Shown piece after piece: positions 1 to 64,000 of a stretch of 64,000 nucleotides of DNA. The notes beneath the pieces are model-generated. The model ran no database searches and was not told the origin of the DNA. It saw only the letters and a program-made list of their open reading frames with translations. The stretch is from the NCBI GenBank assembly GCA_963702895.1, contig OY969767.1:2336001-2400000 (forward strand), written 5' to 3'. The position numbers and the translations under genes are program-made. This DNA comes from an uncultured Elusimicrobia bacterium (GTDB lineage Bacteria > Elusimicrobiota > Elusimicrobia > 2-01-FULL-59-12). Numbering within the stretch: the stretch's first letter is position 1; each line of letters opens with the position of its first letter.

Positions 1-1197
1 CTCGCCGGCATAGATGTCGTTATCTCGCACGGTGTTGTTGTCAGAATAATTCGCCGCCTGATTCGTCAGCCCGATACCGTAAAAGCCATGGTGCTGCATG
101 ACGTTGCCAAGGATCTGGTTAAAGTCAGACGCTTGAAGCAGGATGGCGCCGTCAGGGTGAGAGAAGAAATGATTGTTGATCAGCCGGTTGTTGTCAGAAT
201 TTGGCAGCAGTTCAATGCCCGAACTCTGCTGGTCATAGAAGACATTGCCGTTGATGAGACACCCGTCCGCGTTATCCAGCTGCAGCCCATCATCACCACC
301 GCGGAACGTGGAACTCGAAATGTCCGCCCGGGATCCCGCGCCGCTGATTGTGAGGCCCTGTTTGCCTGTCATGCCGGTGCCGAGGTCCTTGAACTCCGTG
401 GAAAAAGCGACAAAGTCTACCGGATTGGTGACGTAGCTGATCAGATAGGAAACATCGGCCGCGGGATTCGTCCCGGAGGAAGTGACCACCACGTTGCGGG
501 TGAGATTGCCTATCGAAAGCGGGAAGTCGGAGTTGGGATAGCTGGCGGTGAGGGCCGGGGAGAAATCAATGGAACCCGCCGCCATGGATACGATGGTCAC
601 GGCTTCCGTACCAATGACGATGGTGTCCCCAACAGACCAGTTCAAACCGGTGGTGTTCACGCTGATGGTGGTGTTGCCCGCCGAGACGCCGGCCAAGGCG
701 ATCGCCGCGGGCGCTTTGCTCGCGCCATAGGAGGTGAATTTTCCGCCCGTGTTGACGATCAGGCCGAATTGCCCGGCGGTGGTTCCCGCCGCCAGCACCA
801 ACTTCGCTTGATAGGCTGCGCTAATGGGCATCGCGCTGTATCCCATATCGAGCCATCCGCCTGAATTGACGGTGAGATCTCCGCCCACCAGGGTTAAAGA
901 ACTGCTTTGGATCCGGCTGAATGAAAGCCTGCCTTCCACCGTCATCGTGCTGGCCGTCGCGGTATTGATGTCCACGGTGACGGTATGACCGGCATTGATG
1001 ATGACCTGATCGGATGCGGTTGGCACCGTGGCGGGAGTCCACGTGCCGGGACTCGACCAGTTGCCGCTGGCATCGCTGGAAATCGCGGCCGAGGCGTTCC
1101 CGCACACAAGGACCAGGATCAAGAGGAGGAGCGCGCCCATGGCGGCCGCTCTGTTTCCCCTGTTCTCTATCCCCTGTCCCCTGTTTTTAATACGCAT
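1..1197 (-). CDS. Secreted/surface protein with G8-like N-terminal domain and parallel beta-helix repeats (partial, runs off left edge)
   Basis: Not in the ORF track; read by hand. Open frame from ATG 1197 (overlapping the upstream stop) or ATG 1140. Hydrophobic signal (MGALLLLILVLVCGNASA), then SGNWSSPGTW...VPTASDQVII.AGHTVTVD (G8-like), LTRNVVV, then Asn-rich PbH1-like repeats. Confidence 0.8.
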   Translation of the reverse strand, partial: MRIKNRGQGIENRGNRAAAMGALLLLILVLVCGNASAAISSDASGNWSSPGTWTPATVPTASDQVIINAGHTVTVDINTATASTMTVEGRLSFSRIQSSSLTLVGGDLTVNSGGWLDMGYSAMPISAAYQAKLVLAAGTTAGQFGLIVNTGGKFTSYGASKAPAAIALAGVSAGNTTISVNTTGLNWSVGDTIVIGTEAVTIVSMAAGSIDFSPALTASYPNSDFPLSIGNLTRNVVVTSSGTNPAADVSYLISYVTNPVDFVAFSTEFKDLGTGMTGKQGLTISGAGSRADISSSTFRGGDDGLQLDNADGCLINGNVFYDQQSSGIELLPNSDNNRLINNHFFSHPDGAILLQASDFNQILGNVMQHHGFYGIGLTNQAANYSDNNTVRDNDIYAGE

Positions 1198-2506
1198 AGC
1201 TGAATCCCATCAAATAGTTCTGTGAGTTAAAGTGATACTGATACAGTTGGCTGTACGTGTTGTTGGAATCACTCCACCCAAAGCCCGAGGTCGCCTTGAC
1301 CTGGAAGTTCCGAGCGATGGGGTATGACACCGTGAGCCCCGCGCTCACGTAATCCACGTCAGTCGTGTCGGTCCCATAGGCCCCGGAACTGTCTTGCACG
1401 AGCCTGTCCGTATAGCTTTGACGTGAGACCGCGCCGCTCACGTTCACCGTCAACGGAGCAGGCCCAAGCAGAAGAGTCCAGTCATTCTTCAGAGCGTTGG
1501 TCACGTAGGAGTAATAATTCGGGTTGTAGAACGTGCGTGAGGCGTCATAGTGGTTCTGATTGGAGAAGAGGTGTGTGCGGCTGTACCCCAGCGAAGAGAA
1601 GATCCGGAACCCCAGGCCGTCCAAGATCGGCCACGTTCCCATGAGGGAGAGCGTCTCGATGCGGTCATCCCGAAGATCCGCGACGAGGCTTCCGGAGGCA
1701 TCCACGAGGTGTTGGTCAGGAAACGACGTCCAGGTATTCGAAAACGCCGCCTCAAGCAACCCATTTCCAGGAACGGTGAATTGGGACCCCAAGGTGAGCA
1801 TGTGGTTTTGGGTGTTGTGCACGTCCGGCGCGTTGAATTCCCTCCCCTGACCCACAGAAGCCGCCTCTGAGGAAAGGCTCTGATAATTGGGGAAATCAAT
1901 CCTAAAGTAGTCATAAGCGAAGCGGACGAAATTGTCTTTCTTCCAGAACCACTCGGATTCGGCGCCTGCGGAGAGGCGCCGGTTGTCATAGAGACCGTCT
2001 CCCCAGTCTTCATCCTCTGTTTCGCGTAAGAATTCGGAACCATAGCCGGTGACGGCCTTGAGCCTTAGGCCATTCTCGAAAGAACGGATCCCCTTCACCG
2101 ATATATTGTGGTTCTGAGAATCTTGGAACAGGGTTCCTCCACCGATCAAGTCCTGGACTTGCTTGGTTCCCTGATACACGCCGCTGTATAAAGGAACGAG
2201 ACTCCACTGGTCGTTGAATTTCATGAAGGGAGAGGCGATCAGCGACGCGAAGCCGCCAAAGGAGCTCTCGGCCCCTTGGTAAAAGTCCTGCCCGCCTAAA
2301 AGTTGCGCCTGAACCACCGGTTTCACCTCAACGGCCATGGCCGCATTTGCGAACACAAAGACACTGGCTGTCACCCCGGCGAACGCCGGGGTCCATCGAT
2401 TACATCTATGATGGATTCCGTCCCCATCCTTAGATCTCAGAGGAAGGGACAGTCCCCCGGACGTAAGGGGGACGGCTTTCGCCGGAATGACGTCACGACT
2501 CATCAT
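1187..2506 (-). CDS. Probable outer-membrane beta-barrel protein; N-terminus carries an in-frame palindromic repeat
   Basis: Alternating aromatic beta-strand pattern; C-terminal GFSYAY; start overlaps the stop of the FecR gene. Confidence 0.65.
   Translation of the reverse strand: MMSRDVIPAKAVPLTSGGLSLPLRSKDGDGIHHRCNRWTPAFAGVTASVFVFANAAMAVEVKPVVQAQLLGGQDFYQGAESSFGGFASLIASPFMKFNDQWSLVPLYSGVYQGTKQVQDLIGGGTLFQDSQNHNISVKGIRSFENGLRLKAVTGYGSEFLRETEDEDWGDGLYDNRRLSAGAESEWFWKKDNFVRFAYDYFRIDFPNYQSLSSEAASVGQGREFNAPDVHNTQNHMLTLGSQFTVPGNGLLEAAFSNTWTSFPDQHLVDASGSLVADLRDDRIETLSLMGTWPILDGLGFRIFSSLGYSRTHLFSNQNHYDASRTFYNPNYYSYVTNALKNDWTLLLGPAPLTVNVSGAVSRQSYTDRLVQDSSGAYGTDTTDVDYVSAGLTVSYPIARNFQVKATSGFGWSDSNNTYSQLYQYHFNSQNYLMGFSYAY
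2370..2491. repeat. Family A double-hairpin palindromic element (RPE-like), in frame, containing nested 52-bp element at 2421-2472
   Basis: GTCACCCCGGC...GCCGGGGTCCATC...GATGGATTCC[insert]GGC...GCCGGAATGAC; translates as VIPAKA[VPLTSGGLSLPLRSKDGDG]IHH..WTPAFAGVT. Confidence 0.9.
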
Positions 2507-4173
2507 TGAATCAATCCGCTCTTGATGAAGATCTTGGGTTCGACCACCAGGTCGATTTTCCGTCCCTCAAATTCTGTCGCCGTGATTTGCTGCTCGTAAT
2601 TCCACTTCAAAAGCTCTTCCTTATATTGGGCCCCGGTGGAGGCGCCCGAAAAAGCGCTCAAGGGGGCGATGGCCCCGCTGTCGTCAATGAGGACCGTGCG
2701 GTAGCTCTCGAACGTTCCATCGCCGTAATAATGGGTGACCGTCGCGTCGATATTGTTCGCGTCGACCGAGACCACCGGCAGGACAAAGCCGCCGGCGTAA
2801 TTCCAGGTCGCATCCAGGGGGTTCGCCAGGGTGTTGGCCGCACCGGACTTCGTGTAGTTGATCTTGGTGACGTCATTGATCGCGTGGGTGTAGCTGTTGA
2901 ACCGGCCCTTCCAGAATGTGTCGCCACTCGAAAGATTTTTGAAACTGTCACTCTCGGGCACAAAGACCCCAATCTGGGTGGCGCTGGGCAACTGGGCCTC
3001 CGTCACGGTGGAGAAGCTGTCCGCGAGAGGGTGATAAACCTTGTAGGTCCCATCGAGCTGGAGCTCCGAAGCGGCGACGGTCCTCGTATTGGTCGGATCC
3101 GCGGCATCGGTGAGAACGTAATTGCCGGAGCCGTCGACCTCAATTTTCACAAGATGCCCGCCCGTCGCTGTATCGTGGATGGAATCACGGGTATTGGACT
3201 GCCCCATCTCATAGGAGGTGAGGAAGTAGTCGGGAGCGGTCTCGCCGAGTTTTCCGGACAGGTCTTTGAGGGCAACCGAGAGATCCACGGGCAGGGGTTG
3301 ATTGAACGTTCCTTTATAGAAGTAATAATCGAGCTGGTCATTGCGCTCGTTCAGAACAACAAATTTGAAAGAGTCCGGCGTGGTCCGGACGATGTACTCA
3401 TCGAGCCTGACGCGGCGGCCTTCCACGTCGACGAGGCTTTTCCCCTCCGTATAGTCCGCGTAGCGCCGCTCCATCGCCGCGGCCGCGATCACGGCATTGC
3501 GGTCCATGTCGAGCCCGACTTCATGCCTGGCCTCATGGGCGAGCGCATTGTCAGTCTTTTTCCGCGTGTCCTGCGGGATGGGCCGAGGCCGTTCAATTGA
3601 TCCGTTCCTGACGCTGGTCATTTGGCCCGCGGGAACCCTGATTTCATCCTGCGTTCCCGGGATGGCGACCCCCACCACCCCGTGATAAACAGAGACCAGA
3701 GTCCCCCCGTCCCCTGTTACCGTGTCAAATTCGGTCCCGCGCACGGCGCAAACGGCGGTCGGCGTTTGGACGGAGAATTTCTCCAGACCTTTTAGTGTTT
3801 TGACCTTGGAGATGAGGCGGCCTTTGTCCAGATAGGCTTTCGTATCTCCGTCTTGCAGTGACTTGAATTGAAGGCTGGAGTCCGCTTTGACGACGAAATG
3901 ATGACCTTCCGCCGTCACGATGTCGACGGTTGAGTGAGATCCCGTGCGGAAGATGGACCCCTCTTCCACCCGTTCTCCGGGGGAAACCACGCGCCACTGA
4001 AGAGCGCCCGGCGCGCGCATGTCGACCGTGCCCCGCACATCATCCACTTTGGCGGAGGCCGCAAAGCTCGCCGCCGCGGGGGATAAGCCCAGACATAAAA
4101 AAAGCAAGCGCTTCACCCAAAAAGCGGCGAATCGCTTGCGCCGAACTTCCGATACCTTTAAAGATGCCCTCAT
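2503..4173 (-). CDS. FecR-domain secreted protein with large C-terminal domain of unknown function
   Basis: Signal peptide; FecR-type motif FSVQTPTAVCAVRGTEF...VSVYHGVV. Confidence 0.8.
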   Translation of the reverse strand: MRASLKVSEVRRKRFAAFWVKRLLFLCLGLSPAAASFAASAKVDDVRGTVDMRAPGALQWRVVSPGERVEEGSIFRTGSHSTVDIVTAEGHHFVVKADSSLQFKSLQDGDTKAYLDKGRLISKVKTLKGLEKFSVQTPTAVCAVRGTEFDTVTGDGGTLVSVYHGVVGVAIPGTQDEIRVPAGQMTSVRNGSIERPRPIPQDTRKKTDNALAHEARHEVGLDMDRNAVIAAAAMERRYADYTEGKSLVDVEGRRVRLDEYIVRTTPDSFKFVVLNERNDQLDYYFYKGTFNQPLPVDLSVALKDLSGKLGETAPDYFLTSYEMGQSNTRDSIHDTATGGHLVKIEVDGSGNYVLTDAADPTNTRTVAASELQLDGTYKVYHPLADSFSTVTEAQLPSATQIGVFVPESDSFKNLSSGDTFWKGRFNSYTHAINDVTKINYTKSGAANTLANPLDATWNYAGGFVLPVVSVDANNIDATVTHYYGDGTFESYRTVLIDDSGAIAPLSAFSGASTGAQYKEELLKWNYEQQITATEFEGRKIDLVVEPKIFIKSGLIQ

Positions 4174-4310
4174 ACTGATTTGGCAGCCCCACTATCCCCG
4201 ATCCAGGGACTGGAAGCTTTGCGTACACACCCTTGTTGCCAACCCGCCGTGACTGCACCGGAGGGCCCGCCAGCGTCTCCATGGCGGGGGGGTAGCCTTT
4301 AACAATCAGT
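4174..4310 (-). ncRNA. c-di-GMP-I (GEMM) riboswitch variant with enlarged P2
   Basis: Minus strand: P1 ACUGAUU/AAUCAGU, G-UUAAA-GGC junction, ACGCAAAGCUUCCAGUC...GAUAGUGGGGCUGCC matching the GEMM 3' half; ends directly at ATG 4173. Confidence 0.8.
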
Positions 4311-4315
4311 GGGAC

Positions 4316-4345
4316 ATGTTTAGCGCGGAATCAGAGGTTCGTCAA
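4316..4345 (-). promoter_or_regulatory. Putative sigma70 promoter for the riboswitch-led operon
   Basis: TTGACG-17 bp-TAAACA(T); predicted start near 4310, the 5' end of P1. Confidence 0.55.
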
Positions 4346-4432
4346 CGAAGAACTTTTCACGTAAATTCGTGTTAAAAGTGATTTCCCCACCCTTGTCGAG
4401 AGAAGCGGTTCTACGCCTTAAAATAAGGGGGT

Positions 4433-5404
4433 TTATCGAAACTCGAAGCGCAGTCCAAAGGCGGCGGCCATGTTATTGTGGTTAGCGAACTCACCATGAA
4501 GGCCCAGCTTCAGGAAGGGTAAAACGGTGATCTCAAGCCCGACTAGCGCGCGCAGGTCCGTATCTTCCACATCGCGGCTCGCCGTCCCAACCGTGTCCAG
4601 GGTCGTACTGGTGGGCGTCCCAGCGACAGAGGTAATCGTCCCAGTATTGGTGATGGAAGTACTCACTGACCCAAAATTCATATTCGCCGATGCGCCCACG
4701 TAGGGATTGAAGATCGTGATCTTCTTATTCAGAACGGCCTGGAGGCCGAAGCTCGTCGTATCCCATTGCGAACGCGTGGACCCCTCAGCATTCGATAAGA
4801 CCACGTCCGACGGGATCGTTGGATCATAGGGGGTCGTCGCGTCAAGATGACCCTTGGCATGAGTGAAATTGGCTCCCAGGGTTAGCCCAAAAGGGCGGGT
4901 GATGCCTTCCTCGATGAGATTCTTGCGGACATCCACCCCGAAAATAGTGTTTCCAATACTCGTATGGGTCGTCCCTTCATCGTGGCTGTAGGAGGGAATG
5001 CCGCCAAAGCGCACGCCCGTATCAAGCCCCCAAGGTAAGCCGATTTTAGCGTGGCCGATGATGGCGGGCATAGGGAAACGGTCTTGGACATCAATCAGGC
5101 CTGTGTCGACTACGGAGGTGCCAAGATTTCGCAGACCATCGATGTCCGCTTTCGTCCCTGATACAACGGCTTCCACGCCGAATTCAAAACCCAACATTTT
5201 GAGCTGCGTCGGCATGACATTGCCGGAGGTGGAATTAAAAGGAACGGCAACTTTGAGCTGATCGCTGATCCAGCCGCTCAGGAGCACGGAATCCGCCGTA
5301 ATCGCGTCAATGGCCTCTTCTGGCGTGGTCGGAGGAGCGGCAAGGGCGCTTCCTGATAAGAGACTCGCGACACATCCTAGGGCAAATAATTTTTCCAGTC
5401 TCAT
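4433..5404 (-). CDS. Probable outer-membrane beta-barrel protein (DUF6588-like)
   Basis: Signal peptide, GGAGG RBS, KIGLPWGLD motif, C-terminal GLRFEFR strand. Confidence 0.6.
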   Translation of the reverse strand: MRLEKLFALGCVASLLSGSALAAPPTTPEEAIDAITADSVLLSGWISDQLKVAVPFNSTSGNVMPTQLKMLGFEFGVEAVVSGTKADIDGLRNLGTSVVDTGLIDVQDRFPMPAIIGHAKIGLPWGLDTGVRFGGIPSYSHDEGTTHTSIGNTIFGVDVRKNLIEEGITRPFGLTLGANFTHAKGHLDATTPYDPTIPSDVVLSNAEGSTRSQWDTTSFGLQAVLNKKITIFNPYVGASANMNFGSVSTSITNTGTITSVAGTPTSTTLDTVGTASRDVEDTDLRALVGLEITVLPFLKLGLHGEFANHNNMAAAFGLRFEFR

Positions 5405-5415
5405 GGTGATCCTCC

Positions 5416-6186
5416 CTATGCGTTTCTTTCCCAGAGTATCCGAAGGCCCTCCAAGGTCAAATCCGGGACGATACGGGGCCGGGCCTTCAAGTGGGGGCCG
5501 ATGACCGAGGAAAGCCCTCCAGTGACAAGGACGAGCGGCCGACTGCCCATTTCCGCTGTTAAGCGTTGTAAAAGACCCTCAATGAGGGAAATATAGCCCC
5601 AAAAAAGACCACTCTGCAAGCTTTCTTTTGTGGTCCTGCCGATCGCCCTCATGGGAACTGCCTGGAAGGTGACGCGCGGCAGCTTCGCCGTATGCGTCGC
5701 CAGCCATTCGCCAGCGAGTTCCAGCCCTGGACAAATCGCGCCGCCCAGGTATTCTCCCTTGGCCGTGATGCAGTCGAATGTTGTCGCTGTTCCAAAATCA
5801 ACCACAATGGCCGGCTTCCTATATAAGGCATGCACCGCAACGGCATTGACAAGACGATCGGCCCCCACTTCTTCTGGGTATCGATACAGGTTCTTAATGC
5901 CGAGATGGGTCTTGGGCCCAACGACCAGGGGCGTTTGACGAAGGTAGGTCCGCGACATCACGCGAAAAGGCTCATCCAAGGAAGGAACAACGCTCGCCAT
6001 GCTCACACCCTGGATTTTGGAAACGTCGAGGTTGCGGGTCGCCAGAAGACTCAAGAAATGCACGCCCAACTCATCGGAGGTGTAATGACGGTTTGTGTTG
6101 AGGCGCCAGGTGTGTCGGAGCGCTCTCTTTTGAAAGAAACCGACGGTGATGTGGGTGTTGCCGATGTCAACCGCCAGCAGTGTCAT
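5416..6186 (-). CDS. coaX: Type III pantothenate kinase
   Basis: AVDIGNT, SVVP, GADR, VDFGTATT, GGAICPG, TGG motifs. Confidence 0.95.
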   Translation of the reverse strand: MTLLAVDIGNTHITVGFFQKRALRHTWRLNTNRHYTSDELGVHFLSLLATRNLDVSKIQGVSMASVVPSLDEPFRVMSRTYLRQTPLVVGPKTHLGIKNLYRYPEEVGADRLVNAVAVHALYRKPAIVVDFGTATTFDCITAKGEYLGGAICPGLELAGEWLATHTAKLPRVTFQAVPMRAIGRTTKESLQSGLFWGYISLIEGLLQRLTAEMGSRPLVLVTGGLSSVIGPHLKARPRIVPDLTLEGLRILWERNA

Positions 6187-6272
6187 AAAGCCGTGTCGGG
6201 GTAACGGTGTAACGGGGTGTCGGGGTCACAGCCTTGACTCCGATACTCCGATCCCCCGATACTCCGATACAT
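6183..6272 (-). repeat. Inverted octamer tandem-repeat hairpin, also a 29-codon mini-ORF bridging mdh and coaX
   Basis: GTRWCGGG-type units at 6192-6226 face TACTCCGA-type units at 6237-6270; ATG 6272 to TGA 6183 overlaps the coaX ATG. Confidence 0.8.
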
Positions 6273-6275
6273 ACC

Positions 6276-7202
6276 TTAGAGTCCCGTCAGGGACTGCAGC
6301 TCCCGAACGGATTCCGCCGACTTCTTGAGGGCGGCGAGCTCTTCCGTCTGGAGTTTCAGAGGAATGATTTGCTCCAGGCCCTTGGCTCCGAGCTTCACAG
6401 GCACGCCAACATAAACGTCTTTTAGCCCAAATTCTCCCTCGAGCCAGACCGCACAGGGGAGAATTTGCTTCTTGTCGTAGAGAATCGCTTCGGCCATTTG
6501 CACGGCGGCGGCGCTCGGAGCGTAGAACGCGCTGCCGGTTTTCAAGAGCCCCACAATCTCCGCTCCGCCATTGGCTGTTCGCTTCACGATCGCGTCGATT
6601 TTTTCCTTGGGGAGGATCTCCGTAATCGGCACGCCGCTCACCGTCGTATAGCGCGGCAGCGGCACCATGGTGTCCCCGTGGCCGCCCAGCACAAAAGCAT
6701 TCACGTTTTTCACGGAAGTCTTGAGTTCCTGGGCGATGAACGTCGCCATGCGGGCGGAATCAAGCACCCCGGCCATGCCGATCACGCGCTCCCGGGGAAA
6801 ACCCGTGACCTGTTTCATGACATAACACATGGCATCCAGCGGGTTGGACACGACGATCACCAAGGCGTCGGGGGAGGTCTTTTTGATTTGTTCCGCTACC
6901 GCTTTGACGATGCCGGTGTTGGTTTTCAGTAAATCGTCACGGCTCATTCCGGGTTTCCTGGCAATGCCGGCGGTCACAATAAAGAGGTCAGAGCCTGCGG
7001 TGGGTCCGTAGTCGTTGGCTCCGGTGATCTGGGCATCCGAGCCCACGATCGGACCCACCTGCATCAAATCGAGAGCTTTGCCCTGGGGCATCCCCTCCAG
7101 CACGTCGACCAAAACAACATCGAAGCTTCCCTTTGGGGCAAGCCACGCAGCCGCGCTCGCGCCGACATGGCCGGCGCCCACAACGGTAATTTTCTTTTTC
7201 AC
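6276..7202 (-). CDS. mdh: Malate dehydrogenase (LDH-like)
   Basis: [31 protein letters not shown] motifs. Confidence 0.97.
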
Positions 7203-7235
7203 GTACAGGGATTATATCAGGCGTTCGAGACGGAT

Positions 7236-8411
7236 TTAAGCGGCTTTGGCTTCCTCGATGCGAAGGATATCGAGGTAGGCTTTGGCCACCTCGGGATGGA
7301 ACTTCCTGCCGGACTGTTCGCCGAGGATCGCCTGGATTTGCTCGGGAGCGTAGCCGTTCATGCGCATCTCTTCACTCTGCTCGATAATCGAGAGAATGTG
7401 GCCGCCCAGAGGGATCTCCTCCCCCTTGAGCCCTCTGGGAAATCCCGAGCCATCAAAACATTCATGATGAAACTGGATGAGGCCAGCGGCGCCCTTTAAA
7501 ATATCGATGCCTTTGATCATGTCTGCGCCAATCATGGGGTGTGTTTGCTCCATATGGGGTGTTTCCATGATCAGGATTCGGGACATGTTCCATTCCCCCG
7601 TGACCTTCAGGAACCCGACATCATGCAGAAGCGCGGAGTAGTAGAGGTCCTTGAGGACTTGCCCCTCAAGACCCAGCTTGCGTCCAAGCGTCGTGGCTCT
7701 TTGGGCAAAGCGCCAGCAGTGGCCCGCCATGCGCGAGTCGCGGGCCTCAATAGCGCTGATTAAGATCTCGATGGTGTTGGAATAAAAGTTGCGGAATCCT
7801 CCGACCACGCGCGCGTTGGCGATGGCGAGGGCCGCCAAGCTCGCCAAGCTCTCGAGAAGCGCTTTGTCCGCTTCCGAAAAGCCGTCCGTGGACTTTTTAT
7901 TGAGGACTTCCACGACGCCCACCAGGTCCCCCCCCGCCATCATGGGAACGCACAAGAGCGATCTCGTTTTAAATCCGGAGGACTGATCGTGTTGCCCGGT
8001 AAAGCGGGGGTCTTGGGTGACGTCATTGACGAGCACGGTGTCCCGGTTTTGAGCGACCCATCCCGCGATGCCCTCCCCGACCTTAATGCGGAACTTGGTG
8101 ACCATTCCTCCTCGTTCCCCCGTGGCCACTTTGAAGAAGAGATGATGCTGGTCTTCATCGAGGAGCATAATGGAGGAGGCTTCACACAAAAACATTTGTT
8201 CCGCGGACTGTCCGATCCGCTTGAGGAGCGCATCGACATCCAGGGTGGAGGCCAGGCCCTTCGCCAGGGCAAAGAGCTCCTTCACAAAGTTTTCTTCCCC
8301 TGTCGCCGACCAACCCTCCGCGCCTGAAGGAGCCCCGCAACGATGGCAGAACCGCGCTTCCGGCGCGAGCTCCTTTTTACAGTGATTGCAGCTGATGAGG
8401 GCGTGGTCCAT
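7236..8411 (-). CDS. Zinc-ribbon + GAF + HD-GYP-type phosphohydrolase
   Basis: CxxC..CxxCG; GAF (GEGIAGWVA, TRSLLCVP); LLHDVG; HHECFDGSGFPRGLKGEEIP (GFP in place of GYP). Confidence 0.9.
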   Translation of the reverse strand: MDHALISCNHCKKELAPEARFCHRCGAPSGAEGWSATGEENFVKELFALAKGLASTLDVDALLKRIGQSAEQMFLCEASSIMLLDEDQHHLFFKVATGERGGMVTKFRIKVGEGIAGWVAQNRDTVLVNDVTQDPRFTGQHDQSSGFKTRSLLCVPMMAGGDLVGVVEVLNKKSTDGFSEADKALLESLASLAALAIANARVVGGFRNFYSNTIEILISAIEARDSRMAGHCWRFAQRATTLGRKLGLEGQVLKDLYYSALLHDVGFLKVTGEWNMSRILIMETPHMEQTHPMIGADMIKGIDILKGAAGLIQFHHECFDGSGFPRGLKGEEIPLGGHILSIIEQSEEMRMNGYAPEQIQAILGEQSGRKFHPEVAKAYLDILRIEEAKAA

Positions 8412-8415
8412 GAGC

Positions 8416-10185
8416 TTATTCTCCGGAGGTTGCCACCGAAAACACCTCTTCGAGCGTCGTGACGCCCAGGGTGACTTTCATCAGACCATCCTGGAAGAGG
8501 CCGCGCATGCCGCCCTTGAGCCCGAGTTCACGAAGGGGGCCCGCCGCCACCTCCGTCAAACAGAGAGCCCGTATTTCGTTATTGACCACGAGCAGCTCAT
8601 GCAGAGCCGCTCTCCCTTTATAGCCAGTCAGATTGCATGTGCCGCATCCCCTCCCTTTAAAAAACGTAGCTTTGGAAATATCGATTTTATTGTCCTCAAA
8701 GACTTTCAACATTTCGGGGGGGGCCTTCAGGGGCTCCTTGCAGTCTTTGCAAACGCGCCGCACGAGGCGCTGCGCGAGCACCGCCTCGATGGCGGAGGCG
8801 ACCAAAAAGTTGGGAACACCCATCTCATGAAGCCGCGCCACGGCGCTTGGCGCATCATTGGTGTGAATCGTGGAAAAGACGAGGTGGCCGGTCATGGCCG
8901 CCTCCATGGCGATCTGCGCTGTCTCTTTGTCTCGAATTTCACCGACCATCACGATATCAGGGTCTTGTCTCAAAAACGCACGCAGGGCGATGGCAAAATC
9001 AAAACCAATTTCTTGATTAACGTTGACCTGCACAATTCCCGGCAAGTTATATTCGACCGGGTTTTCCGCCGTGAGGATTTTCATGTCCGGCGTATTGATG
9101 GAGTTGAGCGCCGCGTAGAGCGTCGTGGATTTGCCGGACCCGGTGGGACCGCACACCAGGACCAGCCCATAGGGCCTCTGCAGGATTTCCTTGAAGCGGT
9201 TCAACGTATCGGGGAGGAACCCCATCTTGCCCATGTCCACCTGGATGGAGCTGCGATCAAGGACGCGCATGACGCAGGCTTCTCCAAAAACGGTGGGGAC
9301 CATGTTGACTCGAAATTCAATAGGATTTCCTCTGGCCGTGACCTGGATGCGACCGTCCTGGGGTTTGCGCCTTTCCGTAATGTCCATCTGGTTGGTCATG
9401 ATCTTGATTTTCGCGATCAGTGCATTGCGATAGGGGTAGGGGAGCGCGAACGGCGCCTCTCGCAGGGACCCGTCAATGCGATACCGAAGGACAAGCTTCT
9501 TCTCAAAGGGTTCGATGTGAATGTCGGAGGCCTTCTGCTGCAGCGCGCCCAAGATAATCGCGTTGACGAGCTTCTCGACCTCCGGCGCGTCTGCGGAGAC
9601 TTCTGCGACATCCGCGAGTTCCTCTTGGATGCCGCCGACGGTCAGCTCATCCGAACCCGATCCGCTTGCGCCTGCAGCGACGCCCTTAATAATGTCCTCG
9701 ACACTGACATCCGCGGTGGCCGCCGAGGTCGAGACGCCATACGCCTTGTCCAAAAGAGCTCCAATGTCGTCCGGGAGGGCCAAATACGGCTGGACCTCAA
9801 AGCCGGTCCTGAGCTGGATGTCCTCGACGGCAAAGAAATCGCGGGGATCCACCATGGCCACAAAAAGGACATTTTCTTCCTTGGCAAAAGGGGTCGCCTT
9901 GTGGCGCCTGGCGGTCGCCTCGGGAATGACTTTGACCACATCCAAATCGACCTCGATATCCGTGAGATTGACCGCCTTGATGCGCCATTCCTCGGAGAGC
10001 GCCTTGAGGACAACCGTCTTATCCAGTATTTTTCGTTTCACCACCGCCTGCTGAAGGGTGATATCGCCTTTGCGACACTCTTCCACCGCCGGCTGAAGCT
10101 GGCTTTCTGTCACGAGCTTCCGACTGAGGAGGATCTCGATGACGCCTTTCGGGTTCGAGGCGCCTTTGGGAGAGGGCAGAGACAT
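8416..10185 (-). CDS. pilB: Type IV pilus / T2SS assembly ATPase (PilB/GspE family)
   Basis: ASDIHIEP, PQDGRI, GPTGSGKST, LRQDPD..GEIRD, TGHLVFSTIH, tetra-Cys motif. Confidence 0.93.
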   Translation of the reverse strand: MSLPSPKGASNPKGVIEILLSRKLVTESQLQPAVEECRKGDITLQQAVVKRKILDKTVVLKALSEEWRIKAVNLTDIEVDLDVVKVIPEATARRHKATPFAKEENVLFVAMVDPRDFFAVEDIQLRTGFEVQPYLALPDDIGALLDKAYGVSTSAATADVSVEDIIKGVAAGASGSGSDELTVGGIQEELADVAEVSADAPEVEKLVNAIILGALQQKASDIHIEPFEKKLVLRYRIDGSLREAPFALPYPYRNALIAKIKIMTNQMDITERRKPQDGRIQVTARGNPIEFRVNMVPTVFGEACVMRVLDRSSIQVDMGKMGFLPDTLNRFKEILQRPYGLVLVCGPTGSGKSTTLYAALNSINTPDMKILTAENPVEYNLPGIVQVNVNQEIGFDFAIALRAFLRQDPDIVMVGEIRDKETAQIAMEAAMTGHLVFSTIHTNDAPSAVARLHEMGVPNFLVASAIEAVLAQRLVRRVCKDCKEPLKAPPEMLKVFEDNKIDISKATFFKGRGCGTCNLTGYKGRAALHELLVVNNEIRALCLTEVAAGPLRELGLKGGMRGLFQDGLMKVTLGVTTLEEVFSVATSGE

Positions 10186-10186
10186 C

Positions 10187-10543
10187 TTAATTCACGTCCT
10201 TCATTTCAATTCGGTCGCCCACTCGGGTGCCTGTGCGCGCGAGGCTTCCTTCCGGCAACTCGAGGGCTCCCGCGCTCCTCCAGTAGACGCGGGAGAGCCG
10301 CCAGGGACGGTGCGTTTGTCCTCCTAGCACGGTCCCTTGCCGGTCTAAAAACAACACATCGATGGCATAACGCATGAGGAAGGTATGGACGGATTTACAC
10401 GGACTTACATACATCCCTTCGCCTTCACCCAGCGATGGGGTGGACAAGAGACCGATCGCGCGCTCCAGAAGAGAAGTCGCGACACGTATGTTCCGCCCAA
10501 GATCGACATTCCGGGTGGCATTCCGAACGGAGATATGCCTCAT
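10187..10543 (-). CDS. DUF192 family protein
   Basis: RAIGLL...SVHTFLMRYAIDVLFLD...ALELP..GDRI pattern. Confidence 0.85.
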   Translation of the reverse strand: MRHISVRNATRNVDLGRNIRVATSLLERAIGLLSTPSLGEGEGMYVSPCKSVHTFLMRYAIDVLFLDRQGTVLGGQTHRPWRLSRVYWRSAGALELPEGSLARTGTRVGDRIEMKDVN

Positions 10544-10611
10544 ACAGGGCCTAGTTTACAGGGGTAGAGGGCAAATGCAATGGTTTTTTCGCGATAAATG
10601 AATGTGTTATT

Positions 10612-10792
10612 ACAGCAGAATAGGCAGACCAGCAGAAAAGCCAAGACAGCAGAATAGCCACCATCTCTCCATGCAGGAGCAACTTTTTGTCATTGAGCAT
10701 CTTCCGCCGTGATGGTATCTCCGCTGTCTAGGCTATTCTGCCTTACTGGCTATTCTGATGTTATGGCTTTTCTGATGTTCTGGATTGTCTGT
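10612..10792. repeat. Intergenic inverted tandem-repeat element (about 15-16 nt units)
   Basis: CAGCAGAAWAG(G/C)C x3 on the left, GGCTWTTCTG x3 on the right, with a core of about 70 nt. Confidence 0.8.
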
Positions 10793-10801
10793 CGTTGGTT
10801 C

Positions 10802-11614
10802 TTACTGGGAGTGTTCGCTGACCTGAACGTCTTTTCGCAAAGGGAGGCTCAAGCTCACCGCCTCGAGGAGCCCGGACGCCAGGGCCCCCCCGTAATAGAT
10901 CCACCACTGGTTCGGGACCTTAAAGAAGACCAGCACGCCTGTGAGCAGCATGGACACCGGAAAGGCGAAGACGGCGGCGGACAAATAATAGAGCTTCCGG
11001 GGCATGTTATCGTAGACGGCCCCTTTTTCTTCCGGATAATGGCGGGCATGGCGATAGACAATCACCCCAGCGAGGAGCAATAAGAAGACCGGGTCAATAA
11101 AGCGTAGTACAAAAACGATCGACATGAGCGCTTTGGCGTGAGGGTCTTCCGCTTTAAACCAGACCCCATCGTACGCGGGATAATTGCCCAGGCGGAAAAT
11201 CTCCACCGCCCCTCCCATGGCACGGGCGTTCAGGGTGACAAAGACGATTCCCAAGATAAATCCGAGGGTGAAGATCCCCGCGACGAATTTACGAGGAACG
11301 CGCTCGGAGCCGAAGCAGAGGCTGATCATGGCGACGAAAACCGCCGGGGCAAAGAGCGCCATCATGCAGAACTCCCGCAAACTGTTGATGACCAGCGGCA
11401 TCGGGTGCGGTCCCAGCAGGATCTGAAGGGGACGGCTGATGAGGTAGGCGCCAAAAAAAGCGAAGCCCCAAGACGCTCCCTTGTAGGTTTTTTCTCCCGT
11501 CACAAGGATCCGCATCGGAGCGATGTGAGAAGTGTAGCGCGCCAGCCCAAAGAAGGTGATGCCCGCGCTGATCGGAAGCGCGACATTGGCCAGGACCAGC
11601 CAAAAATCTCTCAT
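10802..11614 (-). CDS. Uncharacterised multi-pass membrane protein (about 7 TM)
   Basis: About seven hydrophobic segments; start overlaps the glyS stop. Confidence 0.75.
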   Translation of the reverse strand: MRDFWLVLANVALPISAGITFFGLARYTSHIAPMRILVTGEKTYKGASWGFAFFGAYLISRPLQILLGPHPMPLVINSLREFCMMALFAPAVFVAMISLCFGSERVPRKFVAGIFTLGFILGIVFVTLNARAMGGAVEIFRLGNYPAYDGVWFKAEDPHAKALMSIVFVLRFIDPVFLLLLAGVIVYRHARHYPEEKGAVYDNMPRKLYYLSAAVFAFPVSMLLTGVLVFFKVPNQWWIYYGGALASGLLEAVSLSLPLRKDVQVSEHSQ

Positions 11615-13740
11615 GCCTCGACCTTCATTCCTGATTGTTGTAATTTGGAAAAATCCGCGATCTGGCTGAAGAGGCCCACCAGGCGCTTCATGAGCGCTAA
11701 GCGATTGGCGCGCAGGGCCGGGTCATCGGCCATGACCATGACGCCATTAAAAAATCCATCCAGAGGGTCCCGCAAGGGCACCATGGTCTCCAGCGCCTGC
11801 CGGTAAGCTTGCTGCGCGAGGTGCCGGGACACTTCCTCTCCTGCAAACTCCATGGCCTCGTACAGCGATTGCTCGCACGGCTCCCGAAAGAGACTGGGTT
11901 GGATGGGAACACTTTCCGCGCGCTCCCCGCCCTTAAAAGCTTGACGGACGATGTTCATGCCCCGCTTAAACGAAACCGATAAAGGCTCAAACTCTTTTTT
12001 CTTGCGAAGTTCATGTAGAGCCTCCAGCCGCGCGATGGCTTCGGGCACGAGACCCACGCTCGTGGAGAGCACCGCGTCAATCTCATCACTCTTAAAGCCC
12101 CGCTCTTCCAGAAGGGCAGAAAAACGCTGGAGCATGAAGATTTTCAGTTTTTGTTGGGTATCGTCCGATTGGCTTTGGGCATGGGCTGGCTGCAAACCGA
12201 CGCTCTGCTCCACCAACCATTCCAAACGCCAGGGCCAGCGGGAAGCTTCCAAGATCCTGAGCACCCCCACGGCTGCTCTTCTCAATCCATAAGGATCCGC
12301 CGATCCAGAAGGGATGAGTCCAACGGCAAAGTCGCCTGCCAGAGTGTCCAGCTTATCCGCCAAGGCCACGAGCGAAGCGATGGGAGACGAGGGCAGCTGG
12401 CTGGTGAGCGTCATCGGATGGTAATGTTCCTCGAGCGCCCGGGAGACCGCCGCGTCTTCACCATCGGCCTCCGCGTAGAGCCTTGCGACAACGCCCTGAA
12501 GCTCGGGGAACTCGCGCACCATATCGGTCACCAGATCCGCCTTGCAGAGGTCCGCCGCCCGAAGGGCCTTCGCCAGGTCCTCCAGCCCGCCCGCCGCTGA
12601 GGAGAACGCCTCGATGAGTTTTTTAACTCTTTCTTTTTTGTCGAAGAGATGCCCTAATTTTTCCTGGAAGATGACGCCTTTCAAAGCTTCCACGCGGGAC
12701 GCGAGCGTCTGGCGCCGGTCATGGTCATAGAAAAAGCGGGCGTCGGCGAGCCGTGCAGCCAGCACCCGCTCATAGCCCTCACGGACCATCTCCTGGTGGA
12801 CGGACATCCCGTTACGGATCCCGACAAAGTGCGGCAGAAGATGGCCGCCCGAGGCCTCTTCGACAGGAAAATACTTTTGGTGGTGTTCGAGACACGTCAC
12901 GAGAACTTCCTTGGGAAGCTTTAAATAACCCGCTTCGAAATTGCCGAGGATGGCCACAGGATGCTCGACCAATTGGGTGACCAGCTCAAGCAGGGGCTGC
13001 GACATATGGACCTTCCCGTGGATACGCTTCACCGTCTGATCCGCCAAGCGACGGATGGTCTCCCGGCGCGTTTCGGATTCTACGAGAACACACTGGTTTT
13101 TGAGAGTCATGACATATTTGGACGCTTGCGTGACTTGCACCTTCTTGGGGGCCCAGGGCCCAAGGCCGAGCGTCCAGCGTGCTGAACGTACGCCCGCGAG
13201 CGCAAACGACACAAGATCGGGTCCATAGAGGGCGCAAATCCAACGGATGGGACGCGGGTATCGGAAATTCGAGGGTTCCCAGACCATGGACTTCGGAAAT
13301 TCGAGTTTCGTGATCCATTGGGGAAAAAGATCAGCGAGGAGCTGCCTGGCGGGAACTCCTTTAAGGTGGAGCACGGCACTCACTTTGCCATTTTCGATTT
13401 GGAGCTCGGAAGGTTTGAGTCCCTGCTTGCGCGCAAAACCGAGAGCGGCCGGCGACCATTGTCCCTGCGCGTCCTGCGCAACCTGAACCGGCGGTCCGGA
13501 GACACGCTTTTCTTGGTCCGGCGAGCGATCGGGAAGGCCATGAAGAACGACCGCAAGACGCCGCGGTGTCCCAAAAACTTCAACGCGGTCATACTTCATC
13601 CCGCTTGCCTTCAGGGACTCTTCTGCGAGTCGCGAAAGTTGCTCAAGGGCCGGCGCGATAAAGGAAGCGGGGAGCTCTTCGGAACCAATCTCCAATAGGG
13701 CATCCGACGTGCGACGTCCGAGGTCTGGAGCCTTGGTCAT
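11611..13740 (-). CDS. glyS: Glycine-tRNA ligase beta subunit
   Basis: [47 protein letters not shown]. Confidence 0.97.
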
Positions 13741-13790
13741 GGGGCGAGGGCCTCGGACGTCGGACGTTGGACATCGGACGATTGGACGTA
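13703..13790. repeat. Inverted heptamer (TCGGACG) arrays straddling the glyQ stop / glyS start
   Basis: tccgacg tgcgacg tccgagg ... cctcggacg tcggacg ttggaca tcggacg; encodes the GlyQ tail and the GlyS leader. Confidence 0.85.
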
Positions 13791-14612
13791 AGCCTGAGCG
13801 ACGGCGCAGGCGAGCGCCCGCACGCGCGCGATATAAGTGACACGCTCTGAAACGGAGATGGCCCCGCGCGCGTCGAGCAAATTAAACGTATGGGAGCATT
13901 TCATGACCTGCTCATAGGCAGGCTTCACAAGACCCGCAGCCAGCAGGCGTTTGGACTCCCGCTCATAATTCGTAAAGCTCTGGCGCAGGAGGTCCACATC
14001 CGCCAGCTCAAAGTTGTATTTCGAAAACTGTTTTTCATCTTCCAGGTGCATTTCCCCATAGGTGGTTTTGGCCGTCCAGAGCACGTCAAAGACGTTATTT
14101 TTCTTTTGGGAGTACATGGCGAGGCGCTCCAGGCCATAGGTGAGCTCCACTGAAATCGGGTCAAGCTTGACTCCCCCGATTTCTTGAAAATAGGTGAACT
14201 GCGTGATCTCCATGCCGTCCAGCCAAACCTCCCAGCCCAACCCCCAGGCGCCCAGTGTCGGAGATTCCCAGTCGTCTTCCACAAAGCGGATGTCGTGCTG
14301 TTTGGGGTCGATGCCGATCGCCCGCAAAGAGGCCAGGTAGAGCGCCTGGACATTTGAAGGAGAGGGCTTCAGGATCACCTGGTACTGGTAATAATGCTGG
14401 AGGCGATTAGGGTTGTCGCCATAACGGCCATCGGTGGGACGCCGGCTGGGCTCGACATAGGCCACTTTCCAGGGTTTGGGGGTCAGGCACTCGAGGAACG
14501 TCGCGGGGTTGAAGGTCCCGGCGCCTTTTTCGATGTCGTAAGGCTGCCACAGAAGGCATCCCTGCTTCGCCCAGTATTTATGAAGGGTCAGGATGATGTC
14601 TTGAAAGGTCAC
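13737..14612 (-). CDS. glyQ: Glycine-tRNA ligase alpha subunit (GTG start)
   Basis: [50 protein letters not shown]. Confidence 0.97.
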
Positions 14613-14719
14613 CCCACCACCTCTTTTCCAACCCTTGATCGCGCAAGCGAGCAAGGCCCGGTCGCGACGGCGACCGGGATTCGCTCCCGCGAATGTTGCA
14701 AAAGAGGTGGTGGGGTCAT
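14609..14719. mobile_element. 104-bp MITE-like palindrome with TGA duplication at the recO/glyQ junction
   Basis: 17-bp perfect inverted repeat ACCCCACCACCTCTTTT; removing the element plus one TGA restores ATGACCTTT. Confidence 0.8.
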
Positions 14720-15375
14720 ATTTCAACTCCTGCCAGCTGTCTAAAACGGTTCACGTGCAAAGGTCGGGCCAGATGATCCGTGACGGTTGCCCCGGCCAGA
14801 TGCTCTACGGCCGTGAGCGCGGGGCCCTTCCAATTTTCCCGGGCCAGCACTTCCAAGGGAGCGTTTTTGAGCGCGCCCGCCCAGATCGGGTGCTTTTCCT
14901 CCAAATCCATCCAGGAGTCCCGGTGATCTAAACCCAGTCCCGCCGCCGCCAGAAACCGTACCGCAAAGGCCAGGCGCAGAACCCCCAGATAAGGCGCCGT
15001 CGTCAAAGCGTTCAATGTCTCTTTCAAGAGCGCAAACTTATCCGGACTGGGCTGTTCTTCGGGGGTGAGCCGCTGGACCACTTCGCAGACCCAGGACGCC
15101 GCCGTCGTGCGCGCCACTTCCGTACGAAGAGCGGGGTAGCTGGAGACCATGCGGCCCCCGGTGATTTTCCCCCACCCTCGTCCAGGCACAAGATAAAGCG
15201 CGAGATCGCTTTCCACAAAAGGCTCTGTGAGCGCAGAGAACTTGGCGGTGGCGCGCGCAGCACTGGTCGCCTTGGCCGTCAAGCGGCCCATTTCACGCGT
15301 AAAAAGCCCGACGATTTTATCCGCCTCGCGACTTCGCCGGGACCACAACACGACCGCACGCACATTATGAATCAT
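14716..15375 (-). CDS. recO: DNA repair protein RecO
   Basis: AVVL...[18 protein letters not shown]-terminal motif; position upstream of glyQ. Confidence 0.9.
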
Positions 15376-15900
15376 ACTCTTGAGAGAGAGTGTGCCATAT
15401 CTGGCCCTTGCCCTTCCAGCCCATCCAGCCAATCCCCGATTGACTTCCAGAAAGTTATGCGCCACGCTCATGCCTGTGAATCGCATTTCCCTTAGCTTTG
15501 TCTTCGGTTTAGGGATCGTTTTTCAGGACGGTCTTGATCGGATGAATGATCGTTTCGGCTGGCTCCCCTCGTCGGCCATGGCAAACCTCAGCTTCATTGC
15601 TCTGCAGTATGTCTTTCTTCTCATCTCAGGCTTCAACAGACTCCAAAATTCTCCCGCTTCTTAATCCCCAAGGAAGGTCGAAAGGGGTCTGACCCCAAGC
15701 GATATTCCCCTACCAAAACGACACCCGTCGATTGCGCGAACGGGGGTGTTCGGGGGATGTTCCTAGGTTGGTCGAAGGGCCTATTCAAGACAACAAAAGA
15801 CCCATATCTTTTTGGCCAAAAGGCATCTGGAAAGCGTCTCATAATCCGCCTAAAATTAAGTACCTCGAACGCGCGCGCATTACGCGCGTTCGATGTATCT

Positions 15901-18900
15901 ATGCAAAGATCGCTCCTACAGTTTGTGGCCCTGGTGCTCGTTCAGTGTTTCCTGCTCGATCCTGCCTTGGCGCAGGTCTCGCCTCTAACTCCGGGCGTCT
16001 CACTGTCCATGCCCCAAGAGCTTTCGGTGATTGAGCACCAAGCGATTACCGCGCCCTTTGCCTTTTTTTTCCGTCGAAATAGGCTCAACGAACCAGCGGC
16101 TATCTCGCTCGTGGCTCAATTTCGAACCTACTGCGCGTCCGCCGTTACGCGAATTCGTCATTCTCCGAAACCGCGGACATCAGCTCCAGCGGAAGATCCT
16201 AGAGCCCGCCTGCATACGGCGTTTGACACGCAGGACGAAGCGCTCTTTAAGCAGGCGCGGCGGGATTTCGACGAGCGGGGAGAGGGGCAATTGACGGTTT
16301 TTTCACTCCACCCGATTACCACCTGGGGAGGCTCCTCGGTTTTGACCGGAGCCGCCCTTAAGGATCAGCTGGAATCGATTTGCCAGCTCATTCCGGCCAC
16401 CAATCCATACAACCGCTTGCTGCTGCGTAAACTCCTGATCTCCATTCAGTTCTGGTCCGGCACCTTTGGGGGTCCGAAAAACGTGGGCGGGTTTATCATT
16501 CAGAAGGGCCAGTTCATGAACTCCAACGGGATGAACGAAGAGTCTCTGCGCCTTACGGTGCTCGGACCGATCCATCGATTTGTGCCGATTTATTTGTTTA
16601 GCGGCGGAAACAGCGGGTATCAGCCGGCTTTTCAATCCCACTCTTCAGGGATTGAAGTTATCATCCCCCTGGCCCACGATATTCGCGGGTCCAGGCCTCC
16701 GGACTGGGGCGCCGACGTGATCGACGTGTTCAGCGGCATCGGCGGATCGCGCAACCGGGTCGAGAGAATTTCCCTCCCCGATGGCCGGACCGCGATCCGG
16801 AAGACGACTCGGCTGGACGAAGAAGTGGTCCCTTCGAAACTCCGTGATGAAATCTCCTACATCCAACGGCTGCGGGCGGAAGGACTGACCACCCTGCCGG
16901 AGATCTACAGCGTCTCAGAATCCGAAGGCACGCTCAGTGTCGTGATGGAGGACTTTGAGCCAGAGGGATATTTTTCGGTCACCAACCTCTCCTACTTGAA
17001 TTCTGATCTGGAAACGCTCGCGATTTCAAGTTTGGCAATTTGGGATTTCGGGATGCATGTGTACAGAAGTCTATTGGACCCGCTCTATCGCCAGAACGTC
17101 GGCGAAACCCCGAGCGACTTTGTCGAGCGCTATCACCTTCGCAAGATTGATGAGCGCCTCGCGCAGGCTAGACAAAAAGCGCCAGTCCTGGACGAAATGA
17201 TCGATGCGCCGGTCGTCAGGGCACCGGGTATGTCGGGGGAAGAAGCCTATCTTCCCGGGTGGGCCGCGCTGCGCCCCTTTCTTGTCGCGATCGCGGGCAC
17301 CGGGCTATTGTCCCCGCCTTATCTTGCGCGGGATCATGGCGATCTCAATTTCGGTGATATCCTGATGGATCCTCTGGAGTATGCCCGCGATGGGAAATTC
17401 CAAACCTTTCGGCTGATCGATCCGAAGTATTACCCCGAAGGCAATGACTATCTTTACGATTTTGCCAAGCTCCTGCATCACTTTGTGTCACTATATGATC
17501 TCGGCCGATTTGATCCGGTTTTTGAGATGCGGGCCATGAACCGCGGGCAGTCAGGGCGCGTCCCTCATTTTAGGATCGAAGTGGATGACGAGGGCTCCAT
17601 GGTTCCCTTCCGCCTGAGCATGGAAATGCGCCAGCACTTTATTCGCTGGCTCGAGGGATCGCCTGACTTCTTTGGGTTGGAGCAGGGCGCCGACTGGAAA
17701 ATTCGTCTCCTGTTCACGGTCGGCCTTCAAATGGCAGGTTTGCCTCCTTTTCACCTGCGGCATAACGGCATGGAATCGCCTGCACGAACGTTCTATCTGA
17801 TCTCGCTCGCGTTCCTTTATCCGCTGGTCGATCTCATCCTGACGGGCGACTATGATCAGACCGTGCTGCGAAAGATCGACCCGGCCATCCGCTCCGCGTG
17901 GGTTCAACTGAAGATGCAGGTGGAAGAGGCCCGTGATGCGGATACACTAGACGATATCTTATCCTCCAAAAACCCGGTCCCCGCGCTGCGGGAGTTTCTG
18001 TCGAAACAGCGCCGCGCTCCCATGTTCATGCCGGCCTATCTGGGCCGCCTGGCGAGAGCTCTCTCGCCTGAACAGGTCGATGTTTTGAGCCGCTGTCTGT
18101 TCGAAATCGTGACCGGTCAATCACCAAGCGATTATGCCGCCGCCCTACCCGCTCCAGGAACGAGGCCCGCGAACCAATCGGTCTCGGAGGAGGGACTTCC
18201 CCGCATCGCCACGTTGACCCCCAATCCCGTCCTTGTCCTAACCGTTGATTTCAATCATTTCCCAGGCTCCGGTGCGTCGCGCGATACCAGGCCCATACTT
18301 CTTGAACCCAGCGGCAAAGCCCTCAATATGTCTGTGGAATTACACCAATGGGGCGTATGCCCGATAACTGTGGCGCCCGTTGGAGGGGCCATGGGTCAGA
18401 TCATCAGGACGCTCCTGGAATTCCAAGGGGTCGATACACGGGGGCTTGTACCGATTGAGGGCGAATCCCGGCTTTACCTGATCTTAGAGGCAAGCCCCGG
18501 AAATCATGTTGAGATCTTCGGAGCAGGGCCTCGCGTTCCCTCGGAGGTGCTCCAGCAGATGCGGGAGACACTCTGGGAATCCTTACAGCCGGGCGATTTC
18601 CTTTTGCTGGGAGGAAGCCTACCGAAGGGCGCTCCCGACGACTATTATGCGACGGTGATCCAGGAAGCCAAAGCGCGTGGCATAAAGACCTATCTCGATA
18701 CGCGGGGGGCGGCCCTGCGGCCCGCGATCGAGGCCGCGCCCCATTTTATCGGCGTCAACCTCCTTGAGTTTTCAAGCTACCTGGGTCATCCCTTGACGTC
18801 CTTGGAGGAAAACAAAGAGGAAATTCTTGCCGCGCTCAAACGGCTGGTGGCCCGCGGTACGGATATCGTGGTCATCAGTCATGAAAGCGAGGGGATGATC

Positions 18901-20106
18901 ATGGCCACACGGGACGGCGCCTGGATCGCTCATCCGCCCGCGGTGACGCTCGTTTCTCACACCGGAGCGGGGGACACTATTAAGGTCGCTTTCAGCTACA
19001 GTGAGCGCCAGGGGGCCACGATCCTTGACGCCTTGCGGCTAGCTGCGGCCGCCAGCGCCATCTCTGTGACGAAGCCCGGGACGGGCCTTGCCGGCCTGGA
19101 AGAAGCCCAGCAGAAGCTGGGCGAGGTGACGATCGAAGCCCTTGAACAGGGACCCCCAAGTAAACGGGTGGCGATCATCGGCGCCTCCGCGTTCCTGGGA
19201 AAGAAGATCGATGCGACACTGCGCCGTCGGGGTATGGACGTTATCGGCACCGCATTTACAAAGCGAGGGGATGTTCAACTCGATGTGACGCAAGCCGCTG
19301 ATGTAAAGGCATTCCTGGACAAGGAACAACCCGATGTCGTGATTTATGTGGCCGGAGAGACTGATCCTGAAAAAGCCGAGGCCAATCGGCAAAGGGCACA
19401 CCTGCTCAACGCCGGAGCGCTCGATCACTTTTCCAATTTTAAAGGACAGTTTATTTACATCTCTTCCAATTACATCTTTGATGGGATAAACCCGCCCTAT
19501 GCCGCGGGAGATCCGCCTCGTCCTCTGAATATTTACGGGGAAACAAAATGGGAAGGTGAACAAGCTGCTCAGCGGCTATTTCCGGGCCGCTGCACCATTG
19601 TCCGATCGGATTTCCTTTATGGCCATAATGATGCCTCAGACAAACAAACGTTTATCCACCAGCTCGTCGCCGCTTTTCAGGAAGGCCGCCCGGTGGAGAC
19701 GGACAACGTCCAGGTCCGATCGCCGGTCCTGATTGACGATGTCTCCCGTGTGGTAGCGGATGCCATCGAAGAAGAGCGTTTAGGAGTGATCCAGGTCAGT
19801 GGTCCCGACTCCTTGACCAAATTCCAAATGGCCCAAATCGTCCGCGTGGTTTTTGATCGCCTTTACCCGCACGCCAAAGCCAGCACGATTTCCGATGGCG
19901 CTTCGGTCGATCTAACGCATCGTCCCCGCGATGCCAGAATGACGACCTCCTGGGCTTCCACGTCGTTTCGAGAAGCGCTTGAAACTTTGATCCCGCTCAT
20001 CGCCGGGGGCATCGCGGGAGGCCCAACGACGGACGCTCTCCTTGAGATCCTCGACCACCGCGGCGATGCCCCGCCGGGCCATGCCAAGCTCAGCCGAGCT
20101 GCCTGA
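15901..20106 (+). CDS. 1401-aa multidomain protein: signal peptide, APH/kinase-like, PfkB (1-phosphofructokinase-like) and RmlD-like reductase domains
   Basis: MQRSLLQFVALVLVQCFLLDPALA; HGDLNFGDIL/LIDP/YDFAKL; TLTPNP, SGKALN, GSLPKG, TGAGD; GASAFLG, YISSNYIFDG, YGETK. Confidence 0.85.
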   Translation: MQRSLLQFVALVLVQCFLLDPALAQVSPLTPGVSLSMPQELSVIEHQAITAPFAFFFRRNRLNEPAAISLVAQFRTYCASAVTRIRHSPKPRTSAPAEDPRARLHTAFDTQDEALFKQARRDFDERGEGQLTVFSLHPITTWGGSSVLTGAALKDQLESICQLIPATNPYNRLLLRKLLISIQFWSGTFGGPKNVGGFIIQKGQFMNSNGMNEESLRLTVLGPIHRFVPIYLFSGGNSGYQPAFQSHSSGIEVIIPLAHDIRGSRPPDWGADVIDVFSGIGGSRNRVERISLPDGRTAIRKTTRLDEEVVPSKLRDEISYIQRLRAEGLTTLPEIYSVSESEGTLSVVMEDFEPEGYFSVTNLSYLNSDLETLAISSLAIWDFGMHVYRSLLDPLYRQNVGETPSDFVERYHLRKIDERLAQARQKAPVLDEMIDAPVVRAPGMSGEEAYLPGWAALRPFLVAIAGTGLLSPPYLARDHGDLNFGDILMDPLEYARDGKFQTFRLIDPKYYPEGNDYLYDFAKLLHHFVSLYDLGRFDPVFEMRAMNRGQSGRVPHFRIEVDDEGSMVPFRLSMEMRQHFIRWLEGSPDFFGLEQGADWKIRLLFTVGLQMAGLPPFHLRHNGMESPARTFYLISLAFLYPLVDLILTGDYDQTVLRKIDPAIRSAWVQLKMQVEEARDADTLDDILSSKNPVPALREFLSKQRRAPMFMPAYLGRLARALSPEQVDVLSRCLFEIVTGQSPSDYAAALPAPGTRPANQSVSEEGLPRIATLTPNPVLVLTVDFNHFPGSGASRDTRPILLEPSGKALNMSVELHQWGVCPITVAPVGGAMGQIIRTLLEFQGVDTRGLVPIEGESRLYLILEASPGNHVEIFGAGPRVPSEVLQQMRETLWESLQPGDFLLLGGSLPKGAPDDYYATVIQEAKARGIKTYLDTRGAALRPAIEAAPHFIGVNLLEFSSYLGHPLTSLEENKEEILAALKRLVARGTDIVVISHESEGMIMATRDGAWIAHPPAVTLVSHTGAGDTIKVAFSYSERQGATILDALRLAAAASAISVTKPGTGLAGLEEAQQKLGEVTIEALEQGPPSKRVAIIGASAFLGKKIDATLRRRGMDVIGTAFTKRGDVQLDVTQAADVKAFLDKEQPDVVIYVAGETDPEKAEANRQRAHLLNAGALDHFSNFKGQFIYISSNYIFDGINPPYAAGDPPRPLNIYGETKWEGEQAAQRLFPGRCTIVRSDFLYGHNDASDKQTFIHQLVAAFQEGRPVETDNVQVRSPVLIDDVSRVVADAIEEERLGVIQVSGPDSLTKFQMAQIVRVVFDRLYPHAKASTISDGASVDLTHRPRDARMTTSWASTSFREALETLIPLIAGGIAGGPTTDALLEILDHRGDAPPGHAKLSRAA

Positions 20107-20155
20107 TTCATTCGATTGAAAGACGCCTTAACAGCTGCTTTGCGGAGTTCGTAAC

Positions 20156-21493
20156 TTAGTTGCCAGCGTCCCCTAGGGTGTATTTGCTGACGAAAGCTTC
20201 GGAGAGTTTGTGGCGGCGGAGCTTGCGGACTGAGATTTGGAGCCCTTCTGCGCGCAGGGTTTCACCCTTGGCGATGAGGCGCCCCATGATTTGGTTGCAC
20301 CAATCGGCCAGACGAAGGTTTTTGGGGGCAGCAAAGGTGGGAGACCAAGGCACTCCGAGGCGTGAAGCCACGGCGGTGATCGGCACCCCTCCGCCCATAA
20401 TCCAGCCCCCCGAGGTGGGATGGGTATGCAGGGGCAGCGAGTCCTCTTCGTCCTCAATATCGCCGACCAGCTCTTCGATAATATCCTCAAGCGTCACCAG
20501 GCCCAGCACCTTTTCGTCTTCGCTGATGACCAGTGCGATATGGAGTTTTTCCCGCATCATCTGCTCGAGCACCTGCGAGATGGGCAGGTCGGCCCGTAGG
20601 CGCTTGATGGGGCGGGCAATCCCCTGGACCGTGGGGGTCGCGGCATGCATTTTAAGAGCGCTGACCAAATCTTTGAAGGTGATGTAGCCTTCAATCGTCT
20701 GGGCGTCATTTTCGACTGAGCAAATGGGGAAGCGCGTGTGAAGATCCATGTGCGCTCGGAGAAGGCCCTCGGTTAAACTGAGATGGGATGGCACCATGGA
20801 GATTTCCGACGCAGGGATGGTGATGGCTTTGATGGGGCGGCGTGAGAGCTGGGCGGCCGCGAGCACAATTTTCTCCTCTTGAGCGCCCATGAGCCGCTGC
20901 GTCCTGGCCAGGGACGCCGCCGCCTCCAGTTCATGGAGGCCATGGAGATCGCCAAGCTCGCGTTCCTTCGCCTTAAAGAAAAATCGTTCCAGTCTCAGGA
21001 AGAATTTGACGCACGCCTCGAAGAGATACGCGACAGGCCAAATCGCCCATGCCACGACACGCATGACGGGCGCAAGGCGCAAACAGACCCATTCCCTATT
21101 TTCCACGGCGAACACCTTCGGGATGAGCTCTGCGAAGATGATGGTGAACGCGCTCAAGGGAATAACAATGCCGACAATCGCGACCGCGCGGGCCAGGCCA
21201 TGGGAAAAGCCTAAAGCCTCCTTGAGCCATGGCGCGACCACCTCCTGGACACCCGCCCCTCCTGTGGCGGCGGCAACAGCCCCCGCCACGGTAATCCCAA
21301 TCTGGATCACCGCGAGGCTCGCCTCGAAACGTTCTTTCATGTAGAGCGCCGACGCTGCGCCGGCTCGCTTGTGGTTGGCCAGCACTTGAAGACGGGCCGT
21401 GGAAATAGACGCCAGGGCCATCTCAAAGGCGGCGAGCAGCGCATTGAGAGCGAGCATCGCCCCGATCACGAGGACTTCGTAGCTGTAATTCAT
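20156..21493 (-). CDS. Hemolysin-family CNNM/CBS/CorC transporter-associated protein
   Basis: FEMALAS, IQIGIT, ELIPK, HTRFPI, GLVTLEDIIEELVGDI. Confidence 0.92.
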   Translation of the reverse strand: MNYSYEVLVIGAMLALNALLAAFEMALASISTARLQVLANHKRAGAASALYMKERFEASLAVIQIGITVAGAVAAATGGAGVQEVVAPWLKEALGFSHGLARAVAIVGIVIPLSAFTIIFAELIPKVFAVENREWVCLRLAPVMRVVAWAIWPVAYLFEACVKFFLRLERFFFKAKERELGDLHGLHELEAAASLARTQRLMGAQEEKIVLAAAQLSRRPIKAITIPASEISMVPSHLSLTEGLLRAHMDLHTRFPICSVENDAQTIEGYITFKDLVSALKMHAATPTVQGIARPIKRLRADLPISQVLEQMMREKLHIALVISEDEKVLGLVTLEDIIEELVGDIEDEEDSLPLHTHPTSGGWIMGGGVPITAVASRLGVPWSPTFAAPKNLRLADWCNQIMGRLIAKGETLRAEGLQISVRKLRRHKLSEAFVSKYTLGDAGN

Positions 21494-21993
21494 GAAGGGT
21501 GTTTCGCCTCCCATTGTCTGAGGATAGCATTCTGGCGTTTAAACATGCGCCTCCGGGGGCGTGGTTGATAGTCTGTATAGCCAAGAAGATGGAGAACGCC
21601 ATGGATCAGCAAGAGTCGCATCTCGCGCTTTAAGGAATGGCGCATTTTTTTCGCTTGAAGCGCTGCCTGGTGAACGTTGATGGCAAGGTCGCCAAAAAGG
21701 CCGTCCGACGTCCTACGTCCGACGCCATTCCCTTGATCTTCGACGTCGGACGTCGCACGTCGGACGACAAAGGGATCATTCCTAAACGAAATTACGTCTG
21801 TCGTACGGTCAACCCCACGAAACCGACGATTCAACTCTTGGATTCTCTTGTGGCCTGTCACATCAACCGCGAGTTCCGCAGGACCACGAAAGCCTTCCTG
21901 CTGGAGGACATAGGCAGCCAGGCACTTGTAATCGCTCGCCCGCAAGGCCCCGGAAGGCACGCGCGCGGACTTAAGAAGAGTGATGCTGGTCAA
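21490..21993 (-). CDS. ybeY: rRNA maturation endoribonuclease YbeY (start approximate, TTG) with in-frame repeat insertion
   Basis: LNRRFRG..TTDVISF, GDLAI, HGVLHLLGY; note GYTD rather than the usual GYDH. Confidence 0.9.
   Translation of the reverse strand: MTSITLLKSARVPSGALRASDYKCLAAYVLQQEGFRGPAELAVDVTGHKRIQELNRRFRGVDRTTDVISFRNDPFVVRRATSDVEDQGNGVGRRTSDGLFGDLAINVHQAALQAKKMRHSLKREMRLLLIHGVLHLLGYTDYQPRPRRRMFKRQNAILRQWEAKHPS
21701..21768. repeat. Inverted heptamer (CGTCGGA) arrays in frame inside ybeY
   Basis: cgtccga cgtccta cgtccga ... cgacgtc ggacgtc gcacgtc ggacgac; peptide VVRRATSDVEDQGNGVGRRTSD. Confidence 0.85.
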
Positions 21994-23500
21994 GTGGGGA
22001 GGGAGGGGTTTCGGCTTCGGGCATCTCGGGATATTCGATCCGGACATGATAAATGGCGGACAGTGACGTCGCGAAACTGTCGATGATCTTGCGAAGGTCT
22101 CGCAGCGTAATGGGCGCCTCATCAAACTGGCCATCCATGAATTTTGCATTGACGATTTTTTCGACCAGGGTCTTCAGGCGCTCATAGGTCGGCTCTTCCA
22201 TCGAGCGGCTGGCCGCCTCCACCGAGTCCGCCAGCATCCCGATCACGGTCTCCCGCGAATGCGGCTTGGGCCCAGGGTACCGGAAAACCTCCGCGGGAGG
22301 GGTTTCCTCATCGCTTTGTTCCAGCGCCTGCATATAAAAATACTTGATGAGGCTGGTCCCGTGATGTTCCGGAATAAACCGTATCACCTCTTCCGGGACA
22401 CCATAGGTCCTGGCGAGGGCCACGCCGTCTTTGACATGAGAAAGAATGACGAGGCTTGAGATCGAGGGATTCAACTTATCGTGGAGCTCGGCCTTGTCCC
22501 GAACGCTGCGACGCATGGTCTGGTTTTCAATAAAGTAGTCAGAATGCTCGAGTTTTCCCACGTCGTGGTAATACATCCCGACGCGGCACAGAAGCGAGTT
22601 GGCCCCAATGGCTTCGGCCGCCTGCTCCGCGAGTGCGGCGACCAAAAGCGTGTGGTGATAAGTGCCTGGCGCTTCCATCATGAGGCGCCGAAGCAGCGGA
22701 TGGTTGAAATCTCCAACCTCCAGAAGCGTAATCGGCGTCACTCGGGAGAAGAAGGACTCCAGGATCGGCAAAAGGGCCAGCACCAGGATCACGCAGAGCG
22801 CCGCGTTGGCGCCCGCCCAAGCAAAACGATTCAGCGTCAGCGCCTTTCCCCAGTCATGAAAGAGGCTCAGACCATAGATACAAAGGCAGGTGACCCACAC
22901 GATATGGAAACCGGTGCGCAGGACATCGGAGCGGTGACGGACGTTCTGTGCCGCCAAAAGCGCCGTCATGCTGGAAAAGAACGCGACAAACATGGCATTG
23001 AAGGACAGGTTGTAGAGAACGCCGCAAAAGATGGAAAGCATGACGCCAATCAGGAAGGCCAGCCGAACGTGCAACAGGAGGGCCACCAGAATCGTGATTC
23101 CGCCGATGGGCACCCCGTATTGGGAAAAGCGCGGGATACGCTGACAAAGCTCGATGAGCCCGACGCCCAGGACCATGCAGAGGCCCATGAGGAAGACAGC
23201 TTCATCATCGTCGGCGAATTGCGGCAGGTCGACGCGGATATAGATCACAAAAAAGAGCGTGAGAACGGAAATGAGCCCGGCAAGCGCCAGCACCCGGGGC
23301 AGCGTGATCTCAATCTGGGGCAAGAGCAGCGCGAAGAGCACAAGCGCAGACCCCACCGTGACGATCGGCGTGGGGACATGCACTTGCCGAGCCAGAAGCG
23401 AGGAGGCCTCCTGGCGAGGATTTTTGTCCTGGGCGCGATTCACCCAGTCCAGGAGCGACTGGAGGATTCGTCGGAAGCCGTTCAACCACCATTTGACCAT
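21971..23500 (-). CDS. 7TM-HD membrane phosphohydrolase (PgpH/YqfF-like, no large extracellular domain)
   Basis: APGTYHH, YYHDVGK, YFIENQ, HHGT, FRYPGPKP, MLADSVEAA; sits between phoH and ybeY. Confidence 0.9.
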   Translation of the reverse strand: MVKWWLNGFRRILQSLLDWVNRAQDKNPRQEASSLLARQVHVPTPIVTVGSALVLFALLLPQIEITLPRVLALAGLISVLTLFFVIYIRVDLPQFADDDEAVFLMGLCMVLGVGLIELCQRIPRFSQYGVPIGGITILVALLLHVRLAFLIGVMLSIFCGVLYNLSFNAMFVAFFSSMTALLAAQNVRHRSDVLRTGFHIVWVTCLCIYGLSLFHDWGKALTLNRFAWAGANAALCVILVLALLPILESFFSRVTPITLLEVGDFNHPLLRRLMMEAPGTYHHTLLVAALAEQAAEAIGANSLLCRVGMYYHDVGKLEHSDYFIENQTMRRSVRDKAELHDKLNPSISSLVILSHVKDGVALARTYGVPEEVIRFIPEHHGTSLIKYFYMQALEQSDEETPPAEVFRYPGPKPHSRETVIGMLADSVEAASRSMEEPTYERLKTLVEKIVNAKFMDGQFDEAPITLRDLRKIIDSFATSLSAIYHVRIEYPEMPEAETPPSPLDQHHSS

Positions 23501-23501
23501 A

Positions 23502-24437
23502 TCAGTGTGAGGGGAGGTCCTGTTGTTTTTCCCAATGCTCGTACGCTTGAAGAATGTCCTTGACGAGTGCGTGCCGCACAACGTCTTCCTGGGTCAAGTA
23601 AATGAACGCGATGCCAGGCACCCCGCGAAGAATATCGGGCAGACGGAGAAGCCCGGAGAGCTTCTTGGGTGTAAGATCGATCTGCGTGACATCGCCGTTG
23701 ACCAGCATTTTGGAATTGTGTCCCATGCGCGTGAGCAGCATCTTCATTTGCTCCGGGGTTGCGTTTTGGCCTTCGTCCAAAATAATGAAAGCGTTGTCCA
23801 GCGTTCGTCCGCGCATGTAAGCCAGCGGCGCGATCTCAATGGTCTCCTCGTCCCGGTAGAGCCTGAAGCGGTCCGGTCCCAGCATCGAATAAAAAGCGTC
23901 GTAGAGGGGCCTCAAATAGGGGTTCACTTTTTCGTAAAAATCTCCTGGCAAAAAACCCAACTTTTCCCCCGCTTCCACCACAGGCCGTGTGAGAACAATC
24001 TTGGAAACACGGCCCTCGCGCAGGGCGGCTAAAGCGCAGGCGACCGCAAGATACGTTTTCCCCGTTCCCGCCGGACCGATCGCGATCACCATGTCCTTCT
24101 GATCAATAGCCTCCACATATTCTTTCTGCATGGGGGTGCGGGGACGAACGGCTTTGCCGAGGCTGCTCGTAAAGGCGCTGGGGGCGTTGTCGGCTGAGAC
24201 GCCGCTCAGGAGGGATCCTCCTCCACCATCGCCCTCCCGAATCTGCTCACGCATCTCATCGAGGGCGATGAGCGCCTTGTCGACTTTGCCGGGAGAACCG
24301 CGAATGGAGAGCACCTCGCCCCGTCCAAAGATTTGAACCCCGTAGTTTTTCTCAAGGGACCTGAGGGTGTGGTCATTTTGACCAAAGAGCCTTAACGCTT
24401 CGTCCGCACCCTTCAGGTGGACTTTCTTCGTGACCAT
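23502..24437 (-). CDS. phoH: PhoH family protein
   Basis: GPAGTGKT, RPVVEAGEKLGFLPGD, PLAYMRGRTL, GDVTQIDL. Confidence 0.95.
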   Translation of the reverse strand: MVTKKVHLKGADEALRLFGQNDHTLRSLEKNYGVQIFGRGEVLSIRGSPGKVDKALIALDEMREQIREGDGGGGSLLSGVSADNAPSAFTSSLGKAVRPRTPMQKEYVEAIDQKDMVIAIGPAGTGKTYLAVACALAALREGRVSKIVLTRPVVEAGEKLGFLPGDFYEKVNPYLRPLYDAFYSMLGPDRFRLYRDEETIEIAPLAYMRGRTLDNAFIILDEGQNATPEQMKMLLTRMGHNSKMLVNGDVTQIDLTPKKLSGLLRLPDILRGVPGIAFIYLTQEDVVRHALVKDILQAYEHWEKQQDLPSH

Positions 24438-26194
24438 TAAGGTAATTTAATGCCTAATTCACGCAGTTGTAAAGGGGAAACTGGAGAGGGGGCTCCGGAC
24501 ATGACATCCTGCCCTTTTTGGGTTTTGGGGAAGGCGATCACGTCCCGAATGGTGGGTTCGCCAGAGAGCAGCGCGACGAATCGGTCCAGTCCGAGGGCAA
24601 ATCCTCCATGCGGAGGCGCCCCAAACTCAAGGGCCTCCAGGAGGAAACCAAACTGGAGCTGGGCGGTCTCCGGCGGGATCTGGAGGAGCTTAAAGATGAG
24701 TGCCTGGTCCTCCCTCCGGTGGATACGGATGCTGCCGCCGCCGATTTCTGTGCCGTTTAAGACAAGGTCATAGGCCCGCGCCCGGGCCTGGCCCAGATCC
24801 CTGCCCTCTCGAAGCGCCGGCCAATCCTCCGGGCGCGGGGCGGTGAAGGGATGATGCACGGCATTCCAGCGCTTGGCCTCTTCATCCCATTCAAAGGAAG
24901 GAAACTTTTCGACCCACAGGAATTTCCATTGCCCCTGGGGGATGAGCTTCTGCGTCTCCGCCATCCGCCGCCGCAAGAGCCCCAGGACCTTCAAGACAAG
25001 CGCAGGTTGGTCCGCGACAAAAAAGGTAATGTCTCCCTCCTGGGCTTTGGCTTTCTGTCGAATGGCGGAAAGCTCTTCCGGCTGAAAAAATTTGACAATA
25101 GGGGATTCCGGCGCCCCTGCGGTCCATTTGACCCAGGCAAGTCCCCGGGCGCCCACGGTATTGGCCCATTGCGTGAGATCGTCCGTCTCTTTCCGGGAGA
25201 AGGAGGCGCCCTTGGGCACGGTGATGCCGCGCACCGTTCCACCCTCCGTCACCATTTTGGAAAAAACCTGAAAACCGCAGGCCTTCACGATCTCAGAAAA
25301 ATCGGTCAATTCAAGGCCATACCGGACATCCGGGGCATCCGATCCGTAGCGTGCCATCGCTTCGTCATAGCTCATATGAGGAACAGGCCCGGGAAAGGGT
25401 TGGCCGGTCGCGGCCTGGAAGGCCTCCGCCATAAAGCCTTCGATCACGTTTTGGACGTCTGCTTCATCGACAAAGGACATCTCCAGGTCGACTTGGGTAA
25501 ACTCCGGCTGGCGGTCCGCTCGAAGGTCCTCATCACGAAAGCAGCGCACGATTTGGAAATACTTGTCATAGCCTCCCACCATCAGAATCTGCTTAAAGAG
25601 CTGCGGACTTTGCGGCAGTGCGTAGAAATGACCGATCGCAAGGCGTGAGGGAACGAGAAAGTCACGGGCCCCTTCGGGCGTCGACTTCGTGAGGAAGGGT
25701 GTTTCGATCTCGATAAAACCTTCTTTCGTCAGGTGGTTCCGGACCGCTTGCGCGATTTGGTGCCGCCGCAAGATATTTTTCTGGAGGGGCGGACGGCGCA
25801 GGTCCAGGTAACGGTAGCGCAGCCGGACTTCTTCCCCCGCCTCGGAATAGTCCGAGATCTCAAAAGGAGGCGGCTTGGAGCTGTTGAGCACCTCCAGATC
25901 CACCGCTTCAAGCTCGACATCGCCGGTCGCGATGTTGGCGTTGCGAGTGCCGGCGGGCCGCTCCGTGACTTTCGCGCGGACCTGTACCACGAACTCATTT
26001 CCCAGATTCTGGGCTTTTTCAAAAAGATCCTTGTTCTCCGGCCGAAAGACGACCTGGACCAGCCCCGTTCGGTCACGCAGGTCGCAGAAAATGACCCCTC
26101 CATGATCCCGGCGGCTATGGATCCAACCGCAAACCGTGGACGTCTGCCCGACATGGTTTTTCCGCAAATTCCCGCAATAAATGGTTCGTTTCAT
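24437..26194 (-). CDS. aspS: Aspartate-tRNA ligase
   Basis: RRDHGG, STPEGARDF, LPQSPQLFKQ, FRDEDLRADRQPEF, GAPPHGG, VIAFPK. Confidence 0.97.
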   Translation of the reverse strand: MKRTIYCGNLRKNHVGQTSTVCGWIHSRRDHGGVIFCDLRDRTGLVQVVFRPENKDLFEKAQNLGNEFVVQVRAKVTERPAGTRNANIATGDVELEAVDLEVLNSSKPPPFEISDYSEAGEEVRLRYRYLDLRRPPLQKNILRRHQIAQAVRNHLTKEGFIEIETPFLTKSTPEGARDFLVPSRLAIGHFYALPQSPQLFKQILMVGGYDKYFQIVRCFRDEDLRADRQPEFTQVDLEMSFVDEADVQNVIEGFMAEAFQAATGQPFPGPVPHMSYDEAMARYGSDAPDVRYGLELTDFSEIVKACGFQVFSKMVTEGGTVRGITVPKGASFSRKETDDLTQWANTVGARGLAWVKWTAGAPESPIVKFFQPEELSAIRQKAKAQEGDITFFVADQPALVLKVLGLLRRRMAETQKLIPQGQWKFLWVEKFPSFEWDEEAKRWNAVHHPFTAPRPEDWPALREGRDLGQARARAYDLVLNGTEIGGGSIRIHRREDQALIFKLLQIPPETAQLQFGFLLEALEFGAPPHGGFALGLDRFVALLSGEPTIRDVIAFPKTQKGQDVMSGAPSPVSPLQLRELGIKLP

Positions 26195-26268
26195 GAGAGA
26201 ACGGATTATACCCCGTTTCGAAGGCCCGGGACAGCCCCCGTCCAGCTCAGGGTATAATAAGGCAGGCT

Positions 26269-26850
26269 ATGAAAATTCAGCTCTTTCTCATTCCTTTGCT
26301 CTGCCTCACTCTGGCAAGGGCGGAAAATGACATTTCCGCGCTAGAGACGGGGGTGGAGCGCGAAGACGATACCACCTCGGCCATGGAATCCGAAGCCCAC
26401 GGCATCATTCCTGAAGGCGTGGTGGCCGTCTCCACGCCCCCCCTGACTCCGATTAGCGTGGTGCTGGAAAAAAAGCCATATGAGCAAGCCTTGGAGGAAC
26501 TGGCTCTCGCCCAGGAGCTCTGGAAAAAAGGCAAGGCCGAGGCCGCCTCGGACGTCGCCTTGCAGGCCTATGACGACCTCATGGGCATCCATGTCCCCAA
26601 AAAGAAAACCCAGCAACGCCAGAAACTGCGCCTTGAGCGCCGGCAAGCGGCGACGCTTTACATCGACGCCAGCGTCGCTTACATTCAGGAATACATCAAC
26701 ATGAAAGGCAGCACGCCGGCTGCTATTAAGGAAGGACGTGCCCGCTTGGGCGATTTGTGGGACGTGGCGGTGAACTATCCAGAACTCCAGAAGAAACTTC
26801 GTCGCACCCTGGATGCTTACGACACGACGCTCTCAAGCTCGACCCGCTGA
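26269..26850 (+). CDS. Exported helical hypothetical protein
   Basis: Signal peptide; TATAAT 10 nt upstream; divergent from aspS. Confidence 0.7.
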   Translation: MKIQLFLIPLLCLTLARAENDISALETGVEREDDTTSAMESEAHGIIPEGVVAVSTPPLTPISVVLEKKPYEQALEELALAQELWKKGKAEAASDVALQAYDDLMGIHVPKKKTQQRQKLRLERRQAATLYIDASVAYIQEYINMKGSTPAAIKEGRARLGDLWDVAVNYPELQKKLRRTLDAYDTTLSSSTR

Positions 26851-26904
26851 CCTTGAAGACGCAGGAACACCGGCTTTCGGCGCAGTGCCCGCTGGATTCA
26901 AAAG

Positions 26905-26933
26905 TTGACGCCTTTCCTCAGGACTGGTATACC
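26905..26933 (+). promoter_or_regulatory. Putative sigma70 promoter with leaderless GTG start at 26940
   Basis: TTGACG-17 bp-TATACC with extended TG. Confidence 0.6.
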
Positions 26934-26939
26934 TTCCTC

Positions 26940-27899
26940 GTGTTGATCGCGCTTGCGCTTCTTGTCCTATCACTCCCAGCTTTGGCTTCGCCCAGTTCAC
27001 TTAAGGCTCTCGTGATGGTGCCCGCCGCTGATGTCTGGAGCCGGCTTCCACAGGACCGCGCGGCCCCCGCCGATGAAGAGAGGGAAACGCAGGTGCTCTT
27101 CGGCGAAGAAGTCGTGGTTCATGAAACCCAGGGCGATTGGGTCAAAATTGAAGCGCTCGAGCAGCCGGAATTTACCCACCGGCAAGCCTGGGAAGGCTAC
27201 CCCGGTTGGGTGCACAAGAGCGCGCTTCGGATCGACGCGCTACGAAACGAAACGGGCGCTGTGGTTATCTCCAGCTGGACGTCGATTACAGAGCCAGAGT
27301 CGGCGCCCCATCTCTGGATCCCTCTGGGGAGCCTGATCCGTCCGATGGCGAGGACCCGTGATTGGTACGTCGTGTCGACGTTCTTAGGTGATCGCTGCGT
27401 CGTCATGGACCAAACCCGCTCCACCAAGCCCTCCAAAGGCCCTCTTCGCCACCAGATCCTCTCCGCTGCCACCGTTTTCTTGGGTGTTCCATATCTTTGG
27501 GGCGGTCTCACGGCGGGGGACCCACCCCCGCCACAGACACCGAGCGTCTCAACGAAGCATGGCGTGGATTGCTCCGGTCTCGTCCATCTCGCCTACCGGG
27601 CTTGCGGCCTGAAGATCCCGCGAGATTCCCATGAACAATGGATGAGGGCCATACCCCTCGAAAGGAAGGACCTTCGGCCCGCGGACCTCATTTTTTACGC
27701 CCAGGCGGACAAGCCCAAAAAGATCACCCATGTCGCGCTTTATACGGGTTATGACGGGATTCTGGAGTCCCCCCACACAGGATTAACGGTCAGAAAAATT
27801 TCTTTTAAAGAAAAATTCGGTGAGGACATGATCAAAGTCCGCTCGGGCGATCGTCTGGGCGAGCGGGTGATCTACTTTGGGCGTCTGGTGAAAGACTAA
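26940..27899 (+). CDS. SH3-like + NlpC/P60 peptidase (YkfC-like)
   Basis: ETQVLFGE, GYPGWV, LGVPYLWGG, DCSGL, PRDS, HVALY; start moved to GTG ahead of the signal peptide. Confidence 0.9.
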   Translation: MLIALALLVLSLPALASPSSLKALVMVPAADVWSRLPQDRAAPADEERETQVLFGEEVVVHETQGDWVKIEALEQPEFTHRQAWEGYPGWVHKSALRIDALRNETGAVVISSWTSITEPESAPHLWIPLGSLIRPMARTRDWYVVSTFLGDRCVVMDQTRSTKPSKGPLRHQILSAATVFLGVPYLWGGLTAGDPPPPQTPSVSTKHGVDCSGLVHLAYRACGLKIPRDSHEQWMRAIPLERKDLRPADLIFYAQADKPKKITHVALYTGYDGILESPHTGLTVRKISFKEKFGEDMIKVRSGDRLGERVIYFGRLVKD

Positions 27900-28960
27900 T
27901 GCCTTCTATTCGCTCCCTCCAGGCAAGTCCCATCCAATACCGCCTCAAGAGTCCCTTAGTGACCGCCGCGGGCAAGAAGAAAGAAACCCATAATGTGCTG
28001 GTCATGCTTACGCTCGAGGATGGCACGAGGGGCCTGGCGGAGGCCTCCTCTTCGATCGCCATGCCGCAGGAGTCGCAGAGCAACATGCTGGACGCCATCA
28101 AACTTCTTAGGCCTGAGCTCCGCGGCAAACCCATTGAAGAGTATCGTGATCTCATCCAAAGGGTGTGGCGCCTCGCCGTCTATCACCCTACCGCCGCGGC
28201 GGCCGTGGAATGTGCGCTCCTGGATGCCTATACGCGCTACCTCAAGCAACCCCTGGCGGCCTTCTTCGGAGGAAAGATCTCCACGATCGAAACAGATCTC
28301 ACGATCTCTCTCGGCAAACCCGTGCTCATGCATCAACAGGCCAAGGATGCCGTTCGAAAAGGTTTTCGCAGGCTCAAAATCAAGCTTTCCGGGGCGCTCC
28401 CCGCGCTGGATCTTGAGCGCATGCGGGCTGTCCGGAAAGCGGCGCCGCGCGCGCTCCTGGTGGCCGATGGCAATCAGGGCTTTCGGCTATCGCACGCGTG
28501 CGATTTTCTCCATCGCCTGAAGCGTGAGGGGATTGCCATCCACTTTTTTGAGCAGCCCTTGCCGAAGCACGATCTGCGGTCCATGCGACTTCTTCGCCAA
28601 AGAACACATGTCCCCTTGTTTGTGGATGAATCCGTGCTGAGTCCGGCAGACGCCATTCGCGTTTTTGAAGCGGAGGCGGCCGACGGCATCATCATCAAGG
28701 TCGCGAAAAGCGGGCTGCTGGGGGCGCTGGACATCCTCCACATCACCCAGCGCTTCAAGAAGAGACTGGGCATCGGCTGTATGGAAGAGTCGAAGCTGGG
28801 CCTTGCGGCGAGCGTCCACCTGGCCTGCGGCACGGGGGCCTTTGAATGGGTGGACCTCGATTCCGTGTTCCTGCTCGCTGAACACCCGCGCCGTGGCGGC
28901 TTCCACATTCGCGGGTCGCGACTCTCCGTCACTGGAATACGATCAGGAATTGGAATTTGA
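27899..28960 (+). CDS. Dipeptide epimerase (L-Ala-D/L-Glu epimerase, enolase superfamily)
   Basis: KIK, DGNQG, EQP, DES, K.AKSG, GCMEES, DLD motifs. Confidence 0.92.
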   Translation: MPSIRSLQASPIQYRLKSPLVTAAGKKKETHNVLVMLTLEDGTRGLAEASSSIAMPQESQSNMLDAIKLLRPELRGKPIEEYRDLIQRVWRLAVYHPTAAAAVECALLDAYTRYLKQPLAAFFGGKISTIETDLTISLGKPVLMHQQAKDAVRKGFRRLKIKLSGALPALDLERMRAVRKAAPRALLVADGNQGFRLSHACDFLHRLKREGIAIHFFEQPLPKHDLRSMRLLRQRTHVPLFVDESVLSPADAIRVFEAEAADGIIIKVAKSGLLGALDILHITQRFKKRLGIGCMEESKLGLAASVHLACGTGAFEWVDLDSVFLLAEHPRRGGFHIRGSRLSVTGIRSGIGI

Positions 28961-29084
28961 AAAAAGCCAGCGGATCGAAGCAGATCGTTGACAGCAAGAA
29001 CAGTCAGCAGACCACTCACATTTCATTTCTTGACGATCCCTCTTCGGCGATGTCCTTTCCGCTTTCGGGTCTGGATTTTTCTTC

Positions 29085-30302
29085 ATGATTTCCAATTCCG
29101 TCGCTGTCTCTGTGGTTCTGCTGGGGATCGTGCTGACACTGCTTCAACTGAACCAAAAACGAGTCTTCCCGAAACTCTTTCATTACCTGCCGCCCGCTTT
29201 CTGGTGCTATTTTCTACCCATGGTCCTTGCCACCTTCGGGATCTTACCCGAGAGATCTCCTGTCTATGACTTTCTCACCACCTATGTTTTATCAGCGTGT
29301 CTGGTGCTCTTGCTCCTGGACATCCGGCTTCCCTCCATCCTCAAACTGGGTCCGACCGCTTTGGGAACGATGGTGGTGGGGGCTCTGGGCATCGGTCTTG
29401 GAGCGGTCGCGTCCTACGCTCTGTTTGCGAAGTCACTTCCACCCGAAACCTGGAAGGGAGTGGGCGCCCTCTCGGCCAGCTGGATTGGAGGAAGCGCGAA
29501 TATGCTTGCGGTCAAAGAAGGCCTCCAAGCGCCGGACGCTGTGTTTGCTCCGATGGTGATCGTCGATACCGTGATCACCTATTCCTGGATGGGGATCCTC
29601 GTCGCCCTTGCCCCCTGGCAGGGCGCTTGGGACCGTTGGGTGGGAGCCGACCGTACGACACTCGAGCATGTCGTTGAGCGCCTGCAGTTCATGTCCTCCC
29701 CCTTGGTCGGGGAGGAAGCGGCTGGGGGTGTCCCCCCATCCTCGCCTTCCCCCACAAGGGGGGAAGGGCCAGCGGTCTGGCACGCGGTGTGGCTCCTCGG
29801 GTTGGGGATGATCGGCGGTGCGGTGTGCATGAAACTGGGAGCCAGCCTCCCCAAAACCTCCTGGCTCTCAGGCTCCGGCTGGGCTTTTCTCCTCGTGACC
29901 CTTTTGGGCATCTTGCTTTCGCTCACCCCCGCGGCAAAACTGGAGCGCTATGGAGCCTCCCGCTGGGGTTATTTTTGCCTGTATCTTTTACTTGCCGCCA
30001 TAGGATCCAAAGCGCGACTTCAATACATTTTCCAGGCACCGCGGCTCTTGCTCATGGCCTCGACTTGGGTGGTGATCCATGCTCTGATTCTGGTTGGCTA
30101 CGGCTATATTCGCCACGTCCCCATGTTTTTCCTCGTGACCTCCAGCCAAGCGAACATCGGCGGGACCGCTTCAACCCCCATCGTGGCCGGTGTCTACCAG
30201 CCGAGGCTGGCCAGCCTGGGACTCTTCCTCGCCATTACGGGCAACGTGATCGGCACCTACGCCGGGATTCTGATCGCCCAAGCCTGCCGCTGGACCGGCT
30301 AA
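29085..30302 (+). CDS. DUF819 family membrane protein with in-frame palindromic insert
   Basis: SWIGGSANM and SQANIGG.ASTP motifs; many TM helices. Confidence 0.9.
   Translation: MISNSVAVSVVLLGIVLTLLQLNQKRVFPKLFHYLPPAFWCYFLPMVLATFGILPERSPVYDFLTTYVLSACLVLLLLDIRLPSILKLGPTALGTMVVGALGIGLGAVASYALFAKSLPPETWKGVGALSASWIGGSANMLAVKEGLQAPDAVFAPMVIVDTVITYSWMGILVALAPWQGAWDRWVGADRTTLEHVVERLQFMSSPLVGEEAAGGVPPSSPSPTRGEGPAVWHAVWLLGLGMIGGAVCMKLGASLPKTSWLSGSGWAFLLVTLLGILLSLTPAAKLERYGASRWGYFCLYLLLAAIGSKARLQYIFQAPRLLLMASTWVVIHALILVGYGYIRHVPMFFLVTSSQANIGGTASTPIVAGVYQPRLASLGLFLAITGNVIGTYAGILIAQACRWTG
29694..29768. repeat. Family B double-hairpin repeat, in frame
   Basis: TCCTCCCC..GGGGAGGA...CCTTCCCCC..GGGGGAAGG; peptide SSPLVGEEAAGGVPPSSPSPTRGEG. 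Confidence 0.8.
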
Positions 30303-30322
30303 ACACCCCGGGGACGTAGACA

Positions 30323-30492
30323 GTTAACCGGAAAAGTTCTATTGGACGTGGTTGATCGACTGACACGTCGGGACTTTTTTGTGCCGTCATCCCGGCATGC
30401 CGTCAGCCGGGATCCATCATGTCTTTTATGTCGATGATGGACCCCGGATAACGGATCTCCGGGGTGACGTCAACTGCAGGTTTTCAGTTAAC
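30323..30492 (+). mobile_element. About 170-bp MITE-like element carrying a family A palindrome (copy 1)
   Basis: Imperfect terminal repeats GTTAACCGGAAAA / TTTTCAGTTAAC; colinear with the inverted copy at 34512-34682. Confidence 0.8.
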
Positions 30493-30604
30493 ACTTGTAA
30501 ATTCTTCCGCCTGAGAATACTTTCTCCTTGAATATCGCCTGAATTCCCGTTAAACCCTTTCCGTCATCGCTATCCTTTCTGATTGGATAAAGGAGAAAGA
30601 TTTC

Positions 30605-32482
30605 ATGCGTTGTCCGCACAAGGTACAAACGATATTTTCATGCCTGGTCGCCTCCTGCCTCGTGTCCCAGCCGCTCTTGGCGGATGTGCCCAGGCTCATC
30701 ACACCGGACCACGCGCAAGCCATCTACCGGCAGCTGGTGGAGTTTCACTATACGCCGCAGACAGGGCTCTTCCGCAGTTTTCCCGATTCCACCGATTTAA
30801 AGCTTTCTCAACAAGCCTCGACCTATGAACAAGCGGCGATGGGGCTCCTCGCGATTCGTTTTGGAGACAAAGAGCGCGCAGAGGGTCTCTACCAATTCTT
30901 CAAGCGTGCCTGGGAGGCGGGGCCGCAGGCCCAGGGTCCGCGCTACGGGGTTCGAGGCCTCGCGAATTTCTACAACGCCTATTTTGGTTCGGAAGGAATT
31001 GAGAAAACGATTCACGCGGGGCCGAATGCCTGGGTGGGCCTCTTTGCCGCCAAGTACGCCAACACGACGAAAGACCGCCAAGCCCTCCAGTTCGCGCTGG
31101 ATATCCAGTATTGGATGGCGATGGTCCTGCCGCACGACCGCGGCGGGATCGCCATGGGACTGCGCAACGACCCTTATGGCGCCTCCTGGAACCGCATCTA
31201 TTCGACAGAAAACAACCTGAGTTACTTCGCTTTCCTCACCGAGATTCTCCGAAGCCCCGCGCTGGAGAAAAGCAAACGCATCGCCATCACGCAGGAGCGC
31301 GACGGCCTTGAGCGCTGGCTTTTCAAAATCGCTTACGACCCCAAGAAGCGCTCGATGCTGCGCGGCCTCAATCAGCATGGCCATGACATGATCCGCGCGC
31401 TGGACACCTTTACCTGGCTGATCTCGACCCTGGGCCCTCGGCGTCTCGATGAAAAGGGCCTTGATCCTTTTGCGCTCATGCGTCAGGCCGAACAAGAGTT
31501 TGAAGTCACCGTGAGCGGACTCCGCGGCGTGGACGCCACCGATGAGACGGAAGCCGCCCGTGTCTTTGTCGATCTGAGAAACCACCTGGAAGAAATCAAT
31601 CGTCCTTTCGACGATGGCCATCGCGTCATTTGGTACGAAGGACTGGGCCAGTATATCCTGGCCTGGAGCAAGCTGGCGGATTACGCCTCCCATATCGGTG
31701 ATCAAGAGAGGGCGGCAGCCTGCAGGCAAAAAGCCCAGCGGATGACCGAAGAATTTGACAAGGCGGCGCTCGCCCGGTTCAGCGGCCTGCGGGCCTATCC
31801 GTATGCGACGCCGGGTAAATTTTTCCGCTACGGCTGGGGTGCCCCGCGCGAAGCGGAGGGAGGCCCTGCTGCCTCCCTGATTGCGGGGATTTGGCGGTGT
31901 TTTGCCGGCCTTGGCCTGGATCCACTCTCCGGGCAATCGGCAGGATACGCAAAATCTCTCAAGGTCTCTCTTCCGCAAAACATCCAGCTGGCACAGAGCA
32001 AAGGGGCCGTCCTCTACGGCACATCGGAAGATATGACGACGGAGGCCTGGCGCGCTCTCAACGCGGGGGACTATCCGCACGCGATCCGCCAGGCGCGCGC
32101 GACCGTTGAGGAATGGTCAAGCGCCGCAAAGTATCTTCAAAGGATGAAAAAGGCCGAGGTGGGCGCTCTGGTGGAGTATGCGGGCGATCCAAAAGACAAA
32201 ATCAGGGTCTTTAAGTATTGGGCACTCAACGATGTCGCAGCGGCTTATTTTGTCCTCGGAAAAGCGCTCGACCACGAGAAAGATTTCATCGGCGCCTCTC
32301 ATGCGTTTTCGCAAGTTGTGACGCAGTATCCTCTCGCCCAGATCTGGGACCCTCAAGGATGGTTCTGGTCCCCGGTTCAAGCCATCACCGATGACTATGT
32401 GCTGGCCGACCGTAAACACTACGGCTGGGTCCTGCCTCGCGCGTTCGCCGAAGGCTCCCGTACCGGCAAAACCCCCTACTAA
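30605..32482 (+). CDS. Secreted protein, possible six-hairpin glycosidase-like domain plus TPR-like C-terminal domain
   Basis: Signal peptide; STYEQA, GPNAWVG, STENNL, WYEG motifs; C-terminal YWALNDV...WDPQGWFW. Function inferred. Confidence 0.6.
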   Translation: MRCPHKVQTIFSCLVASCLVSQPLLADVPRLITPDHAQAIYRQLVEFHYTPQTGLFRSFPDSTDLKLSQQASTYEQAAMGLLAIRFGDKERAEGLYQFFKRAWEAGPQAQGPRYGVRGLANFYNAYFGSEGIEKTIHAGPNAWVGLFAAKYANTTKDRQALQFALDIQYWMAMVLPHDRGGIAMGLRNDPYGASWNRIYSTENNLSYFAFLTEILRSPALEKSKRIAITQERDGLERWLFKIAYDPKKRSMLRGLNQHGHDMIRALDTFTWLISTLGPRRLDEKGLDPFALMRQAEQEFEVTVSGLRGVDATDETEAARVFVDLRNHLEEINRPFDDGHRVIWYEGLGQYILAWSKLADYASHIGDQERAAACRQKAQRMTEEFDKAALARFSGLRAYPYATPGKFFRYGWGAPREAEGGPAASLIAGIWRCFAGLGLDPLSGQSAGYAKSLKVSLPQNIQLAQSKGAVLYGTSEDMTTEAWRALNAGDYPHAIRQARATVEEWSSAAKYLQRMKKAEVGALVEYAGDPKDKIRVFKYWALNDVAAAYFVLGKALDHEKDFIGASHAFSQVVTQYPLAQIWDPQGWFWSPVQAITDDYVLADRKHYGWVLPRAFAEGSRTGKTPY

Positions 32483-32491
32483 CCGCTCAGA

Positions 32492-32880
32492 GCGGTCGGG
32501 TTCCGTTCGCTCCATGGCGTTTTCTCCTCCTTCGCCAAGGCTACGGAGTACCGCCGTCTCCCTTCGGACAGGCCTCACAACTCCTCGTCCCCCAGCCCCC
32601 CTATCTTTAGCGGATGGGGGACTTCGTCGGACCCCGTCCTCCTGATAAGCGCGACTGCGCGATATCGTCGGGGCCGCCCCATCCTTATACCGGTATAGGA
32701 AAGTGGGGCGGACAGTTCGGCCTCGGCGTCCTCAGGGAGCCGGCTGAAAACGCCAAGTCGCTCACAGGAACCCGACCTGCCCTTCGCCCCTCCTTTTATC
32801 ACGCTAAACGAGCGAAGACCAGCCAGGCTCTGGGAGCGAATGGTGTACTGAGCGAACAGAGCTCCGCGGTCCTGAGTGAG
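32492..32880. repeat. Composite nested-palindrome intergenic region
   Basis: GGTCGGGTTCC / GGAACCCGACC enclose the hairpins CTCCTTCGCCAAGGCTACGGAG, GTCCCCCA..TGGGGGAC and CCGCCCCA..TGGGGCGG. Confidence 0.7.
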
Positions 32881-32883
32881 TGA

Positions 32884-33879
32884 TTATTCTTCTTCGCGCA
32901 GACGCGCTTTGTACGCCTCGTCCTGATCCAGGACTTTGACTTGGGGGGTGATCACCAGGTAGGGAATGTTTTTCTTCTTGAGTTGCTCCGCCATTTCCTG
33001 CGTATGAAATCCGCCGCTGATGAGCGCTGTGTAGCCGGGCGTTTTCCCCATGCGAGCGAGGAGATTCTTCACCATGGCCGTGCTGCGGGCCTCGGCAGCC
33101 TCATAATAAGTCTCAGCGGCCTTGATTGTGGCCTGATAATCGCGTGATCCCTGCGGCGTAAGGGAGCGGTATTTGAGATAGTCCAGATACTCCTTCGGCT
33201 GAAGACGCAGAAGGAGGAGCTTGACCACATTGTCCAAGTGCGCTTTCATCACGGGCGAGGCGCCCCCGGAAAGGAATTCTCGCGTCGACTTAATTTCCGT
33301 GAGGGCTTTGTTGCGGTTGCGGTCGACGTATTTGGCCGCCCGCCAGTTTTTCCGGTAGAGCTCCGGGTCATCGATGCCCCAGAGAAGAATAGGGGAGAGG
33401 GAGACAGGTCCCGGCTGCCGGCTGGGTCGAAACCAGGATTTGACGCGGTCCCACAAAACGACGTACGACTGCTCCCACTGGGCCGCCGCTTCGGTCGCGG
33501 CGAGCTCCGCCCCCGTCAGATACGCGCGGCGCAGAAGCATCGCCTCAAAAGCACGACGGATAAAGCGCGGCAAACTGCGAAGGAGCGACACATCTCCCTC
33601 CCCTGAGGCCCCCTCCACGCAGACAATGAGGGCGGGGACCTTATTGATCTCGAGGAGCCTGTAGAGAATGGCCGCGATGTTCTTTTGGACGCCCACATTC
33701 GCATGGAGGTCTTGAATCATGACCACCATCTGCTGGGCCGAGGCTTCTGTTCCGGGGTAGAAATCGGTGATGGCTCCGTGTCGCTCGGGGACCGAAAAAG
33801 GCGGCCGGCGGGATTTGGCTGCCTGTCCTGAGGACGTTAGCATCAGCAGACAGATCAGGGCTGTGAACGGACGTTTCAT
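32884..33879 (-). CDS. Secreted protein with IQDLH / VEGA / GGFH motifs (possible EreA/ChaN/TraB-like fold)
   Basis: Signal MKRPFTALICLLMLTSSGQA; IQDLHAN..VQKNI, CVEGASG, LWGIDD..LY..N, SGGFHT, YLVITP. Confidence 0.75.
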   Translation of the reverse strand: MKRPFTALICLLMLTSSGQAAKSRRPPFSVPERHGAITDFYPGTEASAQQMVVMIQDLHANVGVQKNIAAILYRLLEINKVPALIVCVEGASGEGDVSLLRSLPRFIRRAFEAMLLRRAYLTGAELAATEAAAQWEQSYVVLWDRVKSWFRPSRQPGPVSLSPILLWGIDDPELYRKNWRAAKYVDRNRNKALTEIKSTREFLSGGASPVMKAHLDNVVKLLLLRLQPKEYLDYLKYRSLTPQGSRDYQATIKAAETYYEAAEARSTAMVKNLLARMGKTPGYTALISGGFHTQEMAEQLKKKNIPYLVITPQVKVLDQDEAYKARLREEE

Positions 33880-34044
33880 GCCACGAAAGTCTAGCAAAAT
33901 CGGGAGCCTTCAAGGACACGCGAAGACCGCCCCATTAGAATGCGAGGGACTCGAAGCGGACGCCGTACGAGCGTGCGGCGGCCCTCGCGAGGATTGTCCA
34001 TCAGCAGGTGTATCCGAAGGCAGTAATTTGCTTTGATATTTGCT

Positions 34045-34467
34045 GTGGAAAGTCGAAAAGGTTTTACTTTGATTGAGCTGATGATCGTGATTCTGATCAT
34101 CGGAATTCTGGCCGCGATCGGGACAGCCCAGTACCAAAGCATGATTCGCAAATCAGCGGACGGGCTCACCAAAGGCAATCTCGGCACCATGCGGTCCTCC
34201 TTGTCCATCTACTACGGGGATAATGAAGTCATGTACCCTCGGGATAACCTGAATTGCCTCATTCAGAACAGGAAATACCTCGAAGCGATGCCCTTCACTC
34301 GCATCTTGCCGACCCACGTCGATACCACGCTGGTCACCGGCGAAACCACGCCGACGGAAACGGGCGGATGGTCCTACAACAACGATGACACAAGCACCGC
34401 CTGGGGACTCCTCAAAGTGGGCTGTTTTCACCAGGACAGCCGCAGCGAGATTTGGTCGACTTATTAA
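34045..34467 (+). CDS. Type IV pilin / pseudopilin
   Basis: KG|FTLIELMIVILIIGILAAI prepilin motif; start could be GTG 34045 or TTG 34033. Confidence 0.92.
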   Translation: MESRKGFTLIELMIVILIIGILAAIGTAQYQSMIRKSADGLTKGNLGTMRSSLSIYYGDNEVMYPRDNLNCLIQNRKYLEAMPFTRILPTHVDTTLVTGETTPTETGGWSYNNDDTSTAWGLLKVGCFHQDSRSEIWSTY

Positions 34468-34511
34468 GTTCTTGAGCCAAGAGTCCGCGCCAACGCATCG
34501 CAGCAAACCTT

Positions 34512-34682
34512 AATAACCCGGAAACTGCAGTTGCCGTCACCCCGGCGGCTGTCAGCCGGGGTCTATCATCGTCGTAAACGGATTGATGGATCCCCCACTT
34601 ACAGCCATGGGGGATGACGGCACAAATATGTCCCGACCTCTCAGTCGATAAAGAACGTTCAACAGAACTTTTCCGGATAATT
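34512..34682 (-). mobile_element. About 170-bp MITE-like element carrying a family A palindrome (copy 2, inverted)
   Basis: Reverse complement shares CCGGAAAAGTTCT, ATCGACTGA.A.GTCGGGAC, TTTGTGCCGTCATCCC and CCGGGGTGACG.CAACTGCAG with copy 1. Confidence 0.8.
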
Positions 34683-34714
34683 CAGAACAGGCCCCCTGGA
34701 TGAGGAACTCCCTG

Positions 34715-35410
34715 TTATTTCTTGGAAGAGGGGCGATTCGATTCGGCAACGATCTGGAGAAGGTCCTGGATGTCGTCGATTTGGTAATCGGCGATGACGT
34801 TTTGCTGGTTTTGGAGGTCGCCGTAGCGGGCAAAGACCGTGGTGAGACCCACCTTTTTGGCGCCGACCATGTCGCGCTCGGCCCAATCCCCAATCATGAT
34901 GGCTTCCTCCGGCTTCATTTTGAGGTGCGAAAGCGCCGTGAGAAAAGGCTTGGGATCGGGCTTGCGCACCCCGGTATCATCATAGGTGATGACAACGTCG
35001 AAATAATGCTGCAGTCCCAAGCCGCAGATCCGCAGCCACACGGGAAGCCGCGGCGCGTCCGAGACCACGGCCATGCGGATCCCCCGCCGGACGAGGCCCG
35101 TAAGGGTGAGCTGCACATGGGGATAGAGGGCCAGCGTCCCTTCTTTGGCGCGGCGGTAGCCGATAATGCCCGCGGCGAGGATCTTGTAGTCGATCTTGCC
35201 GAACTCTTTGAGCAGCACTTTGTCGAAGATTTGCTGGTCTTCGATGCCTTCGGCGGTGTAGACCTTGTAGATCTTTTCGATCATGGCCTCTTTCTTAAAT
35301 GGAAGGCCCGCGTCGATCATGGCGTCCACCGCGGCCTCCACCGCGGCCTTCTTCATCCGCATGAAGTCCATCAGGGTGTTGTCAAAATCAAAAATCACTG
35401 CCTTAATCAT
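34715..35410 (-). CDS. HAD-IA family hydrolase
   Basis: MIKAVIFDFDNTL, VVSD, RKPDP, MIGD..RDMVGA..G. Confidence 0.93.
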   Translation of the reverse strand: MIKAVIFDFDNTLMDFMRMKKAAVEAAVDAMIDAGLPFKKEAMIEKIYKVYTAEGIEDQQIFDKVLLKEFGKIDYKILAAGIIGYRRAKEGTLALYPHVQLTLTGLVRRGIRMAVVSDAPRLPVWLRICGLGLQHYFDVVITYDDTGVRKPDPKPFLTALSHLKMKPEEAIMIGDWAERDMVGAKKVGLTTVFARYGDLQNQQNVIADYQIDDIQDLLQIVAESNRPSSKK

Positions 35411-35430
35411 AAAGAGGTCCCTAGATGTGC

Positions 35431-35621
35431 GTGCGGGACCCTCACGTCCACTCCGCTCCAGCGCATCCGGACAGCCCGTCTTGTCCGCTCTCGCAGCCTG
35501 CGGAACTCGGGCTCTCCCAAGACATAGCAAGTCGGTAGCCCTCGCACAGTCCTCGGCTTGACGCGCTCAAGCGGACAATCCGCCGGATGCGAGTCGCTGC
35601 GTGGACGTGAGGGTCCCGCAC
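35431..35621. repeat. Long intergenic inverted repeat (branched hairpin of about 190 nt)
   Basis: Perfect 21-bp GTGCGGGACCCTCACGTCCAC arms; inner CGCATCCGG/CCGGATGCG and TTGTCCGCT/AGCGGACAA pairs. Confidence 0.9.
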
Positions 35622-35802
35622 CGCTACAAAACATTTCCATCCAAACGAGCCCTGACTGATATCTGAAGTGCGCATTAGCTTCCCCCAGCCGACGACGGAT
35701 GGTCCGAAATAACTCCCCGCCGAAGACGGGGGATGGGGGGTAGGACCATCCTAGGAGGCGCCAGGAAGCGCCTGCGCACGGAAGATAGCAGGCAGGGCTC
35801 GC

Positions 35803-36672
35803 TCAGCATGATATGTATTTGTTGATGAGGGGCTTCAATTTCTTCTTAGTTGCTGAGGCGATTTTTTGACGATCGGTAAGAATGGCGTACTGCAAGGCGC
35901 TCGCACATTCGCAGTGGCGCTCGCGCGTGACTTTCGCCACCACCGAACCCAGCAACTTCTTGACGTTGGCGGTGTTGGCGTTTAAATTTCCGATGACCAT
36001 CTCGATGGTCACCGGCTCTTCGTGCCAGACATCATAATCGGTCACCAGCGCCACGGAGGCGTAACAGATCTCCGCTTCCCGGGCGAGTTTGCACTCGGGC
36101 ACATTCGTCATCCCAATGACCGAAAACCCGAGCGAACGGTAAACCCTGGATTCCGCTTTGGTCGAGAATTGCGGGCCTTCGATACAAACGTAAGTCCCGC
36201 CGGGGTGAGTTTGAAACCCTAACGCGGTCGCCTGCCGGCACAATATGTTGGAGAGCTCGGGGCAGTAGGGGTTGGCCATGCCGACATGCGCCACGATCCC
36301 TTTCTCAAAGAATGTCGAGGGACGCGACTTCGTCCGATCAAAGATCTGGTCCGGAAAGACCATGTCCCGGGGCTTGAGTTCTTTCTTCAAACTGCCGCAA
36401 GCCGAAACGGAAATGATTTGCTCCACCCCCAGCGTCTTCAAAGCATAAATATTGGCCCTGTGATTGACTTCGCTCGGGTTGAGGCGGTGCCCTCGGCCGT
36501 GCCGGGGAAGAAAAACAACAGGCGTGCCACTGAGCTTGCCGAGGAGGAGCGCGTCCGAGGCAGGGCCAAAAGGCGTGCGGACCTTCACGGTCCGAACACC
36601 CTCCAGCCCCTCCATGTGATAGAGACCGCTGCCTCCGATGACGGCGAGTTTTACGTTGGTTGGATGGCCCAT
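35803..36672 (-). CDS. mtnP: S-methyl-5'-thioadenosine phosphorylase
   Basis: IGGSG, RHG..H, NHRANI, EGPQFST.AES, GMT, VTDYD. Confidence 0.95.
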   Translation of the reverse strand: MGHPTNVKLAVIGGSGLYHMEGLEGVRTVKVRTPFGPASDALLLGKLSGTPVVFLPRHGRGHRLNPSEVNHRANIYALKTLGVEQIISVSACGSLKKELKPRDMVFPDQIFDRTKSRPSTFFEKGIVAHVGMANPYCPELSNILCRQATALGFQTHPGGTYVCIEGPQFSTKAESRVYRSLGFSVIGMTNVPECKLAREAEICYASVALVTDYDVWHEEPVTIEMVIGNLNANTANVKKLLGSVVAKVTRERHCECASALQYAILTDRQKIASATKKKLKPLINKYISC

Positions 36673-38243
36673 AGAAAAGGGAACTCCTCTCGGGGTGTGG
36701 CTTGGGGGATGGCGACCAAGGTCTTGGGCACCTCGCCGGAGGGTGGAAGCGCCGCCGGCCAGGAAAAACCGCCGCGCTTCAGCATCACCTTCGTCGGGCT
36801 GCGCTTGCCGCGAGGCAGGATGCCTTCCACATGCCGGATTTCAAAAGCCGGCATATCAAATCCTTCCCCAAAAGGCTCCATCCGCACAAGCGCCTCCCAC
36901 CAGGAGGCGTCGGCCTCCTCAAGGCTGAGGGTCGCTTCCGGGGCGCGAGCGCATGAGGTTTTGCCAACATTTTGTTCCTCCGCCATCTTCATGAGCCCCT
37001 CGCGCAGCGCGGGAAAGTCTGACTTGCGGACGGTGAGCCCCACAGCGCCTTGGTGCCCGCCAAATTTAACCAGAAGGTCTTCGTGGCGCACGATCCACTG
37101 GAAGAGGTCCGTGTGGGCTGTCCCACGGCCGGACCCGACCAGATCATCTCCCTGCTCGACAAAGAGAAAGGCCGGCCGGCCGTACTTTTGGACAAGCGAC
37201 TGGGCCGCCAAACCCGTCACAGACGGTTCCAGGTCGCGCGCCGTGGCCACGAGAACGGGGTCTTGGTCCGGAACACATTGTTCCAGTACCGTGCGCTCAA
37301 AATGACTCAGGCTCTGGTCCTGGGCGCGACGGCGCGCGCTGTTCAACCCCAGAAGCGCGTCGATCGCTTCCTTGGCCGCGAAGGGATCTTCGGTCAGGAG
37401 AAGCTGGACCGCCCATTGCGGCTGCCCTAAACGGCCGGCAGCGTTCAGGAGCGGGATGATCTGCCAGCTGGCCTGACGCACGGTGACCGGGTTGCCTTTG
37501 ATACGGAAGAAGCGCATGAGCGCCGCCAGGCCGGTCTTGGAGGTTTTGGCCAGGCGCCGCAGTCCATGCCAAACCATGGCACGGTTCGCGCCCGTCAGAG
37601 GCACTCGGTCCGCCAGGATCCCCAGCGCCACAAGGTCCAAATGGCTGTAAAGGAAATAATCCAGCCGATCATGATCGGATGGATCGATGTAGGTGCGCCA
37701 CAGGGCTTCGGCCAGATGAAAGGCCATGACGCTCCCGCAGGGTTTCTCGTCATGATCTTCGGTCGCCACGCCGGGATGGATCCAGGCAAAGGCCTCCGGC
37801 CGGGCCTCCTGCATGCGGTGGTGGTCCGCCACGATGACTTCGATGCCCTCTCGGGCGAGCCAGGCGAGCTCTTCCTTTTCGCCCGTGCCGCAATCCACCA
37901 GAACCAGGACTCGGGCCCCGGTACGCACCAGCGTTTCCAGCACGGGACGTTCCAGACCCCTGCCTTGAAGGGGGCTTCCCCAATGGACCGGGGCACCCAA
38001 CGTCTTCAGGGAACGGGCAAGGATCGCAAGCCCGCTCAGGCCATCCACATCTCGGTCAGCATAAATCGCCACCGGCTCCTGGCTCTCGACAGCCGCACGC
38101 AAACGTCCCACAGCTTTTGCCATATCCGGCAGCGTATAGGCCCGCTGCGGCAGTTCGGGCTCAAGCAGCGTCGCAAGACTCTCCGCTGTCCGATAGCCAC
38201 GTTGGTGCAGGAATTGGAGCAAGGAAGGAGGAATATCGTTCAC
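36651..38243 (-). CDS. recJ: RecJ-like single-stranded DNA exonuclease (DHH/DHHA1)
   Basis: DRDVDG, VDCG, DHH, LNAAGRL, GSGR, FGGH, EPFGEG. Confidence 0.9.
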   Translation of the reverse strand: MNDIPPSLLQFLHQRGYRTAESLATLLEPELPQRAYTLPDMAKAVGRLRAAVESQEPVAIYADRDVDGLSGLAILARSLKTLGAPVHWGSPLQGRGLERPVLETLVRTGARVLVLVDCGTGEKEELAWLAREGIEVIVADHHRMQEARPEAFAWIHPGVATEDHDEKPCGSVMAFHLAEALWRTYIDPSDHDRLDYFLYSHLDLVALGILADRVPLTGANRAMVWHGLRRLAKTSKTGLAALMRFFRIKGNPVTVRQASWQIIPLLNAAGRLGQPQWAVQLLLTEDPFAAKEAIDALLGLNSARRRAQDQSLSHFERTVLEQCVPDQDPVLVATARDLEPSVTGLAAQSLVQKYGRPAFLFVEQGDDLVGSGRGTAHTDLFQWIVRHEDLLVKFGGHQGAVGLTVRKSDFPALREGLMKMAEEQNVGKTSCARAPEATLSLEEADASWWEALVRMEPFGEGFDMPAFEIRHVEGILPRGKRSPTKVMLKRGGFSWPAALPPSGEVPKTLVAIPQATPREEFPFLWAIQPT

Positions 38244-40582
38244 GGCTTGTTTTCCACCGCGATCTCGGGCCGCGCCCGCGGGAGAATAAAGCGAAATTCG
38301 GACCCTTTTCCGCGCTCGGAATCCACCCAGACTTTTCCACGATGGCTTTCGATGATCGATTTCACGATCGCGAGCCCCAGCCCAGTCCCTTTGTGGGGGT
38401 AGCCGCTCCCCACTTTAACCTGGTAGAACTTATCAAAGATTCTTTCCTGCTCCTCCTTGGCAATACCGGAGCCTGTGTCCTTCATGGAAACCATCACATA
38501 GTCTCCTTTATCGAGCGCGCTGATCGTAATGCCCCCCTGGACCGTGAACTTGAGGGCATTGGCGAGGAGATTATCCAACACTTGTGTGAGGCGATCCGGG
38601 TCTGCCAGGACCCTCGGCAGGTCTTTCGGGAGGTGGAGCGCAAGCGTGAGATTCTGGGCCTTGACCTGAGGCGCGAAACTGATCGCGAGCCGCTCGCACA
38701 CGTCTTGAAGGTGGATGGGCCTCAGCTGCATTTTAATTTGCCCCGCCTCGATTCGCGATATGTCCAATAAGTCCGACACCAGAAGCGTCAGCCGATTGAT
38801 GGCCTTGTCCGAGGTTTCAAGGAAATGGCGCTGCTGGGAATTGAGCGGGCCGGTTTCTTCATTGAGAACGATCGAGGAAAAACCCTTGATGGTCGTCAGC
38901 GGCGTGCGCAGTTCGTGGCTCACCATGGTGATGAACTCATTTTTGAGCCGGTTGATGTGCTCCAGCTTCTCGTTGGCGGCCTTTAACCGGTCATAGAGGA
39001 TGGATCTCTCGATGGGGATGGCCGCCTGGTTGGCGAGCAGCACGGCTTGACGCTTTTTTTCCTGGGAAAAAGACCGGGGAGGGAACAACCCCAGGGCCAG
39101 AATACCGACACATCGCTGCTCGACTTTGAGTGGTAAATACAGGGCCTGTCCCAGTTTCAAAGCGCGGACCAGATCGTCTTTTTCCCATGCCGTGGTCGCG
39201 GAAGCGCGTTCATAAAAAAACTGTTCTTGCTCGTTAAAGGCCGTGGCCAGGGGCACTTTTTCGGATACCCCCAGCGTCAAGGCCTGAGGATCAAAAGAAA
39301 GCGACGAATCCCAATCCCCCCCCATCATGACCAGCGTTTCATTTTCGATGTGATGCACAAAGAAAAAGCAGAGATCCGCCGACAGGGCCCTGCGGATCAC
39401 GCGACCCAAGGCACCCACGGTATCCGACAAGACCGGCGGGCTGGGCAGCTGGGCCCCCATCTCTTGAAGAATGCTCAAGTCATAAACACGCTTGCGAAGT
39501 TCCTCATCCAGGCTAATGCGCTGCATCATATCGGTCACCCGGCCGATCAAAAGGGACACGAGGCGCACGTCGTCCTGATGGAAGAGTCCGTTCAGCTTGT
39601 TGATCGCACAAAACATGCCTTGGACGGAACCTTCGCGAAGGAGGGGCAAGGCCAAGAGCGATCGCACGCCAAGCTCACGCCAGGCCGCAGGGAGACTCTC
39701 GCTGGAATCCAGAAGGTTGAGGATTTGGGGTTGCTTGGTGACCATGAGTTCGGCGAGCCACGGACTCCCCTCGACTTTACACGCAAGACCTTGGGCCACC
39801 ACCGGATCCAGGTCAAAGGCGGGCAGAACAGGCTCGAGCGTATCGATGGAACCCCTGAGAAAGAAGAAAGCGGCCCCTTGCACCCCCACCAGATCCTTCA
39901 CACAGGACGTCATTAAGCGAACCACCTCGTCCACCGTGGTGGCCGCCGTTGTCGCCATCGCCAGTTCATAGATCGATTTGAGCTCGCGTACTTTTTGGAC
40001 GAGGTGCGTATTCGTACGGGAGAGTTCCTGGACCGTTGAGGCGACCTGGGCCTGGAGTCCTTTGTTGAAGGCCTCCAGGTCTGCCACTTTCTTATTGTTG
40101 TAAAGCGCAAGCGCGAGGCGCTCGGTGAGCGTGGAAAGTTCTTGGATCCGGTCCTCGGGGAGGCGTTTCGCTTGCTGCGAGCCAAAGAGGGCGGTTCCGA
40201 TCACCCGCCCCTCCGCTTTCAATGGAAGAAGGATCGCGGACTTGAGGCGCTGGCGCTCAAACAACGATTTCAGGACTTCCTTGTCCTCCAATTCTTCTCC
40301 TGAAGCGATCACGCGCGCTAAAGCGGAGGCATACGCCACTCCGATGGCGCCTTCCCCTTTCGCGATGCGGACGGATTGCGTGAAGGTCTGGGAAACGCCC
40401 AGCGCGTATTCGGCACGAAGAAAACCATCGTTGTTTTCAACCAAGAGGATGCACGTGGAGAACCCGTAATGATGGAAGGCGCCGGTGAGCAAACTATCGA
40501 GGCCATTTTTTAAATGGAGCGGCGCGCCCAGGAGTTTGGACGCCTCGTAAAGAAGGAGAGAAGACGTCTCGGGCGTGCTCAC
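38240..40582 (-). CDS. Multi-GAF sensor histidine kinase
   Basis: Three GAF-like segments; SHELRTPLT, NLLANALKFT, DTGSGI, GTGLGL. Confidence 0.93.
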   Translation of the reverse strand: MSTPETSSLLLYEASKLLGAPLHLKNGLDSLLTGAFHHYGFSTCILLVENNDGFLRAEYALGVSQTFTQSVRIAKGEGAIGVAYASALARVIASGEELEDKEVLKSLFERQRLKSAILLPLKAEGRVIGTALFGSQQAKRLPEDRIQELSTLTERLALALYNNKKVADLEAFNKGLQAQVASTVQELSRTNTHLVQKVRELKSIYELAMATTAATTVDEVVRLMTSCVKDLVGVQGAAFFFLRGSIDTLEPVLPAFDLDPVVAQGLACKVEGSPWLAELMVTKQPQILNLLDSSESLPAAWRELGVRSLLALPLLREGSVQGMFCAINKLNGLFHQDDVRLVSLLIGRVTDMMQRISLDEELRKRVYDLSILQEMGAQLPSPPVLSDTVGALGRVIRRALSADLCFFFVHHIENETLVMMGGDWDSSLSFDPQALTLGVSEKVPLATAFNEQEQFFYERASATTAWEKDDLVRALKLGQALYLPLKVEQRCVGILALGLFPPRSFSQEKKRQAVLLANQAAIPIERSILYDRLKAANEKLEHINRLKNEFITMVSHELRTPLTTIKGFSSIVLNEETGPLNSQQRHFLETSDKAINRLTLLVSDLLDISRIEAGQIKMQLRPIHLQDVCERLAISFAPQVKAQNLTLALHLPKDLPRVLADPDRLTQVLDNLLANALKFTVQGGITISALDKGDYVMVSMKDTGSGIAKEEQERIFDKFYQVKVGSGYPHKGTGLGLAIVKSIIESHRGKVWVDSERGKGSEFRFILPRARPEIAVENKP

Positions 40583-41310
40583 TGGCTGCCCATTTGCGGA
40601 ATCACTCGACTGAGCGAGCGCACGAGCGAGCCCACCGTGCCCTGAAGGGCGCTCTGAAGGTCCAGGCCCTCATAGCTCATACTGTCCGCCCATACGGTAT
40701 TGCCTGTCGCCGAGTCCACCAGGCGCACGATCGCGCCGACCGTGGCGCTCACCGAGACCACCTGCGCGTTGGGAACTCCCATCGCGGGCCCCTGCGGCGT
40801 CACCTCGCTTCCGCTGAGCGAGACAATCGGATTGTTCATGATGATGGTTTGTCCACCGGGGGCCATCAAGGCCGTGTCGCCCAAAAAAACCATGAGCTTG
40901 TCGCTGGGTCGGTACTCCGTCACAGAGCCCATTAGGGTGGCGTCGCCAGGGTGCTTCGCATCCGTAATTTCAAGCCTTGACCCCACCAGAATTCGAACAA
41001 ACTCATCCGAGACGGCCGCGCCGCCTATCCCGGTGAAGGGGGCCACCGAGATGCGCTTGATCTTTGAAAAATCATAGCCTTTTTTAACGGTCATACGGGG
41101 CGAAGCGCAAGCGCCGAAAAGGAAAAGAGAAAAGAGCAAAGAGAAAAGAGAGAACGCGAGCCCCCTCCTCGAAACCCCTTCTCCCAGCGCTGACGATGGG
41201 AGAAGGCGGGGAGGAGGGCACCGGCGTTTGGCCCTCACCCGTTGCCCTTTGGGCAACGCCCTCTCTCGTCTTACGCCGGGAGAGGAGATTGGTTTCAAGC
41301 GTTCCGTCAA
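40579..41310 (-). CDS. Lipoprotein (CsgG/TolB-N-like fold) with repeat-derived N-terminus
   Basis: Lipobox FGAC; KRISVAPF, VRLVD..TG..VW; TTG start overlaps the upstream TGA. Confidence 0.7.
   Translation of the reverse strand: MTERLKPISSPGVRRERALPKGQRVRAKRRCPPPRLLPSSALGEGVSRRGLAFSLFSLLFSLFLFGACASPRMTVKKGYDFSKIKRISVAPFTGIGGAAVSDEFVRILVGSRLEITDAKHPGDATLMGSVTEYRPSDKLMVFLGDTALMAPGGQTIIMNNPIVSLSGSEVTPQGPAMGVPNAQVVSVSATVGAIVRLVDSATGNTVWADSMSYEGLDLQSALQGTVGSLVRSLSRVIPQMGSQ
41119..41287. repeat. Family B palindrome plus AAAAGAG heptamer array, in frame in the lipoprotein leader
   Basis: CCTTCTCCCA..TGGGAGAAGG, GTTGCCC.TT.GGGCAAC, CCTCTCTCG..CGGGAGAGG hairpins; array aaaagag aaaagag caaagag aaaagag. 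Confidence 0.8.
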
Positions 41311-41783
41311 GGTATCTCCAAGTACTGGATATGTTTTTTCGCCACGGCTTTCAGGGATTCATCCTGGCTCAAGGAAAGGAAACGGTGCCAGGCGTCCAGC
41401 GCGCGGTCTTTGCTCCCGTTCTTTTCATAAATGAGCGCCAAGTGATAATAAGAAGCCACCGAGCTGGGGTTGACAGAGATCGATCGTTCCAGGGCCCGCA
41501 AGGCGACTTCGAGGTTGCCCATGCGGCTGGCGACCAGGCCCAGCGCCAAGGCCAATTCGGCATTGTTCTGGTCGAGGGCATAAGCGAGTTGGAGTTCCGT
41601 ATAGGCTTCGTTATAGCGCCCCAGGCGCTCATAAGCGAGACCGGTCTGGTAGTGTTGGGCGGCGGAATCAGCCGCCCACGCGAGCGGAAGAGCTGAAAAC
41701 AGAAGGGTGAAGAGCGTAGAACGCAGCACCAGGAAAATCTTTGCTCCCTTCGCCCTTCGCCCCTCTCTTTTCAAATTGGCCAT
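41307..41783 (-). CDS. Secreted TPR protein
   Basis: Signal peptide followed by three TPR-like repeats. Confidence 0.85.
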   Translation of the reverse strand: MANLKREGRRAKGAKIFLVLRSTLFTLLFSALPLAWAADSAAQHYQTGLAYERLGRYNEAYTELQLAYALDQNNAELALALGLVASRMGNLEVALRALERSISVNPSSVASYYHLALIYEKNGSKDRALDAWHRFLSLSQDESLKAVAKKHIQYLEIP

Positions 41784-41789
41784 CTTGGT

Positions 41790-42236
41790 TCAGCGCTCCA
41801 TCTCGAGAATTTTCTTGACGCGGCGCGCGTGGCGGCCAGAGCCAAAACGCGTTTTGAGGAAAGCGCGGACGGATTGCCTCGCTTTCGGAAAGCTCATGAA
41901 ACGCGCGGGCAAACAGACAATATTGGCCCCATTGTGCTCAGAAGCAAGTGCCGCGACCCGAGGGTTCCAGGCCACCGCTGCTCGGACTCCAGGGCATTTA
42001 TTCGCCGCAATGGACATGCCAATACCTGTCCCACAAAGGAGGATCCCTTTGGACACGCGCTGTTTTGAAACGGCTTCGGCGACTTCCCGCGCGAAATCCG
42101 GATAGTCCACCGAGTCCTCAGAATCAGTCCCGACATCCAGGACCTTGTGCCTGCCTCCGCGGGGCGCCCTGAGCCACTGGATCAACTGCGATTTCAACTT
42201 CAATCCAGCGTGATCGGCGCCAATGGCCAGCTTCAT
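41790..42236 (-). CDS. rpiB: Ribose-5-phosphate isomerase B
   Basis: ADHAG, DYPD, CGTGIG, HNGAN, GRHARR; start overlaps the tpiA stop. Confidence 0.96.
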   Translation of the reverse strand: MKLAIGADHAGLKLKSQLIQWLRAPRGGRHKVLDVGTDSEDSVDYPDFAREVAEAVSKQRVSKGILLCGTGIGMSIAANKCPGVRAAVAWNPRVAALASEHNGANIVCLPARFMSFPKARQSVRAFLKTRFGSGRHARRVKKILEMER

Positions 42237-43000
42237 TTTGTGGGAACCGGAACTTGGCCGTAGAGGACGATCTTCGCAAAGGAATCCGCCTCCAGGCTTG
42301 CCCCGCCGACAAGACCGCCATCGATGTCGGCTTCCTTCATGAGGCTCGCCATGTTGTCGGGCTTGACGGACCCTCCATAGAGAATGCGTACGGCCGCGGC
42401 GGCCGCTTCGCCGTAGAGTTTGGCGAATTCCTTGCGGATAAAAGCGTGCGCTTCCTGGGCTTGGGCAGGGGTCGCTGTCTTTCCCGTCCCAATCGCCCAA
42501 ACCGGCTCGTAGGCGATCACAAGGGTGGCGGGACTCGACAGGCCTTTGAGGCCTTCACGGATCTGGCGCTCGAGGACCTTGAAAGTTTGATGGGCCTCGC
42601 GCTCCTGGAGTGTCTCGCCAATGCAGCTAATCGAAGTCAGCCCCGCTGCCTGGACCGCCAGCGTTCTTTTATTGACGGCGGTATCCGTCTCGCCGAAATA
42701 CTGGCGCCTTTCGGAGTGGCCGATGACCACGTGCGTCACGCCGATTTCCTTGAGCATCCCCACGGCGACTTCGCCCGTATAGGCGCCCTTCTCTTCCCAA
42801 TGCGCGTTCTGGGCGCCCGCGCGGATGGAGCTTCCCTTCAGCTCTTCCGCCAGCGTCCAAAGCGCCGTAAAGGGCGCGCAGAGGACGATGTCACGGTCTT
42901 TCGCTGATTCGACGAGGGATTTGAAGGCTCTGACAAACGCGCGGGTGTCCGAAGCGGTCTTAAACATCTTCCAATTGCCAGCAATAAGGGGTATTCGCAT
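42233..43000 (-). CDS. tpiA: Triosephosphate isomerase
   Basis: AGNWKM, GHSERR, AYEPVWAIGTG, YGGSV, LVGGASL. Confidence 0.98.
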   Translation of the reverse strand: MRIPLIAGNWKMFKTASDTRAFVRAFKSLVESAKDRDIVLCAPFTALWTLAEELKGSSIRAGAQNAHWEEKGAYTGEVAVGMLKEIGVTHVVIGHSERRQYFGETDTAVNKRTLAVQAAGLTSISCIGETLQEREAHQTFKVLERQIREGLKGLSSPATLVIAYEPVWAIGTGKTATPAQAQEAHAFIRKEFAKLYGEAAAAAVRILYGGSVKPDNMASLMKEADIDGGLVGGASLEADSFAKIVLYGQVPVPTK

Positions 43001-43045
43001 GGTCGAATTTTACTTTATCGGCAGCCCGCGAGTATGGTGTTGACG

Positions 43046-43135
43046 TATCGGGGTACCGGAGTGTCGGGGTAACGGGGTATCGGAGTCACGACGTGGATAT
43101 GAAGTTGTTACTCCGTTACTCCGTTACTCCGATAC
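43046..43135. repeat. Inverted octamer tandem-repeat hairpin (same family as 6192-6270)
   Basis: gtatcggg gtaccgga gtgtcggg gtaacggg gtatcgga ... ttactccg x3. Confidence 0.85.
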
Positions 43136-43153
43136 GATGGAAACACCCGGCGG

Positions 43154-44932
43154 CTAACGCGCTACGGGCGGGGAGACCGGTACCGGTACGGTCTCTTTGA
43201 GCGGGAGGCGGAACGTGAAGACGCTTCCTTCTTTAGGCTGGCTGTAGAGCTGGATGTGGCCGTGGTGGGCTTCCACCACCATTTTGCAGAAGGTGAGGCC
43301 AAGACCCGTGCCCGTTCTCACTTTGGCTTTCTGGCTTTCCCCCTGCACAAATTTGTCAAAGATATGAGGCTGTTCGTCCAGAGGAATTCCCTCTCCATTG
43401 TCCCGCACCTCCACCGCCAAATGCTTGCCATCGCGAAAGAGCGAGACGACCACTTCCCCGGAGGCGCGGGGCACGTAACGGAGGGCGTTCGACACCAAAT
43501 TTCCCAGGACTCTCCCCAGAAGGGCCGGGTCGCCCTCCACGGGCGGAAGATCAACCGCCAGCATCAGCTTGAGGGACTTGCTCGCTGAATCGGCCAGCGG
43601 CCGGAAATTGGAGATGACGCTCGTCGCCCAATCGGTCGGCGTGAAGAGCTCGGGGTGGAGCTTGAGCTTTCCATCTTCCATGCGGGCCACGTCCAAGAGA
43701 TTCTGAATGAGCATGAGCATCTCCTGGGCGGAGCGCCGGGCCATCTGCACAAAGGACACCTGCTGCTCCGATAAGTTTCCCATCTCCCCCATGAGCAGGT
43801 TCTCCAGGCTTGGCAGGATGGTCGAGAGGGGCATTTTTAAATCATGCACGATCATGCTGATCAGATCGCGCCGCATGCGCTCGAGGTCCCCAAGCGATCG
43901 CGTCATCTTCTCAAACGTCGCCGCCAGGTCCTCAAGCTCGTCCTGGGTGTGGATTTCGAGATGCACCTCGCGCTTGCCTTGGCCCACTTCTTCGACAGCC
44001 TCCCGCAGGAGTCGCAAGGGCTTGAGAATCCGCCAGGAAATAAACATCGCCAGGAGAAGAAAGACAACCACGGACACCAGGGTCCAGAGAATGAATTGTC
44101 GCCGCATCCGCTCCAGGGGCGCGTAAACGTGCTTTTGGGGCTGCTGAATGACGACAGCGCTCTTGAGAAGCGGAATGGGATAAGCGAGTGAGAGATACGT
44201 GTGATCTTCGTCGTCTTGGCTCGGCGTGAGCCCGGTGGGGGCCTTGGGGTTGATCATCCACTCCCGCACCACAGGCAGGGCCGCCCAGTTGGCATGGGCA
44301 AAGACCAGTTCTTCCTTCGGATGAGCGAGGAGCATCCCCTTGCCGTCCACAATAAAGGCATCTCCTGGCATGCCCGAGGAAGCCTGAGCAAGGAGCTCCC
44401 CCAGCTTGGTGAAGCTCATTTTGACCACGATCGCTCCCGATCGCTTCGGGTTTGCAAACGAACGGATCGGCACACCCAGCAAAATGGTTGGGGCCCTGTT
44501 TCCGGCAAAAAAGGCCGCCCCGACGTAGGGCTGTCGGAAATCCTCCGGCCGACGGACCAGGCGCGGAGGAGGACCGGTACGGCTCACCTTGAGCAGTTCC
44601 TGGCCCGAAGCATGGACATACATGGTTTCTTGAAAATCAGACGATTGCCGGAGCAGGTTGCGCAAGGCCTCATACTGATCCACGCGGGAGCCCGCGGAAA
44701 AGAAGGAACTGTTGGCCACCAAGGCCGCGAGGTCCTGGGCATGAGCGATTTCGCTGTTGACCTCCTCCGCCAGCCGGCGCGCGAGTTCGGTCTGATGCTG
44801 CGTGATATTGTTGAGAAGCACCCGGGAACTGATGGAGCGGTAGAGGGCCGAAATGAGGAGCGCCGGCAAGACCACCGCGGCGATGGACAAGAGCATGAGG
44901 CGAACAATCAGGGAATGGCGCCGAAGCTTCAT
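43154..44932 (-). CDS. Cache-HAMP membrane histidine kinase
   Basis: Two TM helices, dCache-like AFIVD..G.LLAHP, HAMP, VHDLKMPL, NLVSNALRY, GTGLGL. Confidence 0.93.
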   Translation of the reverse strand: MKLRRHSLIVRLMLLSIAAVVLPALLISALYRSISSRVLLNNITQHQTELARRLAEEVNSEIAHAQDLAALVANSSFFSAGSRVDQYEALRNLLRQSSDFQETMYVHASGQELLKVSRTGPPPRLVRRPEDFRQPYVGAAFFAGNRAPTILLGVPIRSFANPKRSGAIVVKMSFTKLGELLAQASSGMPGDAFIVDGKGMLLAHPKEELVFAHANWAALPVVREWMINPKAPTGLTPSQDDEDHTYLSLAYPIPLLKSAVVIQQPQKHVYAPLERMRRQFILWTLVSVVVFLLLAMFISWRILKPLRLLREAVEEVGQGKREVHLEIHTQDELEDLAATFEKMTRSLGDLERMRRDLISMIVHDLKMPLSTILPSLENLLMGEMGNLSEQQVSFVQMARRSAQEMLMLIQNLLDVARMEDGKLKLHPELFTPTDWATSVISNFRPLADSASKSLKLMLAVDLPPVEGDPALLGRVLGNLVSNALRYVPRASGEVVVSLFRDGKHLAVEVRDNGEGIPLDEQPHIFDKFVQGESQKAKVRTGTGLGLTFCKMVVEAHHGHIQLYSQPKEGSVFTFRLPLKETVPVPVSPPVAR

Positions 44933-45525
44933 CGTGGGGGGAGGCTCGAACCGGGCGCAAAGGGTTCCGAAGGAACAATCGTGCCCGGAGGGAGTTTCTT
45001 GGAGGGCGCCGATTTCTTATGGAGCGCGATCGGCGGCGGCTTGGGGCCAGGACCGGGGAGGTCTTTCACCATCGCGTATTCCACGCAGCGTTCTGGAAAA
45101 TAGACGCAGCGCACGCACTCCGTCCAAACCTTGTGCGGCAGGTGATCTTTGGACACATGATGGAATCCAAAACGTTCAAAAAAACCGGATCGGAGGGTCA
45201 GGGTGAAAAGCCTTCGCACGTGGAGAGACGCCGCGGTCTGGGTCACCGCCTCCAGGAGTCTCTTCCCGAGGCCCCGCCCCTGATACTTTTCGTCGACCGC
45301 CAAGGCCTTCACTTCCGCGAGGTTGTCCCAGGTGACATAGAGCGCGCAAGTCCCGATCACCTTGCCTCGGGCTTCCGCGACAAAAAACTGCTGGAGGTTC
45401 TCATAGATTTCCGCGATGGACCGCGGAAGGAGCTCGCGCTTGTCCGCGAAGCGGTTGAGGAGCTGGTGCATCGCCTGGGCATCTTCCATCCGGGCTTTAC
45501 GGATGAAAACGCCCTTTTTCTTCAT
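44929..45525 (-). CDS. argA: Short ArgA-type GNAT N-acetyltransferase with Pro-rich tail
   Basis: LLPRS...YE, AEVKALAV..YQGRGLG, FTLT, LPHKVWTEC..C. Confidence 0.85.
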   Translation of the reverse strand: MKKKGVFIRKARMEDAQAMHQLLNRFADKRELLPRSIAEIYENLQQFFVAEARGKVIGTCALYVTWDNLAEVKALAVDEKYQGRGLGKRLLEAVTQTAASLHVRRLFTLTLRSGFFERFGFHHVSKDHLPHKVWTECVRCVYFPERCVEYAMVKDLPGPGPKPPPIALHKKSAPSKKLPPGTIVPSEPFAPGSSLPPR

Positions 45526-45526
45526 C

Positions 45527-48500
45527 TTACTTGCGGACCCCGAGGCAGAAAACGGACAGACGGTGTGAGAGGTCCGGGCTGGACATCGCGGCCAGCTGAT
45601 CGACCCAGGCGCTCGCCTGCCGCCGCGCTTCACGCATTTTGGGCAGGCGCACCTCGCGGTAACCGCGGACCTGCTCGGGACAGGACAGAATGTTCACCCA
45701 ATAAGCATAGGCTTTTTGGCTCTCCGGTTCGAAATGCGCCACAAGGTCAAGGTACCAGTCCCGGAAGTCCCTCTCCGCCTGATGCCACCCCGGCAGGAGC
45801 TTTCGTAGGAACTTCATGCGCTTCACGAGATTCAACTGCCAATCTTTCGTCACCATGTCCCAGCGCACACTCCGACCGAAGAACGTCAATTCAGGCCGGT
45901 TGAGGTGCCGGTACTTCAGGCGGTCGCCGCGCGCGGGGTCCAGCCGGTAGCGCGCGAGGTCCCGCGCGCGCTTTTCCGGGCTTGTTAAAAGATGCGCCAC
46001 ATAGACCTCATCCTTGATGGCCATGACCTTGAATGCGTTTTGAATGACCGCGCGTGTGGCGGCATGCTTCCACTCTTTGCGGTCTTTCGCCGCGACGGCG
46101 CGCACAAGGGCCGCGTAGCGCGCCATCAAAGCATACCCCTCATAGTGGACGAGCTCATAGGCGCGAAGCGCGAAATCCCGGTGGGCCGCCTCATCGATAT
46201 CGATCTCAAGGACCGTCTCCCCAACGAGGACGCGCCAGGCTTCCGCGAGGGCATGTCCATAGGACTTGGACAAGATGCTGTGCTTTTCCTTGAGGAACGT
46301 TGGATAGCCAGGAGGGGCTGAAGTGATGCGCACGCTTTCCGGCCAGACCGCCAGCGCCCGCCCCAAATGAAAAGCGTTGAGGTTGACCGCCCGGTCATCT
46401 TTCGGGACAGAAGCGGCCAGGCAGGACTCCATGGTTTCCAGCGAAAAGGGCAGGCGGCCCAGCTGAAGCGCCGCGCCCAGAAGCATAATGTTGGCGTAGA
46501 GCTTGGAGCCGAAATAGGCTTCGGAAATGAGCGCCAGATCTTCCCCCCAGAAGCCGTCGGGGCGGACGTTGGAGCGCAGCATCCGTTCATAGACCGAAAG
46601 ATCGGCTTCCTCCGTCCCCAGCAGCATTCGGATCGTGGGGGTGCTCGCCGTGTTGACAACGGCAAAGGTTTTCCCGGTGCTGCCCACGCGCCAATGCGCC
46701 GCCGAATCAAGCCCGCGGGCGGCTTCCAGCAGATCAATGCCCAGGATCAAATCCGCCTTGCCGTAGGACATGAGCGGCGAGCGCACGCCCCCGGAGCGGC
46801 TCACGAGAAGCTCGGCGAAAACGCTGCCGTTTCGGACGGCCAGCCCCTTCTTCTCAGAGAAAAGAACGCGGTACCCCTGGCGGTGCGCGGCCAGGACCAG
46901 GATCGCGGTGACCACACCGGTGCCCTGTCCGCCGACGCCCGCCGTGAAGGCGGCCCAATCGTTTTCGATCTCCAGCACGCGCGGGGCCGGCAGCTTCTCG
47001 AAAGAAGGCAAGGGGCGGAAGGGCGAAGCGGCGCGTCGGCGCTGAACGATCACTTCCTCAAAAGCCGGGCAAGCTTTGACTTTCGCGCAGGCGCCATCCG
47101 ACACGCAGTGGGTGAGGTCCGTCGCGATCTTGGGACCATAGGGCGTCTGTTCGATCGTCAGGCCGGGACATCCCGTGGTCTTCGTGCACTCCAAGCAGAA
47201 TTCGCAGGCTTCCGGGGTCACATTGATGTGCCGCTCGACCGGCAAATACCCTTTGCTCCGCAGAATCTTCTTTTTTTCCCGTCGTTCACGACGCTGATAG
47301 GTGAGACCGCATTCCTTGTCGGCGATGACGATCTTCACGCCATCCTGAAGGATGGTTTCTTCCAGGAGCTCACGGTAGCTGTCCCGATAGCCGGGGTTCG
47401 TGCGATAGATCGGAAGTTGATGGCCCGCCATGCCGCGGACAATGGATTCAATATTTTGCGCGAAGGTTTTCTCCCCCATCAGGTTGAGCTCGGTGCCGGG
47501 GGTGGGCTGGTGACCGGTCATGGCCGTTGTTTTGTTGTCCAAAATGACGTACGTGATGTCCTGGCCCGCCTTGATGGAGTCCGAGATGGCCAGCATCCCG
47601 GAATGGAAGAAGGTGGAGTCCCCCAGGAAGACCACTTGCTTGTTCGTGATGAAGGGGTCCGCCCCGGCGCCGGTCCCGCCACCCAGGCCCATCCCAGAAT
47701 AGTTATGCATCAGGCCCTGATTGGGCTCGAACATGAGCATGGTGAAACACCCGGTTTCGCCGTGAAAAATGAGGTCGGTCGGCGCGCGGCGATGGACCCG
47801 CCGCATGTAAGCGGCATCAAGGAAATCTTTTTTGATGTCAAGGAAAACAGAAGAGGAATCGCGGTGCGGGCAGCCCGGGCAAAAAGCCGGCGTGCGAACA
47901 GGCAAGCGCGTGGCTGCGGCAGAGGTGGCTTCGAGAATCGCCTGTTCTGCGCGAAGCTTGGCCACGATGCCGTCATCCCCTGCGGCCTTAAGCAGGGGAT
48001 CCATCATGGAAGTATTCATGGATCCCCCGGTAACGGCCAGGGGGGATGACGTCGAGAACAAGCGAACAAAAACGGGTATCAACCTTTCCATGATCACCGA
48101 AGGGTTGAGCCCCCGCGCCTCGGGAATCCCCGCCAGACCATCCGGGAATTTCTTTCCCCAGAGAGATGGCTTTGCCCCGGCGTCATGAAGGATTTTGAGC
48201 ACTTGGGCTTCGATAAAACCGCGTTTTTCTTCGATCACCAGGATGGCGTCGACCCCGCCCGCAAGCTCCAGCACGGCCTGAGGATCGACGGGATAGGTCA
48301 GTCCCAGTTTGAGAATGGGAAAATGTCCGTTTAAGCCCAGCTCGGAAAGCGCGTGCTCCAGGTAACAGTAGGCGAGACCCGAGGCGATGAAACCCAAAGA
48401 CGTCATCCCGGCATGACGTAAGCCGTCCCCTTCCTCTGATTTTATAGGAAGGGACAGTCCCCCGGTTGTTAGGGGGACGGGATCCATCGTGTTGTTAAAC

Positions 48501-49273
48501 TTATGGATCCCCCCCTTACGACCGGGGGGGATGACGACATTCACTTTGAGACGGCGCGCCTCGCTGAGGAGCCGTTCAAAGCGTTCCGGCAAGCTCGCTT
48601 CCCGATGCCAGGTGCGCGGGGGAAGGAGGACCTGGGTGTCAAGGTTGATCTTGGAGGAATCCAACGTGACGGGGTTCAGCAGATTGGGTACGGCAGGCCT
48701 GTTACGGCGCACCCACACGGTGCCTCCCCCATCCGCCTGATGGGTCGTGATCAGATAAGTCAGATAGAGGTCCGAATGGCTGGAAAGCTCAAAGGCCGTG
48801 TGGATCCAGTCTTTGACCTCCTGAAAGGTGGCGGGCTCCAGCACCGGCATGTGCAGGTGTTGGGCGAGGAACCGGGAGTCGTTATTGATTTGCGTGGAAT
48901 CGATCCAGGGGTCGTCCCCGACCACCACGATGCTGCCGCCGGCGTTCCGCGGCTCGGAAAGATTGCCAAGGGCAAGGCCGTCCGCCGCCACATGAAGGCC
49001 TACGCTCTTCATCACCGCCATGGCGCGCGCGCCGGCCATGCGCGCGCCGTTGAGCCGCGCCACCGAGAGGGCCTCGTTGTTGGCCATTTCGGCGAGAACC
49101 CCGCGCTTCTTCAGAAGCTCCTGGTTGGCGCTCGCCGCGTCAAAAACCTCGGAGACCGGCGAGCCGGGGTAGCCGGTGATGAGCGAACAGCCCGCTTCGA
49201 GCGCCCCTTTGAGCAGGAGCTCGTTGCCGGTGAAGACTTCTGTTCCCTCTTCTTTTAGGAATCTCTCGTCCAT
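45527..49273 (-). CDS. Fused indolepyruvate:ferredoxin oxidoreductase family protein with two in-frame palindromic inserts
   Basis: GYPGSP, FCPGCPH, LGDSTFFHSG, TAMTGHQP, ferredoxin Cys motifs, GVGGQG, KDEVYVA, VRGYREV. Confidence 0.92.
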   Translation of the reverse strand: MDERFLKEEGTEVFTGNELLLKGALEAGCSLITGYPGSPVSEVFDAASANQELLKKRGVLAEMANNEALSVARLNGARMAGARAMAVMKSVGLHVAADGLALGNLSEPRNAGGSIVVVGDDPWIDSTQINNDSRFLAQHLHMPVLEPATFQEVKDWIHTAFELSSHSDLYLTYLITTHQADGGGTVWVRRNRPAVPNLLNPVTLDSSKINLDTQVLLPPRTWHREASLPERFERLLSEARRLKVNVVIPPGRKGGIHKFNNTMDPVPLTTGGLSLPIKSEEGDGLRHAGMTSLGFIASGLAYCYLEHALSELGLNGHFPILKLGLTYPVDPQAVLELAGGVDAILVIEEKRGFIEAQVLKILHDAGAKPSLWGKKFPDGLAGIPEARGLNPSVIMERLIPVFVRLFSTSSPLAVTGGSMNTSMMDPLLKAAGDDGIVAKLRAEQAILEATSAAATRLPVRTPAFCPGCPHRDSSSVFLDIKKDFLDAAYMRRVHRRAPTDLIFHGETGCFTMLMFEPNQGLMHNYSGMGLGGGTGAGADPFITNKQVVFLGDSTFFHSGMLAISDSIKAGQDITYVILDNKTTAMTGHQPTPGTELNLMGEKTFAQNIESIVRGMAGHQLPIYRTNPGYRDSYRELLEETILQDGVKIVIADKECGLTYQRRERREKKKILRSKGYLPVERHINVTPEACEFCLECTKTTGCPGLTIEQTPYGPKIATDLTHCVSDGACAKVKACPAFEEVIVQRRRAASPFRPLPSFEKLPAPRVLEIENDWAAFTAGVGGQGTGVVTAILVLAAHRQGYRVLFSEKKGLAVRNGSVFAELLVSRSGGVRSPLMSYGKADLILGIDLLEAARGLDSAAHWRVGSTGKTFAVVNTASTPTIRMLLGTEEADLSVYERMLRSNVRPDGFWGEDLALISEAYFGSKLYANIMLLGAALQLGRLPFSLETMESCLAASVPKDDRAVNLNAFHLGRALAVWPESVRITSAPPGYPTFLKEKHSILSKSYGHALAEAWRVLVGETVLEIDIDEAAHRDFALRAYELVHYEGYALMARYAALVRAVAAKDRKEWKHAATRAVIQNAFKVMAIKDEVYVAHLLTSPEKRARDLARYRLDPARGDRLKYRHLNRPELTFFGRSVRWDMVTKDWQLNLVKRMKFLRKLLPGWHQAERDFRDWYLDLVAHFEPESQKAYAYWVNILSCPEQVRGYREVRLPKMREARRQASAWVDQLAAMSSPDLSHRLSVFCLGVRK
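47971..48051. repeat. Family A palindromic element, in frame in IOR
   Basis: CGTCATCCCC..GGGGATCCATC..ATGGATCCCC..GGGGATGACG; peptide TSSPLAVTGGSMNTSMMDPLLKAAGDDG. Confidence 0.9.
48401..48536. repeat. Family A palindromic element, in frame in IOR, with nested 52-bp element at 48426-48477
   Basis: Peptide VIPPGRKGGIHKFNNTMDP[VPLTTGGLSLPIKSEEGDG]LRHAGMT. Confidence 0.9.
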
Positions 49274-49433
49274 AGTTAAAAGCTGTTCTGACGCGCCACC
49301 GGCGGAAGTCCGCCCCACAAGAGGCCCCCTAGGACGCGCGCACAGGAGTATGCCGGAGAGCGCCGTACGAAGGGCTGGATGACGAATTATAACAAGTCAG
49401 GCGAATACTTGGGGAGAAGAGGTCACGGCCCCT

Positions 49434-50753
49434 TTATTCAACCCACTGATCTCTAAGGAGCAGGTCTTCCAGGGTGAGCCCGCGGACGTGAGAAGTTTCG
49501 AAGCGCTGCTTATTCACAACAAGCAGGCGGCCTTTAGGAAAGGAACGCGCAAACCAGGAAAACTCAAGAGGCGAAGCACTCCCGCGTTTAACTTCAATAA
49601 AGCAGTTTGGTTCAAACATATAATCCAGTTCATGCTCCTTGGTTTGCCAAAACGTTAAGAGTTCCGGCGTTTGGTCTCCAGCGATGGCACGCCGGCGCCA
49701 AATTTCCTGGGCCACAGCCCATTCAAGAAACATCCCTTGGACCGTTTCTGGCAAACGCTCATATTCCCCTACAGACCAGGGACGCATCGGGTGCCATGCC
49801 GCCGCGACCAGGAGATTGAGAAAGGGATATTTCGCCTGCTTCCTCGGGAGGCGAATGTGTTTGGCGCTGTCCCAGACCTGGCTCTGTCCGACACACAAAA
49901 GATCTGCCAAAAACTCTATGTAGCCGGCCGCGACCGTGTTGTTGGCGAGCGCTGCTTCCCGGGCGAGCTTGGCCTGTCCAATGGCATCTCCTCCGTGACG
50001 GGTCAAATAATCCAATACAGCAACGACCGCCGAACGCGAACGCCCGGCCGCAGCACATTCTCCATACACCCAATCACGCACAAGCTCAATCAGGTAAGGA
50101 GGGAGATTTCCTTGGGTGGCCAATTCCGTCAGCGCAATGGGGGAGCCTCCTGAAATCAGGTAGGCAGGTATCAGTTGATCTCCCATCTGATCGCCGCACT
50201 TGTCCTTGAAGGCCCGAAAGGAGATTGGCGTAAACAGGTAGGCCGTTCGGTCAAGCCGCCCTTTGCGGCCGGGGAGACGCTCAATTCCACGGCGCAGGTC
50301 ATGCGCCCTAGAACCTGTTGTGACCACCAGCACCTCTCTCAACACCCCGCTGTCCAGGAGCCTCTTTAGAACTCCTGTCCATCCCTCGATAGCCGTGACT
50401 TCATCAATAAAAAGCCGTTTGACCGGAGCCTCTTTCGCAAAAAGAGGTAATAGGGATTGAAGGGCTTCCAAAAAGTCCCGTGCGCGGGGGATCTCGTCCC
50501 CATTCAAATAGAAACAGCTCCCAGCACCAAATGCCTGGATGGTGTGACAGATTTGTTGCTCAAGCCAGGTGCTTTTTCCATACTGGCGCGCGCCGCGGAT
50601 GGTGAGCATACCCGGCTCGCGCGGGAGCTCCGGCAGGCCGAAATCAACCGTGAAGACATGCGGCGCGCGCCCCAGCTGCTCCACATGCGGAAATAGTCCC
50701 GGAACGTCCAGCCGACCTTCAGCCAAGGCTTGGTTGATCTGATTAACGTTCAT
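49434..50753 (-). CDS. AAA+ ATPase (AAA_14 + DUF4143-like, C-terminal nuclease-like motif)
   Basis: GARQYGKST, LFIDEV, VTTGS, L.GR, ELDY...IEVK. Confidence 0.85.
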   Translation of the reverse strand: MNVNQINQALAEGRLDVPGLFPHVEQLGRAPHVFTVDFGLPELPREPGMLTIRGARQYGKSTWLEQQICHTIQAFGAGSCFYLNGDEIPRARDFLEALQSLLPLFAKEAPVKRLFIDEVTAIEGWTGVLKRLLDSGVLREVLVVTTGSRAHDLRRGIERLPGRKGRLDRTAYLFTPISFRAFKDKCGDQMGDQLIPAYLISGGSPIALTELATQGNLPPYLIELVRDWVYGECAAAGRSRSAVVAVLDYLTRHGGDAIGQAKLAREAALANNTVAAGYIEFLADLLCVGQSQVWDSAKHIRLPRKQAKYPFLNLLVAAAWHPMRPWSVGEYERLPETVQGMFLEWAVAQEIWRRRAIAGDQTPELLTFWQTKEHELDYMFEPNCFIEVKRGSASPLEFSWFARSFPKGRLLVVNKQRFETSHVRGLTLEDLLLRDQWVE

Positions 50754-50788
50754 GACGTTATGGTACCTAACGTCTTGGACGTTAGCAA
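50744..50788 (-). promoter_or_regulatory. Leaderless sigma70 promoter overlapped by two TAACGT-N5-ACGTTA palindromes
   Basis: TTGCTA-17-TACCAT-6 nt-ATG; palindromes at 50744-50760 and 50768-50784. Confidence 0.75.
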
Positions 50789-50878
50789 TGGTTTTCTATT
50801 CGCCGAGGGTGTGATGCCTTTGCGCCGACTCGCCGGCTCTCCAATTCGCCGGCTCGCCTGTTCGATCCAGAAACAGCC

Positions 50879-53800
50879 TCAGGCGTTGGTAAGGAAGGCT
50901 TCGCGGAAGGAATTGAGTTCCTTGGAGAGCGAGAGGGCTTTCTTGTCGCCGGCTAGATCCGGGCGGTTGACCATGCGTTCGGCCACATGGACAAGGTCGT
51001 TGATCGTCGCGCGGCGGCGGCCCGCGCTTTGAGCGGCCTCCACGGTGCTTCCAACCGCTGCGGGCAGCTTAGCGACCTGTTCACTTCTGGCAGCCACATA
51101 GATCTCGGCGATCTTGATGATCCTCGACTCGTCTTCTTCGTTCGGGTTTAAGAGGTGCGCGAGCTCATGGCTTGCGGTCAACAACTTCATCCCGCTCGGC
51201 AGGAAAATATTAACTCTGCCCATGCGCCTAGCGGCAGCGGCATCCCCGAAATGGGTGAGTATTTTCCACCATGAAGCGGTCCGAGAGTCGCCCTCCCGAT
51301 CCTCGTAGCCGTAGGGAAGCAGGGAGATGGGATCCTGCCCCCGATCTTTCAAAATATGATTCAATCCCGCTTCAACGGCCCGCAGTTCCTTAAAAAGATG
51401 CTTCCGATGTTTCGGGGAAAGCGCCGCGCGCGCCATATTCACGGCCATCCCGGCCCAGCCCTTGACGGCCTGCCACAACCGAAAATGATCCAGAAGTTCT
51501 CCGGCGCTCAGGTGCTGGACTTCAGGCCTTGAGGAAGACGCCGCATCGTCTTGGACTGGAAGGTCGGCATCAAGATACGCGTTGACCTTGTCCAAAACCC
51601 GCTCCGCGAATTGATCCGCAGGGATCGTATTTCCTGTCGGAGGCGAACCGTCAGTAGGATAAATAACGTTATGGATGAGCCGCTGAAGCTGTCCGCTGAC
51701 TCTGGGTGCAGCTTCTCTGAGGCTCTCGCCATAGCTATCACTTCCAATGGCTCTTACAAATACGTCTTCCCAGTAATGAGAATCCTTTCCTACAAACGCG
51801 TTACGATGAAAGCGGGAGTGACCAGATGGATCACTAAGATGTGTTCTAGCGACATCCCATAAAATGTTCTCTTCCTGGGTGCGAGTGTCAGTGCGGGTGC
51901 CTGTCACGGCAGATGCGCTAGGTTTCGCCTTGGTGTCTGACACAACAGAGGCGCTAGGTTTCACCGTTGTGTCAGACGCCGGAGCAGATAGAGATCCTTT
52001 GTGATTAATCAATAAATACCCGCCTTCCACCAGCTCTATGACCTTAAATCCATTTTGCTCAAATGCGGGAAGAAGCCCTGGATGAGCATCTAGCATTCCG
52101 GTGGTCATCAGGAACCTGCCGCCATTGACTAAAATCCGCCGAATTTCTGTAGCGGCCGCTTGGTAAAAAGCCTCCGGTCCCTGATCGGCACCTCTTTGCA
52201 AGTCAAAGTATTCGTTGTTGAAAAGGGCAATGCTGATGGCAATATCGAATGAATTATCGCTAAATGGCATTTTCTGCACCTCGCCCTGAACATATGAGCT
52301 ATCTCCTCCTTTGGTTCGCCGCACGATAGGATCCAATCCAACAACCTTCACGCCAAGGCGATGCAAATAGGAGACGAGGTTCCCATCTGTTCGTGGTCCT
52401 GAGCCGATGTTCAAGATCCTGCTTTGGCGAAGACCATCGAGAGTCAATCTATTTTCTCCTGAGCTTTCGAACATGAGTTCTTCGAAAATGTCGATCTCTG
52501 TTGATTCTTCTCCAGTTTGGCGCGGCGGCAAACCGCCAAACGAGGGAGTGTCAATTCTGTCCCGATCCCCCGAACCCACTCTCGTTGTGCCAAGCACCGG
52601 TGCTTGAATCCGTCGGACGGCTGCCGGGGGGACGGTGTGGGTTGGAGTTGGCGGTTGAGTCGAAAACGCTATCATGGCAATGACGTCGTGGAGGTTCTTC
52701 CATTCCTCCCGGGTCAAGGACTGCCCTTGCGTGGCCATGCCCACGATATCGGACAACCAAAGTTGATCCACTTCGCATGCCAATCCTCCAATTCCGAGGA
52801 AGGATGGCAGATGCTCAAAAGGTGCGGAATGATAGAGAGCAGCTGGATCAATTTTCTCAGCAGAAAATTCCTCTACCTTTATCTCAAAACCATGGGCCTT
52901 AACATCCGCCCTTATTTTGTGGATAAGACTTTCGATGTCCCTTCTCGCGGATTTGTCCTTGGAGTTCGAACTTCTCACCAAAATCCGTTTAGGGGGGTGC
53001 TGGTCAAAAAAGATCGCGCGATAGACACGACCGTCAGAGAAGGTCTGGCCAATTTGAGGGGATGAAACTTTAAGGGCGTCCAATCGCGGGGAATCATTAT
53101 CAGGAAATTCAAAAACAATGTCTCCTGACTGGGAACCGAAGAGATCAAGAGGGAGCACTTCCCTTTGCGAAAAACGGATTAACCAGTCCTTATCGATTTG
53201 TGAAATTGGGCTGAATTTCATTAGACGTTTCGCCGCGTGCTTCATATTTTTCCAATCCCGTATGGCTTTCTGTGTTGTGAAGTCGATCTCGCGGAATATT
53301 TTTTCCCATCCCCTATCGCCAATGTTCTCAAGTACACTGGCCTGTTTGATCCAGGCGGCACGCAGCTGGTTCATCAAGGCGTTGTGACGTAGTACCCGTT
53401 TTGGTACAGGGACGGCGTCTCCCGACGCGGTCAGGTAGGCGGGAGTTTCGCCGCGGCGCTCACGCTCGGCTTCGGCCCGTTGATGGTCCTTGTGCGTGAG
53501 GACCTGCGCGAAATAACCAAGGGTCAGGACGGCGAGCGCGTTCGCGAGGCCGCCGAGCAGCCCCACCCAAAAACTTGAGGGGTCGGCATAGAGCCAACCG
53601 ATCACGCTCAGAACAGCCGTAGGGAGCATGATGGACCAGATGGCGATGAAGATCCTTTCTGCACCGTCACCTAGCCGTTCAGCTGCTTTTGGATATTGAT
53701 TTTGAGGAACGAACTTCTTCTCTTTCTCGTCGTAGATCTGGTGCTCGGCGACAAAGAGAAACGGCCGGACCATGAAGTTCCAGAACTCGGGAAGATAGTA

Positions 53801-56800
53801 AGGGGCAAAGTGGTGGTGGATCCAGTCGAGTTCATGATCCTTCAGCTCATTGCCCTTCCGCGTCATGTCCAGATACTTCTGATAGGTTTCAGTTGCTTCC
53901 AGCTTCGGGCGGTTCAGGCTGAAGAACCATCGCAAAAACGCCAGTCGCCCCATCCGCTTTCGGATCAATCCAGCCTTGTAGGTGTTGGGGTGCGTCAGGA
54001 AGGCAAGGCCGGGCTGCTTAGGGCCAAAGACAAGTCTCATATTTTCAAGCGGGGGACCGATGACCTTCTCATAAGCCGAACCCGCTGCCTTACGGATGTC
54101 AGCATCGGGCACGTGGGCTCTTCGCAGCGCCGTGAAAAACCGGGCGGCATCATGGATGCTCACAGGACCCGCAGACTGCGCAATCTCCCGGGCACCTAAA
54201 ATGTCACGGAGACCATCTTCACGAGCCAGAAGGCGAAAGACGGCGCTTGCGACATCGATGTGCTCTTGTTTGGCATCCGGCCCCCCGGCCTTTTTCAAGT
54301 CCTCCAGGTGCCGCAGGAGATCCCAATAAGGATTGTCCGCAAATGCCAAGCCTCCCAAATAAGCGTCCAATTCGCTTGGCAGAGAGTCGCCAGGGGCGGT
54401 TGGTCTCAAGCTTCCGACCCGATCGAGCATGTTACGCCAGAAATGGAGAAACTCATGCTCACGGACGGTTTCCCAGTGTTTTCTGGCGGCCTCACTTTGG
54501 GTGATGCCGCCAAAGGTTTCCAACAGGACATCGCGAGCGATCTTGCTATCGACGCCAAACTTGTCTTTCAGCTCCGCATCGGGCGTATCAAGCAATCTAC
54601 GGTGAGTGGTAGCCGCTACGGGAACGACCCCTTCGTCAATAATGACGGCTTGTTGGTACTGAAGCAAGAAGCCGGTGACATTTCTGCGCTGTCCACTCAC
54701 CAGGCGAGCTGGAATAACCTGCACCAGCCATCGCATGTCATCTCCGCTGATCTCAAAGAACTGGATGCGGCTCTTCTGGAACGAGTAGTAATTGACCCTC
54801 AGCGGTCCTCCCGAATTTTGCCACTCGCATACAAATCCCATACGTTCAAGGTCGTCATTCAACTGAGACATCGCCTTCCCAATCAACGTGGTTCCTTCTT
54901 TGCTATGTTTTTCCGCCCAGGCTTTCACAATATCTTTGGCGTTTTTCGGCAGCTCCTTCGCGTCTTCCAGAATTATTTTCATGTCGAAAATTCCGGTCGT
55001 ATCCGGGATTCGCTCGCTGGCTGCCGGAGGACGACCAGCCGCGGGAGCGCCATGAAACGCGTCTTGAACCGGCGACGCCGCAATCAGGAACATGCCCAGA
55101 ACCACCGGCTGCAGCAATCCCAAGAAGACCCTTGGGATGGTTCTTCTCTTGGCCTTTGGCCCGGCCGAGCCTAAAGCCGCGCTGACCGCTTGCCGCATCG
55201 TGTCGAGAGAGCAAGGTTTTTCAACCAGCTTGATGTCAGGGTGCGTGAGTGCGAATTCCACATCCTTGAGGATGTCGTTGTTCCCGGTAAATAAGATGGC
55301 GCGCATCCCCGGCTGGATGCTTCGAACCTGTTGAATGAGTTCTTCCCCGACCATGGCTGGTTGGCCTTGAGCTGAGAGATCCCTGTCGGTGATGATGAGA
55401 GAAAAATATCCCGGTCCAAAGTCTTTGAGCTTTCTTAAAGCATCTTCAGCGCTGTTGGCTGTGACGACTTCGTACCCCTGGTCCGACAGATCTTCCCCAT
55501 ACGAATCAAGGTTGCCCTTCTCATTATCCACGAGCAGAATTCTTCCCTGGGTTGCGGCCTGGGTGGTCGGGGCCGGGGCCTCACCCGGCGAAGCCGTAGA
55601 GTCAGAGGCGACGATGCTTGCTACGACTGGTGTGTTAACATCCCTTCCAATGCCCTCCCCGCTTTGAATGGGGACGATGTAAGGTCTGCGAACCAAACTT
55701 AAGACGTGATCCTGATTCTCCGGATTCACCCAGCTCACTAGACCTTGGCGAACAAAATCCGGCGGATGGGGATCAAAGAGAGGGTCACCCACGAACCAGG
55801 CTGGCGGTTTTGGCAAAGACGATCGGTAGCGTTCGAACTGGTCAAAAATAGCGGGCACTTCTTCTTTCGCCCTGACTCCTGCATCGGACAGCTTGGTGTC
55901 GAAGCTCAGCAGAGCTCCGATCATATCGCAGCGGACTTCGATCTCGTTCCTCAAGCGATCCGACAGCCCTTTATCGACGAGCAGAATGGATGTGAATGCC
56001 GCGTCCCCTTGCAGAATATGCCCCAGTTCATGGCCAATAATGAAGGCCCGCTGCGGCGGTGTCAGCGTCTTCAGAAAACCCGTGTTCAACAGAATGACCG
56101 GCATCTCGGACAACGAGGCATCATCAAACAAAACGGATCCAAAGGTTGGCGCGTCATCCGCTACGATAATGGTCGTCCTTAAAAGACGTTCCCTGATATG
56201 GGGTGGTATGTCCTGCATCTCAGCCCAGCGATCGCAAGCTCGCTTGAAAATGGCTTCCGCTTCCGCTGTCGCCGCTGGGTTGCGGCGCAGCCCGTGTAAA
56301 AACTTTCGGGCATCCGGCGGCGTGTTGTCCGCCGGCGCACTCTGGGGGGTTGCGGCGCCGGCCGGCGCGATAGCGGTAGCGACTGTTTCGGGGTTGTCCG
56401 GTTTGGTGGCGCGGAGCAGGTAGTAATCCGGGTGCGTGCCGTAGGCGGAGAGCGGGATAAGACGCACGTTCTCGAGGCCGACTTGGCGCAGATCTTCACT
56501 CACATCTTCGGGCTGATCCCCGCGATACTCATAGAACCACCCCAGCGACGAGACAGACAAGATGGAGCGCGTGCCATAGCTCGCGATAAAGATCCGGCCG
56601 CCTGGCTTTAAGACGCGCGCAGCCTCGCGCAAGGCCTGCTGGCGGTCCGGCATATGGCCGAGGCTTTCAAAGAGAAAGACCGCGTCAAATGTGTTATCAC
56701 CAAAGGGTGCCTCCCTGCCATCAGCCCGCGCAAGTCTCCCCTGCATACCATTCTTCTTTGCTTTTTGGAGCTGATGCTCTGACAGGTCAATGCCAAAGAA

Positions 56801-64000: not shown

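Follow-up and report, generated by a model that had tools for sequence, protein, structure and literature searches.

A miniature transposon in the recO/glyQ start-stop overlap of an Elusimicrobia bacterium, with a probable ribosome relay through a mini-ORF to a rebuilt glyQ start

The overlap of recO and glyQ in this uncultured Elusimicrobia bacterium is interrupted by a 104-bp non-autonomous miniature transposon (MITE-like), which was inserted in the ATGA shared by the two genes with duplication of the TGA; ribosomes leaving recO are probably relayed through a mini-ORF spanning the element to a rebuilt start of glyQ. The relay is strongly supported by sequence comparison among related copies. 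The locus lies in a 64,000-nucleotide stretch of contig OY969767.1, the whole of which was analyzed and is called the window below, and its features are as follows:

14716..15486, minus strand: recO (ORF list and translation; Pfam RecO_N 1.2e-15, RecO_C 5.1e-12)
14718..14716, minus strand: recO stop TGA, the left copy of the duplicated target
14717..14719, minus strand: ancestral glyQ start ATG, in ATGA overlap with the recO stop; at present the mini-ORF start
14612..14715, minus strand: MITE-like element, 104 bp, with TGA/TGA flanks
14700..14715, minus strand: left terminal inverted repeat CCCCACCACCTCTTTT, the 5' arm in the mRNA
14679..14694, minus strand: internal hairpin 1, ATTCGC-GGGA-GCGAAT (MFE structures)
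14657..14678, minus strand: internal hairpin 2, CCCGGTCGC-CGTC-GCGACCGGG (MFE structures)
14633..14656, minus strand: internal hairpin 3 (MFE structures)
14612..14627, minus strand: right terminal inverted repeat AAAAGAGGTGGTGGGG, containing the Shine-Dalgarno (SD) sequence GAGGTG
14623..14618, minus strand: SD GAGGTG, 5 nt before the glyQ GTG
14609..14719, minus strand: putative relay mini-ORF from the old ATG to the second TGA, 36 codons plus stop
14609..14611, minus strand: right copy of the duplicated TGA, the mini-ORF stop
13737..14612, minus strand: glyQ, now from GTG 14612..14610 (Pfam tRNA-synt_2e, E 1.8e-147)
11611..13740, minus strand: glyS-like ORF, named from its position only (ORF list)

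Read on the minus strand, the junction is ...GTTGAAAT-ATGA-(CCCCACCACCTCTTTT ... AAAAGAGGTGGTGGGG)-TGA-CCTTTCAAGAC, with the element in parentheses. A preliminary description of this DNA had reported an A-TGA-(104 bp)-TGA junction, and every sequence detail it gave is reproduced on this strand: the ATG overlapping the recO stop opens a stop-free ORF of 36 codons (14719..14609), the TGA ending this ORF (14611..14609) overlaps the glyQ GTG (14612..14610) in a shared 4-nt GTGA (14612..14609), and the right repeat, proposed there as the source of a ribosome-binding site (RBS), does carry GAGGTG, 5 nt before the GTG. The glyQ frame is likewise open across this copy, as far upstream as TTG 14726. 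The GTG is composed of the last G of the right repeat and the TG of the duplicated TGA, and the left repeat resembles the 16S 3' end GGATCACCTCCTTTCT (a 16S-like 3' end is located at genome position 580307) and encodes Thr-Pro-Pro-Pro-Leu-Leu in the mini-ORF. Farther downstream, glyQ and the glyS-like ORF retain a native ATGA overlap (ccccATGAcc), which shows the coupling style of the operon. The glyQ N terminus aligns with MTFQ(D/E)IILTL in 10 relatives. Expression of glyQ should be essential, because no second GlyRS was found in this 98%-complete single-contig genome, where the best match to the dimeric GlyRS scores 23 bits against a cut-off of 243.

The terminal inverted repeats are perfect (16/16 nt), a match found 2 times in the window where shuffles predict 0.01, and the element is too short for a transposase, its sole ORF being the 36-codon mini-ORF. 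It stands at recO/glyQ as a single unit with no tandem (VNTR) array; one tandem double relay occurs elsewhere in the family (L084). A whole-element BLAST search of the own genome matched only the element itself, and the family emerged via the terminal repeats, which identify six elements in this genome, a low number for a dispersed MITE family. Each of the six has TGA/TGA flanks when read on the gene strand, and the same repeats with unrelated interiors lie before lpxA, pyrH, GDE, GGDEF, and glycosyltransferase genes. Four copies are in leading-strand genes and two in lagging-strand genes; that all six are on the minus strand is probably chance.

Every one of the six copies is on an NTGA start codon and none is off such a start. 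Five are in gene/gene overlaps, the first TGA is the stop of a Pfam-identified gene in five, and in all six the second TGA is precisely where the ORF from the old NTG stops. Of 88,436 TGA sites, 1,004 are NTGA flanked on each side by 100 or more open codons, a generous count of the background, giving P = 1.1e-9 for at least 5 of 6. The earlier proposal that copies favor TGA stop/start overlaps thus holds within this genome (P ~1e-9). Across the wider family, a long upstream ORF is present in only 26 of the 36 relay copies that could be resolved, and what the sites have in common is a start codon with A or G after it (NTG-R), not strictly a stop/start overlap.

The empty-site comparison called for in the preliminary description identifies the state before insertion. 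Among 10 family relatives, recO lies directly upstream of glyQ in all and the element is missing from the junction in all; the ATGA is uninterrupted in four of them, including two of three congeners. These four genomes (G003 and G001, of the same genus, and G004 and G005) read ..ATGAC(A/C/T)TT.., with glyQ starting at that ATG. Since these relatives, two of them congeners, keep the ATGA, the insertion at recO/glyQ appears to be precise and recent. Further empty sites are found for the tsf/pyrH copy (TTGA) in G003 and for the fabZ/lpxA copy (ATGA) in G003 and G008. As a separate observation, the interiors of the six own copies are unalignable, a surprising feature if all were inserted recently from a single source.

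These comparisons bear on whether the sequence is mobile at all. A very stable multi-hairpin fold before an aminoacyl-tRNA synthetase operon (the element region has an MFE of -83.1 kcal/mol, z = -10.7 against 200 shuffles) would suit a conserved glyQS regulatory leader, either an attenuator or an RNA switch. We consider this hardly credible: the element is absent from the junction in 10/10 relatives, we judge the empty sites to refute it, the same repeats recur with unrelated interiors before five other genes, and the duplications vary among copies (TGA, TGG/CCA, TAA). Furthermore, Rfam yielded no match near its gathering score (the best reached 22 bits, where the gathering score is 100), and ARAGORN found no tRNA in the element region.

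In free mRNA, the fold model gives probabilities of being unpaired of 0.0001 for the SD and 0.002 for the GUG, and it frees both only when a ribosome occupies the last mini-ORF codons. Under the relay, ribosomes terminating on recO would reinitiate at the old ATG, as before the insertion; those on the mini-ORF would translate through and melt a structure of ~-75 kcal/mol, stop at the UGA, and reinitiate in place at the GUG with the SD assisting. Fresh 30S binding would be blocked, because the SD and GUG are predicted to be locked in the 16-bp terminal stem, and the family would persist only at sites and lengths (2 mod 3) that permit the relay.

An insertion could also be real and the relay unneeded, with glyQ initiated independently at the SD and GTG of the right repeat, after breathing of the stem or an RNase III cut, and with the mini-ORF an accident. 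The SD is well spaced, it is predicted to be 17-19% free (and only that) when a ribosome sits on the left arm, and the long perfect stem is a plausible RNase III substrate; such stems are established substrates in Correia elements and phage leaders. We nevertheless find independent initiation unlikely, both from the near-complete pairing of the SD in intact mRNA (0.0001) and from the wider family, where the relay frame behaves in a way that independent initiation leaves unexplained. The preliminary description had also weighed a glyQ promoter within the element, and no sigma-70-like promoter was found in it.

We gathered 50 distinct TGA-flanked copies from a search of relatives and a scan of genome contigs, with a pattern that demanded a TGA at each end; one own copy, whose repeats are degenerate, is outside this set. 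Named records are titled Elusimicrobiota, Omnitrophota, and Planctomycetia, that is, three phyla. The base before the TGA is never C (0/50), and 40 of the 50 copies are strict relays, with 14 different lengths from 56 to 131, all 2 mod 3. In these 40 the frame of the old start is open to the second TGA in every case, with 0 stops, although 40/40 overstates the number of independent trials because some copies share ancestry (nine are 71 bp long and eight 80 bp). In contrast, the other two sense frames are open in only 21/40 (31 stops) and 12/40 (41 stops), and the antisense frames in 22-24/40. Independent initiation accounts neither for this difference between frames, nor for the restriction of the 14 relay lengths to 2 mod 3, nor for the end of the ORF, which coincides with the rebuilt start every time. 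The ribosome relay proposed in the preliminary description thus gains comparative support from the open frames, and the passage of ribosomes itself is what we infer from them.

Members of the family with a length of 0 mod 3 differ in being read through in frame: in L213 (4256..5089), 25 element codons precede a CoaX-like N terminus. By analogy, GlyQ could start at TTG 14726 or an internal TTG and carry the element as a 38-residue N-terminal leader, and the longest ORF in the glyQ frame (13737..14726, 329 aa) would allow it. Such an extension is very improbable here, given that the TTG at 14726 is inside recO with no SD seen before it and that GlyQ begins MTFQ in 10/10 relatives. The downstream frame is, moreover, closed inside the element in four of the six own copies, staying open for 45, 87, 84, and 9 nt against 134, 107, 107, and 71 nt of element plus duplication.

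The duplications differ among copies (TGA/TGA, TGG/TGG, CCA/CCA, TAA/TAA), so the flanking TGA is a true target duplication and not part of the element. In a related subfamily, which has CCACCTG ends and lacks a good SD, the duplications are TGA, CCA/TGG, and TAA, and several copies are off the starts of long ORFs; because its sites vary, the insertion machinery would not be restricted to start codons. This subfamily favors an explanation in which the start-codon location results from purifying selection on random TGR insertions only, the others having been lost, with no adaptation to translation. We hold that to be quite unlikely: intergenic TGA should be harmless and should outnumber NTGA starts, yet no own copy (0/6) and only about three SD-type copies are away from start codons, and a repeat that encodes an SD, a spacer, and the first start-codon base looks like an adaptation. 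Targets resemble the repeat end at 5.1 of 14 positions vs 4.4 in the control (P = 0.02), a weak difference, and the control came from one genome.

Repeat pairs 131-500 bp apart proved to be two separate elements or, in one case, a single non-coding element of 198 bp. Repeat ends without a partner are degenerate MITEs or fortuitous matches in coding sequence. When seven long copies are aligned, only the terminal stem matches. A metagenome scan for the subclass with a TTCGC..GCGAA first hairpin gave one match, with a CCA/TGG duplication and no clear gene. Two viral-contig matches, without duplications, were judged unrelated.

No mobilizing partner with matching ends was found in the own genome. 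DUF4096 and DDE_Tnp_1_2 were each found in 0/5 genomes searched, and rve matches in the same five-genome search had no matching ends. The only DDE_Tnp_1 IS of the own genome (1273 bp, 7 copies) has other repeats and 8-9-bp duplications and is not the partner, the GIY-YIG ORFs of that genome are not framed by the repeats of the element, and a 998-bp repeat pair (genome 169017..170014) is coding sequence with ORFs that look like metG and holB. A 3-bp T-N-A duplication is a trait of IS5-family MITEs; no IS5-type transposase gene with the same repeats was found in the five genomes.

A related genome offers a candidate. In G022:C71, a 319-bp element, TGA-TCCCACCACCTTTCATGG...AAAGGTGTGGGA-TGA, is on the ATGA start of a gene that we take to be cmk-like from its N terminus, and its sole product is a 92-aa GIY-YIG nuclease ORF that terminates at the right TGA. 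In G022 the ends of this element recur in three derivatives of ~242 bp, two of which are 82-codon relays. The 319-bp and 104-bp elements have in common 11 terminal nt (TCCCACCACCT), the TGA duplication, an ATGA start site, and an ORF with its stop at the right TGA; the inner parts of their repeats differ (..CCTCTTTT in the 104-bp element vs ..CCTTTCATGG), and the 104-bp copy has no nuclease remnant. From the 11 terminal bases, the duplication, and the type of site, all of them from another genome, we suggest that the element probably belongs to a superfamily with autonomous members encoding only a ~90-aa GIY-YIG nuclease. The six own copies are probably orphans, as their genome is without a GIY-YIG partner bearing these ends.

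A broader proposal, which we advance tentatively and with less than even confidence, is that the element, which carries no gene, belongs to an undescribed superfamily spanning several phyla and homing to start codons, whose autonomous form has only a ~90-residue GIY-YIG protein, whose repeats are an anti-SD/SD pair plus the first start base, and whose insertion is aimed at RBS-proximal NTG-R rather than merely filtered by selection. If the repeats are anti-SD/SD plus the first start-codon base, the transposon end would therefore be a portable translation-initiation cassette, and if the GIY-YIG link is true, this would be a new kind of bacterial transposon.

The relay would mean that selfish DNA can colonize the most constrained sites of compact genomes, the 4-nt stop/start overlaps of essential operons, by supplying its own stop, SD, and start and by keeping to a 2 mod 3 length rule. 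The comparative signal (14 lengths, all 2 mod 3, and 40/40 open relay frames) is unusually clean for an untested mechanism. Under the broader proposal, the essential glyQS, pyrH, and lpxA operons would come to depend on translating a Thr-Pro-Pro-Pro leader through a ~-75 kcal/mol hairpin, and their expression could be sensitive to EF-P or to ribosome helicase activity. The insertions would serve as natural bicistronic-design cassettes and as a natural test bed for termination-reinitiation versus de novo initiation. They also shift annotated starts from ATG to GTG and give rise to spurious mini-ORFs or N-terminal extensions in gene calls.

The closest published analogue of a start-codon relay element, as far as the available text of the sources goes, is MIRU (mycobacterial interspersed repetitive units), reportedly described by Supply et al. 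in 1997. MIRUs are dispersed repeats of 40-100 bp at start codons in operons, with both empty and filled sites, and their internal ORF overlaps the flanking genes (-4 nt), which has been read as a minimal-effect insertion (PMC12548453, PMC3184786). The two thus share a short dispersed repeat, a start-codon site in an operon, short direct repeats, and an internal overlapping ORF. In the same accounts, however, MIRUs belong to Mycobacterium, have a tetranucleotide duplication, and form tandem VNTRs, whereas the present family is in three uncultivated phyla, has a 3-bp duplication, and is a single unit here; its perfect 16-bp terminal inverted repeats (TIRs) form an anti-SD/SD pair. The 104-bp element is not filed as a MIRU, as taxon and TIR architecture differ.

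Correia/NEMIS (Neisseria), RUP, and BOX (pneumococcus) elements and Nezha resemble it in having TIRs and target duplications, in lacking a transposase, in forming RNA hairpins, in having empty sites in relatives, and in being cotranscribed with neighboring genes (PMC3184786, PMC10969869). These elements are instead mostly intergenic, with TA or similar targets (PMC3184786, PMC10969869), and in the available text none of them is said to be limited to start codons under a 2 mod 3 length rule; the accessible text of a 2024 MITE review (PMC10969869) has no occurrence of "start codon" or "stop codon." In the full-text literature, mostly without subscription journals, we found no TIR-type MITE confined to start codons, only MIRU surfacing, and no bacterial GIY-YIG TIR transposon. 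Neisseria REP2 and Borrelia upstream repeats are also dispersed and bring an RBS and start to a downstream gene; REP2, as described, differs in having no TIRs, a promoter, and its own ATG fused to the gene, without a relay ORF or stop/start overlap (PMC3184786). Rickettsia palindromic elements (RPEs) are palindromic, mobile, and tolerated because they are translated, but they are described as lying in frame inside ORFs (PMC10969869), whereas the recO/glyQ copy forms a separate cistron; RPE-like behavior is seen only in family members of length 0 mod 3. Finally, known termination-reinitiation at ATGA/GTGA shares the -4 overlap and an SD inside the upstream ORF (PMC6728339, PMC10666635, PMC12548453), and synthetic bicistronic designs use a short ORF solely to deliver ribosomes (cited in PMC12548453). 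The arrangement here differs from such coupling in that the upstream ORF is borne by a transposon and that two couplings would be chained, from recO to the mini-ORF and from the mini-ORF to glyQ.

The recO/glyQ junction of the window carries a short inserted element, and the observation made in the preliminary description is confirmed. The features concerned are the following.

14716..15486, minus strand: recO (Pfam RecO_N and RecO_C), gene end ..GTTGAAATATGA
14715..14612, minus strand: 104-bp element immediately 3' of recO, beginning CCCCACCACCTCTTTT and terminating AAAAGAGGTGGTGGGG
14611..14609, minus strand: stop TGA of a 36-codon mini-ORF opened by the ATG overlapping the recO stop
14612..14610, minus strand: GTG start of glyQ (tRNA-synt_2e, E 1.8e-147), overlapping the mini-ORF TGA

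All parts of the arrangement claimed there are present: the recO stop TGA, the 104 bp, and a second TGA followed by CCTTTCAAGAC directly 3' of the element; the stop-free ORF and its overlap with the glyQ GTG; and the ribosome-binding motif read as GAGGTGG in the right repeat, found as GAGGTG 5 nt upstream of the GTG. The two ends of the element are inverted repeats without a mismatch over 16 nt, a repeat matched 2 times in the window where 0.01 matches are expected, and the transcript is predicted to fold into a 16-17-bp terminal stem around three GC hairpins (-83.1 kcal/mol, z = -10.7). The overlap of glyQ with the following ORF (709 codons, glyS-like by position) is likewise an ATGA (window 13737-13740), an arrangement of the coupled type that persists today, so prior to insertion the genes of the recO-glyQ-glyS operon were chained by -4 overlaps.

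glyQ lies immediately downstream of recO in all 10 same-family genomes, and the comparison of empty sites, a check suggested in the preliminary description, finds the ATGA uninterrupted in two members of the same genus (G003, G001) and in G004 and G005, where ..GA(A/G)ATATGAC.. joins recO (..EI*) to glyQ (MTFQ). The window junction equals this ATGA state plus [104 bp + TGA]: a precise insertion with TGA duplication that postdates the split from the three congeners and changed the glyQ start from ATG to GTG. In G002, G010, and G009 the junction is TAA plus 2-8 nt, and G007 (L061), G008 (L062), and G006 (L063) have hairpin-rich inserts just upstream of glyQ that are unrelated to this element (129, 115, and 59 nt, respectively), that of G008 consisting of tandem GGAGCAC-like units, which marks the junction as a hot spot of small repeats. 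The tsf/pyrH (TTGA) and fabZ/lpxA (ATGA) junctions of G003 are likewise empty, and the three copies that G003 itself has are located at other genes, so the family moved after these species split.

BLAST of the whole element against its own genome returned no match besides itself. Its repeats, by contrast, bound five further elements there (131, 104, 104, 68, and 107 bp), whose interiors cannot be aligned, giving six copies in minus-strand genes at G000:C1 (the source genome) 1071876, 1357590, 2028588, 2138559, 2350612, and 2410926. Their surroundings are:

own-genome copy: FabA-like/LpxA
own-genome copy: EF-Ts/amino-acid-kinase (pyrH-like)
own-genome copy, the window element: RecO/GlyQ
own-genome copy: GGDEF/GGDEF
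own-genome copy: SMC_N protein (recN-like)/PMT-family glycosyltransferase
sixth own copy: GTGA start of a glycogen-debranching-type gene, overlapping upstream gene absent

All six have TGA/TGA flanks on the gene strand and sit on NTGA, with the ORF from the old NTG stop-free to a second TGA that overlaps the rebuilt GTG, a geometry we call a relay. Of 88,436 TGA sites, 1,004 are NTGA flanked on either side by 100 or more open codons; against this background, the chance of five or more of six copies falling at such sites is about 1e-9. By GC skew, four copies are in leading-strand and two in lagging-strand genes. The 16-nt ends of the six are nearly perfect and the interiors mutually unalignable, though the insertions postdate the split from congeners; either there are many source lineages, or the inner hairpins change quickly with complementarity kept. 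A MITE-like element at G000:C1 about 2423083-2423360, 23 kb past the window end, is not a family member, its inverted repeats (..CCTAAGTACTGACTTTCATAGGAGCG..) being quite different.

We further find the pattern in 8 of 41 relatives and its TGA-flanked form in 12 of 401 genomes that sample the phylum; scanning a single genome for each species gave 55 loci. Our family set comprises 50 distinct TGA-flanked elements with sequence-identical copies removed; flanking TGAs were a requirement, an own copy whose repeats have decayed lies outside the pattern, and the counts take in copies sharing ancestry within length classes. Strict relays make up 40 of the 50, in 14 lengths (56, 59, 65, 68, 71, 74, 77, 80, 83, 86, 89, 104, 107, and 131 bp) that are all 2 mod 3. 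Across these 40 the old-start frame is always open (0 stops); of the two remaining sense frames, one is open in 21 (31 stops) and the other in 12 (41 stops), and each antisense frame is open in 22-24. The ten other copies are 0 mod 3 (eight) or 1 mod 3 (two): L084 (50-128) is two relays in tandem, the first mini-ORF ending at an internal GTGA from which a second of 13 codons runs to the rebuilt gene start, and in L044 the ORF stops 5 nt past the rebuilt start. Among new TGA-flanked scan copies, 15 of 17 are relays, in records titled Elusimicrobiota, Omnitrophota/Omnitrophica, and Planctomycetia.

In none of the 50 family copies is the TGA preceded by C (always by A, G, or T), and copies with a ..GGGA end rebuild ATG, not GTG. 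Only 26 of 36 judgeable copies have an upstream ORF of 100 codons or more that terminates at the first TGA, and in one 80-bp copy the duplication is TGG and the site is the ATGG start of a gene of 533 codons; what the family shares is therefore a start codon with a purine after it. The proposal that copies favor TGA stop/start overlaps holds in the own genome; across the family, gene/gene overlap as such is not the constant. Start codons may be targeted, or TGR sites may be hit at random with only harmless insertions surviving: random hits predict that intergenic copies dominate, which they do not, yet a subfamily with CCACCTG ends occurs at other sites too. Resemblance between target and repeat end is raised only marginally.

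A sister subfamily of about 54-78 bp (ends CCCCACCACCTG../..CAGGTGGTGGGG; L030-L033, L035 3021-3080, L037, L041, L043, L051, and L213 4256-5089) has no good Shine-Dalgarno (SD) sequence, lengths mostly 0 mod 3, and TGA, CCA/TGG, or TAA duplications. At ATGA sites it is translated in frame and adds about 20-25 residues (xPPPxGEA..GGG) to the N-terminus, for instance ahead of a CoaX-like protein, L213 4256..5089 reading M-TPPPAYTPKVDGVIHQPKWPKAGGG-V-TLLAIDIGNT. Members of length 0 mod 3 are thus another solution, since the ribosome would read straight through them into the gene. The 11-nt palindrome arms of the recO/glyQ family also occur exactly 82 nt apart, with no duplications, in L078, L085, L088, L091, L092, L097, L108, and L116 (Synechococcus, Gemmatimonadota, Corynebacterium, Intestinimonas, and Pseudoflavonifractor records); a spacing that is constant across phyla points to a conserved gene or stretch of RNA rather than to an element of the recO/glyQ type.

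The relay geometry is read directly, and from it we infer ribosome passage. Before insertion, glyQ would have been coupled to recO through ATGA; afterward the same ATG, in its native upstream context, would drive the mini-ORF. In the fold model, the folded mRNA leaves the SD and GUG with predicted unpaired probabilities of 0.0001 and 0.002; a ribosome on the left arm leaves the SD 17-19% free, and with one in mid-element the arms can re-pair behind it. Both become free only with a ribosome at the last codons, and then inside that ribosome, which would explain why the frame has to remain open throughout and why the length has to be 2 mod 3. It would be the terminating ribosome that is handed on by termination-reinitiation at GUGA, rather than the binding site merely being unmasked, with the near-consensus SD assisting (16S 3' end in this genome: GGATCACCTCCTTTCT). 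The genome has a single glyQ match, glyQS is the only glycyl-tRNA synthetase found, and no dimeric GlyRS exceeds the cut-off, which would put glyQ expression under pressure to work. A glyQ promoter inside the element is named in the preliminary description as one finding that would speak against a relay; no sigma-70-like promoter lies there. By comparative evidence, the relay interpretation is supported.

No DDE transposase with the family ends was found (DUF4096 and DDE_Tnp_1_2 each in 0/5 genomes), and rve matches lack the repeats. The own genome's only DDE_Tnp_1 insertion sequence (1273 bp, 402-codon frame, ends CACTCGTGTCCGG.., seven identical copies, for example G000:C1 980810-981445 and 2317926-2318561, the latter 18 kb before the window) was rejected as partner for its other ends and 8-9-bp duplications; it is active-looking at present and unrelated to the element. 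The best candidate for an autonomous relative is a GIY-YIG mini-element, a link we rate at slightly better than even. The related genome G022 has at least nine MITE copies and a 319-bp element, TGA|TCCCACCACCTTTCATGGCA...TGCCATGAAAGGTGTGGGA|TGA, on the ATGA start of a gene (N-terminus ..IAMDGPAGVGKST) that we take to be cytidylate-kinase-like; this element codes for a GIY-YIG protein of 92 aa that terminates at the right TGA, and the rebuilt ATG overlaps this stop. A paralogue, 68% identical, has a TGG duplication on ATGG, and a third GIY-YIG element, in G006, has other repeats and sits on ATGA. G022 also has three derivatives, about 242 bp long, in which the ends of the 319-bp element are retained and the nuclease is lost; two of the three are 82-codon relays, one of these two lying between 421- and 436-codon ORFs. 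Against the link, the inner repeat of the G022 element differs from that at recO/glyQ, and the own genome has no such element, none of its nine GIY-YIG ORFs being framed by the element repeats. One, a 447-codon frame at G000:C1 1115987, is presumably uvrC; the eight small ones (G000:C1 205875, 543339, 554279, 580617, 1700967, 1803883, 1813193, and 1813505) have 82-136 open codons, one broken by TGA, and that at 1813505-1813693 lies between the arms of a 17-bp inverted repeat with a different sequence. Several GIY-YIG ORFs in relatives adjoin tRNA genes (L217-L219, L224).

A 2024 review of prokaryotic MITEs (PMC10969869) does not mention start or stop codons, and our literature searches returned no description of such a start-codon TIR-MITE family. 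The closest published analogue is MIRU, which appears mobile, inserts at start codons, contains an ORF with -4 nt coupling to the gene, and shows empty sites and tetranucleotide direct repeats (PMC12548453, PMC3184786). The recO/glyQ family would work in the same way; it differs from MIRU in being a TIR-type MITE whose repeats are an anti-SD/SD pair, with a 3-bp duplication, single units, and other phyla, and we do not assign it to MIRU. Start-codon relay repeats are of an already known kind, and the GIY-YIG relatives are the more novel question.
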